A stretch of DNA of 64,000 bases from the NCBI GenBank assembly GCA_020184695.1, contig JAANOX010000101.1, positions 62,001-126,000 on the forward strand, written 5' to 3'. Shown here one piece after another: positions 1 to 64,000 of the stretch. The notes under the pieces were generated by a model, which saw only the letters and a list, made by a program, of their open reading frames with translations, did not search any database and was not told where the DNA came from. Every line of letters begins with the position of its first letter. The stretch's first letter is position 1. A program made the position numbers and the translations under genes. Source of the DNA: Histomonas meleagridis 2922-C6/04-290x (taxonomy: Eukaryota; Protista; Parabasalia).

Positions 1-1
1 A

Positions 2-226
2 AATAAAATTGATTTACAATGTCAAATTGATCTAACTCAAGCTGAAGCTTGGGCTAAATCTCACGAAGTTCCATTTTTCACTACGACTGCAACTTCATTT
101 GATTCAGTTGCGACTGTTTTTACAAAGATCGCGAGTGATTTAATGGAACAATTCGAAAAGAAAACAATTGTTGAACCAACTCAAAAACCGATCGGTGATC
201 CTGAGCCTAGAAGTAGATGCTGTTGA
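2..226 (+). CDS. Rab-family small GTPase, 3' part (gene starts before window)
   Basis: Frame 2 reads NKIDLQ...FFTTTA...VFTKIA...RSRCC*: G4 NKxD motif, G5-like motif and C-terminal CC prenylation signal. Confidence 0.85.
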   Translation, partial: NKIDLQCQIDLTQAEAWAKSHEVPFFTTTATSFDSVATVFTKIASDLMEQFEKKTIVEPTQKPIGDPEPRSRCC

Positions 227-329
227 TTCTTGGATTTTCTATTTATAAATCTTGTGGTCTTGAATTCTTTTTATTATCAAGAATTTTTTGCTTCATCATT
301 TTATTCTCACTTAGAAAAATATAAATAAT

Positions 330-700
330 TATAAATTGCCCCAGATAATGTTTAAACATCCAAATCACATTTTGAAAGACAGTTCAAGGATTTCAAAGAT
401 TTACGAAAAAGTAATCCTAAAAGAGAATTTCCTTACGTACATAGAAAATTGTTAGAGGTACCTACGGTGAGGCACTTTTTCAGGTGACGAAGCATATATA
501 AAAGGACTTTCATACTTCAAATCAAACCAGGTCTCATCACTGGTCATAATATTAATAAAACTATCGTAGCTTGCTTCAATATTACTAAAATTTTTTTCTT
601 ACTTCTGCTCGACCGTTAATTTACGGGAATATGCCGATATGACTTGAGGGTGAAGTCCCTGGTTTCGAAATATTTTTAAATATGATTTTGATAAAATATA
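330..700 (-). mobile_element. Decayed mariner-like transposase remnant
   Basis: Minus-strand fragments RHIP.KLTVEQK (cf. WVPHEL...QK) and MTSDETWFDLKY (cf. TGDETW) broken by stops and frameshifts. No TIR pair found. Confidence 0.5.
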
Positions 701-1749
701 TCAAGAATGATTTACTATAATTCTCAGAGAGTAGAATGTCAATTTTCTTTTTCAGAGGCAAGATATTATAATTCGTAAAAAAGTCAATATTTTAAGCTTC
801 ATATTTTAATATATTATAGATATTTTATAAAAATAAGATCATATAAATATACACCATGAATTTGTTTTATATTATATTTATGATAATGATGAACACTAAC
901 TATAGGATGATGGAGAAGAGCTCCAAAATATGTGGAAAATTGAATTTGTCACAAAAAGTCGACTTTTTGAATTCGATGTTATCAATTTTCAATTCTCTCA
1001 ATTTTGAATTAAAGCCTAAATTTGCGGTTTTACCCCTTAACCTTCATTTCATTAACGGTCGCGCAAGATTTACAATATTATATCAAAATTCAAACAGACT
1101 TTCTCAAATACATTTCGGATTTCTTTTTCTTATTTAATGTTTTAGTTATTTCCAATATCTTTCGCCTGTTCTGTGCTTTAAAAAGAGAAGAAGGGGAAGA
1201 TGACATCAAAAAAAGGAGACAATTTATTGGTGACGATTATAATGTATTGAAAATATTGGGTAAAAAGGGCAAATAAACCGTTTTTGCCTTTGAGGTGTGC
1301 ATAGGAAACTATTTTGATAATATCTATAAATTGTCCATCAGCTTTTAAAAGATACTCTAACTATAGATTAAATAGATTGAATAAATTGAAAATATTTTGA
1401 AAAAAAGGAACATTGTATCGGTACGTCATTCGGTATTTTTGTTTGTTCAACAGAGCAATTTTATATCTTCATAACTACACATTCTCATTGGGTGTTACTA
1501 GGCTCAGCATATTCTCCTCCGAAATATATGGAAAATATTATAATTTTTATGTTGAAATTGAGTGAAATCATGATTTTTTTAAAGATTTAAATTTTATTTT
1601 TTAAAAATAAATTCCTTGATATGCCCTCCTTAAATTATTGTCTTCTACTCATGATTTGTTTTTTGTCAAGAACTAAAAAATCCAAATGGACTATTTTTTT
1701 GACAAGATGATCTGAAAATTTTCATTTTTTTGTGAGTGCCACACCACCT

Positions 1750-4528
1750 ATATTTTAAATAAAACAAATAAATATCTTTAGCATTAATATCAATTCCTTC
1801 TTGTTTAATAAGTAATTTAACTATTTCTCGATGACCATTTTTAGATGCAAACAGAAGTGCTGTATCAAATAAAGTAAATAATTTCCAAATATTATTTTTA
1901 AATATAAAATTATTAAAATAAATTTTAAATAAAACAAATAAATATTTTTAGCATTAATATCAATTCCTTCTGTTCCCAAGAAGTACTCTGGTGAATTCCC
2001 AGTGTGGCCTCTTGTTGATGCAAACATAAGTGCTGTTTCAAATAATTTAAATAATTTTCATGTATTATTTTGAAATTTCAAATGATTAAAATAAATATTA
2101 AATAAAACAAATAAATATTTTTAGCATTAATATCAATTCCTTTTTGATCAAGAAGTAATTTAACTATTTCTGTATGACCATTTGAAGATGCACAAATAAG
2201 TGCTGTGTCAAACAATTTAAATATTTTCCAAATATTATTTTGAAATATAAAATTATTAAAATAAATATTATCTTTAGCATTAATATCATTCCTTCTTGTT
2301 CAAGAAGTAATTTGGCAATTTCAGTGGCTCCTTGGTTGATGCAAACATAAGTGCTGTTTCAAATAATTTAAATAATTTTCATGTATTATTTTGAAATTTC
2401 AAATGATTAAAATAAATATTAAATAAAACAAATAAATATTTTTAGCATTAATATCAATTCCTTTTTGATCAAGAAGTAATTTAACTATTTCTGTATGACC
2501 ATTTGAAGATGCACAAATAAGTGCTGTGTCAAACAATTTAAATATTTTCCAAATATTATTTTGAAATATAAAATTATTAAAATAAATATTATCTTTAGCA
2601 TTAATATCAATTCCTTCTTGTTCAAGAAGTAATTTGGCAATTTCAGTGTGGCCTCTTGTTGATGCAAACATAAGTGCTGTTTCAAATAATTTAAATAATT
2701 TTCATGTATTATTTTGAAATTTCAAATGATTAAAATAAATATTAAATAAAACAAATAAATATTTTTAGCATTAATATCAATTCCTTTTTGATCAAGAAGT
2801 AATTTAACTATTTCTATATTACCATAAATAGATGCACACATAAGCGCTGTACCAAATATTTTAAATATTTCCCAAATATTATTTTAAAATATAAAATAAT
2901 AAAAATAAATCATATTTTTACCATTAATATCAATTCCTTCTTGTTCAAGAAGTAATTTAACAATTTCAATAAAACCTCTTAAAGATGCAGACATAAGTGC
3001 TGTAAAAAATAATTTGAATAATTTTCATATAATATTTTGAAATTTCAATTGATTAAAATAAATTTTAAATAAAACAAATAAATATTTTTATCATTAATAT
3101 TAATTCCTTCTTGTTCAAGAAGTAATTTAACCAATTCTTTATGACCATTTAAAGATGCACAAATAAGTGCTGTATCAAATAATTAAAATATTTTCCAAAT
3201 ATTATTTTGAAATATAAAATGATGAAAATAAACATAGTTTTTTGTATTAATATCAATTCCTTCTTGTTTAATAAGTAATTTAACTATTTCTCGATGACCA
3301 TTTTTAGATGCAAACAGAAGTGCTGTATCAAATAAAGTAAATAATTTCCAAATATTATTTTGAAATATAAAATTATTAAAATAAATTACACTCTTAGAAT
3401 TAATATCAATTCCTTCTTGTTCAAGAAGTAATTTAACAATTTCAGTATAGCCTTCTGATGATGCAAACATAAGTGCTGTCATAAATAATCTAAATAATTT
3501 CCAAATATTATTTTGAAATTTCAAATTATCAAAATAAATAATAAATAAAACAAATACATATTTTTAACATTAATATCAATTCCTCCTTGTTCAAGAAGTA
3601 TTTTAACTATTTCTATATTACCATGTAAAGATGCACACATAAGTGATGTAATAAATAATTAAAATATTTTCCAGATATTATTTTGAAATATCAAATGATT
3701 AAAAAAAATTTTAAATAAAACAAATAAATATTTTTTTCATTAATATCAATTCTTTCTTGTTCAAGAAGTAATTTAACAATTTCTGTATGACCATGTAAAG
3801 ATGCACACATAATCGCTGTATCAAATAATTAAAATATTTCCCAAATATTATTTTGAAATATAAAATTATTAAAATAAATTACACTCTTAGAATTAATATC
3901 AATTCCTTTTTGTTCAAGAAGTAATTTAACAATTTCAGTATAGCCTCTTGATGATGCAAACAGAAGTGCTGTATCAAATAATTAAAATATTTCCCAAATA
4001 TTATTATGAAATTCTATATTATTAAAATAAATTTCAAATAAAAGAAATAAATATTTTTGGCATTGATATCAACGTCTTTTTGTTCAAGAAGTAATTTAAC
4101 AATTTCTATATTACCTTCCGAAGATGCTCTGGTAATTGCTGTAGCAAATAATTAAAATAATTTTCAAATATTATTTTGAAATATAAAATAATAAAAATAG
4201 ATTATATTTTTAGCATTAATGTCAATTCCTTCTTGTTCAAGAAGTAATTTAACGATTTCTATATTACTATTTAAAGTTGCACACATAAGTGCTGTATCAA
4301 ATAATTTAAATAATTTCCAAATATAATTTTGAAATTAAAAATTATTAAAAGAAATTTTAAATAAAACAAATAAATATTTTTTTCATTAATATCAATTCCT
4401 TCTTGTTCAAGAAGTAATTTAACAATTTCTATATTACCATTTGAAGATGCACACATAATCGCTGTTTCGAATAATTTAAATAATTTCCGAACATAAAATA
4501 TTTATTTTAAATCTATGGAATCAACACT
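1750..4528 (-). repeat. Tandem ankyrin array, units of 153 (=102+3x17) or 170 (=102+4x17) nt
   Basis: Measured spacing of the GCATTAATATCAATTCC anchor: 170,153,170,153,170,170,153,153,170,153,170,153,168,153,173,170. Confidence 0.95.
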
Positions 4529-5727
4529 ATTTTTAATATTGATATCACTGCTTACTTTTTGTTCTAAAATATATTTGACAAGTTCTATGTTTCCTGACTT
4601 TGCTGAGTAAACTATAATATATTTTGGAAGTTGCAAGAATTCATGAAAATGTTTGATAAGAAATATATTTCCATTAATTGCTGCTTCGATTATAATACCA
4701 CCATTTATTTTCATACCTTCTTGAAGCAAAAAAGAAAAAATTTCATAATTGTCAGATGAAATACATTTTCTTCCTAATTGATCTAATTTAATATTTTCTT
4801 CAAATTTATTTTCATAAATATATTTAAAGATATTATTCCTATGGAATTGTATTGCCGTTTCATATGCACCTTCAAACGATGAATGATTTGTTTTACATAA
4901 ATGAATGATTTCTTCATTTCCACCTGCAACTGCATATTTACCTGTATTGATCACATTAGCATAAGTAAATATTTAAAACATTTAACTGATCCAAAAAATG
5001 CTGCATAATCAATTAATGTAACATTTTCTTGATTAATAAATGAGCATTTTTCATAAAGTGATGGTTCAATTTTTTGATTAAAATCAAATTTTGTTTGTGA
5101 TGATATTTCTTGAAGCTTTTCTATATCATCATTTCGAATTATCTTTGCTGTTTCATCTGGGTTAACTCCTTCTCTAATTAATTTTTTGTGAAGTTCCCAA
5201 TCATTCTTAGAAAGTTCTTCAATATTCCCCAAGATACTGGTAATTTCATTCATAAAACCTTGTTTTTCTATGTCTTCTTTTTTCATATATTGTACAAAAT
5301 ATGAATGAATAATATTTTGAAATTTTTTTGGATTAAACAAATTATGCTCGATCAAATCATTGATTATAAAGTTTGCTTCTTGTTGTTTAGATGTAGAAAT
5401 ATAATTAATAAAAATTTTAATGATTTGTGGTGAACTTTCATTTATTTCTTCTTCTTTTGATTGAATTAATAGTAAATATTCTAAATAGATATCAAATTTA
5501 TTCCTTTGAGAAAAAAATGTTGTATAAACAATATGACAAATGATAAAGTTTAACAAACATGGTTGAAATGAATTAAATAATTGAGTTGTTTGTTGAACTG
5601 ACGAATGAAGATTTTCTTCTTTTAAATTAAAAACAATTTGCTGGAGAACACTTAACAATTTTATGTTATCATCTGATGGATTTTTGGTGGAGATTGATTC
5701 GTTGTTGATACTAATACTTTCATTCAT
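1750..5727 (-). pseudogene. Ankyrin locus 1: DUF3447-type head (5727..4529, frameshift at ~4955) plus 17 ankyrin repeats whose hairpin codons are interrupted by 17-nt inserts; 3' end truncated at ~1750
   Basis: Head ORFs 4951..5727 and 4502..4954 join by a short deletion (KYLLM/ANVINTGKYAVAGG vs homolog FLMLNGSNMKNTGKYAVAGG). Repeats TALxxASxxGxxEIVKLLLEQEGIDINAK recur at 153- or 170-nt spacing. Confidence 0.8.
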
Positions 5728-6222
5728 ATCTGGTTGGATGAACAGGATGTTCGGATTTTAAACGGTCAAAAATCTGTACGTTAAGGGAATTATTTTTCGT
5801 CTGCAGCTTTATCCTTGATAGATAAAAACTTATCCTATTTAGCAAAGCTCCTGTTTTCTCTATTCTATCTTTGTATTTTATAATTATGCTTTGTTAATGA
5901 TTTTTTTTTTGAATTCCGACAAAACTCATTCACAATAAAATTTTTGCTTAGCGAATAATATATTTTTACAAATATACTTTATACTATTCAAAGAAATATC
6001 TTTTCAAGAAATTTTTATTTTAATTTTAAAACATTATCATTGTGAAAAATAAGACCCAAAATAAAATTCTGTCTATTAATAGACATTCAAATTTTATTAT
6101 TCGAAAAATCATTACACAAGCTTATAAAACATAAATCTTTTTGCAAAAAGATTTTTTCCATCATTTTACTTTGCAAAAACTGACGATGTGGATAACCTAG
6201 TAGCAAAAACGTATCATTGTCA

Positions 6223-6840
6223 TTAGTTATTTTGCATGTAAATGCATTGTGCGAGAGTTTGAATTGTTGGTTCGAACGATTGAAAACATTTTGGACATAT
6301 ACAATTCAAGCAATTTCCATGATATTCCCTTGCTTTTGAAATTTGGTTACATAATGGACACTTAATATCTTCATTAAGTATTTCATTTTCTTTATGTTGG
6401 GCGATTAATTCAGACAATACAACAGTATTTCTAATTAAATAATTTGAATTTAGTATTTTATAAAAGAATTCGCATTGTAATTCTGTTGGTCCACTTTTTT
6501 TTTTCAATAAATTGTCTGATTCCAACAGCACCAAAGTTTATTAAAAGTTGTATTAATTTTTCTTTATAATCGTTTGCATTGGAATTTTTCTCTAATATTG
6601 AAATGTATTTATCTTGAGAAATTATCTGAAACAGGGAGAGAAGATCACATACACCGTTATTTTTGGTACCAAAGGCACCACAAAATACATCAAAGTTTTG
6701 ACTAATTTTTTGGTGATTAAAGAAAGAGTTGAAATCATCGCTTGATTTGCTTTGCTTTTTGTATCATCATTTGATGTGGATTGAAAAGCCTCTTTCATGG
6801 AATTAGATACATCAATTAGAACACCAGCGCAATTCTTCAT
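6223..6840 (-). pseudogene. Fragmented vWA-like plus Cys-rich (RING-like) protein
   Basis: GVLIDVSNSM is a MIDAS-like DxSxS motif; CPLC...HGNCLNCICPKC lies downstream in another frame. Confidence 0.4.
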
Positions 6841-7306
6841 TACAAAAAAATGAAGTGACTCATAATAACAGCAAAATTTGGTTGAAATTTTGACATTATG
6901 TCAGAATAACCATATTGAATATTCAATATCAACCTGATTAGGGTTGGCTTATAAGTTATTAACCACAAACTTTAGAACTGGCTTAATTTTTATGAAATAA
7001 GATCCATAGAATCACGTAGAAGTAAGTTATTTTAGTATGTTTTAGAACATAAAAGATTTTTAATACATTTTTATTTATTAATGTTGAAATTTACGCGAAG
7101 AACTTCAACGACTTGAGATTGACGTCTAGAAATTGCATAAGAAAGTGCTGTATGAAATAGTTAATGTAAATTCCAAAAAAAGAATTTGTAATTATTTTAG
7201 TTAAACACCACTTTAAAATCAACAAAAAAGTATTTTTCAATTTTACGTTGATTCCTTTATGTTCAAGAAGTAGTTTAACTAATTCAAGATTACCATTTGA
7301 AGATGC

Positions 7307-8737
7307 GGCTCTGATGCATAACGCCGTCCATTTTGCGGTTTTTGAACGATAGGAAATTTGATAAAAAATAGAAATGCCACATTAGGGCACCCCATCCACC
7401 ATCCTGACGGCCGGCTTCGATCGTTATCCATTGAAAAACGAAGTTTTTCAATGGATAACGATCGAAACCGCTCGCACCTTCGGTGCTCGCATTTGATTCA
7501 TATTAATATATATATTTTGACAGACAAAATATTTGACATAACGATAATATAAAATTTATTATAACGGTTATCGATAAAAATTTATTCATATTTTTTGTTT
7601 GTAAAGTAGTTAAAAAGTCGATCATTTTTTTATGATGCAATTGCAATTCGAAACCATTAAGAAAGTGTTAAAATTAAATGACAAAAGCTTCATCAAATGG
7701 GCCTCTGAGCAGGGAATCATTCCTGATATCCACCAAATTCAAATATGTCCGAAATGTCAATCGTTAATGAAAGTTTATTTTTCACCAAGTTACCCTGATG
7801 GTGCTGCATATAGATGCTGCTCAAGTAAATGCAGAAATTCATAAGCAATCAGATTATATTCATGAGTATCACAATCAAAACTTTCATTAAGGGGATTTGT
7901 TCACATTTTAGCATGTTGGGTAGAAGGTTTTGATATAAGAACTACATCTAAAATCACAGGTGTATGTGAACGATCAGTAATAACATGGTCTCAAACTTTT
8001 CAATCTATTGCAGAAAAAGAATATCGAAAAGATATAGCTCAAGATTTACTTGGTGATGGAATAGTCGAAATTGATGAAAGTCATTTTTTCGGTGCTAAAT
8101 ACAACAAAGGAAGTGCATTGGAAAAAGAAAATATTTGGGTTTTTGGCGAAATAGACAGTAAAACAATGAGAGTTGTCGCTGAGATTTGCGAAAATAGATC
8201 GAAAGAAGTTCTCATTCCAATTATCTGTTCAACAGTTAGACCTAATTCAGAAATTTGGTCTGATGAATGGTAGGCATTTAATACTCTTAGTGATTTAGGT
8301 TATGTACACAAAACAGTAAATCACTTAGAAAATTTTGTATATTCAATTACTAAGGCAAATACTCAAAAAATAGAAGGTACATAAAATCTAATAAAAGAAT
8401 TCCTCATAAAAAATGGATTTAGAGATAGAAATTATCTCGAATCATATATCCATTCATGGTGCTATCGAAGAAATATAGGAAATACATTTGAAAAATGCTG
8501 GAAAGCAATAATTGGTGAAATTTCTTAATGAACTAATCATAATTTATAATATTTTTATCAAAAAAATGATTTTGAAGTGTATCAGACGCCCCCAATAAGA
8601 TATTTTGCCATTATTCACTTTTTGAAATGACTTTGATCTCCGTATCAAAAGTCGAATATTTTTATTGCCATTTTTTTTCCTTTCAAATTTCCTATCGTTC
8701 AAAAACCGCAAAATGGAGGGCGTTTTGCATCCTAACC
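7307..8737 (+). mobile_element. Merlin / IS1595-like (ISXO2) DNA transposon, 1431 bp, decayed
   Basis: ~54-bp imperfect TIRs starting GG (ggctctgatgcataacgccgtccattttgcgg... / ggttaggatgcaaaacgccctccattttgcgg...) and a perfect 8-bp TSD GAAGATGC at 7299..7306 and 8738..8745. Confidence 0.92.
7632..8528 (+). pseudogene. Merlin (ISXO2-like DDE) transposase with four in-frame stops
   Basis: Zn-ribbon CPKC...YRCCSSKC, VEIDESHF, WVFG, IWSDEW, H.TVNH..NFV, NTQKIEG motifs all in one frame of 299 codons. Confidence 0.9.
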
Positions 8738-11700
8738 GAAGATGCAATTATAAGTGCTGTATTAAATAGACAAAACAGATTCCAATTATTTTTTTGAAAC
8801 ATCAAACTGTTAAAATGATCTTTGAACAAAAGATTTAAATATTTTTTTCATTGATATTAATTCCTTCTTGTTGAAGAAGTAATTTAACTAATTCGATATT
8901 ACCAACCTGTGTTGCAATCATTAGTGCTGTATCAAATGATATAAAAAAATTCCATATATTCATTATAAACATGAAATTTTCAAAATAAGCAGAAAGCAGA
9001 TGAAATAAAAATTTTTCTTATTGGTGTCAATTTCTTTTTGTTCAAGAAGAAATTTAATCATTTCAATAGGTCGATTTTTTATTGCAAGCATTAAAATAGT
9101 TTCAAATACTTAAATGAAATTCCATATTTTAAGCAAAAATTTTAAATTATTTAAGTAAATTTTAAATTATTTGTACAAATATATTGCAAATTAAGATTTA
9201 TTCTTTCATCCCTAACAAGTAATTTAAAAACGTCGTTATGTGTTGAATAATATGTTCTCAAAAGTGCTGTCCAAAATAATTTAAATAATTTCCAAATATT
9301 ATTTTCAAATATTAAATTATTAAAATAAATTTTAAGCAAAATAAATAAATGTCTTTAGCATTAATATCAATTCCTTCTTGTTCAAGAAGTAATTTAACTA
9401 TTTCTGTACGACCTTTCCAAGATGCTAAAATAAGTGCTGTTTCAAATAATTCAAAAAATTTCCAAATATTATTTTGAAATATTAAATGATTAAAATAAAA
9501 TTTAAATAAAAGAAATAAAAATTTTTGGCATTAACATCAATTCCTTCTTCAAGAAGTAATTTAACGATTTCTGTATAACCTTTTTGAGATGCAATCATAA
9601 GCGCTGTTTTAAATAACCGAAATAATTTCCAAATATATAATATCAAATTATTAAAAGAAATAATAAATAAAACAAATAAATATCTTTGGCATTAATATCA
9701 ATTCCTTTGTGTTCAAGAAGTAATTTAACGATTTCTATATAACCATATTCAGATGCTAAAATAAGTGCTGTTTTAAATAATTTAAATAATTTCCAAATAT
9801 TATTTTGAAATCCAAAATTATTAAAATAAATATCAAATAAAACAAAAAGATATCACGATGATTAACATCAAAACCTGCTTGTTTAGAAAGCTATTGTATT
9901 GTTTCAAAATAACCATTTTTTACAGCTTTTAAAAGTTGTTCATTAAACAAATTAAAGAAAATTTAAATAGAAATAGAAAACATAAAACAATTAAAACAAA
10001 TTCGATAGAAATTAAACAAATATTTATAGAAATTATATTAAAATTGTCTTGTTCAAGAATCATTTTAATTAACTCATAATTTCTTGAAGCATTTGGACAT
10101 TTGGAAATAATTGGGAAATATTTTTTATTTGTTATATAACGTTTAATAAAGAATATATTGCCATTTTTTATTGCTTCTTCTAAAATTTCTTTGCTTATTT
10201 TCATACCAGCTGATTTTAAAAACATAAACATTTTGAAATTAGAATGTTTCAAGCAATACATTCCGTATTTTGTTAAATCTTTATTTGGTATTTTTTCTTT
10301 TCATAAAAATATTGAAAAATTTCATTCCGGTGAAATTCAATTGCTGTTTTATATACTTCTTCAATTGATAAAATGTTTTTTTCACATAAATATGTAATTT
10401 CTAAATTTCCACCTGCAATTGCATACTTTAATGTGCTTTTGATTGTAGAACCATTCATAAGTAAAAATCGAAAACATTTAATTGCTCCAAAAAATGCTGC
10501 AAAATCAATTATTGAGACATTCTTTTCATTAACAAATGAATATCTTTCATAAAGTGATGGTTCAATTTTTTGATTAAAATCAAAATCACTTTGTGATGAT
10601 ATTTCTTGAAGTTTTTCAATTTCATCATTTCGAATTATTTTCGCAAGTTCATTTGGATTAACTCCTTCTTTAATTAATTTCTTATGAAGTTCCCAATTAT
10701 TCTTTGATAGTTCTTCAAGATCTAAAAGAAACTGTTCTTGAAATTTATAGTTATAATTATGAATTTCTTCATCTGTATAATAATTGGCGTACCATAATGA
10801 TCTCTTATTCTGAACAAAATCAGGTTGAATTATTTCATGTTCGATCATTTTAGTAAGTAAATGATTTGATTCTTGTGATTCTGATATTAATAAATAATTC
10901 TTAAATACATTAATTATTGAGTTACCTTGAATGTCTTTTTCTAATGTTTCGATAGATTTCAAAAAATTTAAATATAAAATTGCTTCATTTCTTTGAGTTA
11001 AAAAAGCTGTATATATTAAACTACTAATTAAAAGATTAAAAGCATATGGAAAATTATTATCAAAAAACTTCATCACAGATTTAGAAGATGTTTCAATATT
11101 ATCCTCTTTTAACTCAAATATAATTTTTTCTAATGATTGTAATGGAGCTGAATTGGCAATTGAAGGATTTTGGGTTCTTCTTGTTAAATTTTCTTGTGGT
11201 GTTGATGTTCTTCGAGGATTCAATGGGGGTTTTCCTTGCAACTTCATATCTGCTAAGTGCTTCAAAAGTGAATTTTAACGTCTTTTTGGAGGGTATATTT
11301 TTACAGAAGATAAAATGAAAGGAAAATTTGTTTATTAAACAAGGTTTTAATCACAATTTCGATTACCTATGTAGCATCTTAGAAATTGGTTACAAAATGG
11401 GATTCTTTAATGAACTCAAATACTTAAGTAGAACATGTCTAGAACATAAAAAACTTTATTTTTTTTTTTTGATTAAATGATGAAAAAGAACACATATTAT
11501 GTTAAGAGGTGAATGATTTTCTTTTCTTACATGAAGCACAAAAAAAAAAAAAATTAATGTAAAAATTTAGGTAATATTTCTTTTTAGTTCATTGTCATTT
11601 GCTGATATCTTATCTATTTAAAAGCAATATCAACACTGTTATTCCTTTATTAAATCCTTGAGATTTGAAGGGGGAAAGAAGAATAAAGCATTAAATATAA

Positions 11701-11916
11701 TTTATTATCCATAAAAATAAATAAAGACCTAAAAAAAGTTCTACAAACTCAAATTGAGATATATATATTGATTTTACTTTTATAAGTTCAATGTACAAAT
11801 AACGCTTCGTCTTTTGTCCTGAATTTTAAAGCGCCAGTAACAAAATTTTTAATTAATAGTAAATGAAAATTGTGTTATAAATTAAAGCCGTTTACTAAAT
11901 GCTTTACAAATAACAA

Positions 11917-13906
11917 TTATTTCTTTATTGGTCCAATCAAATTTGCGAAATAATCGATTGATTCGTCATCCAAAAAATCGGAGTCTGAATCCGACGATTG
12001 CGAACTTGAGATTTCTTTTGGCATTTTCTTAATTTCCGGTTTCGGCAACTTTTCGCAATCCGAACTTAATTCGAAATCGAAGAAATTCTTTTGTTTCTTT
12101 TCGATGTTTAAAGTTTTTGACGTTGCTCTTCTTTTTCTTTTTGACGATGCCAAAACGTTTTCCTTTTGAACGATTTCTTCTTTTTTAATTTCATTTTTTA
12201 TTTGTATTTGTTCATTATTTTCCGGAAAAGTTTTTATCTCATTTGAATTATTATTAATATCTTTTTGTGGCATTCGAAATATATCTGTTGAAGCCGCTTT
12301 TAATGTGTAACCTCTTCGTGATCTTTGTATTGGGTTTTGTCTTATTGGCGTTAATGCGTTATAATTTATTAATTCTAATGCGCCCGGAATATTTTCATTT
12401 TCTTTAAAGTGTATAATTTGTTCGATTTTTTTATTTAGATTTATAGGTTTTATTACAAAATCTTTTTTAGAAAATGTTGTCAAAAATGATAAAACTTTTT
12501 TATGTGTTAACTTTTTATGTTTAAGTAAAATCGTTTGAAATGTTTTTGGCATTTTACATTTGATTTCGAAGTTATTTAAATTTAATTTTGGAATTATTAA
12601 CTTAACAATTGATTTATATAACGTTTTGACCTTTTCAGATAACATTAATTGCGATTTATATATCAAATAAAAAGAAGTTAATACAGAAGAAACATCAAAA
12701 GATGATAAAAATATTATTTGAATTTGGTTTTTTGTTAGTTTTAATGAAGTTTAATAATATTTTGGTTACATTTGATGTTTGCGAATAGTTTTGTGATATT
12801 TCCAAAACTTTAAATATATAATTATGATTTTTCCTTTGACAAAAAAGAGAAATCATAAATTTACAGATTTTTAATTCATGATATAAATAAGGAATCGATT
12901 GAAATGCTTTAATTATTAAGTTTTCATTCGTTCGATTATTTGGTTTATATTGACATAAGAATAAACAAAATGAATATGAATATAAATATTTAATGTTTTC
13001 GATATTACTTTTACGTGATATTATATAAAACGTTTCAATTGTCCCATTTTTAGTTAATAATGTAATAAATAATCGTTGAAACAAATTAAAATTCATTTGA
13101 TCAAAAATTATTTGTACCGTTAAATATGGAAGTGGATATTCATCAATTGTAGTGATAACTCGCTCAAAAAAATTCTCTTTAAATGTATGAAACATTTGGA
13201 AATAATTCGTGAAAAATGTTCGCAATAATTTCGCACCTGAAAGTTGCGTCTCATCAAACTCAAAATAATATCGGAAAATATAAAAGACAAAAGGCATAAA
13301 CAACGAATTTTTGATTGGCGCTTTTCCCGTGAAAAAAAGAAGCGAAATTTTATGTATAATTTCTTCGGGAAATTGACGTTGTTGTAATAAAAGTAACGAA
13401 TTCAAAACACGTTCGGAATTGGTATCATGCATATATTTGTTTACGACTATTTCTATAAGATTTGGATCGCGAGAAAGAAGAATTTGATATATGGGAACAT
13501 TGTTTTGAATAGGAAAATCAAGAAGAAAGGAAATAAATTGTGGTAAAATCCTTAATGGAAGAAATAATGAACAGGCACTCATGACTTTTACAAAGTGCTT
13601 CGGATTTATTTTGAATAATTTTTGAAAATAAGGAAAAAGGTTAGAAAAGAAAATATCAGGTAAATTTTCTGGAATTTCGTTGATTTTTATTTGGTACCTT
13701 GCTGATAGGGCTCTAAGTGAAGTACATGAAATTGTTGGATGCTGAAGTAAAAATGATATGAAATATATTGCATCTTTATCCCTTTCATTATCAAGTGATG
13801 ATATTTTTAAATTTAAATTAAAGCCCCTTGTTGGGGGTGTTTTATCTGATATTATATCTTGGATGACTGCTATAAAAGTATTTTCACTTTCTGCTTTGCT
13901 TTCCAT
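11917..13906 (-). CDS. Hypothetical protein, probably one ~650-aa gene split by a 1-nt indel near 12740
   Basis: ORF 12695..13906 overlaps an open upstream extension (LTKNQIQIIFLSSFDVSSVLTSFYL) of ORF 11917..12666. Confidence 0.55.
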
Positions 13907-14361
13907 CGGATGTGAATCACTTTTTCATATATTTACAAAAAATAATTCGGAAAAAGTGGAAATTTCAGAAGGTTTTCCTTGCGAAAATCTTCAAAATAAA
14001 TATTGCTTGAAAATTCGTATAATATGTTTTTGAATAAATTTTTAAATTTCTCAAATATTTGAAAATTCATCAAAAAGTTGAATTAGTTTTCTTATTGATG
14101 ACAAATTCATTTAATGCGGTTGCATCGTTAGCAATGAAAAAGTGCTAACTGTATTTAAAACCCAAAATTTGTATTACTAAATCGTTTTGCAAAGGGGGTT
14201 TCACAAATAAAAATCACCATCAAATTTAGATACATATAATATATTATAACTTAATTCGAAATATATAAATTAATTCTTAGATATGAACACTATATGTGAA
14301 AACAGAAACAAATTTAAAAAAAAAAATAAAATAAAATTAAACTCGAAATCATTTATGATAT

Positions 14362-17273
14362 TTAAATATTAACAAAACGTTCTTCTTTGAAATCTTCTGC
14401 AAATGGGTCTTCATCAATAACATTCATATTACCACCCATTGAAAATGTGCCAATACTTTTATTTTCATTCACTTCATAACTAACAACACTTTCGTTTTTA
14501 TTTTTGTTATGAGAACGAATAACAAAAACAACAACAAATACAATAATTAAAATAATAACAGCTAAAACACATACAATAATAATAATGATAATATTATTAT
14601 TAAATTGATTTTCATTATTATTTTGTTCATTTTGTTTGATAATTGTATAAAAATCTGAATAAAAATAAAAATATGTCGAATATTGAACAAATGTATAATT
14701 ATAACAAATGAATTCTGTGATTAGATATGTAAATGATGATGATATCATTGAAATGACATATGTATTTGTTACAAATGAATAATTAATAATAGTATTAACA
14801 TAAGATAAAGAATATTTCATTGTTAATGAATGCGATATTGTTGTATAAAATTCTAATAAATCACTTATAAATGTATTTGATTGAGAAAATGTATTTGATT
14901 GTAAAAATGTATTTGATTGAGAAAATGAATTCGATTTTGTAAAAAGATTTGAAGATGTAAATACATTTGATTGAGAAAATGTATTTGATTGTGAAAATGT
15001 ATTTGATTGTGAATATGTATTTGATTGTGAAAATGTATTAGATTGTGAATATGTATTTGATTGTGAAAATGTATTAGATTGTGAATATGTATTTGATTGT
15101 GAAAATGTATTAGATTGTGAATATGTATTTGATTGTGAAAATGTATTAGATTGTGAATATGTATTTGATTGTGAAAATGTATTAGATTGTGAATATGTAT
15201 TTGATTGTGAAAATGTATTAGATTGTGAATATGTATTTGATTGTGAAAATGTATTAGATTGTGAATATGTATTTGATTGAGAATATGTATTTGATTGTGA
15301 AAATGTATTAGATTGTGAATATGTATTTGATTGAGAATATGTATTTGATTGTGAAAATGTATTAGATTGTGAATATGTATTTGATTGTGAAAATGTATTA
15401 GATTGTGAATATGTATTTGATTGAGAATATGTATTTGATTGTGAAAATGTATTAGATTGTGAATATGTATTTGATTGAGAATATGTATTTGATTGTGAAA
15501 ATGTATTAGATTGCGAAAATGTATTTGATTGTGAATATGTATTTGATTGTGAAAATGTATTAGATTGTGAATATGTATTTGATTGTGAAAATGTATTAGA
15601 TTGTGAATATGTATTTGATTGAGAATATGTATTTGATTGTGAAAATGTATTAGATTGTGAATATGTATTTGATTGTGAATATGTATTTGATTGTGAAAAT
15701 GTATTAGATTGTGAATATGTATTTGATTGTGAAAATGTATTAGATTGTGAATATGTATTTGATTGAGAATATGTATTTGATTGTGAAAATGTATTAGATT
15801 GTGAATATGTATTTGATTGAGAATATGTATTTGATTGTGAAAATGTATTAGATTGTGAATATGTATTTGATTGAGAATATGTATTTGATTGTGAAAATGT
15901 ATTAGATTGCGAAAATGTATTTGATTGAGAGTATGTATTTGATTGCGAAAATGTATTCGATTTTGTAAAAACATTTGATGATGTAAATATATTTGATTTT
16001 GTAAATGGATATGATGGTGTCGGTGTAAATTGAAGTGTTGGCATTATAGAGCAACCAGAAGCTGCAGTAGTAATTACATTAAATCCTCCAAATGTACTCC
16101 CTTGATATGAATTTAATACCATAATATCGATACTGATTGTGCAACTACTAAAAGCTTTTTCATTAATTTCTGGTTCAGTTTCTCCATAAAAATAAAAACA
16201 TTTCAGTGAATTACAAGAATAAAATGCATTAGTTCCGATTGATTTTACATTTTTACCGATATATATCGTTGTTAAACTAGAACATGCTGAAAATAAGCTA
16301 GTTGGAATTTCTGGTACTTCATTAGAAATGGTAAAAGTTTTTAGATTGGAACATACATAAAATGTAAACGTATTAAAACTATTAATTTTTTCACAATTAA
16401 TAATCTCTTCCAAATTGGTAGCATGATAGAATGCGCTACCTTTTAAAGTCGTAACAGTTGATGGAATTTCATACACAGAACCTGTTTTTGTTGGAGGATA
16501 ACAAATAAGTGTTTGTACATTTTTATCATAAAGAACATCATCATTATTTAAATTACAATAATTTTGATTATTTGCTGCACTTTATAATATGCTATATTAC
16601 TACAAAGATTAAAAGCAGAATCTTCAATTGTAGCAACTGAAGCTGGAATTGTTATACCACTCAAAGCAGTACAACCCTGAAATGCACAACTTTTAATGGT
16701 TTGAACATTTTCTCCAATACTAACTGACTCTATATTTGAACACAAATTAAAAGCATGATTACTAATTACTGTGACAGAACTTCCAATTACAACTGATATC
16801 AAAGATTTCCATGAATCAAATGCACTTAATGAAATTGTTGTGACTCCACTTTCAATTATAAGATATTTAGTCGAATCTTTATATGTAGATCTATCATTGT
16901 ATTCATCTAAGGTCGTGATTGTGAATGTTTCTCCTGAAAATCCTTCATTTGAATGTATAAAAAATAGAACGAACATCAAAAGAAGAAGTTTATTGGTGAT
17001 ACTTTCATAAGATTTTAAATGTAATTTTTTTTTAAAATAACTCTTTTTGAAAAATAATAAAGCAGCAAAAAACATAATTGAAATTACTAAAACATTATCT
17101 ATTTTGAAAAATGAAGACAAAACATTGGAGTCTTTTGCTGATGCAAGAAAACGATAAGATATACACTTGAATTGGAATATAAATTTCGAAGTAAAAGGAG
17201 ATATTTGATTATCTTCATGGTAATTGCACGAGCAAATTTCAAGCATTGTAAGAATAAAACAATATGCAAACAT
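14362..17273 (-). CDS. BspA-like (TpLRR) single-pass surface protein with SQSNT(F/Y) repeat stalk; 1-nt frameshift at ~16579
   Basis: LRR_5-type repeats (IGENVQTIKSCAFQGCTALSGITIPASV). The gap between ORFs reads V-AANNQNYCNLNNDDVLYDKNVQTLICYPP once one base is restored. C-terminal TM and acidic tail EDPFAEDFKEERF. Confidence 0.85.
14870..15960 (-). repeat. 18-bp coding minisatellite (~60 copies) encoding SQSNT(F/Y)
   Basis: Units gtatttgattgtgaaaat / gtattagattgtgaatat on the + strand. Confidence 0.95.
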
Positions 17274-17792
17274 ATTGGAGATTAAGAGACCCTTAATCGA
17301 AAACTGATGAGATCATCAAATTTTGAGAACCCTATGGTAATTAACCGATTTTGATTTTCAAATTCCATAATTCTGAAGTTCAGCCATTCAAATTCAGATG
17401 TAAAAAATGGCCGGCCAGTCGAAATTTGCGATAATTTTTCATGAAAAATCATCAAGAAACTTTTTGAATACTTTAGTTGACTTAGTGGACCGTTAAAGTA
17501 TACGAAACTTCAAAATAATGATGAACATAGTGATCCTCAAAACCAAAAGAATCGCAAATATCGTTCGGAGTTCGTGTACCTATACTCCTGCTGATATTTA
17601 TACCTGAAGAACAGGAAAAAAACTTTTGAATAAAATGATTTTTGTTTTCACCAAGAAATGATAAAAAACTAATTGCATACAACGGTAAATGTTATTTTAT
17701 TATTTACTTTTTTCCATTAAAAATGTTTAAACATAAAAAAAACATTTAAAAATAACAAAATAAACTAAAATTTTTTAATCACAACACAAACA

Positions 17793-20700
17793 TCACCCGT
17801 AAAGTTTTTTTTTTAAAGGCAATGGAATATCAGGAGGCAAATTACTTTTAATACTTTTTACCCCAAAATTTACCTCGCTTTTTATTACTGTTTCATTATT
17901 TTGATTTGTAATATTTTCATTATTTTTTGTTGAATTTTGTTGATTTTGCGTAACGTTTGAAGAAAACACAGGCGTAGTCAAAACGTTTTGTTGTTGGACT
18001 TCTTGTTTTGGAGGCTCAGCTCTATGTGGTAAAGTTCGTAAGAACTCATCTGTCATTTTTCGTGCAGCTTCTTGTGAAGCTCTAATTTGCGCTTGCTTAT
18101 TTAATTGATTTTTATTTTGTTGTTGATTTGTATTAAATCTTCTTTTTTTAATTGGCGTAATATTATTTGGAATTGTTAATGGCACAATTTTGTTTTGTTG
18201 CTGTTGTTGTTGCTGTTGTGTTTGTTGTTGTGTATCAATACTTTTAGCAGGAAAAACAATGTTGTTCCATACTGGTATTTGTGTGTATTGTTGTTGAGGC
18301 TTTTGTTCTTGTTGCTGTAACTTATTATCTGTTTTAAAATTCTTTTTACGTGAAATATTTCGTTTTTGTTGAATCTTTTGATGCATTATTCTTTCGAGTT
18401 GTGCAACTCTTTGAAGTAATTCATTACTTGGCTTATATTCTTGTTGATTATTTTTGTTTTCTTTTCTGTTTTGTTGTTCTATATTTATATCATTTAAAAA
18501 TATTTGGAATTGATAATCATTTAATATATAAAATGGAAATTTTCTAATATCAGAATCAAAATAAAGTTGAAATTTACCTGTAAGAAATTCATTACTTATA
18601 TTTTGTTTTGTTTGAAATAATTTTAATAAAAAATTCTTTCGTGTAGTTATACCAAATTGATTAATATAATTAAATAATGATAAACATTCTATATTAGTTA
18701 AATCATCATTAATTTTTTCATTATGATTTTGTAGTTTTAAGATTTCTGATATTTGAAATATTTTTGAAATTAAATTATTATGAATTTGTAATTCTATAAT
18801 TTGATCTGATTCAATTTCATATGTATTTGATATTCCACATGAAACATATTCTTTAGGAATATTTAATTGTAAAGAAATTGTTATTTGAGTTGCTGAATTT
18901 ATCATTGAAATTAATTTTGTACTAAAATAATATACTTCGTCAGTAGTCTTACTCATTAATCCGGTTTTAGAATGAAATACATTTGGTAAATATTTAATTA
19001 ATGAAAATCCAAAATCGGAAATAGTTTTTAGAAGTTGTTTAATTTCATATTTTGTCCAAAATGGAATTTTATAACTATTCTCAAAATTGTTTAATATAAG
19101 TTGTGATTTCATTTCAAATATAATTCGTTCAATTCGTTGTTGATCATAAATCATTGGATGTGTAAAGTTCATTAATGATTCCAATATTTTAATATCAACT
19201 TCGGAATTTATACAAATTTGTTGTAGAATAGTTTCATTAAAAATAAGTTTAAAATTTGTTATTATCAAATTTGTTTCAATTTTTTTAAGAATTTTTTCCG
19301 CAGAATTAAAAATATGTTTCTTAAGACTTTTAATTCCAGAAAAATCAATTGAAAAATAATTTTTTAATGGTTTTAACCATTGACTTTTATCACTACATAA
19401 TAAAATTTGTAAATTATAATTTTGTGAAATAGATAATAATTTATATAATAATAATGGATAAGAAGAAATATTTAATGGATTAATAGCTCTAAATAATGAA
19501 ATTAATAAACATGTTTCAAGTGATGATTGATTATTATAACCATTTAATTTTAATGATTTTAATGTGTTATTTGTTATATCGAAAATAGTTTCTTCTTCAT
19601 TTGTAATTCCATTAAATGATTTATAATCAAAAAATTCTTCTTCGATAATGAAATCAGTATAATTAAATTCATTATCATTAATGTTTAATTGTTTTGGAGG
19701 ATCAACAGAGAAAATTGGTTTGTTATATATGTTTCGTGAACATATTTGTTCAGATAAAATTCGATGTTCAATTGTTCCATATGAAATTAATCGATAACAA
19801 TTTGGAATTTCAGTATCAAAAGAAAACACAAAATCATTTTCTTTTGGTATTTCATTTGTTAATATTACATTTCCTTCAAATGTTTCATGATAATATTTTG
19901 TTGATATATAATTAAGTTTACAAAACTCTTCAAATAATATCAAAAGTTTTTTCGATGAACTATGTATATAAATTTTAGTTGTAATTTGTTTAATTAATTT
20001 ATATAAATATAAAAATTTCGTGGATAATAATATAAAAAGTTGTGAACGTGGAATTGACTGAAATAATTTCTCAATCCCTTCAACTAATAATGGATGATTT
20101 ATAATTTTCATTTTGTCATTTGTACATTTTTGATATAAAATTAATTGTTCATCTGAAAGATTTAAAAAAATATGTTTTGTTTTTGGAATCGTTAATTCAA
20201 AAACAAGATTCGGTTTCTCTATTAATGGTTGTAAAACATTAAATGAAGAAATACTTATATCATTTGCTAGGAAAACTTTCTGATTAGAATGAAGTGAATA
20301 TATTAAATTGTATTTTTTGCTGTTGGCACTTTTTATGGCGTCACTTTTGTCTGCAACTACAACATCGAATTGTTCATCAAGAAAGAAAAGATAATCTTGA
20401 TATAAGGTATAATAATCTGTAATTATAACCATAGAATTCGGTATTTGATATTGGCGTTTGACAGATCGACAAAAATCATCACCAAAATAACATGTATGAA
20501 TGACATTTCTTTCTTGTAAAGAAAATGACCATTTCTCAATTTCAGTGGGTAAAGAAACAATAATTATTCGACCGTTAAATGCTGCAATACAATCAAATAC
20601 ATCAAAATAATCTCCCATAAAAAGACAGCTTTTCTCAGAACTAAACACATTATAAAGAAACTTAAAGCCATTAGTTGGTTCTATTGGAAGCTCTTTTGGC

Positions 20701-21404
20701 GTTGGCATTCGTTCATTAAAATTTGTAATTAAAGCTGAAAGATTTTGGTTTATGGGACTATCAAAAGCAAATAAGTTAAAATCATTGTATGAATACCTGA
20801 AGAGATAATTATTTTCAATTTTTGCGATAACTTCAATCTTCGAAAGAGATGTATTTTGAATTGGCTTAGATATGGTTGAAAGAAATTCACTTTCATCTTG
20901 TTTCGTGTTGAACGTGTTTATTTCTCGTATGAAATTGGGAAAAGTTGTTATTTTTGATGTATCAATCCATTTAGCAAATTGTTTATGCGATGTATTTGTT
21001 AACGAACAAAGAAATTCTGTATCTTTTGCAGGCTCTTTTCTAGAAAAGTATACCTTGTAAATCAACAAATCATTTTTGGAATCACTTGTAATTTCGGAAT
21101 TTTGAGGTTGAAAAGGTTGTTCTGTAATGTCTGGTGGATTTGAATTTTGTGGAAAACTTTGTTGGTTAATTGTATTTGATGGTTGATCAAAATTTAGTTG
21201 TATACTTTTATTAACACCATGAATTGGTACATTTTTTAAAAGTATATTTTTGTCAGCGTTTGGTCCAAGGTTCGAAAAAGGCTGAAATTGAGCATTTTGT
21301 TGAGAACTTGTTTGAATGCTCTGATGGATACTTTGTGTCGAATTGTTTGTAAAATTTATTAGTTGTTTTTCTTTGTTTCCATCAGATTCCATTTCCTGCA
21401 TCAA
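17793..21404 (-). CDS. Divergent SNF2/CHD-like helicase-fold protein with Q-rich C-terminus
   Basis: Degenerate SNF2 landmarks: FDVVVADKSDAIKSANSK (DEAH-like), LSTKFLYLYKLI (SGK-like), YRLISYGTIEHRI (motif VI-like). Confidence 0.55.
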   Translation of the reverse strand: MMQEMESDGNKEKQLINFTNNSTQSIHQSIQTSSQQNAQFQPFSNLGPNADKNILLKNVPIHGVNKSIQLNFDQPSNTINQQSFPQNSNPPDITEQPFQPQNSEITSDSKNDLLIYKVYFSRKEPAKDTEFLCSLTNTSHKQFAKWIDTSKITTFPNFIREINTFNTKQDESEFLSTISKPIQNTSLSKIEVIAKIENNYLFRYSYNDFNLFAFDSPINQNLSALITNFNERMPTPKELPIEPTNGFKFLYNVFSSEKSCLFMGDYFDVFDCIAAFNGRIIIVSLPTEIEKWSFSLQERNVIHTCYFGDDFCRSVKRQYQIPNSMVIITDYYTLYQDYLFFLDEQFDVVVADKSDAIKSANSKKYNLIYSLHSNQKVFLANDISISSFNVLQPLIEKPNLVFELTIPKTKHIFLNLSDEQLILYQKCTNDKMKIINHPLLVEGIEKLFQSIPRSQLFILLSTKFLYLYKLIKQITTKIYIHSSSKKLLILFEEFCKLNYISTKYYHETFEGNVILTNEIPKENDFVFSFDTEIPNCYRLISYGTIEHRILSEQICSRNIYNKPIFSVDPPKQLNINDNEFNYTDFIIEEEFFDYKSFNGITNEEETIFDITNNTLKSLKLNGYNNQSSLETCLLISLFRAINPLNISSYPLLLYKLLSISQNYNLQILLCSDKSQWLKPLKNYFSIDFSGIKSLKKHIFNSAEKILKKIETNLIITNFKLIFNETILQQICINSEVDIKILESLMNFTHPMIYDQQRIERIIFEMKSQLILNNFENSYKIPFWTKYEIKQLLKTISDFGFSLIKYLPNVFHSKTGLMSKTTDEVYYFSTKLISMINSATQITISLQLNIPKEYVSCGISNTYEIESDQIIELQIHNNLISKIFQISEILKLQNHNEKINDDLTNIECLSLFNYINQFGITTRKNFLLKLFQTKQNISNEFLTGKFQLYFDSDIRKFPFYILNDYQFQIFLNDINIEQQNRKENKNNQQEYKPSNELLQRVAQLERIMHQKIQQKRNISRKKNFKTDNKLQQQEQKPQQQYTQIPVWNNIVFPAKSIDTQQQTQQQQQQQQNKIVPLTIPNNITPIKKRRFNTNQQQNKNQLNKQAQIRASQEAARKMTDEFLRTLPHRAEPPKQEVQQQNVLTTPVFSSNVTQNQQNSTKNNENITNQNNETVIKSEVNFGVKSIKSNLPPDIPLPLKKKLYG

Positions 21405-21949
21405 ACAAAGTTTGAAAACAACAAAAGATTCATCGTTTTTATGGACGATGAAATCTTTTCAATTGAAAACGATCAACACAAAACATGTCAAATCATGCTG
21501 AAAAAGTGAAAACTGATCAATAAGATTTTTCCATGATTTTGAGTTTCATTAGAACTTTTGCTTTCAGATACAAAACGAAAAGGGATAACATTTTTACTAA
21601 ATTTTCATCAGCCTATGAAAAACATTTATAGTTTTGTACTTTATCCTAATTTGATTAAAATCAAATTTGTAAATGATATGTTTTTCTAATCAAGAATTTA
21701 GAAAAACAATATCTAATGGTTTAATTTTTCTTATTTTTACCTTAATTAAAAATGATGTCCGATTAGACAGATTTTTATTTTTTCTATTTTGAACAATCTA
21801 CACAAAACTGTCATTTTTGAATGTTAACGATATTTAAACTGTTGGCAGAAATTTTAAGAGTGAAAAATGTCTCAAATTGAATGCAATTAACAATGGCAAA
21901 TTTTGTAATTTCATGACAAAAACGATAAAACTTCATTTAAAATTTCACT

Positions 21950-24208
21950 TTATTTTGCCAAAATCATTGACTTTACCAGTTCCACAAATTCTTCTTTTGC
22001 CTTTTTCTCGGTCATCATTATGTTAATTTTTTCATATATTTCCTCTAACACGTTATAATACTGTCTTCCCAATTCAGCCAAGTTACCCAAGAAGAACTTC
22101 TTTGCGACCACTGTCATTTCCATTTTATTAAAGTAATCGCAAGCAGATTCGATTATATTAAACAACAAATCCTTTGCCTCATCGAATTTTTTTTCTTCCA
22201 CTTTCATTGCCAAGCACGTATCCAATATCACGTAAAAGCTTGGCCAATTATTATAATTTGACAATGGGTTAACTTTTATATCGAAATAATAATTCAAGAC
22301 AGATTTGATTGTTACGAATTTTGTTAATATCATATATACCATTATTTCTTGATATACAGGTTGGAAGTCGGAGTAAAATTCCGCAGTAGCTTTAACTAAT
22401 AATTGGACTTTCCAATCAGCATCATACGCCTCTTTAATTACAATCGAAAACTTTTCGATCAGATTTATAGTTCTATCAGGTACACCATCAGCTGCATTAT
22501 ATATGTTGGTAATAAGGAATTGTAATGCTTCATATTCACCAAATATACCAACAAGTTCTTTATATTCTTTATCGACAACTTCAACTGTGTCTTCTAATTT
22601 CTTCCTAAGTTGTTTGGAACGTAAATCATAATCACTACCTTCATCACCATATATGAAATTAAGTTTTCTTCCTTTCGGAAATATCGATTGGAATTCTTGG
22701 ATATCATTAATAAATGAATTTTCATGACTAATGTTATATAATTGATTTATGATATCTTTCAAAAACATAAAACGTAAATCATTCTCAGCAAGTTGTAAGA
22801 AAAATTGCCACTTACTCCAACACCATGAGAATTCGAAACATGAAATAAAATGCACAAAGAAGTTAATGAGTCTTCGATATAAACCTGTGTCAAGTTTGGT
22901 GATGTTTGATACAATTTGTAGTATAATCGGTGAGAAATACATTTGGATGATCGAAAATGGCCAATTCTTACAAAAGTCAACAAGATTTAAATATAAAAGA
23001 ACATGAAAACATGTAGGATAATATGGAGTTGGTATCTTAAGAATATCACTAACAATGACTGTGTTAAATAATTGAACGACAAATATCAATGGAGATTGTT
23101 CATTATCTGGAAATCGTAACGATTTATAGTTCAAGAGCATTGGTAAGGCAATCATTTGGGCGGCCGTTAAGTTCGCATCATTCCCAAAAAACACTAAAAT
23201 GTCATCAGCTATGTCGGAGATGATCGGATTAGGTCCACTTTCGATGTGTTCACTACGCAAAAAGACTAATGGTAATGGCGCAAGATCTTCTTCACCAAAA
23301 TTGAATGTGATCTCAGGTAAATCAATCGGAGTGATCGGACTATTAGAAAATAGCTCAATGTATGAGTCACTTAATAAATGTAATTCTTCGGAATTTAGAA
23401 GAGTGTCAAGAAATGAATTATTATTATCTTTCATGGGTGAAAGATTTAGTATGAAATTGGGTGGACGTCTTTGAATATAGGATTTAATGTTATCAATGAC
23501 TTTTTCTTTGGTATCAGGAGAAACAGGACCCATCTTAATCGCCATTAAAAGTGATCGAGAAATGGATTCAGCTCGACATAGTGAAGAAGAAGGTATAATG
23601 TCTGAAATAGATTCAAGAAGTTTGTCAAAGGACTCTGTAGTAATAATTTTGAAATATGCTAATGATCCAATAAATCTTAATAATAGCTTGAAAACTCGGA
23701 AGTAATCGTTAGTAAAGGCTTCTTGAAGTTTCGCTGGTATAGTGCTGGTAACTAAATCATTTTGTAAGTTATTTGCAAATTGTGTGATATAACAACTGAC
23801 TAAAGCAGCAAGACATTCAACTTGAGGAGACATACGGACAGCAGATTCAATAAATACGTCAAAGAGAATTTCTGTGTGTTCCGAAAAATCATTAAATAAT
23901 TCACCCGCCATTTGTTTAATCTCTTGGCAACCAAATCGTGATGATGGATTGCAAACTCGAACAAGCTTTTCAGCTATCTGTCTAGCAATTTTGATGTTCT
24001 CTGGAGAATAATGTTTTGAAAAAGGAAGTTCGATATTTGCATCAATAACATGACGCTTTGGAGTTATATATTGAACTTCAACTGGTTCAGGTTCAGGTTC
24101 TTCACTGTGTTGGATCTCTCGGCCAAATTCATCTTGTAGTGGCTGCGCTGGGATTTCCTGTTTTTCCTCCATTTGGTTGAGTGCTATTAAACGGTTTACA
24201 CTACACAA
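21950..24208 (-). CDS. Nuclear cap-binding protein subunit 1 (CBP80)-like, MIF4G repeats; likely start ~24172
   Basis: Size and helical architecture; FKLLLRFIGSL and FVHFISCFEFSWCWSKW resemble CBP80 FSHHLSNFQFRWSWEDW. Confidence 0.7.
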   Translation of the reverse strand: MCSVNRLIALNQMEEKQEIPAQPLQDEFGREIQHSEEPEPEPVEVQYITPKRHVIDANIELPFSKHYSPENIKIARQIAEKLVRVCNPSSRFGCQEIKQMAGELFNDFSEHTEILFDVFIESAVRMSPQVECLAALVSCYITQFANNLQNDLVTSTIPAKLQEAFTNDYFRVFKLLLRFIGSLAYFKIITTESFDKLLESISDIIPSSSLCRAESISRSLLMAIKMGPVSPDTKEKVIDNIKSYIQRRPPNFILNLSPMKDNNNSFLDTLLNSEELHLLSDSYIELFSNSPITPIDLPEITFNFGEEDLAPLPLVFLRSEHIESGPNPIISDIADDILVFFGNDANLTAAQMIALPMLLNYKSLRFPDNEQSPLIFVVQLFNTVIVSDILKIPTPYYPTCFHVLLYLNLVDFCKNWPFSIIQMYFSPIILQIVSNITKLDTGLYRRLINFFVHFISCFEFSWCWSKWQFFLQLAENDLRFMFLKDIINQLYNISHENSFINDIQEFQSIFPKGRKLNFIYGDEGSDYDLRSKQLRKKLEDTVEVVDKEYKELVGIFGEYEALQFLITNIYNAADGVPDRTINLIEKFSIVIKEAYDADWKVQLLVKATAEFYSDFQPVYQEIMVYMILTKFVTIKSVLNYYFDIKVNPLSNYNNWPSFYVILDTCLAMKVEEKKFDEAKDLLFNIIESACDYFNKMEMTVVAKKFFLGNLAELGRQYYNVLEEIYEKINIMMTEKKAKEEFVELVKSMILAK

Positions 24209-24305
24209 CCATTTTAATGGGGCACTCCTTGGAGAACGTTAATACCCAAAGAAGCCAACTTCACTTTTGGCAATATATTCAATCGATATTTGGTCAAAAT
24301 TCCAA

Positions 24306-24947
24306 ATGCCAAGAAAGAAAGCAACTTCAACTACCAAAACGTCAACAACCCAAAAGAAAACAAAACCAAAGAAACCTATTCCAATCGAAGACTTTAAAAA
24401 AGATGAAAGTGTTAAAGATGGAATCAATGATTTAATGTCTCTTCCAGTTGAACTTATTCAAAAAGAATTGATCAAAAGAAACTATCACCAAGGAATGGTA
24501 GATGCTATGCCCAAATGGTTTCTAGTTGGGGTTCTTCGTAATGAAACTCAATTTGAACGCAATAAAAAACCTATTTTTGATGATGACGCTCAAACATTAC
24601 TTAATCAAGAAGAAGAACATAAAGAAGAAGAAACTCAAAATGAACCAAATACTGATTTTTCTGTTGATCCAAATGAATTTATTAATCCAGAACAAGAACA
24701 AAAGCCTCAAACAAACATACCTCATTTCCATATGTTTGGAATGAGTAAAAAATATGCTGACGTTCCTCCTGTTAGTAATAATGGAATGAAAAGAGATCAC
24801 ATATATGAACTCCTCGAATACGGAATTTCACTTTCTGTTATTACAAATTTACCACAGCAAGTTGCACAAGCTATTACTGCAGACTTTAATGCAAACAAAC
24901 CAGTGCCACAGATCATAATAACACATATTCCAAGTAATTTCGAATAA
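24306..24947 (+). CDS. Hypothetical protein (MPRKK... start), divergent from CBP80-like gene
   Basis: Open frame with natural composition; TCACTTT Inr-like motif upstream. Confidence 0.65.
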   Translation: MPRKKATSTTKTSTTQKKTKPKKPIPIEDFKKDESVKDGINDLMSLPVELIQKELIKRNYHQGMVDAMPKWFLVGVLRNETQFERNKKPIFDDDAQTLLNQEEEHKEEETQNEPNTDFSVDPNEFINPEQEQKPQTNIPHFHMFGMSKKYADVPPVSNNGMKRDHIYELLEYGISLSVITNLPQQVAQAITADFNANKPVPQIIITHIPSNFE

Positions 24948-25249
24948 GTAAAACAAATATTTAATAATTTTTTTTAATATGAGAAAAACGAAAATAATTT
25001 CATTTGGTAGAGAATAAGTTTTTTCAAATGATAAAATAAATTTTTTGGGTTATATTTATAAGATATTTAATAATTTTTTTTTAAAAAAATGGAACAAATA
25101 TTTTGGAAGCAAAAATTGTTTACATTATAAGTTTTTGATTAGCAATCTTTGATATTTTTTAAGTTTTATGGAAAACAAACTTGAATATTTCTAAAATGTT
25201 CATTTCTTCATTTGCTTTTAACCAAGTGAATTAGATTTTTAAGACGTAG

Positions 25250-25254
<5 letters not shown>

Positions 25255-25282
<28 letters not shown>
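25255..25282. repeat. (TA)n microsatellite
   Basis: About 13 TA units. Confidence 0.9.
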
Positions 25283-25283
<1 letters not shown>

Positions 25284-25370
25284 ATGAAAACTTTTTGTTG
25301 TTATTTGTGTTTGATAATTTTTCACAATAAAAAATTTTAATAAACATTACATAAATAATATTTTATTAAA

Positions 25371-27196
25371 TTATTGGTTTGAGTTTTGAAAAGAACTCAG
25401 TAATCTGATGATTTCTTGATAGCCATTTGCAGATGCATACATAAATGCTGTTTCAAATAAATTAAACATATTCCAAATCTTCAATTAAAACCATAAACCA
25501 ATAAGATAAATTCTAAATAAATAAAATATATATTCTTTGCATTTATATCAATTCCTTCTTTTGTGATAAGTAATTTTATAACATCGACATTTCCATTTTG
25601 AGATGCTTTTATTAATGCTGTTGCAAATTCTTTGAATAAATTCCGAAAATTACTTTTTAATAATAAATCACCAAAATAAAACCTAAATAATCTAAATAAA
25701 TATCTTCAGCATTTACCTCTATTTCTTCTTGTTCAAGAAGTAATTTAACTATTTCTGTTTTCCCATTTCTAGAAGCTTTCATAAGTGCCGTTTCACATAA
25801 AATGAAAAAATTCCAAATATTATTTTGAAATCCAAAATCATTAAAACAAATTTTAAACAAAACAAATAAATATTTTTAGCATTAATATCAATTCCATTTT
25901 GATCAAGAAGTAATTTAACTATTTCTTTATTACCCACTTCAGATGCGAAAATTAATGCTGTATCAAACAAAATGAAAAAATTCCAAAAATTATTATCAAA
26001 TCGAAAATTATACAGAAAAACATTAAACAAAATCAAAAAATATCTTTAGCATCAATATCGATACCGTTTTGTTCAAGAACAAATTTAACAAGTTCAATAT
26101 TTTCTGATTTAGTTGCAGAAACAAGAATATCTTTTGGAGGCTTATTTCCTTCAAGAAAATATTTAATTAAATATAAGTTACCAATTCTTGCTGATTTATT
26201 CATAATTGAATAACTTATTTTAAATTTTTCTTTTTCCAAAAAAGAAAGAACTTTATAGTTATGGTATAAAACACATTTTTCACCTAATTCAATTAAATTT
26301 AATTCGGCAATTTGATTTTCATAAAGATAATGAAATATTTTATTTCGATGGAATTCAATTGCCGCTTCATAAGAACCATCAAAAGATGAATTATTTTGTT
26401 CACATAAATGAAATATTTCGACATTTCCACCAGCAACAGCATATTTACCAGTGTTTTTCATGTTAGATCCATTTAACATTAAGAATTTAAAACAATTAAT
26501 TGCGCCAAAAAATGCAGCATAATCAATTAATGTTACATTATTCTGATTTATAAATGAACATCGTTCATAAAGTGATGGCTCAATTCTTTGATTAAATGCA
26601 AAGTTCTGTTGTGATGTTAAATCTTGAAGTTTTTCAATTTTATCATTCCGAATTATTTGTGCAATTTCATTTGGATTAATTCCATTATAAACATATTCTT
26701 TATGAAGCTTCCAATTATCTTCTTTAAGTTCATTAATTTTCCTAAAAAATTTATTACTAAATTCACTACATTTTAATTTATTAATATCTGTATCTGATAA
26801 ACGATGTGCAAAATATAATGAACGCATTAAAATAGAATTCCCAACAATTTTGGAATCAATAAAATTTTGTTCAAGCATTTTTTCTAAAAGATAAAATGAT
26901 TCATTTTCCCAAACAAGAAGAAGAAATTTCGTAAATGCTTCGATGATTTTAATCCCTCCTTTTTGTTCAAATAATTTTAAGAAATTAAAATATATTTCAT
27001 AATTATTCATAGTATGTGAAAATGAAAAATATAATAAATTACTAAGAAGTAAATTAAAAGAAAGTGGGTAATTTGTATCAATCAAATTTGTAATTGATTC
27101 AATAGATTCTATGATATTTTCTTCATTTAAATTCCATGTTATTTCTTGTAATGTTTTTAGATACTGTATAATTTTATTATCTATTTCAATGCTCAT
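25371..27196 (-). CDS. Ankyrin locus 3: DUF3447-type ankyrin protein, intact 517-aa ORF if sixteen 17-nt inserts are removed
   Basis: 385-aa head, then 80-nt spacers at 25962..26041, 25792..25871, 25622..25701 and 25452..25531, ending in capping repeat TAFMYASANGYQEIIRLLSSFQNSNQ*. 1826-16x17=1554 nt=518 codons with no internal stop. Confidence 0.8.
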
Positions 27197-27612
27197 GAAT
27201 CATCAAAATTTTTGGAATATTTTAATAATTATGTCAATTTCTTTATTCACAAAATGACAAATATTCTGAATTTTTAAATCAGTCATTTTATAAAATTTTA
27301 TAAAAAACAAATCATGAAATAAAACAAATATCAAGACTTATACTTATCATTTTTTTCTTAACTTAAAAATCTTTTTTGGCGTCATTATATCTGATTTTTG
27401 TAATTAATATGTTTTAATCAATTTTCACTTTTTTTCGATAAGAAAGATAAGACCTAATACATAATATTAATTTCCATTTTTATTTTTTATTAATTATTTA
27501 TATGAATTCATTCCTATTTCTGAAAGTAAATCGAATTCTTTTTCTCGTAAAATAAACGTATGCATTTTTGAAAAAACATTTTGAGTACTTTATAAACATT
27601 TTACATTAACCG

Positions 27613-29133
27613 CTATTTTTTCTTAGTTTTTGGCTTCTTTACTTCTGGTCTTTTTCCATCAGGGAACACGAACAAAGGTATATCTTTTCTTTGTATTACC
27701 ACGGGGACCGTTAACATTTGGGGATGTTTTTCTTTAACCAGGTTCAAATCCCTTAAGAAGTTCTTAGTCTGTTCATCAATGTTAACAGTTTCGCCATGAG
27801 GCAACTTCTTGAAACCCATTGCGATGAAGAAAGAACCAGCGAATTCTTTTCCATCTGCGCCAGGTGTTTCGAACGCCTTTGGGTAAGTAGCTGCGTATTC
27901 GATTTTATCATTTTCTTCTAATAATATCGACAACTTCTTAATCCGCGATTCGACTACTCCTTCCCAAGCTAAAAATCGTTCTTTAGTATCCGCTGATATT
28001 TTTATTTGTAAATACCATTTATATTTAGTAAAGAAATTCGACGGCGCAATCAATAAACTCCATTTTTTACCTTTCATGATGATAGAGTTTGTGATTTTAA
28101 AGCCGCGCTTAAATTCTTCAGTCATTCGCATTCGTGTTGATTTGGTAGCACTACGAAGACTATTAATACATGGATATGCAGGAGTTATGATCGGCATTAA
28201 ATCATTTGATGTGGAGGCATCCCATGATGGAAGTAAGCCAATGTTAGGAGTGTTAATGTAAATGGGACGTGGCCACTTCCACTCAGATAACTCATAAAAA
28301 AACATAGAGATTAATGTGGCTGGCGCTGCTTCAGGATATCGCTCAATAATAAACGCCGATAAAAGTGCACAGTTGACACCCCCCAAATAACCGTAGACGT
28401 TCCCATAGATCGCGCGTGAGCGAGACCAAAGTCGGATGAAGCGAAGGAGGATACGAAACGCTTGTTTGTTGGGTACAAGTTCAAGCATCATATCATTAGT
28501 ACGAACGCCATTAATTGAATTGACAGCTTGTTGATCAAGATTATTTAAAAGAGTATCATCTGATAAATCAATGTCACCTGGAACATTGTCCATGTCAACA
28601 TGCGCAAATGAAAGATCAATATCTACGGTATCAAAGGTCATGGTAATAATTGGAACAAAGGCTCCTTCGATCTTTTGAATATCTTGGACTTTCGGTGATG
28701 ACGATAAAAGATCATAAAAAATACTAAAAAAATGTGTACGATTAACATAACGTGGAGTGATACATAAAACATCAATATCTGAGTTTTGATTACATACACC
28801 AAGACGATATGAACCAAAGTGGAAAAGCTGTGATTGAACTGGTGAACCGTCAATTTCTGTAGGAAGTCCGAGCTTGATACATGTTTGACGAGTAAACTCA
28901 TTTGCAATTTCTTGAAGTTCTTGTAATACAACAGCGCGTTGTTCAGAGCGCTCTTGTGTTTCATAACATGTTTTTTGAAGAAATTTTAATAATCTTTTAC
29001 TTGCTTCGATTTCAAGATTAGTAGGTGGGTCTGTATTAACAGGCTGATGTGCAGGAATAAGAGCTGATATGATGGGGGGATTACTTTCTTCTGTTTCATT
29101 TGTCTGAGCAGCCTCATTTAGGCCATCGTCCAT
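27613..29133 (-). CDS. PAP1: Canonical poly(A) polymerase
   Basis: FGSYRLGV...SDIDVL nucleotidyltransferase motif, FVPIITMTFDTVDIDLSFA, YGYLGGV, MPIITPAYPCINS. Confidence 0.95.
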   Translation of the reverse strand: MDDGLNEAAQTNETEESNPPIISALIPAHQPVNTDPPTNLEIEASKRLLKFLQKTCYETQERSEQRAVVLQELQEIANEFTRQTCIKLGLPTEIDGSPVQSQLFHFGSYRLGVCNQNSDIDVLCITPRYVNRTHFFSIFYDLLSSSPKVQDIQKIEGAFVPIITMTFDTVDIDLSFAHVDMDNVPGDIDLSDDTLLNNLDQQAVNSINGVRTNDMMLELVPNKQAFRILLRFIRLWSRSRAIYGNVYGYLGGVNCALLSAFIIERYPEAAPATLISMFFYELSEWKWPRPIYINTPNIGLLPSWDASTSNDLMPIITPAYPCINSLRSATKSTRMRMTEEFKRGFKITNSIIMKGKKWSLLIAPSNFFTKYKWYLQIKISADTKERFLAWEGVVESRIKKLSILLEENDKIEYAATYPKAFETPGADGKEFAGSFFIAMGFKKLPHGETVNIDEQTKNFLRDLNLVKEKHPQMLTVPVVIQRKDIPLFVFPDGKRPEVKKPKTKKK

Positions 29134-29790
29134 TTCTTTTGGTCAAAAAGTTGATATTGTGAACTTTATTTATCGTTCTACAAAAAAATATGTATAACTT
29201 CATCATTAAATGTGCGGTGTATCAATTTCTATATATTATAACGAAGAAATTTAATACACAGTTAGGTGCCTTGTTATTTTATATACATTCGAAAATTTTT
29301 ATTATATGTATAAATATCGAAAATGAACTTATAACATTTTAAACCAAAAAAACATTAAATGTTCAGGGCACAGTGAAAGAAAATTGTTAATTCAGAAATT
29401 GTTAATCTTTTTTTTCTTGTTTTATCGTTGGAAGCACCAAAATACCGAAATTCAGAACATAGTTCGACCACCTAAATTGAAATTATCGTTGGTTGAAAAT
29501 TCAATACAGTTTAAGCAATCCCACACTTTATATGAAAAAGTGGATAGGATGTGGGCCCAACAATATAAAATAAAAATATTTCCAAATATAAAATATAACT
29601 GTCAATTATTTTGTAGAATATTATAATAAAATGTAAGTTTGATAATATTATTTTTAGAATTATGATCAATCACATTTAAACGCCATGATATTTTATTTTT
29701 TCGTTACAACGATAAATAACGGATAATTATAATTTTTGCGAGGGTGATAAAGCTTTTTCAATAGCAAATGTTTGAGCAAAGATTTCGGTT

Positions 29791-29797
29791 TCATTTT
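29791..29797 (+). promoter_or_regulatory. Parabasalid Inr-like element
   Basis: TCATTTT about 10 nt upstream of the ATG at 29807. Confidence 0.5.
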
Positions 29798-29806
29798 TGA
29801 GCTTGG

Positions 29807-32233
29807 ATGTTTCTTGTTTTTGCGCTTCTGTGTGCAAATGTTTCATCACAGCCTGTGAACATAATAGAAGTAATTTCTAAATTAATCAACGGCGGATACA
29901 CTGTTGGTGAATTCTTCAATGCGACTGGATTGACTAATTTTCAACAATGTATTGAAAACTTTACTTCCATAATTTCACCTACATTTGATGTTTCATCTCT
30001 CGTTAATATAGATTCTCCTTTATCGCTCATTTTACCAATGTTTCCAGATTCAATTACTGGTACCATAGACATATCATTATTACAGGATGCTCTTCAGCCT
30101 GTAATGCCTGGAATATTTTCTGTTGCATATGATATATTCGGTCTAATGAATTGGGATTTATCACTTCTAGGCCAATTAAACGCCACTTTATCAACCTACC
30201 ATTTTTCATTACAACAAATTCTCGAATCAGTTAATCTTGATACAGTTTATATTTCACAAGTATATCCTGTATTGATCAAAATACTAAAATCAAGTCAAAC
30301 ATCATGGACAGAAGTATATCAAGCACTTGGAGGCAGCTCGTATGTCGAAAACTATCAAAGCTTTTATGGTTCTCTTCTTAGTTTAACCTCAGCTTATAAT
30401 GATCAAAACATGTCAATCACCAACATCCTAATGCCTGTCATAACTGGTGTTAACTGGGTCAGCGATCTCATCGACTTATTCAACACTACATTCCTTAATG
30501 TTTATGATCTTGTTCGCGGTCCACTATCTAAAGCCGCCGACATTGAGAACTCTCCAATTGCAGGAAGAATGCACTACCTTGAGGACTTAGCTGTTACATT
30601 GTATAACAATACTCATCTTGTGACTTTATACAATTTCCTTGCGACTTTCTCAATTAATATAAATACTACAGAGATTGAATTCATTTCTAACTATTACATC
30701 ATTCCAATTGCCCAAGCATTTGCCACGGGGCACCCCAACATCAAATCCCTTCTTCTTGGCTTTGGCTGCAATGAAACTGAAGTCAACTTTGCCCTTAAGT
30801 TAATTGAGATGTGCACATCAGCTGAGTATAATGTCATTGATGCCTTTTCATATTATGCGCAGTATTCACAAAATCAAACACTCATCATGATCAGTAATGC
30901 ACTTCGAATGATTAACCAAAGCTTGAGCACATTCTCATTATCAACAAACATCTTAAGTCTTCTTTCCCTTACTTCTTTATTCGGAAATGACATTGGGCCA
31001 AATATTGCAGCTGCAATCTGTGGAACAATATATCAAATTACAGATCGCAACGCATCTGTGTTTGATTACCCAATAATTCAAATGATATCACAGTTACTAA
31101 ACACAACAATGATAAACGAAGATGAATTCAAAGATATGCTTCAAATGTTAACATTACCATTTTTTGCACAAACACCATTAATCAACCTGCTTAATGTACT
31201 CAACATTTCTCCTGAAACAATTTATGTCATTTATGGACTTATAACACAATTGCAAACGCAAACAGTCAATGAAGTAATTATTAATAACATGAACACCACG
31301 ATTGAGTTTGGTGGTCAATCATTTCCACTCGGAAGTGTCATTGATATGTTCATCAAGTCCATCAGCACCAACATTGTGTTTTATACACAAAGTCTTCAGA
31401 CCTTCTTTGAGCGATGGTATCTTGACAACTTATATCAATTCATCTCTGAAAAGATCATCAACGTATTCACATTATTGCAACATGATTTTACTATTTCTCA
31501 ATTACTTGATCCAATTAATCCATATCTTGATGAAGCATTATTCTTATTAATACCACCACTTCAACGAATTCTTATGAATGGAACCATTAATGATGTCTTT
31601 AGTGCAATACCAAATACATTTTGTGATATCTCAGCTACATTAACTAATATTTCTAATGCTGCATGTTTATCACTTCCAAACATCATTGATTGCATAGTAT
31701 TTTTACCATCAGCTAATGTATCTATTTATCATGTATTACCACTTCCATATATTTATAATGTATCACTTCAATTACAATCAAATGCAATACAACAAAGCAT
31801 TACATTAAATGATATCTCAGCAGTTGGTATTGAAGTTCCATCGAATCTCGTTCAATCTGTAAATGATATCTCCAATTTCATGTCTGTCCCATCTAAGCCA
31901 TTCATTGTCAAAGCAATGACTTCTGTGTTACCTTCGCAAGCACGTGCACTTGACCCAATACTCGGAAGTATTAACACGGCGGCAATATCAGCATACAATG
32001 GACAGGAAGTAGACTTAACATTCCCAGATAACTCAGTGCAATATGACTACGGAGATGACTTCGGCGGTGACGAACAACAAAGTGGTTACAGCGCTAGCGA
32101 TAAGAGAATATTCTTAAGCGTAGGAGCTATAGCTGGAATCGCATGCTCTGCTGTGGTAATATTGGCTGTAATCATTGTGCTGATCGTGTTTAGCGCAAAG
32201 AAAACGAAAAAAGAATCATCACAAGAGCCGTGA
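29807..32233 (+). CDS. Hypothetical single-pass surface protein (signal peptide, C-terminal TM)
   Basis: MFLVFALLCANVSS signal-like N-terminus, many N-x-S/T sequons, TM GAIAGIACSAVVILAVIIVLIVF followed by basic KKTKK. Confidence 0.85.
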   Translation: MFLVFALLCANVSSQPVNIIEVISKLINGGYTVGEFFNATGLTNFQQCIENFTSIISPTFDVSSLVNIDSPLSLILPMFPDSITGTIDISLLQDALQPVMPGIFSVAYDIFGLMNWDLSLLGQLNATLSTYHFSLQQILESVNLDTVYISQVYPVLIKILKSSQTSWTEVYQALGGSSYVENYQSFYGSLLSLTSAYNDQNMSITNILMPVITGVNWVSDLIDLFNTTFLNVYDLVRGPLSKAADIENSPIAGRMHYLEDLAVTLYNNTHLVTLYNFLATFSININTTEIEFISNYYIIPIAQAFATGHPNIKSLLLGFGCNETEVNFALKLIEMCTSAEYNVIDAFSYYAQYSQNQTLIMISNALRMINQSLSTFSLSTNILSLLSLTSLFGNDIGPNIAAAICGTIYQITDRNASVFDYPIIQMISQLLNTTMINEDEFKDMLQMLTLPFFAQTPLINLLNVLNISPETIYVIYGLITQLQTQTVNEVIINNMNTTIEFGGQSFPLGSVIDMFIKSISTNIVFYTQSLQTFFERWYLDNLYQFISEKIINVFTLLQHDFTISQLLDPINPYLDEALFLLIPPLQRILMNGTINDVFSAIPNTFCDISATLTNISNAACLSLPNIIDCIVFLPSANVSIYHVLPLPYIYNVSLQLQSNAIQQSITLNDISAVGIEVPSNLVQSVNDISNFMSVPSKPFIVKAMTSVLPSQARALDPILGSINTAAISAYNGQEVDLTFPDNSVQYDYGDDFGGDEQQSGYSASDKRIFLSVGAIAGIACSAVVILAVIIVLIVFSAKKTKKESSQEP

Positions 32234-32592
32234 GAAAGAATCGAAACTGCGAAACTTAAATAAATAAACTCATGAAATGTGAAATTTGCAACGCGAAATG
32301 GTTTAATGCATTTGTAAATGTTTATAAATTATGCTAATGAAAATGTAACTGATGCAATAACATTAATGGAATCTAATAGATCTTAAGAAGCAAATTATAT
32401 CACTTTTCTGCACATAATTATTTCGGAGTTAGGAATTGTAATTAGATAATTATGTCAATGATAATGTATATGATTCAAAGTTCTTGGATTAAAATTAATT
32501 TGAGGTATTTTAGTTCTTAAGTTGTTGTTTACATCTTTATCACTTTTTCGTAAATAATTCATTGGCAGTAAAGTACGTTTAAAAAATCGAAA

Positions 32593-33228
32593 ATGGATAT
32601 CCAAAAAAATATTGAAGAAATTCTACAGAATATAGAAAAAACAAGGAAAAACTTCGATAAGTGGTATGCAAAACAAGTGGAAATAATCCATCAAACGAAA
32701 AAAGAGGCGCAACAAGTTAAATCTGATCATGCTATGAAAATAAAAGAAAATCAAGATATGCAAAACAAGATAATCAAGGAAATCAATCAAATAAAGACAC
32801 AAGAACAAATCAATCTCGAGACGGCCAAAGCTATTCAACAAGAACAAAATCAAATCAAAAAAGAAATAGAAATAATTCCAAAAGATTTTGACTATCTGGA
32901 AAACAAAATCTTCCTTTTGAAAACCAAAAAGCAGCGTTTAATTCAAGAGCAAAACAAAACAGAAGAAGGTATTAATTCGATTCAAGATGAATTGAATGCA
33001 TATCAAGTACTGTACGGTATTATATTCAACATAGAAGGAAAGGGCATTCGTATTACTTTTACAGAATCAAACCAACAAATCATAATTTCAAAAGATGAAA
33101 ATAATTATTATCGAATAACCGAAGCTCCACCAGCAATTGCACACAAAAAAGGAGAACTAGAAAATATACTTAACCAAAATGGAGATATTAGATCATTCCT
33201 TGCATCTATTAGATCATATCTTTTTTAA
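32593..33228 (+). CDS. Coiled-coil protein, possibly kinetochore Spc25-like
   Basis: Long coiled coil followed by YQVLYGIIFNIEGKGIRITFT, an RWD-like tail typical of Spc25. Confidence 0.5.
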   Translation: MDIQKNIEEILQNIEKTRKNFDKWYAKQVEIIHQTKKEAQQVKSDHAMKIKENQDMQNKIIKEINQIKTQEQINLETAKAIQQEQNQIKKEIEIIPKDFDYLENKIFLLKTKKQRLIQEQNKTEEGINSIQDELNAYQVLYGIIFNIEGKGIRITFTESNQQIIISKDENNYYRITEAPPAIAHKKGELENILNQNGDIRSFLASIRSYLF

Positions 33229-33324
33229 TTTTTGTATTTAAAAGAAATTTAGAATCATTTTTTATTGCTTCACATGAAGTTTATTTTTAATTTAAAAATA
33301 TAATTTGTAAATGATTAAACTGGT

Positions 33325-34047
33325 TTATTCGTAACTGATTTTCTTTGAAACACGACCAGATTGTGTAACGATTTCTTTTTGTACAGGTTCTTTTGCTTTT
33401 ACAACTTTCTTCTTTTCTTTTTTCTCTTGTCTGACAATCTTCTTCCTCTTTACTGTCTTCTCTGGTGCAATAGTCTTTAAGCCGAGTGCTGTGAATGCGT
33501 ATGAACCTTTCTTTGCTTTTAAAAGCTTCTTTTCCTTAAGAGATTCAAGTGTTTTCTTCGTTCTCTTTGGAATGAATTGGGGTAATCCTTCGTCCATATA
33601 GTCAGTTAGATACTGTTTAACCTTAATAAAACTAATATACTTATTATCGTCTGTCATAAGATTAAAGATAGCTTCTGATACCCAGCGACTATAAAGTCCC
33701 ATATCGCGAGAGACAGCTGCCTTCTTAGTTGTCTTCTTTTCCTTCTTTGTTTTGGTATCCTTCTTAGTTACCTTCTTTGTTTTCTTATCAACATTTTTCT
33801 TGGTTTCTCGTTTAGCTGGCTTTGTAGCCTTCTTGACCATCTTCTTTGTGGCTTCCTTTTTGGTGGTTGATTTCTTTGTTGTTGACTTCTTTGTGACAAC
33901 TTTTTTAACTGATTTCTTCTTTGTATCAGTGGTAGTTTTCTTTGTTCGTGTTTTCTTAGTTACTGTGTTTTTTGGTTTCTTTTCAACCTTTGATTTTTCT
34001 TCCTTTTCTTCCTTTTTGGCTTGTTCTTTCTCTGCTTTTTCAGGCAT
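33325..34047 (-). CDS. Linker histone H1-like protein
   Basis: Lys/Thr-rich low-complexity region plus globular H15-like YSRWVSEAIFNL...ISFIKVKQYL...KKTLESLKEKKLLKAKKGSY. Confidence 0.7.
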   Translation of the reverse strand: MPEKAEKEQAKKEEKEEKSKVEKKPKNTVTKKTRTKKTTTDTKKKSVKKVVTKKSTTKKSTTKKEATKKMVKKATKPAKRETKKNVDKKTKKVTKKDTKTKKEKKTTKKAAVSRDMGLYSRWVSEAIFNLMTDDNKYISFIKVKQYLTDYMDEGLPQFIPKRTKKTLESLKEKKLLKAKKGSYAFTALGLKTIAPEKTVKRKKIVRQEKKEKKKVVKAKEPVQKEIVTQSGRVSKKISYE

Positions 34048-34340
34048 TTTAGTGAACCAAGTTTTGGCGCCTTTTTTGGCTCAATTTTCCCGCCAAAATC
34101 ATTGAAAAAGTTGTAATTTTTGTAACACTAAAACGACAAAATTCCATTTTGTATTATGTCAGTTTGAGACATTCATTTTTGAAAACTATCAAAGTATTGA
34201 AAAAAAATTCTTAGTAAGTTATTTGAACCCAAGAACAATTTTTGATTAATTTTTATGTATTGCCTTATTGGTATAAGTTGTATTTGTTGTTGTTTTTTGA
34301 AAATGTTTTAAGATATTTCTCAATCATTTTAATCTTCTTC

Positions 34341-35597
34341 TTAACTATTTTGACAAAGCATATTAAGTAATGCTTGCGATTCTTCATATAGTTCGATAGA
34401 TGGATGATCCTTAAGAGATTCAAGTGCTAATATAATTATATTCATTTCATCTTCATTTTTAACATCAAAAGAAATATAAAATCGAATAATTTGGAAAATA
34501 GAAACAGCGAAACTTTCATCGAAAATATTATCTTCCGTAATAACATTAATTATATTATAACTTTTTAATGTTTCTAAATAATTAAAAGGAAATGTTGTAC
34601 AAAAAACAGCAATTGCACTTATAGCTTCTTTTTTTATTTTATAACTTCCGTTTGAAGCAATTTCAACAATTATATTTATAATGTTTTTCTCTTCGAGTTC
34701 TCCGAATATTAAATCTAATGAATTACAATTACTAAATTTTGCAATTGCTTTAGAAATCCTAATTCCAGTAATAATCACATTTTCGATATTACTTTGAAAT
34801 GATAAAGTTGCAATAAAAAGAAATTCATTGATGTTTTCATCGCTTAAAAAATTAATTAAATATAAAAATGCAGATGAAAAACTCGTTTTAAGATCTGAAT
34901 CTTCACCACTAAAAATGGCATATGAATACTTAATTAATGGGATGCCTAAGTCGTGACATAGTTGTGGAGAAAATTTGAAAATGTTTCGGAATGATTTCAT
35001 GAGATTTGAAATGACGAATGAGTCATTGCTATTAAAGACATTATAAATAAGTTCAATAAATTCCGGCTCATTGTATAGTGAATTACATAATAATTCGGCG
35101 TTAATTTTCGATAAATCAAAAATAATATTTGTGATTTCATCAATGAATTTTCGGTTGTATGAATTGGCAATTAAAGGACGAATCCCAATGTCATCTAAAA
35201 ATGATGTCATGCCAGGTTCTCCTGTATTTTGGATGATTTGTCGAATCCACTTAAAGGATATTGGAATTATTTTCCCGAGTATACCAAATATATGAAGTGA
35301 GATGAGAGCTTGTGCGTTGTTAGGGATTATGGATTCAATAAATAAATGTGACTCATTATAATGATTTATGAAATATGAAATAAATATATTAAGAAAATCA
35401 ATGTCAAATGCTGGGAATGGGAATCCAAATAGTTCTTGAAAGAAAGTAATTGGTGAAATTTCTCTTTTAATCATTTCCAAAAAAAATTTATCAACTTCAA
35501 AAATTTGTTGTTTCCATATATCACGACTAACATCAAGCACGTCCTCCGACTCTTTGGTCAAAAGGTCGATTTTTTGGGCTTGAGATACAATAACCAA
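34341..35597 (-). CDS. ARM-repeat / importin-alpha-like protein
   Basis: Helical repeats; NIINIIVEIASNGSYKIKKEAISAIA resembles the importin-alpha C-terminal ARM. Confidence 0.5.
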   Translation of the reverse strand: MVIVSQAQKIDLLTKESEDVLDVSRDIWKQQIFEVDKFFLEMIKREISPITFFQELFGFPFPAFDIDFLNIFISYFINHYNESHLFIESIIPNNAQALISLHIFGILGKIIPISFKWIRQIIQNTGEPGMTSFLDDIGIRPLIANSYNRKFIDEITNIIFDLSKINAELLCNSLYNEPEFIELIYNVFNSNDSFVISNLMKSFRNIFKFSPQLCHDLGIPLIKYSYAIFSGEDSDLKTSFSSAFLYLINFLSDENINEFLFIATLSFQSNIENVIITGIRISKAIAKFSNCNSLDLIFGELEEKNIINIIVEIASNGSYKIKKEAISAIAVFCTTFPFNYLETLKSYNIINVITEDNIFDESFAVSIFQIIRFYISFDVKNEDEMNIIILALESLKDHPSIELYEESQALLNMLCQNS

Positions 35598-35792
35598 TTT
35601 TTTGTAATTCGTAAAAATGAAAAGTAATCACCCAAATTTTATTACCAACCCAAAGGGCAATAAGAATATCCTTCAGCACATGAAAAAAGTTTATCGTAAT
35701 TTAATATTTAATTTGCAAAAAATTGGTTAAACATGTATAATAGATTAATTTGGTAGAATTTAAATCAGAAATATTTTACTAAAAATTATTTG

Positions 35793-36629
35793 TTATGTGG
35801 ATAGGTTGGAGCTTGTTTCTTTCGAGCTTCTTGAACGGACGGACCTTTTAGGGGACCCGACCATATTTCTTTTCAATGTTTTGTTTTCTTTTTGATCGTT
35901 TTCATAGTTGTCTTCAATTTTAATGTTTTCAAACATTTTGTCGATTTCCTCTTTTGTAATTGATACTTTATGTCTAGCAGATTGCGAAATTAATTTTTGC
36001 TTCATAACAGCAATATTTCTGTTAAATTGTAGATGAACGGATTCAATATCTTTCTGAAGTTTTTCGATCTGAATTTTTGTGTTTTCTTCAAATTTAGAAT
36101 TTAAAATTTTCTTCTTTTCTTCATATCTATTTTGTATTTCATTCTGAAGATCTCTAAGCTTAATAGCTTTTTGTTGATTTGATTCTTGCACGATCTCCTC
36201 GGCAAGTTCATAATTAGAGAATGATACTTGAGCCTGGGCTTCTAATAATAGGGCATTACATTTTGGAATTCCTCTTTTGGCGCAAAGTTCCAGATTTCTT
36301 GCGAGCTCTGCTGATAACTGAATTAGGTCAGCAGAATGAAGTGCCTGTGATTGAATTTTTTTGGCATTATAATTTGATCTGATCTGATAAACTTTTTGTG
36401 TACATTCGCTTGATAGATGGCGAGCCTCATCTAGTGTTTCTTGCTTGATAAATTCATATAAATTTTTCCGGCTTTGTTTATTTGCTGCTTGAGAATTGCT
36501 TGCTTGATTTTTAAGGAATTTAATACTTTCATCTATCTCTCTAGTTTTTGCAAAATTGTTTTCCTTGATTGCTTTTTGACGCTCGGCTCGAAGAACACTG
36601 ATTTCTTTCTCAAAGCCCCCGGCCTGCAT
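35793..36629 (-). CDS. Hypothetical coiled-coil protein
   Basis: 278-aa ORF with heptad composition. Confidence 0.7.
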   Translation of the reverse strand: MQAGGFEKEISVLRAERQKAIKENNFAKTREIDESIKFLKNQASNSQAANKQSRKNLYEFIKQETLDEARHLSSECTQKVYQIRSNYNAKKIQSQALHSADLIQLSAELARNLELCAKRGIPKCNALLLEAQAQVSFSNYELAEEIVQESNQQKAIKLRDLQNEIQNRYEEKKKILNSKFEENTKIQIEKLQKDIESVHLQFNRNIAVMKQKLISQSARHKVSITKEEIDKMFENIKIEDNYENDQKENKTLKRNMVGSPKRSVRSRSSKETSSNLST

Positions 36630-37333
36630 TCTAAACGGATAAAGCCGAAAATAAACTATTTAAAAAATCCATTCAAGAGCATCATAGTAAAATCGATTAT
36701 CCTGCTTTTCTATAATTATATTATATATTTTTATCTAAAAATAATATCGTTTTTGTATACTATCTAAATATGTTTAAATGACTCATAAAGTATAAATTAA
36801 TTTTCTTCACCCTTTATCTTTAGATTAAAAAATTTGATTTATAGCTATGTTTGTGGGATTTAGGTTATCTAACCATAAGACAAATTTTCATTTTGATATA
36901 TTTGGAATATGTGTGAATAGAAACTTTATTTTTAATAGCCTTTCCCTTATACATATTTAGTAATATAAATAAATAATAAAAACAACTCTGAATCATAATT
37001 AAATCTATCACAACAATCACAAACGTCAAGTTATCTATGCAAAATTGAACAGCCAAGTGTAAGAACATCTACCTTCTGATGTACCAGGTCTTCTTAGTCG
37101 ATCAGAACAATTACTTTATCCATTAAACTTATTCAATATTATCATTTTTTTATTATTCTTATTTTAAAAATGTGGTATCAAAACACATATAAATATAGAC
37201 TTTTCCTAATTTAATTATCTGAATGAACTTTCCTATTAAGGTCGTATGCTTTTCATACTCCTCTATAAATTAAAATAATTTGAAATAACAATAAACCTCA
37301 TTTCTTCTAACCGTCAAGAAAAATCTAACGAAA

Positions 37334-38065
37334 ATGTTACAATCTTCGGCCTTTAGCAAATCCCCAGTTATACGGCAAATGTCCACCATAAAGTCTAAGT
37401 CACAGGGCACTTATATAACACGTGCAGATAAAAGAGGACATTCATCCAAGCAAATTGAAAGATATCAAGAAACCATTAAACAGCTTGAAAAAGAAAACAG
37501 AAGGCTAAAACTGACAATTGATAACATTCAAGATTCTGAAACAAGTGAAAAATCCAGAAATGATTTTTATCAAGAATTAATTCAAGATCTTGATGAAATT
37601 TCAAAAAGAATAAACCAAAGAATGTTCAATATTTCTCAATGTGAAACAAGGCTAAATTTATTTTCTCAAGATATTTACAAACCAGTTGCTAATAAGCAAA
37701 ATCATGTTCAAAAGAAAGACCTTTTAGCAGAGAATAAAACATTAACAAGTGTGGCATTATCACAAGAAAGGCGCATGATTATTTTGAAATTGAAGCTTCG
37801 AGCTTATCATGACCATCGTGATTTGGAAAAACTTCGAAATACTATAACCCAATCAAAAGAAGGAAATCAAAATATTCATGGGGAAAACGACTTATCAGAA
37901 ACAACAGTTAGAACACAGATCAGTAATTTCAAGCATTCAATCAAAAGAGAAAAAGAAAGAATTAAATATCTTTCAAGAAAAGATATAAAATTACAGGAAG
38001 CAGCTGTGGTAATCCAAAAAACATGGAGAGGCTTTTCTTATCGGAAGAAAAATATTGTTTCTTAA
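37334..38065 (+). CDS. Coiled-coil protein with C-terminal IQ motif
   Basis: AAVVIQKTWRGFSYRKK matches IQxxxRGxxxR. Confidence 0.8.
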   Translation: MLQSSAFSKSPVIRQMSTIKSKSQGTYITRADKRGHSSKQIERYQETIKQLEKENRRLKLTIDNIQDSETSEKSRNDFYQELIQDLDEISKRINQRMFNISQCETRLNLFSQDIYKPVANKQNHVQKKDLLAENKTLTSVALSQERRMIILKLKLRAYHDHRDLEKLRNTITQSKEGNQNIHGENDLSETTVRTQISNFKHSIKREKERIKYLSRKDIKLQEAAVVIQKTWRGFSYRKKNIVS

Positions 38066-38209
38066 TCTCATAAATTGTTTGTTAATAAATTTTGTTGTTA
38101 GTTATATAGCACACTTCAAAAACTTGTTTTTTTATCTCTAATTTTTTTTAAAGCTTTATGCGAAATAAGCGATGTTATTTTGTATCTGAACAAATAGGAA
38201 ACATCCCTG

Positions 38210-38216
38210 TCACTTT
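38210..38216 (+). promoter_or_regulatory. Parabasalid Inr-like element
   Basis: TCACTTT about 15 nt upstream of the ATG at 38232. Confidence 0.5.
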
Positions 38217-38231
38217 TATGAGACCAAACAA

Positions 38232-39704
38232 ATGCTTTTGGTTTTGTTGGAATCATTTGTTTTTTCGATTGCAATTCATGGAATTGATCAAGATTTACAA
38301 CAAAAATATAATTTAGCGATTGATGAAAACAAAGGTACTTTCACATGCTTTGATAATTCAAAGGTAATTCCACTTTCCAAGCTAAATGATAACTACAGAG
38401 ATTGTGACGATGGATCAGATGAACCAGAAACACAAGAAGGAAATTTACCAAATTTTTATTGTCAAAATGATGGGTATATTCCATATTATATCTCAAGATG
38501 GAGTGTTAATGATGGATTATGTGATTGTTGTGATGGATCAGATGAACTTCACAATCCTCATGCTAACTGTTCCAATACGTGTTCTAGCCTTGAAGCTGAA
38601 AGACAAAAATTACTCAAAGAATTAACAGATTCATATAACCGCGGTATCAAGGAATCAAACAAACTTAAAGCAAAAGGAGAAAGTCAAGAATCTTCACATC
38701 TTAAGCAAAAAGAGTCCATTCAATCCAAAATCTCATTACTTAGATCTCAAATACAACAACTTGAAACTCTTAAAAAAGAACAAGTACCTCAAACCCCACC
38801 ACCTGCTCCAACCTCCGATAATTCAGACAGTCCTGATGAAGATGATGAAGAAGAACCACATAACGAAGATTACAGTTCAGACGAAGAAAACGCATATTCA
38901 GAAGAAGGAAGTGAACAAACAGAAGTTACTGAAGACGAAAGTGAACAAACTGAAACCAAATCCGAAAAAGTGACAGACGAAGAAGAAAATGAAAACAAAA
39001 ACGAAAGTGAAGAAGCCACAGAAGAAGAAAGTGAGCAAACCGAAACTAATGATGAAGAAGCTACAGAAGAAGTTACAGAAGAACCAAATGAGCAAAACAA
39101 TGAAAAGCCAAAAGAAAGCGAAGTAACAACAACAGCGCCAAACACGAAATCTTTTTCGTTCCGTGATTTCCTTATCAAGCTTTGGCAAATCACGTTCTTT
39201 ATTGACTCTGCCGATGTTCCAACACCAGAGAACGAGCTTACACGTCAATACGACAAGCAAATATCAGCACTTCGTTCACGTTTACAAGATCTTGAACGCG
39301 AAGAACGTGACCTTAATGACAAAGGGAAAGTGTATGAGAAAGGAGTTTCGCCGCAATTCTACACGCTTTATGATAAAGAATTTACAAATGGGAATGTTAA
39401 GATGCGCTTCATGAATTACATTGAACAAGATCATACGAAACTCGGCAACTTCCATAGTTATGAAAACGGAACAATGAAATATGAAAATGGCCAATATTGC
39501 TGGCAGACAGGAAGAGGAAGAAAATCTGATGTTGTTCTTATGTGTTGGAGTGAGAATAAGTTGTTGAGTACTGTTGAGATGAGTCAATGTGAGTATAGAG
39601 TAATATTCGCAACTCCGGCAGCTTGTAACGAACAGTCAACAAAGAGTTTGTATAATATGACTGTGGACAAGTTAATGGAGTTAAAGGAAATAATTGGATT
39701 CTAA
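38232..39704 (+). CDS. Glucosidase II beta subunit (PRKCSH-like)
   Basis: LNDNYRDCDDGSDEP, FYCQNDGY, VNDGLCDCCDGSDE, acidic linker, MRH domain YENGQYCW...CEY...TPAAC. Confidence 0.92.
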   Translation: MLLVLLESFVFSIAIHGIDQDLQQKYNLAIDENKGTFTCFDNSKVIPLSKLNDNYRDCDDGSDEPETQEGNLPNFYCQNDGYIPYYISRWSVNDGLCDCCDGSDELHNPHANCSNTCSSLEAERQKLLKELTDSYNRGIKESNKLKAKGESQESSHLKQKESIQSKISLLRSQIQQLETLKKEQVPQTPPPAPTSDNSDSPDEDDEEEPHNEDYSSDEENAYSEEGSEQTEVTEDESEQTETKSEKVTDEEENENKNESEEATEEESEQTETNDEEATEEVTEEPNEQNNEKPKESEVTTTAPNTKSFSFRDFLIKLWQITFFIDSADVPTPENELTRQYDKQISALRSRLQDLEREERDLNDKGKVYEKGVSPQFYTLYDKEFTNGNVKMRFMNYIEQDHTKLGNFHSYENGTMKYENGQYCWQTGRGRKSDVVLMCWSENKLLSTVEMSQCEYRVIFATPAACNEQSTKSLYNMTVDKLMELKEIIGF

Positions 39705-40037
39705 AGATAACATTTTTTAGTTGGATAATTTCAATAAGAAAATAAATAAATTAATATTTTTGACTTTTTTAAGTGTTGTTATTAAAAGTGATTCTTATTT
39801 TATGATGTCGAGTCCACTAAGGGATAATTTCGAAATGAGTTTCTCATAATAAATAAATATACCCCATTCATATTATAATTTAAGAATTCACAAATCGTAA
39901 ATCACTAAAAATGTATATAAGTAAAAGGTGTTTTATGGATAATATGGATAATACGGAATTCACTTTAATATGAAAAAATTAGATTGTTTAAAAAAAAAAT
40001 AAAACTTTGACTAATAAGAATTTTTACATACCAATAG

Positions 40038-40375
40038 CTATGCAATTTCGCATTTTCTATTTTTGTTTTCCTGATTCACATTATTCGCAGGTTGAGGATT
40101 TTTGATTTCATTTTCTTTCGCAGTATAGCACTTTTCGATAATCTATTCAAATAACACATCGACGCCTACGCCTGTTAAAGCACTTGTTTTGATGTATTCT
40201 ACAGCATGTATTTCCCGGGCCATTTTAACTCCCTCTTCATGCGTTACTTCATTACCAACGGTTAAATAACACTTATTAGCACATAAGAAAATGGTTGGAT
40301 TATTAACATCTTTCGTTATTTCGCCATAAAAATCTTTGATTCTATCAGTAACACAGTATTGATTTACACAGTATT
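40038..40375 (-). pseudogene. 5'-truncated Ras/Rab/Rho-type GTPase fragment
   Basis: FLCANKCY (G4, D lost), YIKTSALTG (G5), internal TAG, C-terminal CaaX-like KCEIA*. Confidence 0.7.
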
Positions 40376-41050
40376 CTCAACTATCCATGTGATTTCAGAT
40401 ACTAAATTTCAATTAAATGTATGTAAAAATAATCCATGAAGGTTTTATTTTTATCCCCAACAAAAAATGTGTTAATTGATCAAACATTTAATGATAATGA
40501 CCTTGTTTAAAATACAAAATTTGGAAAAAGTTTCACCAAAACATTTAAATTCGATTAAAACATAGATTCTTAAAAAAAATTATAATGATATAAAATGATT
40601 CAATTCATATGAAATTACTCTGATACAAATTAATGTGAACATGGGAAATGAAATAGAACGGAACTCTCTAAGAATGATATCGAGAGATACAAACAAAAAA
40701 ATTAATGAAATTCCATAACTTGCTATTTCAAAAGAACAAAAATAACAAGCACAACAATTCTCGTTTTTCCTTATATGCTTTTGAATTTGAAAAATTCAAA
40801 TGTCACTATGCTGAATTTGTTAATTTCAAATATTTTAATAATTCATTTTGCTAAATTTGGAAATCTTTTTATTATAAATACACCATCAGAATCCAATTGG
40901 ATTCATTGAATATTGGCGCATCATTTTTTGGATTAATAAAGAAATATTCTCGAACAAAAATGTTATTTTGGTGTATTAAAAAATAAAATGTTTATTTCAC
41001 ATCACATTTCAGTTTCTTTCCTGAACAATTCCTATAGGAAATTGCAAATA

Positions 41051-41404
41051 TCATTTTTCTTTTTTATATTCCGAAAGAAGTGGAGTGTCACGTGTTGGAG
41101 TAATGGTTGAGTATGTCTTCTTTGTTTCATCATCTTTCTTTTCTGGGAATGGATTTTTAGTACGATAATATAGATTAAAAGCGCAAAATATTGTTAAAAT
41201 AACATAAACTATCCAAGCAGCGAAACAAACTTTTGCATTTTCTTTTGAGTCATGCTTGAAATGTCCTATATTTCCTTGTTTATCAATCATGAAAAGAATT
41301 GAAAGAATTCCTAAGAAGAAGAAAGCCCAAATGCCAATAAAAATCCAACAAATTGCGCAACATTTCCCGCAAAAGAATCGAAAACAGCAATTGTCGCAGG
41401 CCAT
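41051..41404 (-). CDS. RNase kappa / V-ATPase subunit f-like small membrane protein
   Basis: CGKCCAICWIFIGIWAFFFLGIL...NAKVCFAAWIVY two-TM pattern. Confidence 0.65.
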   Translation of the reverse strand: MACDNCCFRFFCGKCCAICWIFIGIWAFFFLGILSILFMIDKQGNIGHFKHDSKENAKVCFAAWIVYVILTIFCAFNLYYRTKNPFPEKKDDETKKTYSTITPTRDTPLLSEYKKEK

Positions 41405-42387
41405 TTGACTGGCTTTTGAACGTTAAAAGCAAGAGGTTAAAATAAACGCCATCCATTCATTTTTTGAGATAAAAGTCAGCTAACAACCGAGTTTTTTGTG
41501 AAGAAAATAGCGGGATCGCACAAAATTGATAAAATTCACTCAAAAATGGTTGTTTTTAACGTCCTCTATCGTGTTTATGTCGAGTAAAATATTCGATTTT
41601 TATTAATTACTTTACATAAAAGTAACCTTGAAACAAAATGAGTGGGGAGATAAAAATTCTAAAATTAACAAATGAACAAATTTTGCACATCAAAAGCAAT
41701 AACAAATTACCCGGAGTGCTAGTAAATTTGATAGGTACGAAGCGACTTGAAGAAAAATTTCAGATAGCGATCTCTTCATTCCAAAATAAAAGTGACAACT
41801 CCATAGCCATACAAATAGATAAATTTACTTAATATAAAGAACATTCTTTGTTGAATATATAATTCATAAATTTTCAGAGGCATAAGAAGAATTATAATAA
41901 TTTCAGAAAAGCAGTTCCATAAATGTAAAAAGAACAGAGTTTATATATTATTTTAGGTCAAAAGAATATAATCAGATTTAGGGTGTTCAAAAAATTCTAT
42001 CGTATCTCTATCGTAAAAGTGACATTACGACTTAATACAATAATTTTTTATGTAAAAGTGTGTTTAGAATTTTAGTTAAATTCATCACATTATTGAAATT
42101 TTTATCATAAACAACTCTTATAAAACTTTGTCAAACTTCATCATCCGAACCAATCTCAATAAATTTAATATGAAATATATCATATGAAGATAACTGTATA
42201 TTGTTGGAATTTTCCAAATAATATTATAATGCTTGGTAATAATACTTCTCAATATAATATATTATTTTGCTTATATTTTTTATATTAACGACTTGAAAGC
42301 ATTTGAGTTCATTAAACACAGACTTTTTCATGAAAAATTTTTAACACAATCTATTTTACTTAAATTTTATTACATATTTAAAAAAGC

Positions 42388-43824
42388 TTAATCTGATGTT
42401 ACGATTCTAATTATTCCAGATGTTTTATAGTCGCAATATATAACTCTTTCTCCCACACCATATACCAAATTAATTTCATTTTTCGCGTTGAAATCATATG
42501 TGTATATTGCACCGAACTTATCCACCACATAAATGAATTCGGAATCCATAGAGAACAGGAGATACACGACTTTTTCTGCGAATGCTCTTTTTGCCACTTT
42601 TTTACCTGTTCCAATATCTTTCACTTTAATAAAGAATCCATCGAAAAATGCAATGTATTTCCCATTGTGAGAGAATGTCAATGCCGAATTCTTCGATTTA
42701 TTGCCAATGAATATTCGAACAGTTTCGGCTTCCCTTAAATCCCAAATTCGGACTGCTGGATCAACTGCAATCGATCCGATTAATGAACAGTTTGGATGAA
42801 ATCCAACTTCAGTGATTGCCGAATCATGGCCACACAACACTCGATGCAAACGCAACGTGCGCGTGTCATATAAGCGAATCGAATAGTCGTCTGTGCCAAT
42901 CAAAAAGCAGCCGCCTTGTGGCGCAAAGCTTGAACACCAAATTGGAATACAATGTAATGATAAATGAGCTTGATTATGGTCGGAAAAAACAGTAAAGTTC
43001 CCTTCGATGTCAGTCGAAAGAAGAATTTCATTGGTGGAAGAAACACTTAGTGATGTAATGATCGATGGATGATCATAAAGTGTTTCATGTGTTTGGGTTT
43101 CAAGGTTAATACGTAATACACTTGATTCGTCATACACTGAATAAACAGAAGTCGGAGAAATAACAGCATTAGTGGATGAGGGAAGATGGGAATGTAAAAT
43201 GTTGAAATTTTGAGTGGGTGTTTCTAACGAATACTTTTGAAATACTTCTTTGTCAGGGATGGGATTGATGATAGGATCAAGAATTATGGAGTCTATGATA
43301 AGATTTCGAAGTTGTGAATTATTTGGTGAATTAATAAATTTGTTTAATAGTTCGGCTGAATTGTCATCGGCACTGACAATAAATCGTTGTGTTGAAAAAA
43401 GACCTGAAAGCTTTCTATATGTGGTATCATCATTAAAATTTAAAAAACTCTGTGTTTCGTTTTGAAACTCTTCTGGGACTGAGCTTAAAAATTCTTGAAC
43501 AAATGCATCAATTGATTGATTTTCATCTTCTTGATGAAATTTCATTACAATATGACAGAATAAAGGAAATAAAATAGTTTGTATTGCCCGATTATCTGAA
43601 TGTTCTTTTGCAAACTTAAGATATGATGAATATTGTTCTATATAATTTGTATTTTTCTTCCCAGAAATAGTATAGGAAATTGTCGATGGATTTGAATTTG
43701 CAAATAAACACATCTGTGTGTATTCACTTAGTGAAATCCCTGAAGCATTTCCACTGTCTATATAATTAAAATCAGATATATCGAATTTTTTATGTTCGTT
43801 TTTCTTTCTCATTCTTTTGGCCAT
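42388..43824 (-). CDS. TFIID subunit TAF5-like WD40 protein
   Basis: NTD2-like ILFPLFCHIVMKF plus WD repeats LCGHDSAITEVGFHPNCSLIGSIAVDPAVRIWDL. Confidence 0.8.
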   Translation of the reverse strand: MAKRMRKKNEHKKFDISDFNYIDSGNASGISLSEYTQMCLFANSNPSTISYTISGKKNTNYIEQYSSYLKFAKEHSDNRAIQTILFPLFCHIVMKFHQEDENQSIDAFVQEFLSSVPEEFQNETQSFLNFNDDTTYRKLSGLFSTQRFIVSADDNSAELLNKFINSPNNSQLRNLIIDSIILDPIINPIPDKEVFQKYSLETPTQNFNILHSHLPSSTNAVISPTSVYSVYDESSVLRINLETQTHETLYDHPSIITSLSVSSTNEILLSTDIEGNFTVFSDHNQAHLSLHCIPIWCSSFAPQGGCFLIGTDDYSIRLYDTRTLRLHRVLCGHDSAITEVGFHPNCSLIGSIAVDPAVRIWDLREAETVRIFIGNKSKNSALTFSHNGKYIAFFDGFFIKVKDIGTGKKVAKRAFAEKVVYLLFSMDSEFIYVVDKFGAIYTYDFNAKNEINLVYGVGERVIYCDYKTSGIIRIVTSD

Positions 43825-44425
43825 TAGGGCACCCCAAAAATGGCGCCATCACAAAAGACTTTCAATTATCAATAATAGCATCGATAATCGCTATAACTAT
43901 ATTTTTATATATTCATGCAAAACTAAAGGACATTGGGTGACCCAAATTTTATTACATTAATTTTTCATTTCCTGAATCAAATGCTAAGATTCATTAAGCA
44001 TATATAAAAATGAATACAAATCTTCTACGTGCTCCAACAATATTATAATATAATTTATTTTCAATTTTTCATGTTTATCACAAAGTTTAAAAAAAACACA
44101 CGATTTAAATTCAAAACTAAACAAAATAATGTTACATAAGATATTCGAACAAAAAACGACCACAAATCAATTTTGCATCCTAATAAAAAATAAACACTTT
44201 TTGTTTCTTCTTATTATATGTGTAGAATGTATGTATTAATCAGAAATTTTTTAAACCTTGCAATTTCTTCAAAACTATAGGGACCTATTTCTAGTATGTT
44301 GATGCCACAAGGTAAACTAAATATTTTTTTTTTCTTAAATTCAAATTTATGATGAAGGTGCATTTAAACGATCACTTATACGGTTAGAACGATTCTATCG
44401 TGCCGGTTGACCAAGGCGAAAAAAA

Positions 44426-44755
44426 ATGGTTGACAGAAGGACTTTGTTTGTTCAAAATATTCATCCAGAAGCAACTCGCGATGCAATATGGAACGCGTTT
44501 CTAATTTTTGGTGAAATTAATGATGTTCGTATTGATAAACCTAAATCAACATGTCTCGTTGAATTTGAAGAAGAAGGAGATGCAGCTGCCGCAGTTGATA
44601 ATATGCATCTTTCAGAGCTTTATGGGCAGACAATACAAGTAACTTATGCCACGAAGGGCAATCTTGTTGATAGACGTAAAGCAATTTGGGAATTTGAAGC
44701 TCAAGCTGGTGAAGTCAAGTCAGGCAATTATCAGTATCTCGAACCGAAACCATAA
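44426..44755 (+). CDS. Stand-alone RRM resembling the PPIE/Cyp33 N-terminal RRM
   Basis: AFLIFGEINDV...VEFEEEGDAAAAVDNMHLSELYGQTIQV; no cyclophilin domain follows. Confidence 0.75.
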   Translation: MVDRRTLFVQNIHPEATRDAIWNAFLIFGEINDVRIDKPKSTCLVEFEEEGDAAAAVDNMHLSELYGQTIQVTYATKGNLVDRRKAIWEFEAQAGEVKSGNYQYLEPKP

Positions 44756-44912
44756 ATATGTTATTTATTTAAATTGAAAATTTATTCATCGATTTCAAAG
44801 AATTTTTTATTCTCAAAAAGAAACAAACAATTTATTTTTTTTTTCAGATGAATTTCTAACAATTTTAATCTTAATTTATACATATGACAATAATTTTTAT
44901 AATTCAACAGAT

Positions 44913-45764
44913 TTATTCCTTTTTAGTCATCATTTTGAAAGTTTGATCTCTTCTTATTCTATCTTCTTTTTCCAATTTTTCTATTTGTTCACGAAATGTT
45001 CTCAATGCAGGATCATTATGCGAGTATCCCATAGCTTTTGTTAATGTTTGTCTTGCATCGACGATTTTGTGAAGATGAATTTCCGCATCTATTTTCCTCA
45101 CTAACATTTTTAGATCGTTTGGAACAAAATCAAGAACTTCTTGAGCATAATGCAATGATTGTTCATAATCACCTGATTTGGCATAACTAACGGAAAGATT
45201 TCGGTTTAAGCGAAGCTTAATTTGTGCATAAGCATCCGAAAAATAACTTGGATCACTATCATCTTTTCCTTCAAATAGAAGAGTAAGACGACCTTGTGAA
45301 TATAAATTAATTGCATCTTCAAGACGGCCCTCTCGAAAAGCAACGTTTCCTTGTTCACATTCATCTGTAGCTTTAGCAACTGCTAATTCTTGTTTTGTTG
45401 GTCCAACAAGAATTTCAAGTAATTCTATTTCAAAAATAAGAGTTGCATCTGGTGGAATATCTGGTTGTTTTCCAAGATTTCCATAACCATATTTAGGATC
45501 AACTCTAAAAAGTGATATTTCACCAACTTTCATGGATTTAACACCAATGCTCCATCCTGTAATAACGCGTTGGCCAATAGTAAATTCAAATGGTTTCTCT
45601 GTAGCTCTGGTACTTTCAAATTTTTTATTATTGGAATTTAATCTTCCTTCATAATGAACTCGCACTCGATCTCCATCTTTCGGTTGAGGTCCTGTTCCTT
45701 CTTTTAAGATTTTTTTAGTAAGGAGCCCATCATCTGTAAGGGGAATTGATTGGGGATCAAACAT
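44913..45764 (-). CDS. FKBP-type PPIase with TPR domain
   Basis: VRVHYEGRL...PFEFTIGQRVITGWSIGV..M.VGE...YGYG...IPPDATLIFEIELL followed by TPRs. Confidence 0.93.
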   Translation of the reverse strand: MFDPQSIPLTDDGLLTKKILKEGTGPQPKDGDRVRVHYEGRLNSNNKKFESTRATEKPFEFTIGQRVITGWSIGVKSMKVGEISLFRVDPKYGYGNLGKQPDIPPDATLIFEIELLEILVGPTKQELAVAKATDECEQGNVAFREGRLEDAINLYSQGRLTLLFEGKDDSDPSYFSDAYAQIKLRLNRNLSVSYAKSGDYEQSLHYAQEVLDFVPNDLKMLVRKIDAEIHLHKIVDARQTLTKAMGYSHNDPALRTFREQIEKLEKEDRIRRDQTFKMMTKKE

Positions 45765-46206
45765 AAACTAACGAACAAATCGACCGTTAAACCCAGCGTA
45801 ACCCAAACCGCCTGCCAACATTTGCTTCAATTTTTCACTTTTGGTAATGTCAAAAAAAATTGTGATGTCGTAAATCAACTTTTTCAATATATTATTTTGT
45901 TGGAAATTATCTTTCATCAACAACATTTCCTGCAATTCCTAATATTTTCTTAATATTACGAACAAAACTGAAATATACATATCGAAGGCATTCTAAAAAT
46001 ATCATTCAACTTGATAATCACAACTAATTTTATCAAGTTTGAACAAAAAAATTAAAGGTGAAGTCAAGTCAAACTTTTTGAATCCATCGATTATTTTCTC
46101 CACAAAAAGAATAACCTTTCACAAATTAACCGCCAATTTTTCTTAAAAGAATGACCGTTAAAAACGACAGCCACAGTCAAATTCATTTTAATTTTCCCTT
46201 ACACCT

Positions 46207-48845
46207 ATGATCAACGAAATTTCTTCTCCAAATAGTACCAGGAACTCATATATTGAGATATTCAACAGAGAAGTGAATGAAGTTACAATTGATCAAGAAC
46301 AGATTGAAAGTGTTACACGGCTTAAGATATGTAGATGTGGAATCCATACTTTTCCATCAAATTTCCTTTGCTTAAATAAATTAAGAACAATAGACTTATC
46401 AGAAAACAACATAGAAATATTCAAACTCGAAAATTTTTCTTGTCTAAATTTTTGAAAATTCTTGATTTAAGCATGAATAGCTTAATTCGTATTGAGTGCG
46501 CATTACCCACATCTCTTACCACCCTAGATTTATCTTTTAATACCAAACTTGACATCAATTCCATTTTTGATTTATCCATTCCTAGTCTTGAAATCCTTAA
46601 ACTTTCCAATTGCCAAATCACCGAACTTCCTCAAAAGCGTCCTCCTTGGGGCTGGACCATTAAAACATTAAAACTTGATGGTAATAGACTTACATCGTTT
46701 ACCAATGAATTTTCATTCTTTCCAAATCTTGAAGATCTTTCATTATTTGGTAATGATATTCAATTCTTTGACTTTTCACAAGTCCCTCAACAACTTAATC
46801 GCATTGATCTTGGGATGAATGATATACAATTTTTTATTGATAAGAGTCAAATCCAAACCATTAATCTTAGTTACAACAAATTCAGAGTCTTTCCCACCTC
46901 CATTCTTGACTTCATATGCATTCGTTGTTTGTCATTAGAATCATCAGATATTTCCGGTGAACTTGATTTTACAGTTCCTCCGCAATTAGCCATTTTAGAC
47001 CTTACCAACAATCATATTACCACACTTTCACCCACTTTTGTAGCTTCATGTGGTACATTAAGTATCTTAAGTTTATCACATAATTTAATATATGAAATTC
47101 CTGATGTCTTTCAAGAGAATGTCCATATTACGCAATTGTTTTTAGATCATAACAAACTCGAAAATGTCCCAACATCATTATTACAACATGCGAAAATGTT
47201 AGAGCGCTTAAACTTATCACATAATCGACTTCGAACTATACCCGAATTACATACTCATCAATTACGTGAATTTAATGTTTCGTTTAACAAGTTAAAAGAA
47301 TTACCAGATTCCTTTTCTAATTGTATCTTTTTAATACATATGAATTTATCGAATAATTTATTAACAGATTTACCACAATCATTAAAATATGTACCAAGAT
47401 TATTAGAGTTATATATTAATAATAATCAATTTATTAAATTACCGAATTGTATATTATCATTAATAACATTAAACAAATTATATATTTCGGGTAATTTACT
47501 TACATCATTACCTAATTGTTTAAATACATTTTTGTTCTTAAAGACACTTGACTTATCGAATAATCATTTCCAAACATTACCAATAGCAATAGCATCATTA
47601 CCAGTGTTAAAGTATTTAAACATATCACATAACTTAATCACAGAAGTACCAAAAGAATTCCAATTTCCAGAATCATTAATTTTATTAGATATTTCATATA
47701 ATTTACTTCAATCATTTCAATCTATTAATTTACCATCAATAGTATCATTAATCTTAAGTAATAATTTAATAGAAACATTTTCTATTTCTAATTCTAAAGA
47801 TATACATTTCTTATCATTATCGAACAATAATTTAAGATGTACATTAAATGAAATATTATTAAATACAAACGAATCCAAAACATTTGAATTTTTAGAAATA
47901 ATTAATAACAAATTAATATCATATGAATATAACAAAGAAGTTAATACAAAATTACATATAATATCTGATGATAAAATATATATTAATACTAATTATAACA
48001 TTGGTTATTCATCAACTATAGGTATACGTAATAATATGGAAGATTCAATTACATTATACTCCGAAAAAGATTTAACAATTTTAGGAATATTTGATGGTCA
48101 TGTTGGATCAATAGCATCTAAATTATCATCCGAGTTAATAATACCAATGATTAAGTCAATTCTTTTAAAGCCATTACAATTCCAAAACTGTTTAAAAGAA
48201 CTTCAAAACATATTAATTGAAAAGAACATTAACGAAGGATGTACAGTTGCAATCCTTTACATCTATAATAATCGAATATGGTCAATAGGTTTAGGCGACA
48301 CACGAATTTTACGTATTAAACGAAACTATAAATATCAACGATTAACTATCGATCATAAGCCTTTGTTAAAATCGGAATATAAACGACTTAAAAAGAATGG
48401 AATCGGAGTATCGAATGAAGGAAGAGTTAAAAAGAAACTTAGTGTCGCAAGAGCTTTAGGCGACTTATGGTGTGGCGAAGGATTGTTCGAATTACCAGGC
48501 GTAATAAGTTATAAAATAGATGATGATGACATTGGTATAGTCATTGCATGTGACGGAGTATGGGATGTGTTGGATGATGAAGACGTTGTTAATATTATAA
48601 TGAAATCAAATGACGCAATGGACGCTGCAGTAAATATAAAAAATACGGCATTCGCGTTGGAAAGTAGAGATAACATTAGCGTAATCACTTTGATGTTCGA
48701 TAATAAAAACGAAGAGTTCAACGGGATGGCGTACAGAAATAAAATAGAAAGAATTCCAGTGGTTGAAGAAGAGGTAGAAAATTATGCCCTGGACGATAAT
48801 AGGGAAGTGATGACGAAAAGGGGATTGAAAAGAAGAAGAAGATAA
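46207..48845 (+). CDS. LRR plus PP2C-type phosphatase (PHLPP/adenylate-cyclase-like layout); 1-nt frameshift at ~46450
   Basis: Many LxxLxLSxN repeats; PP2C motifs GIFDGHVG, GDTR, DHKP, SVARALGD, ACDGVWD, DNISV. One extra T in a T5 run joins the two ORFs. Confidence 0.9.
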
Positions 48846-48920
48846 ATCTCTTTGATAAATAAATGTGTTCTCAATGTTTTCTAGTTAACTGTTCGATAAA
48901 TTGTGTAAAAAATGAATGTT

Positions 48921-49590
48921 GAGAAACAATTTTACAGTATAATAAGTTTTGTTCACTAAAATGGTTTTCATCTTACTTTGGTGGATATTACGAATTTGTT
49001 TCCTACGATTTGTTTGAGAAACAAATTTACAGTATAATAAGTTTTGTTCACTAAAATGGTTATCATTTGTGCTTTAGCGGATATTACAATTTGTTTCCTA
49101 CGATTTGTTTGAGAAACAAATTTACAGTATAATAAGTTTTGTTCACTAAAATGGTTATCATTTTACTTTGGTGGATATTACAATTTGTTTCCTACGATTT
49201 GTTTGAGAAACAAATTTACAGTATAATAAGTTTTGTTCACTAAAATGGTTATCATTTGTGCTTTAGCGGATATTACAATTTGTTTCCTACGATTTGTTTG
49301 AGAAACAAATTTACAGTATAATAAGTTTTGTTCACTAAAATGGTTATCATTTTACTTTGGTGGATATTACAATTTGTTTCCTACGATTTGTTTGAGAAAC
49401 AAATTTACAGTATAATAAGTTTTGTTCACTAAAATGGTTATCATTTTACTTTGGTGGATATTACAATTTGTTTCCTACGATTTGTTTGAGAAACAAATTT
49501 ACAGTATAATAAGTTTTGTTCACTAAAATGGTTATCATTTTACTTTGGTGGATATTACAATTTGTTTCCTACGATTTGTTTGAGAAACAA
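48921..49590. repeat. Non-coding minisatellite, 7 units of 94/95 bp
   Basis: GAGAAAC anchors at 48921, 49016, 49111, 49205, 49300, 49394, 49488 and 49582. Confidence 0.95.
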
Positions 49591-49942
49591 TTTTTTCCAT
49601 ATAATTCAAAGATAAGCAGATGATCATGTTTTTTCATTTTTGTTCTGATTAGTATCTTTGTTTCTTTTTTAGCTGAACACGTATTTATAGAAAAAAATTT
49701 TTATTTTGAGTTATAGGAACATGGTTTTGAATTGTAATCCTTAATAAATCATGTTATACATACACTTTAAAGTGTTAATGAATTGAATTTTAGTTATGAA
49801 AAATTTACACATCGGAAAATAAATCAGAACAAAACATTTAGAGGAATATGAAAAGTGTAAACTTTTCATAATGAAAATTGAGACGCTTCGTGCGGTTTGG
49901 CGGTTTTCACTTTGTCCGTTTACAATATTTCATCATTTTAAG

Positions 49943-50467
49943 ATGAAGAGAACTGGTACAGGATCCCCAAATACATACGTAAAGTCATCTCGCCGTACAG
50001 GAAGACAACCACGTTTTGAACTTACAGAGGATCAAATGATTGAAATTAGAGAAGCTTTTGATATTTTTGATTCCGATAAAAGTGGAACAATAGATCGTCA
50101 TGAACTTCGTGTTGCAATGAGGGCTATGGGTTTTGATGTCTCAAAAAATGAAATTCTTGAAATTATGGAAGCAAAAGATCCTGATAATACCGGAACAATC
50201 AACTTTGCAGCTTTCCAAGACGTTGTTGGAGAGAAGATGGCACAAAGAGACCCAATAGAAGAAATTCGCAAGGCATTTGCTCTTTTCGATGACGACCACA
50301 CTGGAAAAATAAGCTTGAAAAATCTCCGTCGTGTTGCTAGAGAACTTGGAGAGTCAATGACAGATGACGAACTTCAAGCTATGATTGACGAATTTGATAC
50401 AGATCATGATGGCCAAATCAGCGAAGCAGAATTTATAGCAATTATGGATCCATCACAGTCATTTTAA
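49943..50467 (+). CDS. Centrin (EF-hand)
   Basis: [26 protein letters not shown]...[15 protein letters not shown]. Inr-like TCATTTT precedes ATG 49943, which is preferred to the tool's 49871 start. Confidence 0.95.
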
Positions 50468-50988
50468 TCCATCAATAAAGCCGAATTTTATTTTTCATTT
50501 AATTTAGTTTTTAATTCGATTAATCGAAATTATTATGTCAATTAAAGTTTCCATTAAAATTTAAGAAATAATGTGCTTGTCCATTGTATATCTTTAAGTT
50601 TAAAAAATTTAAGGATTTAATATAATGTTTACACAAATTTTCTGGATATCAATATATCTTTTTTATCCATAAATTTTGATCTTCAAGAAAAAACTTCACT
50701 GTCATTAAGTTTTTCCTTATTTAATGCACTATTTAAAAAATCTGATTTTTTTTAAAATTAATTGAATCACTTTTCCTTCAAATCAAAGATGCAAATTTAT
50801 ATAATAAAACAATAAAAGATAAATGAAAATATCAAATATTGAACTTTTTACTAATTTTTATGAAATCAGATTTATCTGTTCATCAATTTCGAATTCATTT
50901 CAAATGTTGAAAATAATTTATTGTTTTACTGAAGATTTATTTACCCCTATTGAGATACGTTGCATTGATAAGGTTGGAATAACAAAGG

Positions 50989-51465
50989 TTACACAAAGCC
51001 TTCTTCGACTAATTTTGTTTCATTTTCTGTAATGATATGTTTTTGGCCAGATCCTTCTATAACACGAGACCAACTGCTAGTGTGCAATTCATAATGTCCT
51101 CCATTTTTAACAAGTTTATATGAGAATCCTCCATACATTCCTGGTACTGCAAAAAATTCTTCCATTTCATGCGTTGCCAATTCGGGTGTTATCTTTGGCA
51201 TTTCGAGCTTAGAAAAGTCAACATCTTTGTTGAATCTATTACGATATTTTATTAAATCATGAAACCTTTTTTCAATTGCTACAAGTTCTTTTCCTGTTGC
51301 TTCATTTTTATGTGACCTGAATTTATACCTTAGTTTGTCGTTAATGTTCTCGTATTTATTATTTATTGAGATAATTAGAAAGAGAAGCATGCTCTTTAGA
51401 TGTATATTGGTTCGGTTTTCAGAAACAAATTGAAAGAGGAAAATTTTGTTAGAAGTATAAACCAT
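50989..51465 (-). CDS. Small hypothetical, probably secreted protein with bacterial-looking C-terminal domain
   Basis: MLLFLIIS signal-like segment; VPGMYGGFSY...SWSRVIEGSGQKH...EEGFV. Confidence 0.7.
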   Translation of the reverse strand: MVYTSNKIFLFQFVSENRTNIHLKSMLLFLIISINNKYENINDKLRYKFRSHKNEATGKELVAIEKRFHDLIKYRNRFNKDVDFSKLEMPKITPELATHEMEEFFAVPGMYGGFSYKLVKNGGHYELHTSSWSRVIEGSGQKHIITENETKLVEEGFV

Positions 51466-51554
51466 TCAATTTTTTTCGGAAAAAAATCCATAATCGATCA
51501 ATTATGCAAAAAGAAAGAACTTTATATAATGATGATAAAATTTTGAGTTAGGAT

Positions 51555-52583
51555 ATGTGTCCTGACACAAAAATTAAAACTGACATTCCGCCAGATAATT
51601 TTGAAAATCTTAATATCTCAGAAGATAATCCAGAAAAAGAAAAATCAATTAAACCATATACTATCACAGCAATTATGTGTGGATCATTAATGGTTTTTTT
51701 CACAATTGTTTTCTTCTGTTCATTTTTTGTTCCACTTTCTCAGTAAAACAAAACTAAGAAAGAAAACCCAAATTTTGATTTTTTAACAGTTCCATCCAAT
51801 GTAATACTTGTTCATTGGCTTTTCGAATGTTTTATCATTTTGTTACTCTTCTCTATTCATCTTATGATATATTGTCATTCTACAAACCTTAATTATGCGT
51901 TTGGAGCAATTGCTATTTTTATCTTTGGAAGCGGCGTACTTTCTCTATATTTTGTTAATCCATTTTTAATAAAAAAGACAGAAGCCGTCAACACTGCATG
52001 GAATAACTTAATTAATCCCACTGAATATGAACAAATCATAAATTATGTGACATGTGATGTTCCATATATTTCATTTTCTGCTACTGGATCATATTCGATC
52101 TCAGAGTATGAATCAGCTTCTTGTGAATCAAAAGAGATAAAATTTAACATAACAAACTATTCATCAAATTATGATATAGCCGAATATACAAAAGATTCGT
52201 ATTTCCAATTTAATTTTCTTAGTGATGAAACACCAGAACAAAAGGAATTTATTACAAAATTCGCTGATTTATATAGTGTATCATTACCACAAACTTCTTC
52301 GAAGAATGGAAAAACAATTCTATGGAATCTCGCTTATGGAGTTAAAATTGACTCTATAACAACAAGTAAATACTTCGTTACGAAAGATGGAAAATTGGAA
52401 GGCCAATACTCTCCAACAATAGGTAAAACTATGATGGCGTTTTGGTCTGGAATTGGATATGTTTACCGATTGGCTTCGATGCCAGTTCGTTATTCAACCA
52501 TCGCAATCACTAATATAACATTTGAAATTCCATCTGAAACAGATGAGTTTTGGGGTGAAGTACATAATGTGAAATGTATGTGA
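51555..52583 (+). pseudogene. Multi-pass membrane protein with one in-frame TAA (51744..51746)
   Basis: ORF 51555..51746 and ORF 51840..52583 share a frame, and the 93 nt between them are open. Confidence 0.55.
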
Positions 52584-52969
52584 TAATTAATGAGATATTG
52601 TGTAAAGATAACATCGAAGTTTTTATGTTTTCTTAAATTTAAAAATTTAATTAGTTGAGAATAGAATTAGTTGGGAATATTTTTTACTCATTTAATTGTT
52701 TGACTCTTAAGTCATATTTATTCATTTCTTTCATTATCTGTGGTTTTCAATTGGAGGACAATCATCAAAGAATTCTCCTTTCGTTATGTTTAATTCACCA
52801 AATGTTAAGCCTTCATACGAATTTAATGTCATAACAGTCGTTGTATTAATAAACAAAAAGGCATTTTGTTGAATTGATGGTTCTTTATCACCATAGTAAT
52901 AGATACATTTCAATGAAGTGCATTATTTAAATGCAGCAAATTGAATTTCTTGAATACCACTTCCAATTA

Positions 52970-54246
52970 CAGGAAGGTGAAAAAGTACCCAACCCACCCC
53001 TCAAAAATGCTCAAATCTTAATATTAATTAATTTAGTTAATGTTTTTAATTAATGTATTCACCATTGTTTCTGATGACATCTTCCAATCGGTTAATCCAT
53101 TCATGAAACACATTTTGAAGGTCTTCGAAAGTAAGATTGTCCCATATTTCTTTGATGGCACTTTTTAACTCTTTTTCATCGTGAAATGATTTACCTGCGA
53201 ACTTGTTTTTCGAGTATCCGAAAAACCAGAAGTCACTTGGTGCAATATCGGGGGAATATGGCGGATGGGGTGCTCTTATTAGTCCGCTTTTTTTTATACG
53301 ATCAGTGGTCACTTTTGAATTATGAATGCGACAGTTGTCCATATGAATAAACATTCCCTTAACTTTATTCTTTCTAGTACCAATTCGTCCATTTTTGACG
53401 ATGCTGGATAAAATGCATCCACAAAAATGTGTTGAATTAAATTTTAAACCTGGATCTAAAATCTTAACTGTTACAAGGCCAACACCAGTAAAGAATATTG
53501 TAACCGTTTTTTTGTATTGATACTCTGTCTCAACCTTGGTGTAACAGAATCTGGATTTGGTGCCCATTGAAAGGCATGATCATAATGCATATTAAACCAA
53601 CTTTCATCACCAGTAATAATATTGGCAAAATTGTTTGGTTCATCTGCCTTATATATCTTTAACAGTTCTTCTGATTCTTGGACCCTTTTTGATTTTTGTT
53701 CATTAGTTAGTAAATGATAAATTCACTTTTTTGAATATTTTTTATAATTCATTTCTTATAAGTTTCTCTTAACTACAAATTTATCAACGTGGAAAGCTTT
53801 TGCCATTACCTTGGTTGATGCATAAGGTTCATCATTGAGAAAATTTAAAATTAATTCCTTAATATCGATTTTTGGCCTTCCACTCCTTGGGATATCTTCG
53901 CCTGTGGTTCTACCCTCCTTCCAGCTTTTAATCCAATATTTTATTTGGATTTCAGAGTATGCTCCCTACTTATAAGTTTCTTCTAATTGCTTTTTGATTT
54001 TCCTGCAACCTTTACCTTGTAGCATTAAAAAATGAATGACATACCTTTGCTCAATAGACATAATACCAAATTTTAAACGTTCGAAAATTCAAACGTATAT
54101 AACTTTTTACTGAATTTATATTTTTTAAAAATTTTTATATACTTAAATACACAAGAGTTTATACTTATATATAAATACCATTTTATGTTTTAATTCATTC
54201 TAAATAAAGAATTACAGGGGTGGGTCGGGTACTTTTTCACCCCCTG
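52970..54246 (-). mobile_element. Tc1/mariner (D,D34D) transposon, 1277 bp, decayed
   Basis: ~31-bp TIRs CAGG..GGTGAAAAAGTACCC(A/G)ACCCACCCCT and TA TSDs at 52968..52969 and 54247..54248. Confidence 0.92.
53046..54061 (-). pseudogene. Mariner transposase with stops and frameshift
   Basis: RSGRP, ITGDESW, HMDN...34 aa...HPPYSPDIAPSDF. Confidence 0.9.
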
Positions 54247-54467
54247 TACAATCTTGACCAAATTTTCACATGATTGGAATGCACAATATTCGATAATTTT
54301 TACACTATCAGGAAATACCATTTCTTGTAATTGTTTACATCCTTCGAAAGAAGATATTTTAAATTCAATTCAATTATTATTAGTATAAACATATTTAATA
54401 TGTATACAATCACGAAATGCATTTTTGTCAATTATTTTAATAAAAATCATAAAATGTTTATTACTTA

Positions 54468-55220
54468 TCAACCACCTCCGACTACTGCCGATTGGTAAGT
54501 TGGAATCATATATTTAATATTAATATATGCATCTGGTCCACCGGTTTTTTCCATTTCTTCCAATGTTTCCGTAATCAAATCAGACAAATTTGTCTTTTTG
54601 CGTTGTCCATATTCAATTCTGTCGCCCAAATTCACGTTCTTAAGAATGAACTCATTAAAAACAGGTAAAATTTGTCGATAATATGGAACAAGCGCTTCGC
54701 TAACGAGCGGGTCCGCCTTAACGAGGGACTGTATGACAAACATAATACGACAAAGAATTTCTGGATCTCGTGTGTTAAGACATTTCTTTAATGGGATGAT
54801 GAGTTGTGGAACAACTGGAAGAATTTTGGACGGACCTTGATTAATAAGATCAAGAGATCCATAGTATGCAAAAAACCAATAAGGCTCCTCAGTTTCACGA
54901 AGCCCATCAAAGAAAACTGGTAAATAATGATGATAATCAAGAAGATCAGGTGATACTTTCCAATGAATGGGACCTTGCTCTTCACCATAGTTACGTGAAA
55001 TAGGAAGATCTCCACGATCATAAAAACGTCGGAATTGTGTGATCTCATGATGAGCGACTGGTTTTCTAGCTTGTCCAAGTCCGCGAGAAACAACCTTTGG
55101 AGCTGGTTTTTTAATTGTGCGTGTTACACGAGTTGCTGGTTTGTCATCTGTTTTACCAAGTCTTGGGCGAGTAACTTTCATTTTTATAACGTACTTATGC
55201 TTACATTGACCAAATAACAA
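54468..55220 (-). CDS. PACRG: Parkin coregulated gene protein (axonemal)
   Basis: FRRFYDRGDLPI, LDYHHYLPVFFDGLRE, LVPYYRQILPVFN, GPDAYINIKYMIPTY. Confidence 0.95.
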   Translation of the reverse strand: MLFGQCKHKYVIKMKVTRPRLGKTDDKPATRVTRTIKKPAPKVVSRGLGQARKPVAHHEITQFRRFYDRGDLPISRNYGEEQGPIHWKVSPDLLDYHHYLPVFFDGLRETEEPYWFFAYYGSLDLINQGPSKILPVVPQLIIPLKKCLNTRDPEILCRIMFVIQSLVKADPLVSEALVPYYRQILPVFNEFILKNVNLGDRIEYGQRKKTNLSDLITETLEEMEKTGGPDAYINIKYMIPTYQSAVVGGG

Positions 55221-55694
55221 TTCAATTAATCTTTTTTAAAATTAAAATATCTTCATATTTACTTAGTTTTTTCAAATTTTATATAACATTTCATTTATGT
55301 TTTTATTACTATTATAATAATTGATAATCATGCGTGCAAAATAGCTAAAAAAATTGTTTATTGAATTGAACTATATAATGCAACTCAAATTAAAGAATAA
55401 AATATTTATCTACCTGAATGAACATGAAATCACAGATTACATTTTGGCATTACTTTAATGCAAATTAGCATGTTGTTAAATGAAGAAGAAGATAAATTTT
55501 TATGTTTGCACATGCTCATCGATTATCTCTAAAAATATCAAAAAGTAAAATATTTTATAAAAACAAAATTAGAAATTTATATTTTTATTGAACAATAAGT
55601 GATTCTGATTTGCGTTTTGATAAAATCATTTACATATTTCTTGAAAATATATTTTTTTGTTTATTCAATATAAATGCACAAAAACATAAAACTT

Positions 55695-57638
55695 TTATGA
55701 GTTAAAGTAAAACTTAAGTATATTACTTTTCGAATATTTGTTGTTACATATCGGACATTGGTCATTATTCTTGGCGCATTGCTCGCAGAACGCATGTCTA
55801 CATTTCTTCTTATTTATTATTACGTCTGCAATTCTTTCGTTACATTGCGAACATATTAACTGCTTCTTAAATTCCTCCATTTCATATTTTCTTTCTTTCA
55901 TTTGTGTTGACGATTTCATATATTTCCGATATATTTCATTCATTTGTAACTGTTTAAATAGTTCTTCTTTTTGTTCTTCTAATTCTTCGTTTAAGTTAAT
56001 TTCTTCAATAATTAAATCATGTTTTTGTTGTTGAAGTTCATTATATTCTTTCTCTAACATTTCGATTTCTTCATCATTCGAAATTTGTCGCTCTAATTCA
56101 TTTATCGCTTGTTTGATATTTTGTTCTTGTTCATTGATCCAAGATAATTGGTCGTTAACGGTCTTCATTCGGGCAGTCCAATTTGTCACTTTTTGGAAGT
56201 TGATGCTCATTTTGTACTCGTTCAAGAGAGTGTTAAACTTCTTGTGGGTATCAAGCTCTTTCCGGTAAAGTCTGTTGGTTTCATCTGTACGAAGTTCACT
56301 GTAATAAAGTCGATAAAGACCATTTTGTCCTAATGCACATTTTCGTCGGCTTTCAACGCAATCTTCTGTAAGCTTTACTACTTCTTCTCGAAGAGATTGA
56401 AGCTCTTCAAAAAGATCAGGAAGTGCTTCAATACCATGGTTATTTGTTTCTTGACTTCGAGCTTTAATGCTTTCTAGCTTTTGTGGGATTTGTTCATTGA
56501 TTATCTCTTCAAGAGACTTAATCTCGTTGAGGTAGTTGACTATTTCTGCGCTTTTTTTCTCTGGTAATAAAAGATCGACAAATGGTAATGTTTGGGCAGT
56601 AAGTTCTTTGAACGTTTTAAATCTCCTTTCAGTGCTTGCCTTGATTGATGCTTGTGAAGTTTTGATCTTTTCTAAGGTATTATTACAAGTTTCTTGAAGA
56701 GTATTAAAATCAGATGATTTTTTATCAAGTGAATCTATGCATTGTTGGATTTGGTCTTCATACGCATGTGAAAGAAGAATAGTTTTCCTGAGGAAAGTAG
56801 AATTCCCAAGAAGAGACTTGAAATAAGGGGATTCGTTGTAAACCGACGGTTTGAGTGTTGGAGCATTTGGCGAAGCGGTTTTCCTCTGAATTTCGGTGAT
56901 TTCCTTTTTTAAACGTTCAATTGTTCCAATCCTGAATAACAGCTTCCCAAACATACTGCGATTTAGAGCTGTTGGCTCATCAATGTCTCTTGTTGTGATT
57001 TTAAGATAGTCAGAAGCCCAATTTTGAAAATCAGAAGAGATGGGATATAGTGTACTTAAAGAGGAAGATGGAAATGGATGAGGTATCGAAACAGTTTGGG
57101 GTTGGGGCAAGCTTGGGGCCTTAAAAGGTTCCATTTTTTGTTCAATTTTATCACAGAGTTCTTTAAATTTTTGCGTATTAGGTGGTTCAACAGGACGACC
57201 AATTTCCCGCTCTATTTGATGTATCAAATTATGTATAGTTTGGTGGACATTGTAAATGTGGTCACCAGCATTTTTAATGTTATCAATTGTTGGATTTTGA
57301 AAATTAAATTTAGGAATACAGCAGTCTTCAATAAACTGCCGAATTACGCGCGCATGGGAACCGCCCAAATCGTAATAAAACATGAAAAGATCAAATGCAA
57401 ATAATTCTGTTGAAAACATTAAAGAAAAAAATTCAGAAAAAAGGTTCTTTCCGTGTTCCCTTTGGTTTCTGATTTTTTCATTTAGGCATTCAACACGATT
57501 TTGATAATTTAAAAATTGGGCTTCCCAATTGATTGGAGACTGATTTTTGGACAAAGGCCTTTCATTTCCAGTCCCTTGGGAAATAGGAAGGTCATCGTAT
57601 GGCAGTCCATTTTGATTTGGAGTACCGGATGATTCCAT
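55695..57638 (-). CDS. Coiled-coil plus C-terminal RING E3 ligase (BRE1-like layout)
   Basis: CSQC...CRHAFCEQC...CPIC C3HC4 RING after a long coiled coil. Confidence 0.75.
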   Translation of the reverse strand: MESSGTPNQNGLPYDDLPISQGTGNERPLSKNQSPINWEAQFLNYQNRVECLNEKIRNQREHGKNLFSEFFSLMFSTELFAFDLFMFYYDLGGSHARVIRQFIEDCCIPKFNFQNPTIDNIKNAGDHIYNVHQTIHNLIHQIEREIGRPVEPPNTQKFKELCDKIEQKMEPFKAPSLPQPQTVSIPHPFPSSSLSTLYPISSDFQNWASDYLKITTRDIDEPTALNRSMFGKLLFRIGTIERLKKEITEIQRKTASPNAPTLKPSVYNESPYFKSLLGNSTFLRKTILLSHAYEDQIQQCIDSLDKKSSDFNTLQETCNNTLEKIKTSQASIKASTERRFKTFKELTAQTLPFVDLLLPEKKSAEIVNYLNEIKSLEEIINEQIPQKLESIKARSQETNNHGIEALPDLFEELQSLREEVVKLTEDCVESRRKCALGQNGLYRLYYSELRTDETNRLYRKELDTHKKFNTLLNEYKMSINFQKVTNWTARMKTVNDQLSWINEQEQNIKQAINELERQISNDEEIEMLEKEYNELQQQKHDLIIEEINLNEELEEQKEELFKQLQMNEIYRKYMKSSTQMKERKYEMEEFKKQLICSQCNERIADVIINKKKCRHAFCEQCAKNNDQCPICNNKYSKSNILKFYFNS

Positions 57639-58254
57639 TCAGGCACAAATGTCACTTTTCGGTTACATGTGACCAATAAACCGATTAAACCGTCCTAACA
57701 TGGTCGGGGATTTGTTGTGGGTATTTCATTGGTTAAACATGTTTTGGAATAGTCTTTCCTTGTTTTTTCTTTCTGTGAATAAGTTTCTTTAAGTAAAAAA
57801 AATCAATTTTTTTTTCATCCTTATTTATGATGAAACAATTTGTTAATGTATCCCAAATTTGGTTAGTATTAACCTTGGTAATCATTAAAAAAAAATACCA
57901 TGATTTTGTAAACCAGTTTTAATTCCATGTCGAAATTTTGCAACACATTGTTTTGAATATTACCATTAACTACACAGAAGGGTGATCCTTTCTTTCGAAT
58001 TTTAAATGTTGAGGTTATTGTTGTTAATTTATTAATTTGCAAATCATCTTCATCTGAAGTTTCTTCACACAAAATTTAACGCCATAACGTTCTCCAACGA
58101 TGAAAATTTTTGCATACCAAAACGATATTTCCGATACGACTTTTTGTGAACATTTGAATCGAATTCATTTCCACGAATAAAATAAAATCATAAAAAAAAG
58201 CATAAACACAAACAAATTCAAACCCAAGAAACATAACACAAATTCAATAGTTTA

Positions 58255-60468
58255 TTATTCATCAAATGATTGGAGCATATCTTCCATCCATGCATTGAAT
58301 TGGAAGTAATGTTCTAAAGGTCGTAACTCTTCGTCACTAAACCATTCTGGCTTCATTTGCTGCAAGTTCTGCAAGAAGTGCGCCAACCATTTCCCGAACA
58401 TTAACGGCGACGGTATCGGCGTAAGGATGAACAAGTTTGCCAACAATGGCATTAATTGATTTGCTTCAGGTTGTGTTCCATATTCGAACACGAACAAATC
58501 TTCGACCGCGCAAAGACTTAAAACGATTTGTCGCACGCTTTCGATTGGGTTTTCATATAAACATGCTCTAAGTATTGGTGTTTGTGCAGGGTTAAACATC
58601 GATTTGTTTTGAACAATCTTCGCAACACTTGGATCTAATTCATTTCCTTCAAGTTTCTGTAGTAAATTCGCCTTTTGATTGAGGAACTTTTGGTCGAGAA
58701 TTATTTGGTTTTTATGAACTTGCGCAAAAAGAGGTAATGGAAATGATTGCATTATTAATGAATGGAATCGGCGCGCAACCATTGGCAAAAGAGATGTTAA
58801 CCATTGGTTCTTGGAATAATATGATTCAAGTTTGGAGATAACATATTTGGAAAAGACAGTCGAGTCTTCCATCATTAATGTGACCTTCTTTTCAAGTTTT
58901 CGTTCGATTTCATTATATATTGTGGTGGAAATCCGATCTGCAAATATGTAATTAGTCGTACTGATAGCTTTCTGCGTGAGCTCAATACTTCGTTCAATTT
59001 GGATAAAACAGCATTGAACATCAATGATTTCTTGAAGTTTCGTTTCATTCATATCAATGATCGTTTGAAGTATTTCATCAAAATTGGGTCGAGTTTTGTT
59101 AATCCATCGCTGAAGAGCATATAAACGAGGTGATAATGTTGATTGCGTTTCATAATGTTTTTGTGATACAATATCTATCACATGTTGTGCCATAATTTGA
59201 TGGCTATCGTCAGTGAAGTGAAGTGAGTCATCAAATGTTATATAAACTATTGAATTGCTTTGAATTTCTTCAGACGATAGAGCATTCAAAAGTTTGGAGA
59301 GTTTTGTTTGGTCTTTTTCAAGTTTGATTAAGAGTTCGATTGCTGAATAAGGTGCTGCAATACATGAAACATGTTTTTCATTTATTGGTGGCTTAATAGT
59401 TGGTTGTAAGATAGTTTTGCAAAGATTGAATATTTCATCTTTTTCTAATAATTCAGATTCTTTAACTGGCTTTAATGGATTTGCTCCGTCTGGGATTGGA
59501 AGGTTAAAGTTAACAGCGCAAAAATATTTAATTGCTGTCATTTTTTCTCTAGTTTCAGGTGTATAAGAATTTGTAGGAGGAATAACAGAAAAAGCTGTTG
59601 GATATGTTGTTAATGGAATTATGATACAATAAAGAAGAATGGTGAGAATGACCTTATATTTGAGATTTAATTCCGGGTTTTCATCACTCGGAAATTTCTG
59701 AGTGAGACGTTTAAAAAGTGACAGAATGAAATGAGGTCCACTTGAAAGTGTTGGCTCAAGTTCGTGAAGAATATGTGAGATAAAGCGTTGGATTCTGAGG
59801 TAAAACTGACTTTCACTAGTTTTTTTAGATCTGAAGAAATCAAAAAATGCTGTGAATTGTTCTCCAATATATGGCCTGACTAATGGAGAAAAGAAAAATT
59901 GCCGAAGAACCCAGCATAAAAATGAATTGTTGAACTTAAGAAGAAAATCATCTGTTTCTTTTTTGTCATCTGCATAAACATCAAACGTTTGACCAACAGC
60001 TTCAATGAAATCTTCAATGTTCTTTTGCCCTTCAAAATGGCCAAAAATCGAAGGAATGATAAAAGTTGAAACATAAAGAAAAATTGTCGATTTTCCTGAA
60101 TAAAAGTTCATTGTATGAAAATTTTTCACTGTTTCTTCTTGGCTGAAAATTTTGATGATATTAATTCTATCTTGGTAGATTTGTTTTAAATATTGTATTA
60201 AATCAGTATTTTTGATTGATTCAAACTTTTCTTTTTCGCTTTGAAAGCTCATGAAATCTTTAATAAACTGGATGTTGCGACTTTGTTCGCTGATCAACCA
60301 TGGACTGCGAAGTTCATGTTGAACTGAAAAATATAGAAATTTCCGTAATAAATCGAAGTATTTTTTGTTAAATAATTCTTGTTGTTCGCTAAATGCTTTA
60401 TACTCAATACATTTAGGCCATAAACATTTGTACTGTTCAGGAGGTAAATTTAGGGGATTGTTGCACAT
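58255..60468 (-). CDS. RasGAP-like plus VPS9-like protein (GAPVD1-like layout)
   Basis: Central YCIIIPLTTYPTAF RasGAP-like segment; C-terminal PEANQLMPLLANLF VPS9-like motif lacking the catalytic Asp. Confidence 0.5.
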   Translation of the reverse strand: MCNNPLNLPPEQYKCLWPKCIEYKAFSEQQELFNKKYFDLLRKFLYFSVQHELRSPWLISEQSRNIQFIKDFMSFQSEKEKFESIKNTDLIQYLKQIYQDRINIIKIFSQEETVKNFHTMNFYSGKSTIFLYVSTFIIPSIFGHFEGQKNIEDFIEAVGQTFDVYADDKKETDDFLLKFNNSFLCWVLRQFFFSPLVRPYIGEQFTAFFDFFRSKKTSESQFYLRIQRFISHILHELEPTLSSGPHFILSLFKRLTQKFPSDENPELNLKYKVILTILLYCIIIPLTTYPTAFSVIPPTNSYTPETREKMTAIKYFCAVNFNLPIPDGANPLKPVKESELLEKDEIFNLCKTILQPTIKPPINEKHVSCIAAPYSAIELLIKLEKDQTKLSKLLNALSSEEIQSNSIVYITFDDSLHFTDDSHQIMAQHVIDIVSQKHYETQSTLSPRLYALQRWINKTRPNFDEILQTIIDMNETKLQEIIDVQCCFIQIERSIELTQKAISTTNYIFADRISTTIYNEIERKLEKKVTLMMEDSTVFSKYVISKLESYYSKNQWLTSLLPMVARRFHSLIMQSFPLPLFAQVHKNQIILDQKFLNQKANLLQKLEGNELDPSVAKIVQNKSMFNPAQTPILRACLYENPIESVRQIVLSLCAVEDLFVFEYGTQPEANQLMPLLANLFILTPIPSPLMFGKWLAHFLQNLQQMKPEWFSDEELRPLEHYFQFNAWMEDMLQSFDE

Positions 60469-61142
60469 TAACCTTCAACGGTTCTCTATTCGACCATTTT
60501 ACAACACAAAAAATGAAGCCGTTAAATGTATGCAGAAAAGTAATTTTTTTTGGAACCTTGTAAAACAGGAAGGAATACCATTAAACAAATTAAAACTGAA
60601 CCAGGAAAAGAGAGAGATCCACCAACATTTGTTAGATTTTATTTGTAATAAAATTAATAGAAAAGAATATTTTCAATATTAATAACAATTAACAGACCAA
60701 ATGCCACAAAATTAACAAATGAGTTTTACGGAAAAAACATTATTGCAGTAAATTAATTTCTATGTTTGATTATGTTTAAGGTGTAATAATCCAAATATTT
60801 TTATCTGATCTGTCTTATCTTGAACGTACATTTTTGGTGACCGTTTAAAAACAAGCATCAAATATGTTGAATAAGGTTTTTTCGCTTTTGATAAAGAGAT
60901 TTACTTTTATTAATATTGTTTAAATATTTTTCTAAATTTTTTTCTTTATTCTCTATTTAATTTTAGAAGTAATTATCTTAAAGAGAAAAAGTAATTTTAA
61001 ATTTTATTCATCAAATCTTGTATCAAGAAATCCACAATGATTGAATTAAAATAATTTTAATATCTTATTTTTTCCTTTGTTTATTCTAGAATTAGATAAA
61101 TTTGTTTTTAATTCTATTAGCGACCGTTTAGAGTATGTTTGT

Positions 61143-64000
61143 TTAAGTTCTGTATTTTATTTTGAATATAGAACGGTTAAATTTAACCTTTTGATTACCC
61201 CTTTTTGAGTGTCGACCGTTTATTGACCGTCGGTTATAATTTGTATTGATTTCTTTTTGTTTAAGTAATCCAATGATTTCTTTTGTGCTATACTCAGATG
61301 CAATCAGAAGTGCTGTTCTAAATAATTTATATTATTTCCAGAAAAAAATTTAAAATATAAAATTAGTAAAATAAACCCCAAACAAACCATATAACCATCC
61401 TTAATATTAATATCAATTTCTTCTTGTTCAAGAAGTAATTTAACTATTTCTATATCGCTTTTTTGAGATGCAATCATAAGTGCTGTTTTAAATAGTTTGA
61501 ATAATTTCCAAATATTATATTGAAATCCAAAATCATTAAAATAAATTTTAAATAAAACAAATAAATATCTTGAGCATTAATATCAATTCTTTCTTGTTCA
61601 AGAAGTAATTTAACTATTTCTGTTTTTCCATTCCAAGATGCAATCATAAGTGCTGTCCAAAATAATTTAAATAATTTCCAAACAATATTTTAAAATAGCA
61701 AATTATTAAAATAAATCCAAAGTAAAACAAATAAATATCTTTAGCATTAACATCAATTCTTTCTTGTTCAAGAAGTAATTTAACTATTTCTATACAACCT
61801 TTTTCAGATGCAATCATAAGCGCTGTTTTAAATAATATTAATAATTCCCAAATATTATTTTTAAATAAGAAATAAAACAAATAAATTCTAAATAAAATAC
61901 ATAAATATTTTTTTCGTTAATATCAATTCCTTCTTGTTCAAGAAGTAATTTAACTATTTCTGTATGACCATAAAAAGATGCACAAATAAGTGCTGTTTTT
62001 TTGAATTTAAATAATTTCCAAATATTATTTTGAAATATTAAATTATTAAAATAAAATTTAAATAAATCAAATAAATATCTTGAGCATTAATATCAATTCC
62101 TTCTTTTTCAAGAAGTAATTTAACTATTTCTAAAAACTTCTTTTTACTTGCATAAATAAGTGCTGTTTTTTTTAATTTAAGTAATTTCCAAAAATTATTT
62201 AAAAATATCAAATTATTAAAATAATGATTAAATAAAATAAAGAAATATCCTCAGTATTAATATTAATACTTTCTTGTTCAAGAAGTAATGTAACTATTTC
62301 TCTCCTATCTTCTTCAGAAGCATACATAAGTGCTGTTTTAAATAACCTGAATAATTCCCAAATATTAAAGAGAAATATAAATTTATAAAAATAAGCCCTA
62401 TATATTAAATCCTAACATTCTTAGAATTAATATTAATTCCTTTTTGTATAAGTGATTTAACCATTTCTATGTCACCTACTAAAGATGCCAATATAAAAAT
62501 TATTTGAAATAATATGAATTATTTTCAAATATTATCTATAAATATCAAATTATTAGAAAAGAAATAAACTTTAGTTAGTATATCGATTCCTTTTTGTTTA
62601 ACAACTGATTTAAGTAATCTCTTATAATTTTTTTCAGATGCATTCATAATGTCTACATATAATTATTTAAATAATTTCTAATTATCAAAATAAAATATCA
62701 ATATCTTGTAAATTAATTTCAATTTCATCTTTTTCAAGAAGTAATTTCACTAATTCTTTATTGAAATTTTTTAATAAAAATATGAGTGCTGTAAAATATC
62801 ATATGAATAAAAGCCAAATATTATTTTGAAACATAAATTTATAAACATATACGCTGGGTAATACATAATAACATCTTTTGCATTAATATCAATACCTTTT
62901 TGCTCAAGAAGTATTTTAGCTATTTCTTTTTGCTTATAAACAGCTGCATAAATAAGTGCAGTTTCAAAAAAATTTAATAATTTCCAAATATTATTTTAAA
63001 ATATTATATTATTCAAACAAATATTATACATAATATATAAATATTTTTAGCATTAATATCAATTCCTTTTTGCCTAAGAAGTAAATTAACTATTCTTATA
63101 TTCCCATTTTTAGTTGCAAGCATGAGTGATGTTTCATATACTTTAAAGAATTTCCAAATTTTGTTTGGAAATATAAAATCATCAAAATAAATTAAATAAA
63201 AAGTTAGTAAACAGTTTTGGAATTAATATCAATTCCTTCTTGTTTAAGAAGTAGTTCCACTATTTCAAAACGATTTTCTTCAGATGACCAAATAAGTGGT
63301 GTTAGTAATATTGTAATTTTATTCCAAATATAATGTGCAAATATCGTAATATTGAAATCAATATAGAATCAAAGAAAAAAACATCTTTGGAATTAATATC
63401 AATTCCTTTTTGCTCAACGAGTGTTTTGACAATCTCAACATGACCATAAATAGATGCATAAATAAGAGCCGACCAAAATATTTTAAATAAATTCCAAATA
63501 TTATATTAAATCATTAAATTATTAAAATAAATCCAAACTTAAAGAAATATATATCTTGAGCATTAATATCAATTTCTTTTTGCTCAACTAGTGTTTTGAC
63601 AACATTAATACGACCATTTTCAGCTGCAAGATTAAGTGCTGTATTAAATAGACTAAATAAATTCCAAATAATATTTATAAATATTAATATATAAAAATAA
63701 ATATTAAATAAAACTTTTAAACATTATTAGCATTAATATCAATTCCTTTTTGTTCAAGAAGTAATTCAACTACTTTTTGATGTCCTTTTTTAGATGCAAG
63801 CATAAGTAATGTATTAAATAATTTAAACATTTTCCAAATTCCATATTGAAAAATAATATTATGAAAATAAATCGTAAAACAATAAATTGAATATCTTTAC
63901 AATTAATGTTTACATTTTTTTGTTTTAACAAAAATTTTATTACTTCTATTTGACCATATAAAGATGCATAAAAAATTGCTGTTTTATATAATTTAAGAAA
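61143..64000 (-). CDS. Ankyrin locus 4 (5' end outside window): 17 repeats, 16 complete insert-bearing hairpins, open to stop at 61143..61145 once inserts are removed
   Basis: All 87-90-nt repeat bodies and all single-codon segments translate without a stop. Confidence 0.75.

Follow-up and report, generated by a model that had tools for sequence, protein, structure and literature searches.

Results

The 64,000-nucleotide stretch of DNA analysed here (the window) carries on its minus strand an 1826-nt ankyrin gene with sixteen 17-nt inserts, which runs from 27196 to 25371, with its ATG at 27196-27194 and its TAA stop at 25373-25371 (Table 1). An open reading frame of 387 aa (26033..27196, minus strand) covers the 5' portion and ends with DIF and a stop, two codons inside the first spacer. 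The gene meets the Pfam domain criterion for membership in the trichomonad DUF3447-family ankyrin proteins, with two matches in exon 1 above the curated cut-offs: DUF3447 (E=8e-12, 45.4 bits against 26.9) and Ank_2 (E=6.5e-07, 30.3 bits against 27.3). Homologues of the product include proteins labelled Histomonas meleagridis, and a protein search with the full ORF returned only unprocessed genomic paralogues, at 34-55% identity.

Table 1. Exons and 17-nt inserts of the ankyrin gene, listed from the start codon to the stop codon.
Feature	Positions	Strand	Basis
Exon 1, start codon to GAT, the last codon before spacer 1; 385 codons	26042..27196	-	ORF; DUF3447 and first ankyrin repeats; RNA contigs collinear, 0 gaps
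Insert A1 ATTTTTTGATTTTGTTT, then codon AAT (26022-26024)	26025..26041	-	Parse; RNA contig piece begins at 26041/26042
Insert B1 GTTTTTCTGTATAATTT, then codon TCG (26002-26004)	26005..26021	-	Parse; within the 77 nt replaced by 9 letters in RNA contigs
Insert C1 ATTTGATAATAATTTTT, then codon GGA (25982-25984)	25985..26001	-	Parse; within the 77 nt replaced by 9 letters in RNA contigs
Insert D1 ATTTTTTCATTTTGTTT, then exon 2	25965..25981	-	Parse; RNA contig piece stops exactly at 25964
Exon, repeat module 1 (D-TALIFAS...INAKN), 31 codons	25872..25964	-	Pfam Ank 6e-07 in this frame; covered by RNA contigs
Insert A2 ATTTATTTGTTTTGTTT, then codon AAA (25852-25854)	25855..25871	-	Parse; RNA share of 0.47-0.48 explicable without its 31-mers
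Insert B2 ATTTGTTTTAATGATTT, then codon TGG (25832-25834)	25835..25851	-	Parse; RNA unitig 25765-25834 stops exactly at the codon/B2 border, a branch point
Insert C2 ATTTCAAAATAATATTT, then codon GGA (25812-25814); kept in part of RNA	25815..25831	-	Parse; an unbroken RNA unitig holds C2 and D2
Insert D2 ATTTTTTCATTTTATGT, 3' end TGT not TTT; kept in part of RNA	25795..25811	-	Parse; unitig begins 30 nt ahead of the exon/D2 border
Exon, repeat module 2 (E-TALMKAS...VNAED)	25702..25794	-	Pfam Ank 1.6e-05; parse
Insert A3 ATTTATTTAGATTATTT, then codon AGG (25682-25684)	25685..25701	-	Parse; k-mer share
Insert B3 TTTTATTTTGGTGATTT, then codon ATT (25662-25664)	25665..25681	-	Parse; RNA contig of X5 departs from the genome exactly at 25664/25665
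Insert C3 ATTAAAAAGTAATTTTC, 3' end TTC not TTT, then codon GGA (25642-25644); kept in part of RNA	25645..25661	-	Parse; RNA contigs
Insert D3 ATTTATTCAAAGAATTT; kept with C3 in part of RNA, absent from other contigs	25625..25641	-	X3 piece stops at 25624 (D3 removed); another RNA contig runs through D3
Exon, repeat module 3 (A-TALIKAS...INAKN)	25532..25624	-	Parse; RNA contigs
Insert A4 ATATATTTTATTTATTT, then codon AGA (25512-25514)	25515..25531	-	Parse; RNA contig piece begins at 25531/25532
Insert B4 ATTTATCTTATTGGTTT, then codon ATG (25492-25494)	25495..25511	-	Parse; within the 77 nt replaced by 9 letters in RNA
Insert C4 GTTTTAATTGAAGATTT, then codon GGA (25472-25474)	25475..25491	-	Parse; within the 77 nt replaced by 9 letters in RNA contig
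Insert D4 ATATGTTTAATTTATTT, then last exon	25455..25471	-	Parse; RNA contig piece stops exactly at 25454
Last exon, capping repeat (E-TAFMYASANGYQEIIRLLSSFQNSNQ) and stop TAA (25371-25373)	25371..25454	-	Parse; RNA contig covers 25347-25454

Four 80-nt spacers lie 3' of the 387-codon ORF. Each consists of a 17-nt insert followed by a codon, repeated four times with a 20-nt period in phase 0, a parse that has no free parameter and is obtained by counting backward from the downstream exon. Without its 16 inserts, which total 272 nt, the 1826-nt gene shrinks to 1554 nt, or 517 aa, with a sole, terminal stop. The restored tail consists of 34-residue ankyrin repeats, the last of which lacks the hairpin and forms a C-cap, and the downstream modules score 29.8 and 25.4 bits against Pfam Ank. 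The four restored loops read NSGD, KWGE, RIGA and RMGE and fit the ankyrin x-x-G-x turn, with G at the third position in every one. A sequence-only reading of this locus had proposed that the ORF dies two codons into the first spacer, that all 16 inserts are exactly 17 nt long and that their deletion gives a 517-aa ankyrin protein with a C-cap; our parse bears out each of these points, and its arithmetic and peptide were correct.

The spacer pattern exceeds what chance would give. Among the 82 regular units in the window, no codon slot contains a stop, compared with 7.6% of arbitrary spacer triplets (P about 0.0016). The slots have 37% GC and a column entropy of 1.16 bit versus 6% and 0.46 bit for the inserts, in a genome of 28% GC. 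Across the window the inserts are 60% T and conserved and the slots variable, and of 20 possible registers the one that shows this contrast is the one set by the exon border. All 16 inserts of the gene and the inserts of the 82 regular units in the window share the length of exactly 17 nt, and repeat periods are quantised, at 170 nt with four inserts and 153 nt with three, a difference of exactly one 17-mer. Within the window the inserts are confined to ankyrin loops. Diverged paralogues from two ENA metagenomes share the same layout; one of these, L001, has one insert-free loop, and KWGR is found as an uninterrupted loop in a distant relative. Ankyrin genes nearby carry 1-nt frameshifts.

Is it only the length of the inserts that is conserved, as had been suggested from the sequence? 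This holds in part. The inserts of the 517-aa gene are the most diverged in the window, with 78% identity to the position-class consensus versus 87-94% at other loci, but positions T2 and T15 are invariant and A1, T3, T4, T16 and T17 nearly so. The 5' ends are AT in 13 inserts, GT in two and TT in one, and the 3' end is T in 15 and C in one, never AG. D2 (TGT) and C3 (TTC), which sit in spacers 2 and 3, are the only inserts of the gene without a 3' TTT.

We looked for removal of the inserts in public sequencing runs, which were available as Logan contigs and unitigs, not reads, with rare variants dropped. The assignment of runs to RNA or DNA is a guessed label ('RNA?'), and the two kinds come from different studies (2021 DNA samples, 2023 RNA samples). 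Contigs of DNA run X1 are collinear across spacers 4, 3 and 1 with 0 gaps, and DNA contigs span the spacers at a depth equal to that of the flanks. Among the RNA contigs, identical 442-nt contigs from two samples, X4 and X5, join 25901-25964 to 26041-26410 through 8 letters, and a 288-nt contig from X3 joins 25347-25454 to 25531-25624 through 8 letters, all with 0 mismatches. Counting the 1-nt overlap, 77 nt are thus reduced to 9 letters at spacer 1 and at spacer 4, and the flanking exon is matched perfectly over 370+64 nt and 108+94 nt, respectively. We infer that the three loop codons are kept in the joined RNA from the number of retained letters, not from their identity, and from the logic of the protein. 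The inserts are present in genomic DNA and are absent, at the exact predicted borders, from a large share of the RNA.

The proportion of 31-mers recovered was 0.94 for the whole gene in DNA runs and 0.67-0.77 in RNA runs, with 0.76 expected if all inserts are gone. For the spacer region (25455-26041) it was 0.97 in DNA runs and 0.47-0.48 in RNA runs; full processing would give 0.34, and adding forms that retain C and D raises this expectation to 0.48-0.50.

The case for spacers 2 and 3 rests on k-mer shares, branch points and breaks at insert borders; none of the RNA contigs listed is fully processed there. The insert borders 25794/5, 25834/5, 25664/5 and 25624/5 coincide exactly with ends of RNA unitigs. 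Inserts C2, D2, C3 and D3 occur in RNA runs with 0 mismatches, joined at exact borders to processed upstream parts, and the RNA strain must therefore have the inserts. Between a third and half of the RNA depth at these spacers retains C and D, which may leave only a modest amount of full-length message. D2 exists in both removed and retained RNA forms, and D3 is removed in a contig from X3 and retained in one from X5. Because RNA depth falls to zero in both intergenic flanks, the retained forms are RNA and not contaminating DNA. One RNA contig is an odd 156-nt cycle.

RNA depth reaches about 25347, and one RNA contig covers 25347-25454, which puts the end of the transcript some 24 nt beyond the stop. 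Of three outcomes named in advance as refuting the proposal, one concerned protein (a C-terminal tag that is never expressed) and two concerned RNA: cDNA collinear with the genome, and mRNA 3' ends inside the first spacer. Neither of the latter two occurred, given the 9-letter joints at spacers 1 and 4 and the reach of the RNA depth. The underlying interpretation, that the 17-mers are removed so that a 517-aa ankyrin protein is encoded, is supported at the RNA level, although removal of all 16 inserts from one and the same molecule was not demonstrated.

Could the processed RNA instead stem from a further copy of the gene that lacks the inserts already in its DNA (by way of a retrogene, another allele or a difference between the sampled strains), with no RNA excision at this locus? 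Paralogues can differ precisely by a single insert, as in the 153-nt class and the insert-free loop of L001, a sign that DNA without inserts can come about; in addition, separate studies supplied the DNA and the RNA runs. However, the RNA runs contain the locus's own C2, D2, C3 and D3 joined to processed upstream parts, DNA runs keep 0.94-0.97 of the words, among the 15 joints listed with the best support 14 lack any contig in DNA run X1, and no insert-free twin exists within the 64-kb window. We consider a second copy very unlikely. The same retention of words in the DNA runs, together with DNA contigs that are collinear across the spacers, means that the criterion for programmed (IES-like) DNA elimination is not met.

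The joined forms might also be produced in the library or the assembly, by reverse-transcriptase template switching at ATTT repeats or by shortcuts in the de Bruijn graph. The inserts are of low complexity with the same tetranucleotide at both ends, and the data are Logan contigs, including the odd cycle, not reads. Nevertheless, switching at ATTT repeats would delete 13 or 20 nt rather than 17, and a k=31 graph cannot skip four 17-mers yet keep 3 nt between each. The 442-nt contig was found in both X4 and X5, an identically assembled DNA run has no such joints, and the joined product exactly restores the conserved protein frame. We give this explanation scarcely any weight.

A further reading, in which the mRNA retains the inserts and ribosomes pass over them by programmed bypassing or frameshifting, or a variant genetic code accommodates them, is only a formal possibility; bypassing as such has precedents in T4 gene 60 and the mitochondrial byp elements of Magnusiomyces. 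RNA without inserts exists, and the criterion for translational bypass or recoding is not met, with RNA contigs that lack spacers 1 and 4. Each 80-nt spacer shifts the frame and the spacers contain stops in all frames, which also led us to reject simple read-through, and matching take-off and landing codons are absent. We see practically no chance that this accounts for the data.

A decaying gene tail is a different kind of objection: the 387-aa protein would be the functional one, and insert removal would be real and without consequence for the protein. The degenerate 3' ends of D2 and C3, two inserts retained along with the adjacent ones in one third to one half of the RNA depth, point this way, as do the divergence of this gene's inserts, the greatest in the window, and the 1-nt frameshifts of neighbouring ankyrin genes. 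Yet the 130 codons 3' of the ORF are stop-free once the inserts are deleted and keep the ankyrin consensus and a proper capping repeat, and the stop codon lies 24 nt before the RNA 3' end. The invariable G at the third loop position is likewise not what neutral decay produces at 28% GC. We judge decay unlikely, while keeping it in mind.

What distinguishes a 17-mer that is removed? One U2-type criterion, removal from the transcript with exact exon ligation, is met: RNA contigs are joined at the predicted borders with 9 letters kept, and the k-mer shares agree. The U2-type dinucleotide criterion (GT/GC...AG) is not met, as none of the 16 inserts has GT-AG ends, and the branch motif CTAACAYAYAG is absent from the whole window, with nothing like it in the insert columns. 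The U12-type AT-AC criterion (5' ATATCC, 3' AC, branch site TCCTTAAC) also fails: the inserts start with ATTT, or with ATAT without CC, and end in TTT. Nor is there a conserved stem-loop or bulge-helix-bulge of the tRNA or IRE1 type at the cut sites; the four spacers with their flanks fold no better than shuffles (z -0.2 to -0.7). Rfam gave no match for the locus or the whole window. For the tiny fixed-length intron class (Stentor or Mikrocytos type), the criterion of a narrow length near 15-17 nt is met, at 17 nt throughout, and those of canonical dinucleotides and of spread over unrelated genes are not, with no GT-AG and, in this window, ankyrin loops only.

Sequence motif alone is ruled out as the signal. 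Four look-alike 17-mers in exon 1 fit RTNT-N10-TTT, and the exon 1 look-alikes stay in the RNA. This includes the 17-mer at 26985, which scores highest in the whole gene under a PWM derived from 74 inserts at other loci. We discounted an AAUGCU/AGCAUU helix that joins the exon ends in three of four folds: the codons for Asn-Ala and Thr-Ala-Leu generate it incidentally, and neither spacer 2 nor the metagenome paralogue L002 has it. We also rejected a single intron per spacer (80, 77 or 68 nt). With the sole GG situated 20 nt ahead of the exon, such an intron cannot yield an x-x-G-x loop, and it leaves the 153-nt class and the RNA forms that leave at internal borders unexplained.

A search for proteins derived from processed RNA, using the 123-aa C-terminal piece of exon 1, gave no match. 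A scan of JGI metagenomes with a single-protein query was also negative, and with an alignment query it returned only distant relatives at 25-39% identity, with uninterrupted loops in all except one candidate.

Discussion

We conclude, with a probability of about 80%, that this locus is an expressed DUF3447-family ankyrin gene of a Histomonas meleagridis-type parabasalid and that its 17-nt inserts are intron-like elements excised from RNA, restoring the 517-aa frame. The primary transcript would carry sixteen 17-nt U-rich elements, four in each beta-hairpin loop of the last four repeats, with one codon between neighbouring elements. We infer that each 17-mer is cut out as its own intron-like unit in phase 0 and that the three one-codon micro-exons of each loop are joined, giving back the 517-aa frame. 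The upstream elements of a loop, A and B, may leave first and the downstream C and D later, as a coupled pair; both the order and the coupling of C with D are deduced from how unitigs connect, in contig data that lack rare variants. A 3'-terminal UUU, a 5' R-U-U-U and the 17-nt length would appear to be needed yet insufficient.

How do these elements compare with known systems? Tiny introns of the Stentor, Mikrocytos and Bigelowiella type have GT-AG ends. Such spliceosomal introns measure 15-16 nt in Stentor and other heterotrichs, 16-17 nt in Mikrocytos mackini, where 37-63% of reads are spliced, and 18-21 nt in the Bigelowiella nucleomorph (PMC10245619; PMC12316389). Like our inserts, they are removed from RNA, very short within a narrow range (about 15-21 nt), U/A-rich and in part incompletely spliced. 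However, they carry conserved spliceosomal sequences and occur singly, scattered across many gene families, whereas the inserts have A/G-T-T-T ... T-T-T ends with no AG and no branch motif, stand in tandem sets of three or four with single codons between them, are always in phase 0 and, in this window, occupy ankyrin loops only. Within the same phylum, Trichomonas vaginalis has type B introns of 23-25 nt (PMC12316389). These resemble the inserts in being parabasalid, very short and poly-T inside, but they keep a GT 5' end and a (T)CTAA...AG branch/3' motif, found in none of the 16 inserts and nowhere in the window, and there are at most one or two per gene.

Introns without GT-AG are not in themselves new. 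Fritillaria has non-canonical nuclear introns of this sort. So do Euglena, with its nonconventional introns (PMC11170887), and Amoebophrya (PMC7789003). These too leave the pre-mRNA despite lacking GT-AG, but they are variable and much longer, and are set by base-pairing of their ends or by repeat- or transposon-like termini. The inserts, by contrast, have a fixed length of 17 nt and no significant fold, and their ends cannot pair because both are U-rich. Micro-exons of 3 nt are known in animals and plants (e.g. PMC8042270) and, like the loop codons, are single-codon exons that need joins on both sides. Known micro-exons, however, are rare and isolated between long canonical introns, while here three follow one another in each loop, 12 in the gene, with 17-nt elements around each. 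Other short AT-rich interruptions of coding sequence are also ignored by the cell, but at other levels: ciliate internal eliminated sequences, which are TA-bounded, are removed from DNA, and bypass elements such as those of T4 gene 60 and Magnusiomyces stay in the mRNA. The inserts, unlike the former, are present in DNA runs and, unlike the latter, are absent from RNA. We found no description of such 17-nt elements in the searchable literature, and they match no described intron kind.

The machinery that removes the inserts is unknown. A strongly derived spliceosomal mode working at the steric minimum of length and a separate cut-and-ligate activity seem to us about equally plausible. One version of the latter, which we offer tentatively and on balance doubt, is that the 17-mers are non-spliceosomal and that a dedicated, length-measuring RNA cut-and-ligate system removes U-bounded 17-nt elements from between single codons at the tips of ankyrin hairpins, with the conserved flanks of the ankyrin exons, or else a trans-acting RNA, perhaps serving as the guide. 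Since each micro-exon is a whole codon, skipping or retention of units could vary the length and sequence of the loops and serve as a diversity device for the parasite's large family of binding proteins.

The published annotation of Histomonas describes introns as scarce (PMC8529796). If our reading is true, this gene is interrupted in a manner beyond several textbook limits, with no GT-AG or branch site, a fixed length of 17 nt and tandem elements separated by single-codon exons. The choice would then be between a spliceosome that accepts signals of a radically different kind and a further eukaryotic route of RNA excision. The locus is a good experimental handle, being unique, expressed and only 1.8 kb long with an intact exon 1, and it holds natural variants of the element that differ in processing efficiency. 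There would also be a consequence for annotation: gene callers would stop in the first spacer and call a gene of 387 aa instead of 517, and the ankyrin proteome of Histomonas, a poultry pathogen, would be systematically truncated or missed.

Gene structure and reading frame

The sequence-only reading held that deleting sixteen inserts at 25371-27196 restores one 517-aa ankyrin protein with a C-cap. We find that the pattern is real and that excision is supported by RNA data from the same gene. We put at about 80% the probability that individual 17-nt units are removed from the RNA, restoring the 517-aa frame; the identity of the retained letters, a fully processed single molecule, translation, and the mechanism and cut chemistry have not been demonstrated.

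On the minus strand, a 387-codon open frame begins with an ATG at 27196, extends to 26036 and meets a TGA two codons inside a T-rich stretch. It matches Pfam DUF3447 (E = 8e-12) and carries ankyrin repeats. Three more ankyrin modules and a shorter final one, distributed in turn over three frames, follow 3', each 80 nt from the preceding exon. Counted backwards from the downstream exon, all four spacers parse as 4 x (17 nt + codon) with zero free parameters. The sixteen 17-mers add up to 272 of the 1826 nt; without them 1554 nt remain, which translate into 517 residues whose sole stop is terminal. The insert-free tail consists of 34-residue repeats with the loops NSGD, KWGE, RIGA and RMGE, and its final repeat lacks the hairpin, forming the C-cap. 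Our own parse and translation of the locus reproduced the coordinates, arithmetic and joined peptide of the original proposal. Two neighbouring ankyrin genes carry 1-nt frame changes in their DUF3447 N-terminal parts, one at a stretch of A's; either the genes are pseudogenes or the changes are homopolymer errors of long-read assembly. No such 1-nt break occurs in the studied locus.

Inserts in DNA and RNA

Public runs carrying one organism label contain the stretch; we take X1 and X2 to be DNA runs and X3-X6 to be RNA runs. Sampled 31-mers of the gene were present at 0.93-0.94 in the two DNA runs and 0.67-0.77 in the four RNA runs; by our own count, 31-mers avoiding every insert make up 1368/1796 (0.76). 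For 25455-26041, the share was 0.97 in DNA, 0.47-0.48 in three RNA runs and 0.40 in the fourth, where full processing predicts 0.34 and no processing 1.0.

We compared contigs of three RNA runs and of X1 with 25100-27500, using long mismatch-free pieces given the heavy paralogue noise. X1 contigs are collinear across spacers 4 and 3 and across spacer 1. RNA contigs cross spacers 1 and 4 without mismatches, with 8 letters in place of the interior (see table). Since the T at 26041 or 25531 is identical to the base that ends the codon before it, 77 nt are replaced by 9 letters in both spacers. The replaced stretch covers inserts A through D in full, and both outer borders fall exactly as predicted. 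By letter count alone, 68 nt are gone and three codons' worth are retained. The expected non-collinearity of cDNA with the genome is therefore met at spacers 1 and 4. Nor does the transcript end in spacer 1: it reaches ~25347, 24 nt past the stop codon. The RNA runs have zero depth over 25100-25342 and beyond ~27255, flanks that the DNA run covers, so the RNA libraries are essentially DNA-free here.

Elimination from DNA is excluded because the inserts are present in DNA, and ribosomal bypass because they are missing from RNA. Reverse-transcriptase switching between the terminal ATTT repeats does not fit, as it would remove 13 or 20 nt rather than 17.

Partly processed RNA

Inserts A and B are missing from the assembled RNA in every loop, as are all four inserts in spacers 1 and 4. 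A 70-nt unitig (X3, X4) begins 30 nt before the exon/D2 border, crosses D2, GGA, C2 and TGG, and terminates exactly at the codon/B2 border; in a k=31 graph, such ends are branch points where the removed and the retained version part. An X5 contig runs from 25531 via D3, GGA, C3 and ATT and departs from the genomic sequence precisely at the codon/B3 border (25664/25665). The X3 contig across spacer 4 stops at 25624/25625, which implies that D3 was removed. Inserts C and D of spacers 2 and 3 are kept in roughly a third to half of the RNA depth (200 vs 520-580 in X3, 74 vs 200-226 in X4, 55-71 vs 100 in X5). These retaining forms account for a share of 0.48 rather than 0.34: adding their 80-90 31-mers gives an expected 0.48-0.50, as observed. 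An insert-free gene copy as the source of processed RNA fits poorly with RNA molecules bearing the C and D inserts of this very locus beside processed upstream parts.

Only 2 of the 16 inserts lack a 3' TTT, D2 (ending TGT) and C3 (ending TTC), and they fall in precisely the two retained pairs. Their well-formed partners are retained alongside in unbroken unitigs, including C2, which equals the consensus at 17/17 positions. We infer, without having demonstrated it, that the 3' UUU matters for removal, that removal of C and D is coupled, and that the upstream pair goes first.

A 186-nt X4 contig starts and finishes with the same 30-mer (25595-25624), giving a 156-nt cycle that combines module 3 with 12 letters that could not be placed and with the mid-B3 to D3 portion of spacer 3. 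This period differs from both classes of the window (170 nt and 153 nt) and is unexplained; the RNA strain may have an additional tandem repeat, or the contig may derive from a close paralogue or a circular RNA.

Candidate signals

The inserts are not canonical introns: 0/16 end in AG and 13/16 begin with AT. The trichomonad branch/3' motif is absent from the entire window. Structure-defined excision was rejected, as folding of the spacers did not beat that of shuffled sequences (z -0.2 to -0.7); Rfam gave no match at the locus or across the whole window. Nor can a sequence motif alone be the signal. Exon 1 has four 17-mers fitting RTNT-N10-TTT, and one of these, at 26985, outscores all true inserts on a matrix from 74 inserts of other loci; RNA contigs are collinear at the exon 1 look-alikes, which stay in the RNA.

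The codons flanking a spacer, AAT GCT before and ACA GCA TT after, are reverse complements and would form a 6-9-bp helix closing the spacer as a loop. Neither spacer 2 nor the metagenome contig L002 preserves this helix, which therefore probably arises merely from the codons used.

Conservation within the window

At least three other ankyrin arrays lie on the same strand, with periods of 170 nt (16 cases) and 153 nt (6 cases), corresponding to four and three 17-mers per loop. Across 82 regular units, T makes up 60% of the 17-mers and G+C 6%, and their sequence is conserved within each position class, with a mean column entropy of 0.46 bit; the intervening triplets have 37% G+C and vary (1.16 bit). 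Stops number 0 in codon slots vs 7.6% at arbitrary triplet positions of the same spacers (P ~0.0016). Slot residues run K/N/R, mixed, G (19/22), D/E/K, which is the ankyrin turn. Only 1 of 20 possible registers, that set by the exon border, shows these contrasts.

The claim that length rather than sequence is conserved holds in part. Inserts here are more diverged (78% identical to the class consensus vs 87-94% at other loci), but T2 and T15 never vary and A1, T3, T4, T16 and T17 hardly do; length and both ends are conserved, not length alone.

One array has two irregular spacers of 74 and 77 nt, with one insert of merely 11 nt, a first insert of 14-16 nt and, under a strict period, one slot reading TAA; these features suggest an array in decay. 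The large 1.6-4.8 kb array stops inside a spacer downstream of the module at 1863, where insert A and codon AAA give way to unrelated sequence richer in G+C (ATATAGGTGGTGTGGCACTC...), perhaps through truncation or insertion. A long plus-strand frame with a tandem peptide repeat (ENVFDCEYVFDC...) overlaps a 739-codon minus-strand frame.

Coordinates of features (window positions unless a contig is named)
Feature	Source	Positions	Strand
Collinear DNA, spacers 4 and 3	X1	25292-25749	
Collinear DNA, spacer 1	X1	25905-26382	
442-nt RNA contigs, spacer 1	X4, X5	25901-25964 + 8 letters + 26041-26410	
288-nt RNA contig, spacer 4	X3	25347-25454 + 8 letters + 25531-25624	
70-nt RNA unitig	X3, X4	25765-25834	
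186-nt RNA contig	X4	25531-25674	
Flanking-codon helices	window	25950-26056, 25610-25716, 25440-25546	minus
Neighbouring-gene frame changes	window	~4955-4975, ~10285-10300	minus
Irregular spacers	window	9440-9771	minus
Array break	window	~1690-1775	minus
Tandem-peptide frame	window	14868-16043	plus
Paralogue loops	L001	1840-1870, 1955-2035	
Paralogue loops	L002	1595-1675, 1768-1848	
Frame-breaking 17-mer	L003	3898-3914	
Alternative 14-nt intron	L003	3897-3910	

Known introns and relatives

Tiny introns of fixed length occur in Stentor (15-16 nt), Mikrocytos (16-17 nt) and the Bigelowiella nucleomorph (18-21 nt), and Trichomonas introns measure 23-25 nt (PMC10245619, PMC12316389). The Histomonas inserts share a narrow length class with these introns, which is the best argument for a spliceosome at its steric minimum. 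However, they fail the defining tests of tiny spliceosomal introns, splice dinucleotides and a branch motif. The non-canonical introns of Euglena and Amoebophrya, unlike these inserts, are long and variable. Those of Fritillaria are also long and variable in length, unlike the 17-nt inserts. Full-text literature searching found no tandem intron-like sets with one-codon exons between them.

Among named homologues, the closest are proteins of Histomonas meleagridis. The window's G+C of 28.0% agrees with the 28.7% of that species' genome; introns are reported to be scarce there, in a description that does not mention ankyrin genes (PMC8529796). Paralogues on two ENA metagenome contigs (L001 and L002; ERZ25039391, ERZ28614817) are 49-54% identical and share the 4 x (17+3) layout; their loop codons differ (SSGY, YGGE, HDGS). 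One L001 loop (NSKN-VMFE-SAL) is insert-free and without glycine. In distant relatives on JGI metagenome contigs (25-32% identity), loops are uninterrupted, bar one 17-mer in L003 (Ga0074193_1000142; 27% identity, 34% GC). This T-rich, frame-breaking 17-mer (TTTTTTTTTGTAGTATT) lies in a loop and separates a 502-codon frame from the next ankyrin frame; its deletion preserves the 34-residue repeat. The remaining loops of that gene are uninterrupted, and the interruption could alternatively be a 14-nt GT-AG intron. As a 17-mer, it may hint at an element older than Histomonas.
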